From Phyllobates terribilis (lineage: Eukaryota), in contig NW_027362771.1 of the NCBI RefSeq assembly GCF_046119375.1, positions 333,963,686-333,996,000 of the forward strand: a stretch of 32,315 nucleotides of DNA, given 5' to 3'. The first letter of the stretch is position 1, and each line of letters starts with the position of its first letter. A program made the position numbers and the translations under genes. Positions 1-32,315 of the stretch are shown one piece after another. The notes below the pieces were generated by a model. The model saw nothing but the letters and a program-made list of their open reading frames with translations. It was not told the DNA's origin and did not search any database.

Positions 1-210
1 CCCTGTTGAACACTACACCTGACTTGAGGCCACCACCTCTTGGTTGTCCAATGTTCTTGCTTCTCTAGGGCTCTTCTCAGATATTCATTATACCAGCTCC
101 CCAGAATACCAAAGCTAGGGTGGATAACCGCGAGCCCTGGTGGTGGTCATAACTGCGGCCACCCAGGGGCAATACTCCATAACAACAATCCCCTGAGGTG
201 GTGTAGGATG

Positions 211-484
211 TAAGGGCCTATTCACACTACATTCAGCGCTGCATTCAAGTCTTTACACAAGGCTTACAACTGAATCCCTGAAATTCAGGATTGTGCGGTC
301 TGAAATGAGACATCTGAAAGCAGAGCAAATGGAACCTAAAGATTCAGACTTTAGCCTCGGTTTGCCTTTGTTCAAATCAATGGCTATGTCAAGGCACATC
401 TGAATGCCATTTTTCAGGGATTTAGATAGAAGCCTGGAAAGAGGAGATGAGTGCATTGCAAAATTCAGTGTGAATAGGCCCTTA
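211..484. mobile_element. MITE (non-autonomous DNA transposon, PIF/Harbinger-like termini)
   Basis: Perfect 18-bp terminal inverted repeat including flanks: taagggcctattcacact (211-228) and agtgtgaataggccctta (467-484); no coding capacity. Superfamily is inferred. Confidence 0.8.
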
Positions 485-544
485 TATCTGGAGTCTTGAT
501 ATCGATGCCACATGCATTTTCCTTGTTTTTAACTTAAAAAAAAA

Positions 545-1050
545 TACACACACACACAAATTATACACACACACTATACACACACACACTATACANNNNN
601 NNNNNNNNNNNNNNNNNNNNNNNNNNNNNNNNNNNNNNNNNNNNNNNNNNNNNNNNNNNNNNNNNNNNNNNNNNNNNNNNNNNNNNNNNNNNNNNNNNNN
701 NNNNNNNNNNNNNNNNNNNNNNNNNNNNNNNNNNNNNNNNNNNNNNNNNNNNNNNNNNNNNNNNNNNNNNNNNNNNNNNNNNNNACACTATACATACGCA
801 CACACTATACATACGCACACACTATACACACACTACACACTATACACACACACACACACACACTATACATACACACACACACTATACATACACACACAGA
901 TGTGTGTGTGGGCAGGTGTGTGTGTGTGTGATGTCTGTCTGTTTGTGTGTGTGTGTGTGTGGGCAGATGTCATTGTGTGATGTCTGTTTGTATGTATTTT
1001 TGTGTTTCAAATGTGTTTATGCGTGTCTGTATATGTTTGTGTGTGTGCAT
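545..1050. repeat. (CA)n/(ACACTAT)n tract followed by (TG)n tract, interrupted by an assembly gap
   Basis: Direct reading: CA-rich 545-900, TG-rich 901-1050. Confidence 0.9.
596..784. other. Assembly gap (189 N)
   Basis: Run of N inside the microsatellite. Confidence 1.
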
Positions 1051-1057
1051 GACTGCA

Positions 1058-1540
1058 TGCGGCCTCCTGCTGAGTATAGTTGGCGCCGTGCGGCCTCCTG
1101 ATGTCTCTGGCGTGGGGCGCCGTGCGGCCTCCCGCTGTGTATAGATGGCTACATGCGACCCCCCGCTGTGTATAGATGGCTACGTGCGGCCCCCCGCTGT
1201 GTATAGACGGCGCCGTGTGGCCCCCCGCTGTGTATAGATGGCTACGTGCGCCCCCCGCTGTGTATAGATGGCTACGTGCGGCCCCCCCGCTGAGTATAGA
1301 TGTCGCTGTGCGGCCTCCTGCTGTGTATAGATGGCTACGTGCGGCCTCCCGCTGAGTATAGATGGCGCTGTGCGGCCTCCTGCTGTCTCTGGGGGGAGCG
1401 CCGTGCGGCATCTATACTCAGCAGGAGGCCGCACGTAGCCATCTATACATGTATACTCAGCAGGAGGCCCCACGTAGCCATCTATACGGTGCCATCTATA
1501 CACAGAGGGAGGCCGCACGGCGCCATCTGTACACAGCGGG
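1058..1540. repeat. 31-bp CpG-rich minisatellite that switches orientation near 1390-1410
   Basis: gctgtgtatag recurs at 1165, 1196, 1227, 1257 (period 30-31). gcggcctcctgctgagtatag (1059-1079) has its exact reverse complement at 1412-1432. Confidence 0.9.
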
Positions 1541-1639
1541 AGTCTCAGTGCTTTGCAAGAGCAGTCAATAAATTCTGCTTGACTAATTCTGAGCACCATA
1601 AAGTCTGGTTCGCTTCTAACCTGCTGTCTTCATTTTCAG

Positions 1640-1711
1640 CTTGCTGAATTCTAACTCATTTACTGTCATTCGAGACGATGCCTTTGCTGGTCTCTTTCAC
1701 CTTGAATACCT
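1640..1711 (+). CDS. lgi2: Internal 72-nt coding exon of leucine-rich glioma-inactivated 2 (one LRR; probably exon 3)
   Basis: Acceptor ctgctgtcttcattttcag|, donor |gtaagt. The 72-nt symmetric exon translates to (x)LLNSNSFTVIRDDAFAGLFHLEY(L), matching my recollection of vertebrate LGI2 (LLNSNSFTIIRDDAFAGLFHLEYL) better than LGI1 or LGI3. 72-nt LRR exons are typical of LGI genes. Too short for the ORF track. Confidence 0.88.
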
Positions 1712-1904
1712 GTAAGTGCTCCACTTAATGTCATATTTTTGATTCTGTTCTTCTTCATCTTTTGGCATGTGCAATTGTATGAGCAAGTATTCATATGAAT
1801 TTATGACCTTCTTAAACCTTCGAGGACCTTAAATTTTATTCAATCAAATTTTTTTCCAGTTTAAAACTATGGGACATATATGTGCCTTGGTCCTAAAAGG
1901 GTTT

Positions 1905-2914
1905 TTAAAGGGGCTGCAAGCATAAATACGAAAAAAATAATTCAATTAGTGCTTTTTGTGTTCATTTAATTTTTATTTGAAGTCCATTTTTTTTATATAC
2001 CTTAAAATTAAGCCCTACCCCATGGAATGAAGCCCTACCTACATGACATCTGAGAGCTACATGGATCCCGCTTGTGAGGTGCCTGTCCGTCACTACTATT
2101 CAGTTTTAGGGTCCACTCACTAAGCCATATATTCTCTCATGCAAGAGAATAGGGCCAATTATGCTAATGACACTCGGCTCAAACTCTGTCAGAGCTTCAA
2201 CTGAGTGTGATCCGATTCTCTTGCAGCACAGATATGGAGAAGATGGAGAACTTAATTTCTCCATCTTCTCCATAGTCTCTGTGAGTGTTCATCGGACTGC
2301 ACTTGGATGACATCCGAGTGCAGTCCAATGGTTTACGTGCACCCATAGACTTGTATGGGTGCACATGGTCCGAATATCGAATGAGATTATTTTCTCATGC
2401 CAATAATCGCAGATCTGCACTGTCCCATAGTATAACATAGGGCCGAGTCCTATCCGATAAAACATCACATAGCATTCGGCCGTGTTATACGACAGTGTGA
2501 GCGAGCCCTTAGAGTCAAGGAATATTTACATGCAGATGATGATATTACTCTCCAAGTGTATATTTTTTTAGGCGAGTTCATAGTAAATGCTTTGCCTTTT
2601 TGACATGTGATCAACTAAAGAACAAGAAAGATTTAGGACCTCCCCTATAGAGAAACGGAAAATAGTTTGGAGGACTTGCATGTCCTTTTTTATTTATTAT
2701 GAGAAAATCATAAAAGATCCCGTTTTTTAACCATGCTGTGACTTTCTGCTGAGGGAGAGGGAGAGAGCTGCCCTATTCAGAGTCTGTAATAAGACCTGCT
2801 GACAAAAGTGTTGAAGATACAGTCTAATGTGAATTAACAATGAAAAAAAGTTAATTTCACAAATAGCTTGTATTTTTTTTAATACAAACTTTTTTGTGTT
2901 TACAGCTCCTTTAA
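1905..2914. mobile_element. Possible decayed T2/Kolobok-type MITE hosting the 2107-2511 MITE
   Basis: Left end ttaaaggggctgcaag (1905) versus reverse complement of the right end, ttaaaggagctgtaaa (ending 2914): 13/16, with TTAA at both ends. Interior similarity is weak. Confidence 0.35.
2107..2511. mobile_element. Degenerate MITE (PIF/Harbinger-like)
   Basis: Imperfect TIRs tagggtccactcac / gtgtgagcgagccctta; internal perfect 18-bp hairpin 2233-2250/2257-2274; central ccatagacttgtatggg quasi-palindrome. Confidence 0.6.
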
Positions 2915-3313
2915 AGGGAATCTGTCATCAGGTTTTTGCCACCTAATCTGAGAGCAGCATAATGTAGGGTTAGAGGCACTGATTCCAGTAATGTGTCACT
3001 TACTGGGCTGCTTAGTGTTGTTTTGATAAAATCATTGATTTGTCAGAAGGTAATTATCACTAGATGATTAGTAAGTTCTGTAGGACCCCACCCCCATCAC
3101 TGATCAGTAGATTTGTGTACACTGAACATGGGCAGAAAGCTGCCAATCAGTGGTGTGGGTGGGGCTATACAGAGCGCAGCATTCAGAGAGCTGCTAGATC
3201 TGCAGCAGATAAAACGGTGATTTTCTCAAAATGACAACAAGCAGCTGAAAAAGTGTCACATCGCTGGAATCAGGGTATCTGGCCCTATATTGTGCTGCTC
3301 TCAGATGAGGCAG
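2911..3313. mobile_element. T2/Kolobok-type MITE, right terminus missing
   Basis: TTAA-AGGGAATCTGTCA start. The subterminal arm 2940-3005 is mirrored in inverted orientation at 3250-3313 (ctgagagcagc / gctgctctcag) but stops before the expected tgacagattcccttaa. Confidence 0.65.
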
Positions 3314-4804
3314 CACAATTAATATTGTGCCAAATTAATTTCCCGTGAACTATCACATGATCTATCACAGGGGATCATGTGACATGTCACGTGATAAATC
3401 AGGTGTGTGTGTGTGTGTGTGTGTGTGGGGGGGGGCGCCTTCTAAACTGCCCGGGGCCTTTGCTACTCTTAATCCACCCCTGATCTCGACAGTGAGAACA
3501 GAATCTTTTCAAAGTTATTGTGACTTACTAATTAATATCTTAAATAACTGTGTAAATCGTTCAGTATATGGTTCAGTAGAAAGTGTATGTATGAGTAGCT
3601 AGTACTTAATCTGTCTAAATGATTCTGTTTGCATGGCGGTCTATTCAATGACAAACCGGAGTGCCGAGAGCCCACCAGTTAGGCCTCATTCGCACATCTG
3701 TTTTTTACGGACGTGTTCTTTGTTTTTCACGGATAGACTGCATACCCATTATAGTTTATGGTGCTATTCACATGCCTGTGGTTTTTTTACGGATTGTGTC
3801 CAGGAAAAAATCATTTCCATTTTTGTTCCGAGTTACAGGTCAAACTACCCATAAAAGTCTATGGGTCGGTTGATAATGTGTGCTGTCAGTGACATTTCGC
3901 AATGTGCAAACTCAGTGCTGCCCATTTTTTAACAATGTAATGGTTAGGAAAAGCTTTGCAATATTATTTTTTGACAATAAACAAGAAACAGTGACAAGAA
4001 AATCACTGTTAGAACACTGATGATAAAAACTGAAACAATGACCAAACACTGATGGAAATCTGATCAAAAATTCTGCTGAAAATCAGACCTTTTTTGTGTA
4101 CCAGAAAAATGAATGAAGCGTACAACTGATTCTGGGGGCTCACTCTACAGCTACATGAAAATATCACTGGATCCTCTTCCAGAAGTTCAAGGCAGACACA
4201 TTCCTGAGACAGAGTAACAGCAAAAATAATACAGGAGTGGGAAGAGAGTAGATAATCACTTTTTCAGAGTACAGGGCATCACCTCAGAGATAAACACCAG
4301 GACGGGACTGCTGAGGTTCTGGATTCCAATCTGACCGGGGGCAATATCTGCATGGATTTGTATGTTCTTACCATGTGTAGAGAAAAACAAGAGAGAAGAA
4401 GGAATAAGATAAGGGAGGGAATTGCCATCAAGCCTCAATATGCTTGTATGACTGAAAGCTGCCATCTCCAGAGAGAAATAAAGTTAAAGGGGTGATCTGA
4501 AACTAATTTTATTTTAATCCTAAATATCTGTTTAATGTCATAATCTAATCTCTTTTGTAATATACTTTTATTAAAAAGTCCTTATCCTTCACTCTGCTTT
4601 ATTTTTTTTCTACTGCTTCCTCTTTGATGATGCTTCATTTTTGAGAATCCCAGAGCATGTTGGGGTACTCAAACAAGTCAATAGGGGGCTGAGGCCGCGG
4701 TCACTGCTACAGCCTCTGCAGCCTCCCTAAAACAAAGCATCATCAATGACCTTTGTTTCAGGGGCTAGGTGTGACGCTAGTCACTACTCTTGGATAAGAG
4801 GTGG

Positions 4805-5666
4805 GGTTGGATAGTCAAGGGGCCCGAGGTCAAAAGCCGAGAGAGTACGTCATAGAGGGGTAAGACAAAAGCATAGTCAGAAACAGTTTGAGATCAATAT
4901 TCCAAGAAGGTAGAAGATCACAATAAAAAGGCTAGGCAAACGGATGAAGGAGGAATAGAGGGGAGTGAATTCCAGCACAGACCATTCGGATAGTAAAAGT
5001 ATGAACTTTATTAGGATAGCATATAAAAACAGTTAAAAGGAAGTCTGATATGTTTCTGGCACCGATTGTGCCCTTAGAGTATGTGCACACGATCCTTTCT
5101 GGCAGCGCTTTGAATGCAGCATACTTTATGCTACGTCAAAAGCGCTGCACGCATGTGAATCCACATGTGTTCATTCATTGAACACATGCGGATTCACCGC
5201 AGCCTATACATTACACTAATATAATTTCTCTTGTGGAGACTAGCGTGCGCTGCGTCCAATTCGCAGCGTTTACTGACCGTGTGCATGCACCCTGAGTTGT
5301 AGGAACAAATGGATGGTCAAGATAAATCCTAGGTCGAACAGAAAAGATCAGAATATCAGACAAGGAGCACTGATCAAGCACACACATGAGCAAAGCTACA
5401 ATTGGCAGCAATCAAAGGCGGAAAGCTGGTTAAATAGCCAGGTAATTACTCTGGACAAGAGACATGTGGATGAAGCTCTGACACACCCTGGTCCTGATTG
5501 GATGGCTAAATTGTCACTCCAGACACTGACAGCTGAGCACGTCACAGGATCTGAATGGACGGCTGAGCTGTCCATCACCATACTGACAGCTCAGCACGCC
5601 CCATTCCTAGATTGGACAGCAGAATTGTCCTTCATTGCGTCCAGACACTCAGGAGGAATCATGACA
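4805..5666. mobile_element. Old LTR-like fragment, interrupted by small insertions
   Basis: Ends ...atcatgaca (5666); composition resembles the other LTRs here; internal ~56-bp direct repeat (ctgacagct[g/c]agcacg at ~5527 and ~5583). No clean TSD; left boundary uncertain. Confidence 0.35.
5074..5295. mobile_element. MITE (PIF/Harbinger-like)
   Basis: Imperfect TIRs ttagagtatgtgcacacg / cgtgtgcatgcaccctga (13/18) with TNA flanks. Confidence 0.6.
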
Positions 5667-6789
5667 GTGGGCTAGACCCTGCTTTACTGAACAAACATCG
5701 GTTGTCAATTCTGACTGATGCTCAGTAGGATCTTCTGACTGCACAGTGACAATGCACTCTCTCGCCAGTTCTGATCAGAAGTGAAAAGCCAGCAACAGAG
5801 TGCACTGTCATTGAACATTTTAAGTAAAGAACAAGAGAGCAGAATCAGCATTGCGCCCGCAAGTGGCATCACCTAAATTTACCTAAAAATTGCTGCATTT
5901 GTGAGATGGATATTTACACCATTACAACTACTGTACTAGTTTTGTTTCTGATCATACTATTTATATAGTATAATAGGTAAAAAGTAGGAAGAGAACCACC
6001 TACATGTTACAATTAAGTGCAGTATGTTCAATCAACCTTCATTGATAATAATTACCATTACTTTTACACCTCATTCATTTACGTTATTGTTATCAATCAT
6101 TCAAATTGTGATGATAATTGCTTCATGTAAACTGACTTTTATATTAATCAATAAAACAATAACCAAATTCGGTTACACTCTCTTCTCTGCACTGTTTGTT
6201 CAGACTGAACCTCATACAATATTTAATTAAGATCTACAATAAAAGACTCTCCTAAATTAGTTTACTCAGAAGAGCTAGGAAACGGCACGCAGCCCTGCAG
6301 GGTTGGGCAGTCATCTTAAGTCATTCTCTGGAACATGATTCATGATTAAAGGTACAGTACCAGATTTTATTTCATATTGCTCTAGTCATGCTATGTAGTG
6401 TTATAAACAATTTTACAATTTTACTTACAGTTAGGTCCATATACAGTATATTTGGACAGAGATAACATTTTTCTAATTTTGGTTCTAGACATTACCACAA
6501 TGAATTTTAAACAAAACAATTCAGATGCAGTTGAAGTTCAGACTTTCAGCTTTCATTTGGGGGTATCCACATTAAAATTGGATGAAGGGTTTAGGAGTTT
6601 CAGCTCCTTAACATGTGCCACCCTGTTTTTAAAGGGACCAAAAGTAATTGCACAATTGACTCCAAGGCTATTTCATGGACAGGTGTGGGCAATCCCTTCA
6701 TTATGTCATTCTCAATTAAGCAGATAAAAGGCCTGGAGTTGATTTGAGGTGTGGTGCATGCATTTGGAAGGTTTTGCTGTGAAGTAAAC

Positions 6790-7457
6790 ATGCGGTCAAA
6801 GGAGCTCTCCATGCAGGTGAAACAAGCCATCCTAAGCTGCAAAAACAGAAAAAACCCATCCGAGAAATTGCTACAATATTAGGAGTGGCAAAATCTACAG
6901 TTTGGTACATCCTGAGAAAGGAAGAAAGCACTGGTGAACTCATCAATGCAAAAAGACCTGGGCGCCCACGGAAGACAACAGTGGTGGATGATCGCAAAAT
7001 AATCTCCATGGTGAAGAGAAACCCCTTCACAACAGCCAACCAAGTGAACAACACTCTCCAGGAGGTAGGCGTATCAATATCCAAATCTACCATAAAGAGA
7101 AGACTGCATGAAAGTAAATACAGAGGGTTCACTGCACGGTGCAAGCCACTCATAAGTATCAAGAATAAAAAGGCTAGACTGGACTTTGCTAAAAAACATC
7201 TAAAAAAGCCAGCACAGTTCTGGAAGAACATTCTTTGGACAGATGAAACCAAGATCAACCTCTACCAGAATGATGGAAAGAGAAAAGTATGGCGAAGGCG
7301 TGGTACAGCTCATGATCCAAATCATACCACATCATCTGTAAAACACGGCGGAGGCAGTGTGGTGGCTTGGGCATGCATGGATGCCAGTGGCACTGGGTCA
7401 CTAGTGTTTATTGATGATGTGACACAGGACAAAAGCAGCCGAATGAATTCTGATGTA
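6790..7457 (+). pseudogene. Tc1-A transposase, N-terminal part (paired-like HTH plus first catalytic D)
   Basis: ATG 6790 MRSKELSMQVKQAI, then an inferred 1-nt frameshift into the 6885 frame (KSTVWYILRK...GRPRK...WTDETK...VKHGGGSV); broken at TA 7456-7457. Confidence 0.9.
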
Positions 7458-7833
7458 CAGTCATGGCCAAAAGTATTGAGAATGAGACAAATAGTAATTT
7501 TTCCAAAGTTTACTGCTTCATTTTTTGTAATGGCAATTTGCATATACTCCTGAATGTCAAAGAGTGATCAGCTTAACAGCAATTACTGTACTTGCAAAGT
7601 AAATATTTGCCCAGAAAATGAACTTTAACCCCCAAAACACATTTCAACATCATTGCAGTCCTGCCTTAAAAGGAGCAGCTAACATCGTTTTAGTGATTGA
7701 TCCATTAACACAGGTGTGGGTGTTGATGAGGACAGGGCTGGCGATCAATCAGTCATGATTAAGTAAGAATGACATGACTGGACACTTTAAAAGGAGGCTG
7801 GTTCTTGGTATCATTGTTTCTCTTCTGTTAACC

Positions 7834-8614
7834 ATGGTTATCTCTAAAGAAACACGTGCAGCCATCATTGCACTGCACAAAAATGGCCTAACAGGGAAGA
7901 GTATCGCAGCTACAAAGATTGCACCTCAGTCAACAATCTATCGCATCATCAAGAACTTCAAGAAGAGAGCTTCCATTGTTGTCAAAAAGGCTCCAGGGCA
8001 CCCAAGAAAGACCAGCAAGCGCCAGGACCGTATCTTAAAACTGTTTCAGCTGCGGGATCGGACTACCAGCAGTGCCGAGCTTGCTCAGGAATGGCAGCAG
8101 GCTGGTGTGAGTGCTTCTGCACGCTCTGTGAGGCGGAGACTCTTTGAGCAAGGGCTGGTTTCAAGGAGGGCAGCAAAGAAGCCACTTCTCTCCAGAAAAA
8201 ACATCAGGGACCGACTGATATTCTGCAAAAGGTACAGGGAGTGGACTGCTGAGGACTGGGGCAAAGTCATTTTCTCTGATGAATCCCCTTTTCGATTGTT
8301 TGGGACATCTGGAAAACAGCTTATTCGGAGAAGAAGAGGTGAGCGCTACCACCAGTCTTGTCTCATGCCAACTGTAAAGCATCCTGAAACCATTCATGTG
8401 TGGGGTTGCTTCCCAGCCAAGGGAATCGGTTCACTCACAGTCTTGCCTAAAAACACAGCCATGAATTAAGAATGGTACCAGAATGTCCTCCAAGAGCAAC
8501 TTCTCCCAACCATCCAAGAGCAGTTTGGCGCCCAACAATGCTTTTTCCAGCATGATGGAGCATCTTGCCATAAAGCAAAGGTGATAAATAAATGGCTCAT
8601 GGAACAAAACATAG
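7834..8614 (+). pseudogene. Element B transposase, 5' part
   Basis: MVISKETRAAIIALH...IFSDES...TVKHP; premature TAA at 8467-8469, then in frame EWYQNVL...FQHDGASCHKAK...EQNI up to the LTR insertion. Confidence 0.9.
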
Positions 8615-9243
8615 TGTCACACTGTCACAGAATACTGGAGGTAGGGGGCCTAAGCTGACCCTAAGCTGGGGCCCTGACTAATCCCTCAACCTGGAGGTAC
8701 TGTTAAAGGTACAGAGGTCCAGGCCGCCAGCGTAACCCCTACCTCCTGAGGATCCCTGCACCTCAGTAATCTAGTCCTGAGAAGGACCCCGATCACAACA
8801 ATTGGGAACCAGAAATAATATGCCCACACACAGTATTTAGACGAACGAGACAGTACAAGGGAAAAACCAAAACCACCTTGCATACAACTTCTACACAACT
8901 ACAACAGAGGGAACACCAACGGGAAAGGAGATAAATGATAAAGCGAGGAAAGGGAAAAAACACTTCCAAATACACTTATCTCAGCAACTCCAAACACCAC
9001 GATCCGCTCTGTAAGTCTGAATGAAAAGCTTTCACCGACACCTCCCAAACAGACCTGCAGGAATATGAAGGAGTCTCACTAAAGAAGCATTGATTGCAGC
9101 TGGGCGAGGCTGGACCTCAGCTAGCCCAGAGAGAGAGAGAATTAACTCCTTCACTGCCGAAAAAACACAAAGCACCAACAAGTCAGCTGCGAGAAGTCAG
9201 GCTGTGTACTCGTGACGATCTTCGTGGCAACACACCCGTGACA
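8615..9243 (-). repeat. 3' LTR of the chromovirus
   Basis: Direct repeat of 13430-14058 (offset 4815); no difference found by eye. Confidence 0.95.
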
Positions 9244-12200
9244 GTACCCCCCCTTCTACGAGGGGCCTCCGGACCCTCAGGGCCAGGTTTATTCGGGTGA
9301 GTCGTGTGGAAGGCCCGAACTAATCGGTCTGCGTTAATATCCGACGCAGGAACCCACATCCTCTCCTCAGGACCATACCCCTTCCAATGAACCAAGTACT
9401 GAAGGGACCGGCGATTAAAGCGTGAATCAATGACCCTCGATACCTGGAACTCCAAGTTACCATTGACAACCACAGGAGGGGGAGGTAAAGGTGACGGTAC
9501 CACCGGCGCCACATACCTCTTAAGCAATGATCTGTGAAACACGTTGTGAATTTTAAACGTAGGGGGGAGGTCAAGACGGAATGCCACCGGATTAATAACA
9601 GAACTGATTCTGTACGGCCCGATGAACCTGGGACCCAGTTTCCAGGAGGGAACCTTAAGTTTAATATTCCTGGTAGACAACCATACCTGATCGTTCACAC
9701 TTAGGTCCGGACCAGACACTCTCCTCCTATCAGCCATACGTTTGTATCGGTTCCCCATAGTATTCAGATTCTTCAGCACCCCTCTCCATACTGAAGCGAG
9801 AGATGAGGAAAATCGTTCCTCCTCCGGAACCCCCGAAGAGCCCCCCCTACTGAAAGTACAAAACTGGGGGTGAAAACCATATGCCCCAAAAAACGGGGAC
9901 TTACCAGTGGACTCGCTCCGCCTATTATTGAGAGCAAACTCTGCCAGAGGTAGGAAAGAAGCCCAGTCCTCCTGGTTCTCTGACACAAAACACCGAAGAT
10001 ATGTCTCCAAGCTCTGGTTCATACGTTCCGTCTGACCATTAGTCTGAGGATGAAAAGCCGACGAGAATGACAAATGCATCCCCCGCCGTGCACAAAACGC
10101 CTTCCAGAACTTGGACACAAACTGAGACCCCCGATCAGACACCACCTCGGAGGGTACCCCGTGAAGCCTCACAATCTCCCCAATGAACACCTGCGCAAGA
10201 GTTTTAGCATTAGGGAGAGCCGGAAGAGCGATAAAATGTGCCATCTTGCTGAACCTGTCCACTACAACGAGTATGACCGTTTTACCCGAAGACGGAGGGA
10301 GGTCCGTAATAAAGTCCATAGACAGATGAGTCCAAGGACGCTCCGGGATCTTCAAAGGTAAAAGGGCCCCAGACGGACGGGTATGTGAGGTCTTAGAGCG
10401 CGCACAAACCCCACAGGACGCGACAAAAGTTACCACCTCTTTATGTAAGTTAGGCCACCAAAACCGACGCGAGAGGAGATCCACAGTTGCTTTACTCCCC
10501 GGGTGTCCTGCAAAAACTGAGTTATGGTGTGCCTCGATCACCTTTTGTCGCAACTGATCTGGAACGAACAGTCTCCCCGGAGGTCCAACAGGGGCGTCCC
10601 CCTGAGCCTCCACTATCTCCTCCTCCAGCTCAGAGCATACTGCCGAAACCACCACCCCCTCCTGAAGAATAGGAATCGGGTCGTCCGTATTCCCGGCCCC
10701 AGGGAAACTACGAGATAAGGCATCCGCCTTTACATTTTTAGACCCAGGACGATATGTAACGACGAAATTAAACCTGGTAAAAAACAATGACCACCTAGCT
10801 TGTCTGGGATTCAGACGTTTAGCGGACTCCAGATATAGCAGGTTCTTGTGATCGGTGATGACGGTGACCGGATGAACTGCCCCCTCCAAAAAATGGCGCC
10901 ACTCCTCAAAAGCTAACTTAATGGCCAAGAGTTCCCTATTGCCGACATCGTAATTCCTCTCAGCGGACGACAATTTTTTAGAGAAAAAGGCGCACGGATG
11001 CCACTTACCAGGGGACGAACCCTGTGACAATACTGCTCCCACCCCTACCTCGGAAGCGTCTACCTCTACAAAGAATGGCTGAGACGCATCAGGTTGAATG
11101 AGTATGGGTGCCGAGGCAAAACATTTTTTCAAGGAGGAAAATGCTTGACAAGCCTTGTCAGACCACCTAGAAAAATCCGTCCCCTTTTTAGTCATGTCTG
11201 TGAGAGGCTTAACCATGGAGGAGAAATTACGAATGAACTTCCGGTAATAGTTAGCAAACCCCAGGAAACGTTGTAGTGCCTTAAGATTCTCCGGCCGATC
11301 CCACTCAAGAACTGCCCGCACTTTCCCAGGGTCCATACGAAAACCGGACGCTGAAACCAGGAAGCCTAAAAACTGGAGTTCCTGTACGGCGAACACACAC
11401 TTTTCCCACTTGGCATACAGTTTATTATCCCGCAAGATCTGTAACACCTGTCTAACGTGCTCCTGATGAGACACCAGATCCGGCGAGTAAATTAAGATAT
11501 CATCCAGATATATGACAACAAACTGTCCCACCAGGTGGCGAAAAATATCATTAACAAAGTGTTGAAACACCGCCGGGGCATTAGTCAGACCGAATGGCAT
11601 GACAAGGTTCTCATAATGCCCCTCCGGAGTGTTAAAAGCCGTCTTCCACTCATCCCCCTCCTTCATCCTAATCAGATTGTACGCCCCCCTGAGATCCAAC
11701 TTAGAGAACCATTTGGCGCCCACGATCTGATTAAAGAGATCGGGAATAAGTGGGAGCGGATACGGATCTCGGACCGTAATCCGATTAAGTTCACGGAAAT
11801 CCAGGCAAGGGCGTAGGCCTCCATCTTTCTTCTTAACAAAGAAGAACCCCGCGGCCACCGGTGAAGATGAAGGTCTAATATGCCCCTTAGCCAGACTTTC
11901 AGAAATATAATCCTTCATGGCCTGCCTCTCAGGACCAGAAAGGTTATACAACCTAGCTTTAGGTAACTTGGCCTCAGGGAGCAGTTTTACAGAACAGTCA
12001 TACTCGCGATGAGGAGGTAGTTCCTGACACCCATTCTCCGAGAATACATCCTCAAAGTCCGCCAGAAATGGAGGTAAGACCCAAGGAGTAACCGCACCGA
12101 TGACCGTGTTCATGCAGTTTTTATTACAGAATTTACTCCATTGGCTTATCTCTCTGGTTTGCCAATTAATAACCGGGTTATGCTTAGCTAACCAAGGAAG

Positions 12201-13394
12201 GCCCAACACTATAGGAGTGGGAAGACCCTCCAACACGTAGCAAGACAACAGTTCTTTATGTATTGCCCCCACTTGAAGTTTTACGCCATGCACAGCTTGC
12301 AAAAAACTTCCCTGACCGAGAGGCCTGGCATCGATCGAGAATATGGGGATGGGTTTAGCCAACTCACTCAATCGCATACCTTGAACCCGGGCAAACCGAG
12401 CATCAACCAGATTAGCCCCGGCCCCACTATCCAGAAGAACAGATATCCTCTCAGTTCTCGCACCCACCACCACCTCCGCCGGTACGAGAAACTGAGACGA
12501 ACCTAGGGACGAAATACCTACTCCCAGATTGCCGTCCACCACACAACCTGGGATCAACAGTTTTTTCGACGACTCTTTACTCTGCAAGGGACGGGATGGA
12601 CACCCCCCAATAAAATGTCCCTTTTTCCCGCAGAGGAAACACCTTCCTGTCTTATGGCGCTCCACCGGTCCCCTTCCCCGAAATGATGTCCCTCCTAATT
12701 GCATAGGCTCCTCCGGACTGACCAGGGGAACCACCATATGAGGGGACCTTGTAGGAGGTGGAGACATTACAGGGGGTAGAGTTATCCCGCACCTCTCCCG
12801 AAACCGTCTGTCAACGCGAATGGCAAGGGCCATAGCGGCTTCCAGTGACGCGGGAGAGTCATACTGTGCCAACACATCCTGTAATTTGTCGGATAAACCA
12901 TGACAAAACTGGCTCCTAAGAGCCGGGTCATTCCACTGGGTGTCCGTGGCCCACCTACGGAACTCCGAACAGAATTCCTCCGCCGGACGATCTCCCTGCT
13001 GAATCCTACGTAACTTAGACTCAGCAAGGGAGATCCGATCTGGGTCATCATATACGAGTCCCAGAGCAGCGAAAAACCTATCCACTGACTGGAGAACCGG
13101 GGAGCTTGGGGGAAGAGAGAACGCCCAAGATTGTGGGTCCCCTTGTAGGAGCGAGATGACAATTCCCACCCTTTGTTCTTCGCTGCCCGATAACCGAGGC
13201 CGCAGCCGAAAGTACAATTTGCATGCCTCCCGGAAAACAAAAAACTTGTCCCGCCCCCCAGTGAACCTGTCAGGGAGAGCTACTTTAGGTTCTGGTCCGG
13301 CTTGCTCCAGAGGATGCAAAACCTTGGACCTAACGTCCGCCAGCCCCATGGACAAACTCTGCAACTGCCGAGCTAGACCGGCTACTGGATCCAT
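9183..13394 (-). CDS. Gag-Pol polyprotein (gag, CCHC knuckle, protease, RT, RNase H, integrase, chromodomain), 1403 aa
   Basis: CFLCGKKGHFIGGC; LLDSGA; YLDD; VDAS; integrase H-H-C-C and SMDF/SDRG/TER; GPY; C-terminal FQVSRVIDSR...YLVHWKGYGPEERMW. The stop codon lies inside the 3' LTR. Confidence 0.97.
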   Translation of the reverse strand: MDPVAGLARQLQSLSMGLADVRSKVLHPLEQAGPEPKVALPDRFTGGRDKFFVFREACKLYFRLRPRLSGSEEQRVGIVISLLQGDPQSWAFSLPPSSPVLQSVDRFFAALGLVYDDPDRISLAESKLRRIQQGDRPAEEFCSEFRRWATDTQWNDPALRSQFCHGLSDKLQDVLAQYDSPASLEAAMALAIRVDRRFRERCGITLPPVMSPPPTRSPHMVVPLVSPEEPMQLGGTSFRGRGPVERHKTGRCFLCGKKGHFIGGCPSRPLQSKESSKKLLIPGCVVDGNLGVGISSLGSSQFLVPAEVVVGARTERISVLLDSGAGANLVDARFARVQGMRLSELAKPIPIFSIDARPLGQGSFLQAVHGVKLQVGAIHKELLSCYVLEGLPTPIVLGLPWLAKHNPVINWQTREISQWSKFCNKNCMNTVIGAVTPWVLPPFLADFEDVFSENGCQELPPHREYDCSVKLLPEAKLPKARLYNLSGPERQAMKDYISESLAKGHIRPSSSPVAAGFFFVKKKDGGLRPCLDFRELNRITVRDPYPLPLIPDLFNQIVGAKWFSKLDLRGAYNLIRMKEGDEWKTAFNTPEGHYENLVMPFGLTNAPAVFQHFVNDIFRHLVGQFVVIYLDDILIYSPDLVSHQEHVRQVLQILRDNKLYAKWEKCVFAVQELQFLGFLVSASGFRMDPGKVRAVLEWDRPENLKALQRFLGFANYYRKFIRNFSSMVKPLTDMTKKGTDFSRWSDKACQAFSSLKKCFASAPILIQPDASQPFFVEVDASEVGVGAVLSQGSSPGKWHPCAFFSKKLSSAERNYDVGNRELLAIKLAFEEWRHFLEGAVHPVTVITDHKNLLYLESAKRLNPRQARWSLFFTRFNFVVTYRPGSKNVKADALSRSFPGAGNTDDPIPILQEGVVVSAVCSELEEEIVEAQGDAPVGPPGRLFVPDQLRQKVIEAHHNSVFAGHPGSKATVDLLSRRFWWPNLHKEVVTFVASCGVCARSKTSHTRPSGALLPLKIPERPWTHLSMDFITDLPPSSGKTVILVVVDRFSKMAHFIALPALPNAKTLAQVFIGEIVRLHGVPSEVVSDRGSQFVSKFWKAFCARRGMHLSFSSAFHPQTNGQTERMNQSLETYLRCFVSENQEDWASFLPLAEFALNNRRSESTGKSPFFGAYGFHPQFCTFSRGGSSGVPEEERFSSSLASVWRGVLKNLNTMGNRYKRMADRRRVSGPDLSVNDQVWLSTRNIKLKVPSWKLGPRFIGPYRISSVINPVAFRLDLPPTFKIHNVFHRSLLKRYVAPVVPSPLPPPPVVVNGNLEFQVSRVIDSRFNRRSLQYLVHWKGYGPEERMWVPASDINADRLVRAFHTTHPNKPGPEGPEAPRRRGGTVTGVLPRRSSRVHSLTSRS
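9247..9257 (-). promoter_or_regulatory. Polypurine tract
   Basis: Minus strand AGAAGGGGGGG, 3 nt before the 3' LTR. Confidence 0.85.
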
Positions 13395-13418
13395 GGTAGC
13401 TGGAGAAAAACTAAGTTG

Positions 13419-13429
13419 GTCGGTGAAAA
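13419..13429 (-). promoter_or_regulatory. Primer-binding site, self-priming (non-tRNA) type
   Basis: Minus strand TTTTCACCGAC directly after the 5' LTR; lacks the TGG start of tRNA PBSs; complementary to GTCGGTGAAAG inside the LTR (13854-13844). Confidence 0.75.
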
Positions 13430-14058
13430 TGTCACACTGTCACAGAATACTGGAGGTAGGGGGCCTAAGCTGACCCTAAGCTGGGGCCCTGACTAATCCC
13501 TCAACCTGGAGGTACTGTTAAAGGTACAGAGGTCCAGGCCGCCAGCGTAACCCCTACCTCCTGAGGATCCCTGCACCTCAGTAATCTAGTCCTGAGAAGG
13601 ACCCCGATCACAACAATTGGGAACCAGAAATAATATGCCCACACACAGTATTTAGACGAACGAGACAGTACAAGGGAAAAACCAAAACCACCTTGCATAC
13701 AACTTCTACACAACTACAACAGAGGGAACACCAACGGGAAAGGAGATAAATGATAAAGCGAGGAAAGGGAAAAAACACTTCCAAATACACTTATCTCAGC
13801 AACTCCAAACACCACGATCCGCTCTGTAAGTCTGAATGAAAAGCTTTCACCGACACCTCCCAAACAGACCTGCAGGAATATGAAGGAGTCTCACTAAAGA
13901 AGCATTGATTGCAGCTGGGCGAGGCTGGACCTCAGCTAGCCCAGAGAGAGAGAGAATTAACTCCTTCACTGCCGAAAAAACACAAAGCACCAACAAGTCA
14001 GCTGCGAGAAGTCAGGCTGTGTACTCGTGACGATCTTCGTGGCAACACACCCGTGACA
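13430..14058 (-). repeat. 5' LTR of the chromovirus
   Basis: Direct repeat of 8615-9243. Confidence 0.95.
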
Positions 14059-14063
14059 CATAG

Positions 14064-14299
14064 AGATTTTGGGTCCATGGCCTGGAAACTCCCCAGATCT
14101 TAATCCCATTGAGAACTTGTGGTCAATCATCAAGAGACGGGTGGACAAACAAAAACCAACAAATTCTGGCAAAATGCAAGCATTGATTATGCAAGAATGG
14201 ACTGCTATCAGTCAGGATTTGGTCCAAAAGTTGATTGAGAGCACGCCAGGGAGAATTACAGAGGACTTGAAGAAGAAGGGGCAACACTTCAAATATTGA
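14064..14299 (+). pseudogene. Element B transposase, 3' part
   Basis: (E)ILGPWPGNSPDLNPIENLWSIIKRRV...KY*; joins 8614 in frame once the LTR element and one TSD are removed. Confidence 0.9.
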
Positions 14300-14478
14300 C
14301 TTGCTGCATTAACTCATTCTAACTGTCAATATAACCTATTGGTACTCATAATATGATTGCAATTATATTTCTGTATGTGATATAAACATCAGACAAACTC
14401 TAATAAAAACCAGAGGCCAGCAGATCATGTGAAAATATAATTTTGGTATCATTCTCAAAACTTTTGGCCATGACTGTA

Positions 14479-14847
14479 TTCAGAGCCATACTGTGTGCTC
14501 AGATCCAGCCAAATGCAGCCAAACTGATTGGTCGTCGTTTCATACTACAGATGAACAATGATCCAAAACATAAAGCCAAAGCAACCCAGGAGTTTATTAA
14601 AGGAAAGAAGTGGAATATTCTTGAATGGCCAAGTCAGTCACCTGATCTCAACCCAATTGAGCATGCATTTCACTTGTTAAAGACTAAACTTCAGACAGAA
14701 AGGCCCACAAACAAACAGCAACTGAAAACCACCGCAGTGAAGGCCTGGCAGAGCATCAAAAAGGAGGAAACACAGCGTCTGGTGATGTCCATGAGTTCAA
14801 GACTTCAGGCAGTCATTGCTAACAAAGGGTTTTCAACCAAGTACTAG
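14479..14847 (+). pseudogene. Tc1-A transposase, C-terminal part
   Basis: FRAILCAQIQP...QMNNDPKH...WPSQSPDLNPIE...KY*; in frame with 7457. The second catalytic D reads N, and 34 residues separate it from the E. Confidence 0.9.
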
Positions 14848-15214
14848 AAATGAACATTTTATTTACAATTATTTAATCTGTCCAGTTACTTTTGGTCCCT
14901 TTAAAAACAGGGTGGCACATGTTAAGGAGCTGAAACTCCTAAGCCCTTCATCCAATTTTAATGTGGATACCCTCATATTAAAGCTGAAAGTGTGAACTTC
15001 AACTGCATCTGAATTGTTTTGTTTAAAATTCATTGTGGTAATGTCTAGAACCAAAATTAGAAAAATGTTGTCTCTGTCCAAATATATATGGACCTAACTG
15101 TATGTCTGAAAAACCTAAAATGCATCACATAAATACCAAGTAAACAAAGTTGAAAGATAGCTTATTTTATAACTTTCCTTTGTTATGACTGCCAAAGCAC
15201 ATTCATAAACAGTG

Positions 15215-16676
15215 AAACTGAAATATCACATGGTCATAAGTATTCAGACCCTTTGCTCAGACACTCATATTTAAGTCACATGCTGTCCATTTCCTTATGA
15301 TCCTCCTTGAGATGGTTCTACTCCTTTATTGGAGTCCAGCTGTGTTTAATTAAACTGATAGGACTTGATTTGGAAAGGCACACACCTGTCTATATAAGAC
15401 CTCACAGCTCACAGTGCATGTCAGACCAAATGAGAATCATGAGCTCAAAGGAACTACCCAAGGAGCTCAGAGACAGAATTGTAGCAAGGCACAGATCTGG
15501 CCAAGGTTACAAAAGAATTTCTGCATTACTCAATGTTCCTAAGAGCACATTGGCCTCCATAATCCTTAAATGGAAGAAGTTTGGGACCACCAGAAGTGTT
15601 CCTAGACCAAGCCGTCCAGCCAAACTGAGCAATCGTGGGAGAAGAGCCTTGGTGAGAGAGGTAAAGAAGAACCCCAAGATCACTGTGGCTGAGCTCCAGA
15701 GATGCAGTAGGGAAATGGGAGAAAGTTCCACAAAGTCAACTATCACTGCAGCCCTCCACCAGTCTGGCCTTTATGGCAGAGTGGCCTGACGGAAGCCTCT
15801 CCTCTGTGCAAGACATATGAAAGCCCGCATAGAGTTTGCTCAACAACACATGAAAGACTCCCAGACTATGAGAAATAAGATTCTCTAGTCTGATGGGACA
15901 ACTATAGAACTTTTTGGTGATAATTCTAAGCGGTATGTGTGGAGAAAACCAGGCACTGCTCATCACCTGCCCAATACAATCCAAACAGTGAAACATGGTG
16001 GTGGCAGCATCATGCTATGGGGGAGTTTTTCAGCTGGAGGGACAGGATGACTGGTTGCAATTGAAGGAAACATGAATGCGGCCAAATACAGAGATATCCT
16101 GGATGTAAACCTCTTCCAGAGTGCTCTGGACCTCAGACTTGGCTGAAGGTTCACCTTCCAACAAGACAATGACCCTAAGCGCACAGCTAAAATAACAAAG
16201 GAGTGGTTCAGAACAACTCTGTGACCATTATTGACTGGCGCAGCGAGAGCCCTGACCTAAACCCAATTGAGCATCTCTCGAGAGACCTGAAAATGACTGT
16301 CTACCAACGTACACCATCCAACCTGACGGAACTGGAAAGGATCTGCAAGGAAGAATGGCAGAGGATCCCCAAATACAGGTGTGAAAAACTTGATACATCA
16401 TTCCAAATAAGACTCATGGCTGTACTAGCTCAAAAGGGTGCTTCTACTCAATACTGAGCAAAGGGTCTGAATACTTATGACCATGTGATATTTCAGTTTT
16501 TATTTTTTAATAAATTTGCAAAAATTTCTACATTTCTTGTTTTTTTTTTCAGTCAAGATGGGGTGCAGAGTGTACTTTAATGAGAAAAAAATGAACTTTT
16601 TAGAATTTACCAAATGGCTGCAATGAAACAAAGAGTGAAAAATGTAAAGGGGTCTGAATACTTTCCGTACCCACTG
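15215..16676 (+). mobile_element. Tc1 element C (IR/DR type), outer part of left TIR missing
   Basis: Right end ...ggtctgaatactttccgtacccactg|TA (16676). The inner TIR segment aaactgaaatatcacatggtcataagtattcagaccctttgctcag at 15215 is mirrored at ~16452-16500. Confidence 0.9.
15439..16457 (+). pseudogene. Tc1-C transposase pseudogene
   Basis: MSSKELPKELRDRIV...[11 protein letters not shown]...QQDNDPK...SPDLNPIE...STQY*, with at least four in-frame stops and a frameshift. Confidence 0.9.
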
Positions 16677-16895
16677 TAGGTAACGTACAAACCAGGAAGA
16701 CAAATACCTGACTGGACCTGACAAGTGCCTGTTCAGATTAGGAAATAAAACCTTCTCTGACCCTGGTCTGTCCCTGCCTGACCATGGAGGTTAGCATCAT
16801 AAGATAATGTAATGGAGACCACACTCGGCGGCAGCTTACCCTGAATGTCCTTAGCAGCTCCTAAGATAGCTAAAGTTGCAGTTCCCTAAGGAATG

Positions 16896-17756
16896 TGTAA
16901 CGGGTCTGGGAGGTGGAACCTCTGAGCTACGATACAAAGGGGCAGTCCTTGTAAGGAAGCGGGTGGCTCCCAGGGTAGGCGGGCAGGTAGTCACGGCAAG
17001 TGACGGGGACAGTCTCTGGGTAGAAGGGCAGGAGGTCACGGCAAGTGACAGGGACCGTCTCTGGGTAGAAGGGCAGGAGGTCACGGCAAGTGACGGGGAC
17101 AGTCTCTAGGTAGAAGGGCAGGAGGTCACGGCAAGTGACAGGAACAGTCTCTTGACAGGTGGGTGGTCACGGCAAGTGACGACGAAGCCTCCAGATAGGC
17201 TAGCAGGCAGGTAGCAGGCGGACGCTCCCAGGTGAGCGGGTAAGAGTCTCTGGACAGGCAGGTGGTCACAGCACGTGACGGCAGAGCCTCCAGGTAGGCT
17301 AGCAGGCAGGTAGCAGATGAGCGCTCCCAGGTGAGCGGGCAATCAGATCCATAGACAGACTGGCAGGGCTGGTAGGCAGACTGTCGGACCGCAGGAATAC
17401 AAGTAGATAGACAAGTATCAGGCAGGTATCAAGCAGGAATCTGGCAGGTAACTGGTAACGGGACCTGAGGGCTGAAGCAGAGTGATAGACTATGCAACAA
17501 CATTGCTCGGGCACCTCCATTTTGGAGGAGGTGCCTTATATATGGTGAGGTCCTCCGGCCATTGGCCGGGGACTCCTTAGGACAACGTGCGCGGCCCCTT
17601 TAAGAGATGGGGAGCGCGCGCGTGTGCGCCCTAAGCACAGTGGCCGGGAAGCAGCACGCGCTGCCAGCAGAGCGGGAGGAAGACGCCGGGCACGGAGCGG
17701 AGAGGTGAGGGGAACAGCATCCCTGCCTAGCAGGAGGCAGGGACGCCGACGCTACA
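16896..17756 (-). mobile_element. Solo LTR (861 bp)
   Basis: TGTAACG...CGCTACA termini, perfect 5-bp TSD GAATG (16891-16895 and 17757-17761), minus-strand TATATAA at 17542-17536. Confidence 0.88.
16990..17340. repeat. 45-bp tandem repeat plus ~99-bp duplication inside the solo LTR
   Basis: gtcacggcaagtgac at 16990, 17035, 17080, 17125, 17166; variant gtcacagcacgtgac at ~17265. Confidence 0.9.
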
Positions 17757-18109
17757 GAATGCAAGAATTACACACAAAACTACTGCAACCAACACAAACT
17801 ACAACAAAGTGAATTAATACAAAAAAGTCTATCACCAGCAGGAAACACCAGTAGGGGAAGCTATTGAAGGCTGCACCCGAAAGGTGATAGGACAGACAAA
17901 CAGGGTAAATGAAAAACACCTGTTACCCAAAGCAGACAGAAACAAAGATAACAAAACTAAAACACCCAAAGAAAAGGTGTATCTGTTGTGGCTCAGCGGA
18001 AAGAGATGCCAGCCACAGAACACAGAATCAAGAGTTCGAATCCAAAAGCATGACATCCTTGTAAAATATTGACAGTTTTCTGTGTACACTGGAAGTAGAC
18101 AAAAAGGTG

Positions 18110-18422
18110 CCAATGAGTGGTGAAAGCATAGTTTATACAGAGCTCATGAATATAGAAGATTACATGGCAGAACTGATGCACTGCAGAGCAGGCTGTCAGT
18201 CAGTGTTGGGGTGTGGTTTCAGCTGCCGCTGACTGTTTAATGAGCAGTGACTGAAGCCGCCCTGGCCGGAACTCTATGACTGAAAGCCTGAGGCTGCTGG
18301 GAGTAATAAAGTTAATTTCTTCCCAGCAGCCGGGCCCCGAGGTGCTTTAGAACTATTAATCTGAACATTAACCCCATATCTGCAGGTTAATAGCTCTTTT
18401 TGACATGACAGGTTCTCTTTAA
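18110..18422. mobile_element. T2/Kolobok-type MITE, right-end fragment
   Basis: Ends tgacaggttctct|TTAA (18419-18422); left boundary is approximate. Confidence 0.5.
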
Positions 18423-19269
18423 ATTTAAACTGCCATTGACTGAAGGTCCAATTACACTTCATGATTATCATGAATGAGCGTTCCTAGATCATTTCACAAT
18501 AATCGTGCAGTCTAAACAGACTGCCAGTCACCCAATGTATGAGAAAATTGTGTGATCGTTAGGTGAAAAGATCTTTTGACCTGCACAAAAAAATAATCGC
18601 GGACCATGTGCACTGAACAACCTATATACAGATCATTCAGTGCACATCTGAAGAGTGGTCTGCCAATGTAAACAGGCTATTAAACTACCGCCGATCAGTA
18701 AATATGTGTCGGAGAGAGTTGGAAGGCAAATCAAATTATTGCAATAGCTCAGTAATATCTGCGGGTTCAGCCAATTTTAATGTGTGGGCCTTAACTCTCC
18801 CTTTAGCAAATCCTGTTCCCAAAGGCCGCCACTATACTTAAAGTGGTATTCCTATTTCCAACATCCTATTCCGATATATACTAGGTTTAATAATAATATT
18901 AGCAAATACCTCCAATTACAAATGGCGTATAGTTCTTCTGATTCGCCATGTCGCTTACCCCATAACGTTGGCACCTCATTTATGCATTTTACTCAAAATG
19001 TGGAGTACATTTCTGCTGTATGTGAGCTGGGGATGTTAAAAAGTCCCCATTATCTCAATGTGGGCGGAATGTGTATAGTGTTGTTTGCGTTGGCAAGCTT
19101 TTGTTTTTCCAGGTTTGGAAATCTTCTCTACTTGCCAGTTTGATTGATGAGGACTCTTTCCTACCTACAGGGACCAATTTTATGTATCCTAACAACTATT
19201 ATATGTATTTATTAACATGTTAAAATGTGTGGACAACATAGCATAGTACATTAGGAGCTTGGGGATGCG

Positions 19270-20933
19270 TAAAAGAGGTGTGCCATGTTCTCCTGCACCA
19301 ATATCAACCAGCAATAATATGTCTCTTTGAGGAACACGTGGTGAAAGACAAAATTCACTAGCTGCACCATGCATGTTGCAGACTTGGAGGGTCAATTTAT
19401 TTCTGCATGATGTTTTTTATATAATGTAATGTGTATTCTAGTGGCACTTTATATTCCTCCACCACACTCAGATGAAGCTCTTAAAAGGATATGAATCTTT
19501 ATATCTACTCTTCCGAGCTATTATAGTGGGTGATTTCAATATTTACTACATTCATTTTGGGACAAGTTTCAGATAGGAATCATACCAGAGTTGGCACTAC
19601 TGACCTCTTTTACATGGGTTTTATCAAAAGTGTGTTTTGTAGATGTGTGGAGCATCAGATATCCTATGGTCAATCAGTGTTTCTCAGTGTTTCTGTTACT
19701 CCTCATCACTACATTCCCTGTCCCTGTCTAGAACTGATATCACCAGGGAAATACCAGTATATTGCCATATGTGAAATCTGTGCCTTGGAGCATCTGCAAT
19801 CACTTCCCCATACGTGTGCAGTTGGAATTAGGTGATATGTGCTCAAATAACATAGGCTTATGGTTTTGTAACACTTTTTGGATACAAACCATTTGAGGCT
19901 CTCTGTACACATGAGCATGTTCTTAAATATTCCCTCTTGAATGAGCCTTTGGCCTCCAATCGCTTGGTTTCGGATGCCATGAATTCGTATATACGGGGAT
20001 TGAACTTTAATGGAATCAGTAAATGGAAATCCAAAACAAGTGAACTCACACAGGAGTTGAAAAAGAGAGTGTGGCAAAAGGAGATGGTTTTTAGTCATGG
20101 CAAAAGAATATAATCTTGAAAACACTCAGAAACTACTACGTTTTTTGAAGAGTTAGAAAGCGCCTGTCATTTATTAGCGACCATAGTTGAGGCTCAAAGC
20201 GAAATATTATATATATCTGACTTGACCTTGGAGAGTGGGGACATGATTACGGGGAGTATATATATATTTAGGGTCTCATGTTACTATTGTTCCAGCCTAT
20301 ACTCATCTAAGTCTACTTCTCAAATGACAGTGGTTGAAGAGTCTCTAGATTGTATACCACTTACAAACTTCTCCAGTGACGATAAAGAGATTTTGGAGCA
20401 GCCCTCCTCTATAGAACAACTAAGTGAGGGGTTGCAGAAGGTACAAAACAAAAGGGCCCCGGGGTTGAATGGACTCTGTTGAGTTACTTAAAAGATATGG
20501 TGACCTATTGCTTCCTCGACTATTAACTATTTTTTGAAGAATCAGTCTAGGTGGGATCCCTTCCATATTCAATGAAAGAGGCAATGATTTCACTGCTAAA
20601 AAGTGGGAATAAACCTCCCCTGCCTGACTCTTAATAGCCAATATCCCTACTCCCTATACTGTATATGTCAAGCTGCTAGCTAAAATTTTGTCATGTGTGA
20701 TTACTGGAGTGTTTCTTGGGGACCAGACTTGCTTTATGCCGAATAAGTCCACATATATTCATTTGTGATGTCTCTCCCTTGGACTGCATTTCATATCAGA
20801 TGACTTGGGTACAAGAGCTGACCTTTCCCTTAACTCTGCCAAAACCATTCACAGCATTGAGTAGAACTTTATATGGGTTGTCCTGAATGAGATGGGATTT
20901 GGCCCTAAGTTTATTACATATATGCAGCTACTG
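19270..20933 (+). pseudogene. Heavily decayed L1-clade ORF2 (APE endonuclease into start of RT)
   Basis: Motif remnants in the correct order across frames: RGV, LVALYIPP (~19440), IIVGDFN (19520-19540), VDVWSIRYP (19639), DAMNSYIRG, HLLATIV, KRAPGLNG, ISLL..VKLLAKIL, DQTCFMP, MGFGPKFI. Cut by the LTR at 20934. Confidence 0.75.
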
Positions 20934-21666
20934 TGTCACGCTCGCTTGTGACGTACGTGGTTTGTGGACCCACTGTGCCACGGGACCAAGCTTGGCTATG
21001 AGAGGCATAGCTAAGTGGCTACCTGGTGTTCACTGGAGATCCTGATGGTGGAGTCAGGCTTGAGCTGCAGGTGCCGCCAGGTACCACTCCTAAGCAATCA
21101 CCGATACTACAACTACCAATCCCAGGGGTCAGGTTCGCTGGACGTGGACATGCACGGGAGTGGGGTCACAGACAGGAAGGATTCGGAGACTGGCAGACAG
21201 TATGGACAATGTGGACTTCGAGGACAGGTTCTTGTTCAGACACACAAGTCTCAGGAAACGGTTCAGGTATCGCCAAGGTGGCTTCAGGGTCACGTATAAA
21301 CTACACAGGACTACAGGAACAATATAGGATAGGGAAATAACTATATTAGACTAAGTACGGGGGACCTGGCAACATACAGTTGCACACACAATATCACTAA
21401 CAAATTATAGGGGTTGCTCAGGCACCCCCTATTGGGGAGGGTGCCTTTTATACAAAAAGGGAGGCATCTTTGCAGGTGCGTGCACAGCCCCTTTAAGAGC
21501 AGGGGAGGGATCGCGCGGACTAGGCGCACCTTCGGAAATCTGTGCGGCGCTCATAGGAGACAAAGAAGCATAAGGATGCTGCCACAGCCAGGGCGCTTAG
21601 TATGCCGGCGTCACAGCATGCAGGATGGAGGGGAACAATGCGTGGGTACTGGCAATGGGTGTTACA
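20934..21666 (-). repeat. 3' LTR (733 bp) of the decayed Gypsy
   Basis: TGTCAC...GTTACA termini; adjacent PPT; minus-strand TATAAAA at 21452-21446. Confidence 0.8.
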
Positions 21667-22945
21667 GTCCCCCCCTTATTCTCCCTCTTCTTCAGGCCCA
21701 CAAGGACTCACTTACGCCCATATGGAGCCAGATTCTTCTTCTTGAACTCCCATGATCTCTCATCAGGATAACGTTCTCTCCAAGCCAATGGAAGAAAGGT
21801 TACATCTTCCACCTTCTTCTTGGCCAGGATGCTTCTCACCGACATCATCGGAGCAGAGTGGAGCGAGTGTGGCAACAGGAATCTTGAATTGCTGAGTCTC
21901 TATTAGTCCGGCAACACTAGCTATCCCCTTGGAAGAAATTAAACTGGGATTCCCCCTCCTGGTTAGTAGATAGAAGAGACTCAGAATATGCCTTCGCCTT
22001 GATGTTCTCATCCTGCAATCACCGGAGCCAGAAAATACCTTCTCTGGGTCTTTTTTCAAATTGGTCTCACCGAGGATACGTCCTTGAGGTGAAGGGGTTC
22101 CAGGAAACAGGTCCTTGGAACAATCATGGAAACAGTGTGGAGATATCGCCTCTGCTTCCCTTCTCTCAGAGATGTCACTACACAAGGAATCGGCGACAAG
22201 TAGACCGGGTGGAGAAGATGGCAACACTAGCAGCCGAGCTGGACAAAGAGGGACCAGGCATCAGACACTTCTTGTAACACGACTGTCCCCAACAAAGCAC
22301 CTCTCCGGACCTCCAATCTAGCACAGGCTCATGAGTTCTCAGCCATGGAAGACCTAAAAGAAGTCACTAAAATATATCAGACAGCACATGGAAAGCAATT
22401 TTCTCCGAATGCAATGCTCCTTTCTGGAGCTCTACTGGTTCCGTGATGACTTAATTGACTTTGGATAGGTCCTTTCCTTCAATGGATGATACTCTCAGCT
22501 GATTCTGGAGGCATTGGATGGGAATCTGATACCGGTCCACCACGGCCTGCTGTAAGAAATTTCCCGCCGAACCGGAGTCCAGATAAGCTGTTTTGATGAA
22601 CTGGAAACCTCCACAGGACACGCATACGTTCAAAGTCAGCGGTGAAGAATCTCCACTCACACCCAGGGAAGCTTCACCTATAGGCCCTAGGTTTTGGAGT
22701 TTTTCAGACCTCTCAGGATAGCTACGAATTAAGTGCTCTGCACTACCGCAGTCGAAGCACACTCCCTTGGCACGACCACGTTCCGGCTGCTGCTCTGCAA
22801 GCCTAACACAATTGATCTGCATGAGTTATGTTCCGGACAACATCCTCCCCAGAGCCTGGAAGAGGTCATTTATATAAAGTGATAAAAGATGATTTCTCAA
22901 CAACAAGGCATCTGATATGAGGCATACAGATAGGACTATATCCAG
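20934..22945 (-). mobile_element. Decayed, internally deleted Gypsy/chromovirus (3' LTR plus remnant interior; 5' LTR absent)
   Basis: Gag PMQI and CFDCGSAEH knuckle; protease AYLDSGS; pre-RT segment (SPPGL...PHCFHDC...PQGRI); chromodomain remnant VRSILAKKK...DERSWE; PPT at ~21669-21690. Confidence 0.75.
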
Positions 22946-22949
22946 CATT

Positions 22950-23010
22950 CTGTAGGCTGTATGCCCATCTTAATATTTTAGATAGGTCAAATGTGACAGA
23001 TTCCCTTTAA
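22950..23010. mobile_element. Short T2/Kolobok-type right terminus
   Basis: tgacagattccct|TTAA at 22994-23010. Confidence 0.5.
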
Positions 23011-23012
23011 TA

Positions 23013-23271
23013 AAACCAGGGGAGGAGTCCTGAGGAGATAATTTGCATATTCCCACTGCATTTTGGGGTAAGTGAAGAGTCTCCGCGAGCTCAAAGAACA
23101 CTGGATTTTGGCTGTTGGAGCTGAAAAGAGGACATCGGTAAACCAGGGGAGGAGTCCTGAGGAGATAATTTGCATATTCCCACTGCATTTTGGGGTAAGT
23201 GAAGAGTCTCCGCGAGCTCAAAGAACACTGGATTTTGGCTGTTGGAGCTGAAAAGAGGACATCGGTAAACC
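23013..23271 (+). repeat. Two identical 127-bp tandem monomers at the CR1 5' end, each with an octamer ATTTGCAT
   Basis: ggagataatttgcat at 23034 and 23161; copies identical by eye; octamers at 23041-23048 and 23168-23175. Confidence 0.9.
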
Positions 23272-23338
23272 GCGCGCCATTTTGAAGCTTTTTTTTTTAA
23301 GCTTTTTTCACTGTTTTCAGAACATTAACAATAAGAAC

Positions 23339-24301
23339 ATGGAAGAGTCCAGGAGCCATTTGGTGAGCTGCATATCCTGCTACATGTTCACAGACTGGCC
23401 AGTGGAAAAGCCAAACTTCACATGCCAGAAATGCAAGCTTGTGTCCCTGTTGGAGGAAAAGTTGCGAAATCTAGAAGAGAGGTTAACTACCTTGAAAATC
23501 ATTAAGGAAGGTGAAGAGTTCTTAGACAGAGCAGAATTATCTCTTCATGATTCAGAAAGAGAAGAAATTCGAACTGCACCTGACGAAACAGAGGAATGGA
23601 AGCATGTGACCCACAGAAGCAGGAGGATCGAGAGGCAGTCAGCACCCATACTGCTCAGGAACCAGTACCAGGCTCTCACGCAGGAGAACCATGAAGAAAT
23701 ACAGCAAAATAAGACTTTGCCAGCAATGAATAACCTTGTAAGCCCTCAGAATCCTCCTGGATGGAGAAAGAAGAATGTTGTGAAGAAAAAACGGAGAGTG
23801 GTGGTCATGGGGGATTCCCTGTTAAGAGGAACAGAGGCCGCTATCTGCAGACCAGACATAACCTCAAGAGAAATGTGCTGTCTTCCAGGAGCAAAAATTA
23901 AAGATGTGTCTGACAGGATATCAAGACTCTTCAGACCTACAGATCACTACCCATTCCTGCTAATACATGTGGGGACAAATGACACCGCAAGAAAGGACCT
24001 GGAAACCATCTGCAGTGACTTTGAAGACTTAGGCAAGAAAGTGAAAGAATTGGGAGCGCAGGTGGTCTTCTCATCCATCCTCCCAGTGGATGGCCATGGA
24101 ACAATGAGGTGGAATAAGATTCTACAGGTGAACAACTGGCTACGTCGATGGTGCCGTCAACAAGGATTTGGATTTCTGGATCACGGAATGAATTACCTAT
24201 ACGATGGACTACTTGCTAGAGATGGGGTGCACCTTACGAAGACTGGAAAACATGTATTTGGAAGTCGCCTTGCTACACTCATCAGAAGAGCTTTAAACTA
24301 G
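23339..24301 (+). CDS. CR1 ORF1p (CX2CX14CX2C zinc finger, coiled coil, SGNH esterase), 320 aa
   Basis: CISC-X14-CQKC; LEEKLRNLEERL; GDSL, GTND and DGVH esterase blocks all intact; first ATG at 23339. Confidence 0.92.
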   Translation: MEESRSHLVSCISCYMFTDWPVEKPNFTCQKCKLVSLLEEKLRNLEERLTTLKIIKEGEEFLDRAELSLHDSEREEIRTAPDETEEWKHVTHRSRRIERQSAPILLRNQYQALTQENHEEIQQNKTLPAMNNLVSPQNPPGWRKKNVVKKKRRVVVMGDSLLRGTEAAICRPDITSREMCCLPGAKIKDVSDRISRLFRPTDHYPFLLIHVGTNDTARKDLETICSDFEDLGKKVKELGAQVVFSSILPVDGHGTMRWNKILQVNNWLRRWCRQQGFGFLDHGMNYLYDGLLARDGVHLTKTGKHVFGSRLATLIRRALN

Positions 24302-24423
24302 AACAATGTGGGAAGGGAAGCAAAAGGCCAGAAAAAGCCATACAGCTGACAAATACTATTGAGATCTCTGCTACTGGAAGTGGAAAGGAAGAACAAAGAC
24401 AAAACAATTTAAATAATAAAAAT

Positions 24424-27213
24424 ATGGGAGGAAGAGAAACCAATCACAAACTAAAATGTTTTTATACAAATGCACAAAGCATGGGCAACAAACAAGGAGA
24501 ATTGGAACTACTAATGCAGGAAAAGGAATATGATGTCATTGGAATCACTGAAACTTGGTGGGACGATACACATGATTGGAATAAAAGGCTAAAAGGATAC
24601 AACTTATTTGCAAGAAACAGACTTGATAAACGAGGAGGAGGTGTTGCATTGTATGTTAGAAAAGCGTATATCTGCACAGAGATTGAAGCTTCAGAGACTG
24701 GGAGTTCTGTGGAAACTGTTTGGGTAAGAATACAAGGAGAGAACAACGGAAAGGACACCATTGTAGGCATTTACTACAGGCCACCTGGGCAAGCTGAAGA
24801 TATGGATGAACTCTTTATGTATCAAATGACCAAGTTCTCCAAAAAATATGACGTAGTGGTCATGGGAGATTTCAACTATCCAGACATTTGTTGGGAATCT
24901 CTCTCAAGTAAAACTAACAGGTCAAGCAAATTCTTATCCTCTCTTGCTGACAACTTTATCTTCCAAAAGGTAGGGGAGAAAACAAGGGGATCTGCTACTT
25001 TGGATCTAATCCTTATAAACAGGGAGGAAATGGTTGAGGAGGTAAAGGTGGCTGGGACCCTAGGAGGCAGCGATCATGCTATTATAGAATTTTGGATAAC
25101 TAGAGGAGGAAGACATGTGAAGACTCAGACTTCAAGGTTAGATTTTAGAAAGGCAGATTTTAAGAGACTCAGAAAGAGAATAGGAGGGATCCAATGGCTG
25201 GATGTCCTTAAGGACAAAAATGTCCAGGAAGGATGGGAAATTTTTAAAAATGAGATTCTCAAAGCACAATCGTTAACAATCCCGAAAAGTAGGAAGAATG
25301 GGAAGCATTTAAGGAAACCAGGATGGATGAACACAGAACTTAAACACATGCTAAAAAGAAAGAAAGAAATGTTTATTAAATGGAAAGAGGGAGGCATATC
25401 TAAAGAAGATTATAATGCAGTCTGCAGATCCTGTAGGGCACGTATCAGGTTAGCTAAAGCTGACAATGAATTAAGGCTTGCAAGAGATGTCAAAAGCAAT
25501 AAAAAAGGATTTTGGGGGTATGTCAAAAGTAAAAGAAAAGTCAAAGATGCTATAGGATTTTTACAGGATGAAAATGGAGAAATGGTAAGAGAGGATGTTG
25601 AGAAGGCCGAACTTTTTAATTCCTATTTTGCATCTGTTTTCTCTCAGAAAGAAAATGTAACATCAGCTGATCTTCACTGTCCTTTTAAAGGAATAGAGGA
25701 ATCCAAGTTATCTGTAAACAGAAAGATTGTGAGGGAATATTTAGCTAACATAAATGAGTTCAAGTCTCCAGGTCCAGATGAATTACACCCCAGAGTACTG
25801 AAGGAGATCGTAGAAGAAATTTTAGAACCACTCTCCATAATCTTTGAAAATTCTTGGAGAACAGGAGAAGTCCCAGAAGACTGGAGAAGAGCAAATGTTG
25901 TTCCTATCTTCAAAAAGGGGAAGAAGGTGGACCCAGGGAACTATAGGCCGGTGAGTCTGACTTCTATACCAGGAAAGATCTTTGAACAAATTATTAAACA
26001 ACATGTATGTAAGTACATGGATAAGAATGAAGTGATTAACCAGAGTCAGCATGGGTTTGTAACTAACAAGTCATGTCAGACTAACTTAATTTCCTTCTAT
26101 GACAGAATCACTGACTGGGTGGATCAGGGAAATGCAGTAGATATAGTATATCTTGACTTCAGCAAAGCATTTGACAAAGTATCTCACACCATCCTTATTG
26201 AAAAAATGACCAAGTATGCAATGGACCAGGCAACTGTTAGGTGGATTCATAACTGGCTTAGTGATCGGACTCAAAGGGTGGTTGTAAATGGCTTCACATC
26301 CAGCTGGATGAATGTCTCAAGTGGGGTACCACAGGGCTCCGTCCTGGGACCTGTATTGTTCAACATCTTTATCAATGATTTAGATGAAGGAATTGAGGGT
26401 AAACTGATTAAATTTGCTGATGACACAAAGCTAGGAGGGATAGCTAATACTAGAGAAGAGAGAGAGAGGATTCAAAAAGACCTAAATAAACTGGAGCAGT
26501 GGGCAGCAACCAACAGAATGGTTTTTAACAGGGAAAAATGCAAAGTACTACATCTGGGCAATAAAAATGAAAAAAGCATATACAGAATGGGAGGAATAGA
26601 GCTAAGCAACAGTACATGTGAAAAAGACTTAGGTATACTAATAGATCATAGACTGAACATGAGTCAACAGTGTGATGCAGCAGCAAAAAAGGCAAATACA
26701 ATTCTGGGATGTATTAACAGAAGCATACAGTCTAGATCACGTGAAGTCATTATCGGTCTTTACTCCTCTTTGGTCAGACCTCATCTGGAATACTGTGTAC
26801 AGTTTTGGGCACCACATTTTAAAAAAGACATAGACAAACTGTAGCAAGTTCAGAGAAGAGCGACCAGAATGGTGACTGGTCTGCAAACCATGTCCTATGA
26901 GGAATGGTTGCAGGATTTGGGAATGTTTAGCTTGCAAAAAAGAAGACTGAGAGGAGACTTAATAGCTGTCTACAAATATGTCAAGGGCTGTCACATTGTA
27001 GAAGGATCATCTTTATTCTCATTTGCACAAGGAAAGACTAGAAGCAATGGGATGAAACTAAATGGGAGGAGACACAGATTAGATATTAGAAAAAACTTTT
27101 TGACAGTTAGGGTGATTAATGAGTGGAACAGGCTGCCACGAGAGGTGGTGAGTTCCCCTTCAATGGACGTCTTCAAACAGAGGCTGGACAGACATCTGTC
27201 TGAGATGATCTAG
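24424..27213 (+). pseudogene. CR1 ORF2 (APE + RT) with a single premature stop at 26842-26844
   Basis: TNAQS, ITETW, YRPP, GDFN, SDH; PGPD, YRPVSLT, QHGF, DFSKAFD, PQGSVLGP, FADD. After the TAG the same frame continues QVQRRATRM...HLSEMI* (122 aa). Confidence 0.93.
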
Positions 27214-27275
27214 TGAATCCTGCTTTGAGCAGGGGGTTGGACCAGATGACGCATGAGGTCCCTTCCAACTCTACC

Positions 27276-27302
27276 ATTTTATGATTCTATGATTCTATGA
27301 TT
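27276..27302 (+). repeat. CR1 3' tail (ATTYTATG)n
   Basis: attttatg attctatg attctatg att; the octamer tail is characteristic of CR1. Confidence 0.9.
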
Positions 27303-27306
27303 TTTA

Positions 27307-27580
27307 ATACACCTGGTGTGGGAATGTCTGAATATTAAGGAATACTGTAAGGAGGTCATCGACTTAGTAATACAAGTATATGGAGTCCACATACAATCAG
27401 ATTTGAGGATTTTTATCCTGGGCCTCTGGGGTGAGTTAATCTGGATTCCCATTAAGTGATAGACATCTCTTGTATACTATTCCTGCTGCTCTATTGTTAC
27501 AGGAACTGAAGTAAAAAATAAATAATACCATACCCTTAGGAAAAAAAATACAAAAAATGAACGGGGTCCATGGATAGACT
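27307..27580 (+). pseudogene. L1 ORF2 C-terminal remnant
   Basis: IHLVWECLNIKEYCKEVIDLVIQVYG...RIFILGL resembles the L1-clade C-terminal H..W.C...FW..V...ILG segment. Confidence 0.5.
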
Positions 27581-30064
27581 CTCCAGGTATTGCATCTAAC
27601 TTACTATTGAAAGATAGAATGATGGATTGGCTGCCCTTCTCCACAATGTATTGTGGGATTTCTACTCACCTGAGTGCGTTGGGAGGCAAAACAGGAAGTG
27701 CTTCCATTTAAAGGTCCATTCTGGTTTATTGCAGTGTCATAAACCAGCCATAAGCTAAGAAAAATACATGGCCTTAGTTCAGGAAAACAAAGTAAACAGT
27801 TCTTTTCGCAAAGTCTCTTGAGAGCCAGTCCTGGTCACATAGGCTGGATAGCATCCAGTACACCGGTTCAGTTTGGAGATATCATACAGGAGGACCTCTT
27901 CACACAGAGACCATGTACCGAACAATGGCCTCCATTTTAACTTGTTAACCACACCCAGAGGTGAGGTATGTGGGCAGCGAGACCCGCCCATCTCTCCGAC
28001 TACCCCTAAAACCTGGCCCAGATGCACCAAACAATCCTCTTAGCGCTTATGTAGAGCAATATTCCAGGATTACATCACTGATAACAAACATCTCTGTGAT
28101 ACATACCTCCCATCAACTATGTGTCCGTGAGCTACCTTACAGTATACTCAGTGCTAATGAGGAGTTATACTAAATCTTTCCTGCTTACTCTATATCAGGC
28201 TCTTGGGTGTGCTCTCCCTTGTGCCATATGTCCTACACATAGCTGAAGGTTTTGATCCTTGTAGTCCTCATTCTATATTTTAAATATCCAGTTATTACAG
28301 AGCTTGTATGTAGGATTTTGTTTAGTATACCTCTATAGTAATTTTAATTGTGCATGGGCGGGTCGGGAGTAAAATATGTACTTTGCTGTATATGTTTATA
28401 TATCATAATGGTGATAATTGTAGATTTATGGTCCCTGCTTTTGGGGTTTTATCTTTTTTTTTCCTCTTTTTGTTTTTCTGTATTATTTACTCTGTTTAGT
28501 TCTTGTAAAGGTGCTGGATACAGTCCTAGTAGACCTCAGAGTATAATGCACATCTTTTTGGTTCAATTTGAGGATCTTGAATGCTTTCAATTCTAATTGA
28601 TTCATGGTAAATTTAATTTCAAGGAAAATTCTGCGAAGCTGGATAAATTGAATTTCAAAATATTCTCTCATCTCTACGCAAGAGATTTTCATGTTGTCAT
28701 GCATATAAAGGTAAAGGAAGCCTACTGACTGCAACAAAATGAAACAAAAGGTCGATTTAGGTACTCACGTTTCAGACAAAATGTTGAAGATAAGCTAGGT
28801 TTACCTGGTAAACTTCAAAGACCAATCATAGAGGTCACAAAAACACAGTTTCTTCATACCAATTTCTTGTTTCTTGTGTATTATGAGCAAACCTTTGGTC
28901 TGGTTGACCCTGACATTCTGTACCTCTGGAAACTTTGTGCCATGTTTGTGTTTCCACTCAGAGAGATCTCAGACTCAAAAGTTGCTATATTTGCCAAAAT
29001 TTTGTGTGATTTTTACCCAATGTTATCAAGTGAGGGTAAGATAGCACAGTTTGTTGTAACCAATATTTCTACTTGTTATAGATTTTTTTTTGTTATCTTC
29101 TACTTTTGGCAAGAAGCAATTGTCTCTGAATACATGTGACTTCTAGGAACGTTTTGGCAAGCGTTTCTACTTGTTAGCTAAGGCACTGTGGTCATAGTAT
29201 AAATAGAGAGGTAAAAGCGTTTAGTATTTGTTAACAATATCAGTTAAAATGTTATTTTAACATAATTATTTTATATTTTTACAGAAGCTAGACAACCTTT
29301 TGATCTGAATGAACACTATGTGATGCTTAAAACAGCCCTCCACTCTGGCAATGAAAAGTAACTATACATTTCTCATGTATAATCACTCTGGTGGCACAGG
29401 GAGTGCAGTGGAAAGTCTGAACCACATCTTCCTTGTATTGTGGGATGGAGAAGGCAGATGAAGCTTGGTTTAGACCAGGGGTGGGTAGTTCATTTTCTCG
29501 AAGGACCACATGAGAGACTGTGACTGTTGTGGAGGGCCAAACCAATAGGTTGAAATTAATTCTGCTCAATATTAATATTAACATATTAATTATAATTATT
29601 TTATTTACATATTAATTGTAGCACTTAATATTGCGCAGAATTAAGTATGCTGTCATCCCCTTATATATCTTATGAGCCCGCATACATCCCCCTATATGCC
29701 GTATGAGCCCACACACAGTCCCCTATATATAGTAAGAGCCCACACACAGTCCCTACATACAATATGAGCCCCCCACATAGTCCCTCTATATACAGTATGA
29801 GCCCCCACATAGCCCCCTGTATATAGTGTGAGCACCCACATAGCCTCTCTATACACAATATGAGCCCTCACATAACCCCCTTTATACAGTATTTTCCCCA
29901 CATAGCCCCTCTACATATAGTATAAGCCCCCACATAGCCCCCTGTATTGTGTGAGCACCCACATAGCCTCTCTATATACAATATGAGCCCTCACATATCC
30001 CCCTTTATACAGTATGAGCCCTCACATATTCACCTTTATACAGTATGAGCCCCCACATAGCCTG

Positions 30065-30710
30065 TGTCATGGGGATACCGCAACAGAGTGGGGCCAGAAG
30101 ATTGTGGCGTCCGGTTACACAAACTCCTGCACTTATTACAACTGCTTCACCATCCTACTAAATAGTACAGGTTTCCTTGCTGTCATGGCAGGGGTTAATC
30201 AGTTCAGTTGATCTCTGGGAGCTCTCCATCCTGGTTTGTCTCAGCTGCTCTGTGTTGGCTACTCCCCTCTGGTATATATGTTCGCCACTGGCACTTGGGA
30301 GTTGCCAGTGATAGTTCTACTTCCTGGTTTGGTGGTGAAGGAGAAAGTTCAGTGTTCGGAGTTGCGGGTGGAGAGCTTTTCTGGAGATTGCTGCGTGGAG
30401 TTGGTTTGCGTGTTTTTCCTTATGCTCTGTTTCCCACTCCTTTGTTTTGTCAGTGTATTTGTATGATGGTAGTTTTCTTTTATCCCTTTCTGTTAACCCT
30501 GTCTGTCTGGTTAGTTTTTTCCTATACACTTCAGCCCCTCACCTCCCTGGGTAGGGGAGTGATCAGATAAGGGTTAAATTAGGAGCATAGATAGGTACGA
30601 GAACCTGGCATCTCCACCTTCAGGAGTAATCCGGGGGAAAGGGATAGACTAGTGCGCTCCTAGTTTAAGGGATCAGGTAGGTGCCCACAGTCTCTAATCA
30701 CTATGTGACA
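30065..30710 (+). mobile_element. Solo LTR, copy 1 (646 bp)
   Basis: TGTCAT...GTGACA termini; flanks GCCTG/GCCTC; TATATA at 30273. Confidence 0.82.
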
Positions 30711-30980
30711 GCCTCTCTATATACAGTGTAAGCCTCCACATAGCCTCCTATATAAAGTGTGAGCCTTCTATATACATTATGAGCCTCGCATATCCTTTCT
30801 ATATACAATATGAGCCCTCACATAACCCCCTTTATACGGTATTTTCCCCACATAGCCCTCTATATATATTATAAGCCCCCACATAGCCCCCTGTATAGTG
30901 AGCACCTACATAGCCTCTCTATATTCAATATAAGCCCTCACATATTCACCTTTATACAGTATGAGCCCCCACATGGCCTC

Positions 30981-31623
30981 TGTTATGGGGATACCGCAAC
31001 AGAGTGGGGCCAGAAGATTGTGGCGTCCGGTTACACAAACTCCTGCACTTATTAGAACTGCTTCACCATCCTATTAAATAGTACAGGTTTCCTTGCTGTC
31101 ATGGCAGGGGTTAATCAGTTCAGTTGATCTCTGGGAGCTCTCCATCCTGGTTTGTCTCAGCTGCTCTGTGTTGGCTACTCCCCTCTGGTATATATGTTCA
31201 CCACTGGCACTTGGGAGTTGCCAGTGATAGTTCTACTTCCTGGTTTGGTGGTGAAGGAGAAAGTTCAGTGTTTGGAGTTGGCGATTGGAGAGCTTTTCTG
31301 GAGATTGCTGCGTGGAGTTGGTTTGCATGTTTTTGCTTATGCTATGTTTCCCAGTCTGTTGTTCTGTCAGTGTATTTGTATGATTGCAATTTTCTTTTAT
31401 CCCTGTCTGTTAACCCTGTCTGGTTAGTGTTTTCCTATACACTTCAACCCCTCACCTCCCTGGGTGTGGGAGGGATCAGATAAGGGTTAAGTTTGGAGCA
31501 TAGATAGGTAAGAGAACCCGACGTCTCCACCTTCAAGAGTAAACCGGGGGACAGGGATAGACTAGTGCGCTCCTAGTTCAAGGGATCTGGTAGGTGCCCA
31601 CAGTCCTTAATCGCTATGTTACA
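30981..31623 (+). mobile_element. Solo LTR, copy 2 (643 bp)
   Basis: TGTTAT...GTTACA termini; perfect TSD GCCTC (30976-30980 and 31624-31628); clearly homologous to copy 1. Confidence 0.85.
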
Positions 31624-32315
31624 GCCTCTCTATATACAGTGTAAGTCTCCACATAGCCTCCAATATAAAGTGTGAGCCTCCTATATACATTATGAGCCTC
31701 GCATAGCCTTTCTATATACAATATGAGCCCTCACATAACCCCCTATATACAGTATGATCCTTCATGTAGCCTCCTTTATACAGTATGAGCCCCCACATAG
31801 TCTCCTAAATACAGTATGAGCCCCCACATAGACTCCTATATACAGTATGAGCCCCTACAAAGCCTCCTATATACAGTATGAGCCCTCACATAGACCTCTA
31901 TATACATGTGAGCCTCCACATAGCCCCCTATATACAGTATAAGCCCCCACACAACCTCCTATATACAGTGTGAGCCCCCATATTGTCCCCTATATACAGT
32001 AAGAGCCCCACATAGCCTATCTATATACAGTGTGAGCCTCCACATAGCCCCCACATAGCCTCCTATATACAGTATGAGCCCCTATATACATTATGAGCAT
32101 CCACATAGCCTCTCTATATATAATATAAGCCCTCACATAGCCACCTATATAGAGTATGAGTCTGCATGTAGCCTCCTATATACAATATGAGCCCCACATA
32201 GCCCTCCTATATATAGTATGAGACCCCACATTGTCTCTTAAATACAGTATGAACCCCCACATAGCTTCTATATACAGTATGCGCCCCGCATAGCCTATGT
32301 GCATTATGAGACCCA

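Follow-up and report, generated by a model that had tools for sequence, protein, structure and literature searches.

A conserved slippery heptamer at the ORF1 stop of vertebrate CR1 retrotransposons points to a probable ORF1-ORF2 fusion by -1 ribosomal frameshifting

The translation of ORF2 in two-ORF LINEs is usually attributed to reinitiation. A -1 frameshift is said to be required for ORF2 of TRE5-A and TRE3-A, APE-type non-LTR elements of Dictyostelium (PMC5911963). As reviewed in PMC5009743, U_UUA_AAC belongs to the heptamers that shift most readily, equine arteritis virus uses G_UU(A), and in PRRSV nsp1beta/PCBP act on CCCANCUCC, 11 nt 3' of the slip site. CR1-group elements are described as the dominant retrotransposons of most vertebrates (PMC13343379). 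In the main text of PMC4120745 and PMC13343379 the word 'frameshift' is absent and ORF1 and ORF2 are treated as separate ORFs, and a literature search outside the 1997 CR1 papers found no paper proposing -1 frameshifting for CR1.

The CR1 element and its ORF1-ORF2 junction

The window is a stretch of 32,315 nt of Phyllobates terribilis DNA. The junction studied here is the ORF1/ORF2 boundary of a full-length CR1 LINE with an esterase ORF1, which is composed of the following parts:

23006..23012, + strand: candidate target-site duplication, left copy TTTAATA, the same 7-mer as at 27303-27309
23013..23338, + strand: CR1 5' UTR, two tandem units of about 127 nt (23013-23139 and 23140-23266), from the sequence
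23339..24301, + strand: ORF1, 320 aa, CX2CX14CX2C zinc finger then SGNH esterase, ending RRALN-stop (translation, Pfam, PDB)
24292..24298, + strand: slippery heptamer U_UUA_AAC in ORF1 phase (sequence and copy comparison)
24298..24447, + strand: linker from the ORF1 end to the APE domain, with its -1 frame open (149 nt separate the last ORF1 codon from the APE start)
24299..24301, + strand: ORF1 stop TAG, adjoining the 3' side of the heptamer (TAA or TGA in other lineages)
24309..24319, + strand: G-rich motif GGG-AW-GGG, 11-21 nt past the heptamer, a putative stimulator
24424..24426, + strand: sole in-frame ATG ahead of the APE domain, not conserved
24448..27213, + strand: ORF2 in the -1 frame, encoding an APE endonuclease and a reverse transcriptase (Pfam, L1 endonuclease and ExoIII matches)
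27214..27302, + strand: CR1 3' UTR with terminal hairpin and GATTCTAT-type repeats, from the sequence
27303..27309, + strand: candidate target-site duplication, right copy, 7-mer TTTAATA

CR1 elements end in a 3' hairpin and GATTCTRT-type repeats in place of poly(A), and the element in the window has this hairpin and these repeats and no poly(A). It also has the domains of the class, a zinc finger and SGNH esterase in ORF1 and APE and RT in ORF2. The zinc finger was read off the translation, ORF1 residues 154-316 match the LINE ORF1 esterase structure PDB 4c1b (E 3.7e-21) and the Pfam hit to Lipase_GDSL_2 (E 1.4e-7) is slightly short of its cut-off. ORF2 matches RVT_1 (E 3e-35) and Exo_endo_phos (E 8e-17), with further matches of its endonuclease part to L1 endonuclease and ExoIII. 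Because ORF2 of this copy is interrupted by a premature TAG at 26842-26844 and ORF2 of sibling copies is open for 968-971 codons, we regard the copy as a damaged member of a young family.

ORF1 (ATG at 23339) is closed by T_TTA_AAC_TAG at 24292-24301, giving the protein end RRALN, so that the in-phase heptamer adjoining the stop, described in an earlier note on this DNA, is indeed there. The -1 frame, which that note had read as open from 24220 through the heptamer, was found open from 24220 to 26844 and its first ATG past the slip site is the one at 24424; an out-of-frame ATG lies 8 nt past the heptamer. Of the six TTTAAAC occurrences on the two strands of the window, the one at 24292-24298 alone is directly followed by a stop codon. 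After a -1 shift the bases of the ORF1 stop are read as CTA or CTG, both Leu.

Conservation of the heptamer among copies and consensuses

We compared 20 natural copies, comprising three families of this genome and 17 copies from host-derived metagenome DNA. Out of 60 metagenome loci examined 23 gave a junction call and 17 were kept, including L127, which has TAT in place of the stop. The dropped rows end ahead of the stop (L092, L097, L101, L118), have the heptamer farther along after an indel close upstream (L102), are degraded at the site (L104) or have it deleted (L126). In this set, of which 17 copies are related bird-type elements and 11 of those 17 come from one assembly, Leu at position -2 is TTA in 20 of 20 copies and Asn at -1 is AAC in 20 of 20, with no parsimony changes. 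In the same copies, each of five further columns of conserved Leu shows 4-9 codon changes, and TTA makes up 14 of the 175 other Leu codons. The Asn codon by itself is weak evidence, since the two-fold control column Phe -45 likewise shows no changes. At codon -3, T is the last base in 19 of the 20 copies across six amino acids, and the single exception reads G_TTA_AAC, the variant of equine arteritis virus.

The synonymous replacements that would have spoken against the earlier note's proposal are also missing from the published consensuses. In the supplement of PMC13343379, TTTAAAC followed by TAG, TAA or TGA stands at the ORF1 end in 18 CR1-type consensus rows, from sharks to crocodiles, and six synonymous 12-mers of the site have no match in that supplement. 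One low-confidence published consensus, EubMac_CR1-1, lacks an intact site. The same heptamer and stop are present in nearly all vertebrate lineages examined.

Within the family of the window, the five freed positions are kept in 100 of 100 among the matches listed (7487 matches), and the Arg codon two before the Ala is split about 40:60 between AGA and AGG among the same listed matches. In this genome the site deviates in one of 85 F1 copies and in seven of 68 F2-type copies, a deletion that fuses the ORFs accounting for four of the deviants. In three dispersed copies of the second family, which form a clade (UFBoot 98), a shared deletion of 5 nt at the site fuses the ORFs in frame. These copies speak for the fusion, although the clade could have spread by movement in trans. 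Family F3 has the imperfect G_TTA_AAC in four of four copies, and some F3 copies have an intact ORF2; ten F3 stretches, two of them at loci already among the four, agree on this variant.

At the protein level, the ...LN ending that the earlier note gave for amniote ORF1s extends far outside amniotes. Among the matches listed (120 of 142 homologs), 94 ORF1 homologs are aligned as far as the C-terminus; LN is found there in 91 of them and is terminal in 87, preceded by a residue of eight different forms. The codons could owe their identity to shared descent or base composition, with selection solely on the protein end Leu-Asn-COOH, where the Leu probably extends the hydrophobic side of the final helix of the esterase. 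That many sampled copies are related would fit this explanation, but it is already disfavoured and we consider it extremely improbable. In these copies 4-6 codons are used in other conserved Leu columns, and where the three families of this genome have the same residue, their codons are identical at only 35-48% of sites. The variable codon -3 also keeps its third base, the alignment to the L2 esterase structure stops at residue 316, and the linker phase would be left unexplained. Judged from the aligned copies, the heptamer is under nucleotide-level constraint beyond amino-acid needs.

Linker phase, start codons and the downstream region

The linkers have lengths of 89, 131, 134, 149, 170, 188, 206 and 257 nt, all of which are 2 mod 3 and keep the -1 phase. 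Over 523 codons in 11 linkers there are two stops in the -1 frame, 37 in frame 0 and 35 in the +1 frame, so the linker behaves as the earlier note's frameshift proposal predicts. Stop read-through was rejected because of the 37 stops in frame 0. Among F2-type copies of this genome with a measured linker, about a third are out of the -1 phase, mostly via length changes in the G homopolymer.

A conserved start codon overlapping or near the ORF1 stop was not found in the 11 linkers and the sister elements. Four of the 11 linkers have no in-frame ATG and two have no ATG in any frame. Where present, the in-frame ATG varies in position, from +6 (2 nt past the stop) in four of the 11 to +15 in F3 and +126 in the window, and in F2 a Met falls within the first APE strand. 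The ATG at 24424 is ATT in the sister elements of organisms B and C (depth 7879/7909 and 646/646), and with ATT there the first Met comes only after the Asn of TNA, in the alignment close to ExoIII residue 7. The absence of an AUG alone cannot exclude initiation, because initiation of L1 ORF2 is described as AUG-independent.

These data bear on termination-reinitiation at a nearby AUG or non-AUG codon, which is the accepted model for other two-ORF LINEs (as treated in PMC5972666 and PMC3708506). It would yield a separate ORF2p with the linker as its N-terminus and TTTAAAC-stop as the signal, and initiation directly at the stop would likewise leave the linker open and phase-locked. Reinitiation is possible where an AUG sits near the ORF1 stop, as in the linkers with an ATG at +6 or +15, and the junction has no stimulator structure, which would suit this model. 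As a general account we judge it improbable, since it lacks a conserved start codon and the UAAUG-type overlap, and leaves unexplained both an X_XXY_YYZ heptamer in ORF1 phase and a fixed -1 offset over eight linker lengths.

No strong fold was found downstream of the heptamer of the window (z -0.31, -1.30 and 0.01 for three stretches), in agreement with the earlier note. The folding method used covers no pseudoknots, and with it no conserved 3' structure such as a stem-loop 5-9 nt downstream was detected: good folding of the first 60 nt (z about -2.3) is limited to two of 17 copies, L111 and L113, both from one lineage. With a hairpin in just these two copies, a local stimulator structure was rejected as a conserved feature. 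A G-quadruplex is likewise predicted in only two of 17 copies, the window not among them.

The G-rich motif is a linear feature of this region: 16-19 of 19 copies carry G at every position from +11 to +15 and 13-17 of 19 at those from +18 to +21, and the motif is also present in many published consensuses. It lies at the 11-15 nt distance of the motif in protein-stimulated frameshifting of the PRRSV/cardiovirus type. Its best long-range partner in the window is GTCCCTTCC in the 3' UTR, at -16.1 kcal, with the second-best site at -14.9; such pairing is unsupported, given the small energy gap and the choice of other partners in other families.

Another cis-element lying over the ORF1 stop might also hold these bases, such as a TATA-like TTTAAA internal promoter, a splice acceptor, or a packaging or RT site, with ORF2 made from a shorter RNA. 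TTTAAA and the G-rich stretch are conserved at the nucleotide level, and sister elements of the window family show no listed changes over 24287-24325 against 13 over 24326-24447 (Poisson P about 0.016), as such an element would predict. The conserved block is exactly the heptamer plus stop, however, and a cis-element would not explain the -1 phase or a stop-free linker upstream of any AUG, which makes this explanation very improbable. The splice acceptor was rejected, because the TAA and TGA lineages lose the AG that it needs.

Predicted fusion and comparison with known systems

The junction combines an in-phase heptamer (G_UUA_AAC in one family), a -1 ORF that is open from the heptamer and conservation of the heptamer, as in canonical -1 frameshifting. 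From the computable tests on sequence, which favour the fusion reading of the earlier note, we consider it highly probable that -1 ribosomal frameshifting at U_UUA_AAC-stop yields a predicted ORF1-ORF2 fusion. The majority of ribosomes would terminate at UAG and release ORF1p, and a fraction would slip one base back with tRNA-Leu on UUA and tRNA-Asn on AAC. The slipped tRNAs would re-pair on UUU and AAA, and CUA would then be read as Leu (...ALN-LEQCGK...). Of the transframe peptides that the earlier note listed, the RRALN type followed by LEQCGK is expected from this two-tRNA slippage, RRALK would need a slip ahead of Asn decoding and RRAFK is not expected. The predicted fusion comprises zinc finger, esterase, linker, endonuclease and reverse transcriptase and would have about 1290 aa in intact copies. 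Frameshifting would set the ratio of ORF1p to RT, as it does for Gag to Gag-Pol. The pause might come from the adjacent stop, from the G-rich motif at +11 to +21 or from both; the motif may act as a linear, probably protein-bound element and not as a fixed pseudoknot.

A stronger version, that jawed-vertebrate CR1 RT is made only as the fusion, by a structure-free -1 frameshift which a protein on the G-rich motif stimulates (a host G-run binder or ORF1p), is tentative and in our view rather unlikely. If it holds, RT output would be regulated in trans and the RT would carry its own esterase/zinc-finger module. None of 19 longer-protein matches is a clean natural ORF1-ORF2 protein, most being gene-model chimeras by name. 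No relatives were found in viral contigs and plasmids. Three matches to bacterial MAG records (genome contigs) were left unused; two of them have an SGNH end, and neither of these two closes with LN.

The conserved slip site makes the question of ORF2 translation directly testable with a seven-base mutant. If frameshifting is confirmed, the CR1 enzyme would be redefined as an ORF1-ORF2 fusion, ORF2 annotations that have no start codon would be explained, and CR1 would possibly add one more vertebrate frameshift without an RNA-structure stimulator.

The element resembles the vertebrate CR1 LINEs with type IV esterase ORF1 treated in PMC4120745 and PMC13343379 in its zinc finger and SGNH ORF1, its APE-RT ORF2 and its 3' microsatellite repeats. 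Like CR1, SART1 and L1 have a bicistronic LINE RNA that is obliged to express ORF2; as described for them, a separate ORF2p is made from a UAAUG overlap or a spacer, whereas CR1 has a phase-locked coding linker and no conserved start. TRE5-A and TRE3-A belong to another clade and have another ORF1. In coronavirus and arterivirus ORF1a/1b, as summarised in PMC5009743, U_UUA_AAC (IBV) or G_UUA_AAC (equine arteritis virus) stands at the end of the first ORF with the polymerase in the -1 frame, and retroviral gag-pol frameshifting also has the polymerase in the -1 frame. Unlike these, CR1 is a non-LTR element of host genomes in which the stop adjoins the heptamer and no pseudoknot or hairpin is conserved 5-9 nt downstream. 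Protein-stimulated frameshifting of PRRSV, in the same source, likewise has a short linear motif at this distance (+11 to +21) and lacks a fixed structure; the CR1 motif is G-rich whereas that of PRRSV is C-rich, and the likeness is purely positional.

Junction of the two reading frames in the window

The window carries a full-length CR1-type LINE at about 23013-27302 (+ strand), flanked by a candidate 7-bp target-site duplication. It opens (23013-23266) with a tandem pair of 5' UTR units, each about 127 nt long. The features of the window are as follows.

23339-24301, + strand: ORF1, 320 aa, zinc finger and SGNH esterase
24292-24298, + strand: putative slip heptamer U_UUA_AAC, in ORF1 phase and adjoining the stop
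-1 frame relative to ORF1, + strand: ORF2, APE and RT domains
9183-13439, - strand: Ty3/Gypsy-type LTR retrotransposon gag-pol-chromodomain frame, 1418 codons, from translation
6783-8469 and 14407-15789, + strand: several Tc1-like transposase fragments, from translations
30199-30570 and 31115-31483, + strand: two similar frames, apparently duplicated locally, spaced by about 916 nt

By sequence, the LINE ORF1 esterase 4c1b is the top structural relative of ORF1. ORF1 ends GCT TTA AAC TAG, so U_UUA_AAC is in phase directly before the stop. Reading in the -1 frame meets no stop from 24220, through the heptamer, until a premature TAG at 26842-26844; the first ATG of this frame past the site is at 24424. 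Phasing, open frame and ATG are as the earlier note had described them. The window's family, F1, is young and abundant: a 29-mer across its junction has 4594 exact copies. Three of the four sibling copies retrieved have 968-971 open codons in the -1 frame, counted from the slip site.

We consider it very probable that -1 slippage at the heptamer yields a CR1 ORF1-ORF2 fusion. The majority of ribosomes would terminate at the ORF1 stop, giving ORF1p, and a fraction would slip to produce ...RRALN-LEQCGK..., a predicted fusion that in intact copies would span about 1290 aa.

Conservation of the heptamer

Of 142 ORF1 homologs, 120 were listed (named ones from frogs, turtles, lizards, snakes, birds, crocodilians and a ray), and 94 align to within 3 residues of the C-terminus. 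Among these listed matches, Leu-Asn is present in 91 of the 94 and 87 end there, so the LN end, which the earlier note had given for amniote CR1 ORF1s, extends beyond amniotes. The preceding residue varies (A, T, Y, E, L, F, S or G). The alignment of a solved L2-type esterase to the window ORF1 stops at residue 316, so the fold seems to have no obvious need of the terminal dipeptide. One homolog ending RRALN, P0043, is recorded as bacterial, probably through host contamination.

Codon usage was compared in 20 copies, one from each of three families of this genome (F1, F2, which ends EECLN, and F3) and 17 host-derived copies from metagenome contigs. The latter were found via peptide patterns upstream of the junction, so the heptamer was not a selection criterion; part of the searches in this genome used the LN end. 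The 20 copies are not 20 independent lineages, the external ones being bird-type elements that are related to one another (11 share one assembly) and fall into roughly five groups by codon identity. The last two ORF1 codons are TTA and AAC in 20/20, and the tree shows zero changes for them. Changes number 4-9 in each of five further conserved Leu columns (mean 6.0, with a Poisson chance of 0.0025 of seeing none), ten two-fold columns average 3.0 with one at zero, and TTA makes up 14 of the 175 remaining Leu codons. At codon -3, six amino acids are encoded, and the last base is T in 19/20. The exception is F3 with G_TTA_AAC, which is listed for equine arteritis virus in the portion of the Atkins review covered (PMC5009743). 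The F3 copies (L209, L212, L215, L219, L254-L263) have several in-frame ATGs in the linker, and ORF2 is intact in some (980-986 codons).

An F1 pattern with five heptamer positions freed gave 7487 matches; the heptamer is kept in 100/100 of those listed, in which the neighbouring Arg codon splits about 40:60. After de-duplication, TTTAAACTAG is present in 84/85 F1 and 61/68 F2-type copies of this genome.

Supplementary Table 2 of PMC13343379 was searched for TTAAAC plus a stop, with 31 matches. By context, 18 lie at the ORF1 end, all 18 with TTTAAAC, under labels read as alligator, crocodile, bearded dragon, bullfrog, coelacanth, bowfin, a teleost, elephant shark, sharks and rays. The search apparently covered the first 400 letters per cell, so longer consensuses are missed and the 18 rows have no denominator. 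Six synonymous versions of the GCT-Leu-Asn-TAG 12-mer had 0 matches in the cell text covered, where a search anchored at the APE start gave one low-confidence consensus, EubMac_CR1-1, without an intact site. Synonymous replacement of the heptamer, which the earlier note had proposed to look for, was thus seen neither here nor in the 20 copies.

The junction signal is real, conserved and well beyond chance. Constraint on the protein only fits it less well than frameshifting and is highly improbable; an overlapping promoter, splice or packaging signal is also a poorer fit, and improbable.

Linker phase, start codons and natural fusions

The linker, measured from the final codon of ORF1 up to where APE begins, occurs in lengths of 89, 131, 134, 149, 170, 188, 206 and 257 nt. 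All eight keep the -1 phase, with a chance of (1/3)^8, about 1.5e-4. Across 11 linkers there are 2 stops in the -1 frame versus 37 in frame 0 and 35 in the +1 frame; the proposed phase and open linker therefore hold across these copies.

Start codons in the linker are not conserved. An in-frame ATG is absent from 4/11 linkers and any ATG from 2/11; the ATG lies 2 nt past the ORF1 stop in 4/11 and at +126 in the window. Contigs with sister elements from two other organisms read T at 24426 at almost the entire depth, which makes the ATG an ATT; they have no listed change at 24287-24325. With the 24424 ATG lost, the next Met falls past the TNA motif's Asn. This Asn, which we take to be an active-site residue, aligns near residue 7 of ExoIII. 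Two points count against this argument: a Met lies within or at the first APE strand of F2 and of one further copy (L098), and for L1, initiation of ORF2 has been described as AUG-independent. Termination-reinitiation as the source of ORF2 may operate where a lineage has an AUG near the stop, but it gives no reason to expect a heptamer of the slip type at a fixed offset, and we regard it as unlikely.

Four F2 copies share an identical 5-nt deletion at the slip site that puts ORF1 and ORF2 in one frame, 1299 codons long in one copy.

Fused F2 copies (L204/L223, L220-L222): G000:C271:1744733, C2:12637418, C3:584162050, C4:207731449

Three of them, on three contigs, form a clade (98% support, deletion columns left out), and one of these has a much shorter 5' end. 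The fourth, of separate origin, shares 99.9% identity with a copy that is not fused. The clade fits copying of a fused element; mobilisation in trans is possible, so the support is modest.

Downstream region and known frameshifting systems

The earlier note had seen no strong hairpin or pseudoknot downstream, and indeed no conserved local fold was found across 17 copies (z about -2.3 in only 2, of one lineage). A G-rich motif is conserved at +11 to +21 after the heptamer. Relative to its place in bird and shark elements, it is shifted one base towards the heptamer in F1 and F3. This offset suggests that the nucleotides are constrained and not a Gly-x-Gly peptide, yet both positions encode Gly-x-Gly. 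In two copies of a bird-type lineage with a TGA stop (L111, L113), the motif pairs into a strong hairpin beginning about 7-8 nt past the heptamer, where a classical stimulator would lie. Across families, no long-range partner of the motif proved to be conserved. In the window, GTCCCTTCC of the 3' UTR (27260-27272) is weakly complementary to the motif (24310-24318); such pairing is not reproduced as the best partner in other families.

The literature comparison covered parts of PMC5009743, PMC11835228, PMC5911963, PMC5405496, PMC4120745, PMC3905857, PMC3708506, PMC5972666 and PMC13343379. The full-text literature searched gave no statement of CR1 frameshifting, and the term CR1 does not occur in the first 300,000 characters of PMC5009743; an earlier mention may exist in Kapitonov and Jurka 2003 or in the CR1 descriptions of 1997. 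As a LINE clade for which the literature searched gave no report, CR1 would use a known recoding mechanism with an atypical candidate stimulator. In the portions covered, TRE5-A and TRE3-A are said to require a -1 frameshift (PMC5911963), stimulators at 12-15 nt are linked to trans factors, and the protein-bound motif of PRRSV lies 11 nt 3' of its slip site (both PMC5009743). The CR1 motif resembles that of PRRSV by position, and by analogy CR1 may be stimulated as in PRRSV, by a protein on the G-rich motif.
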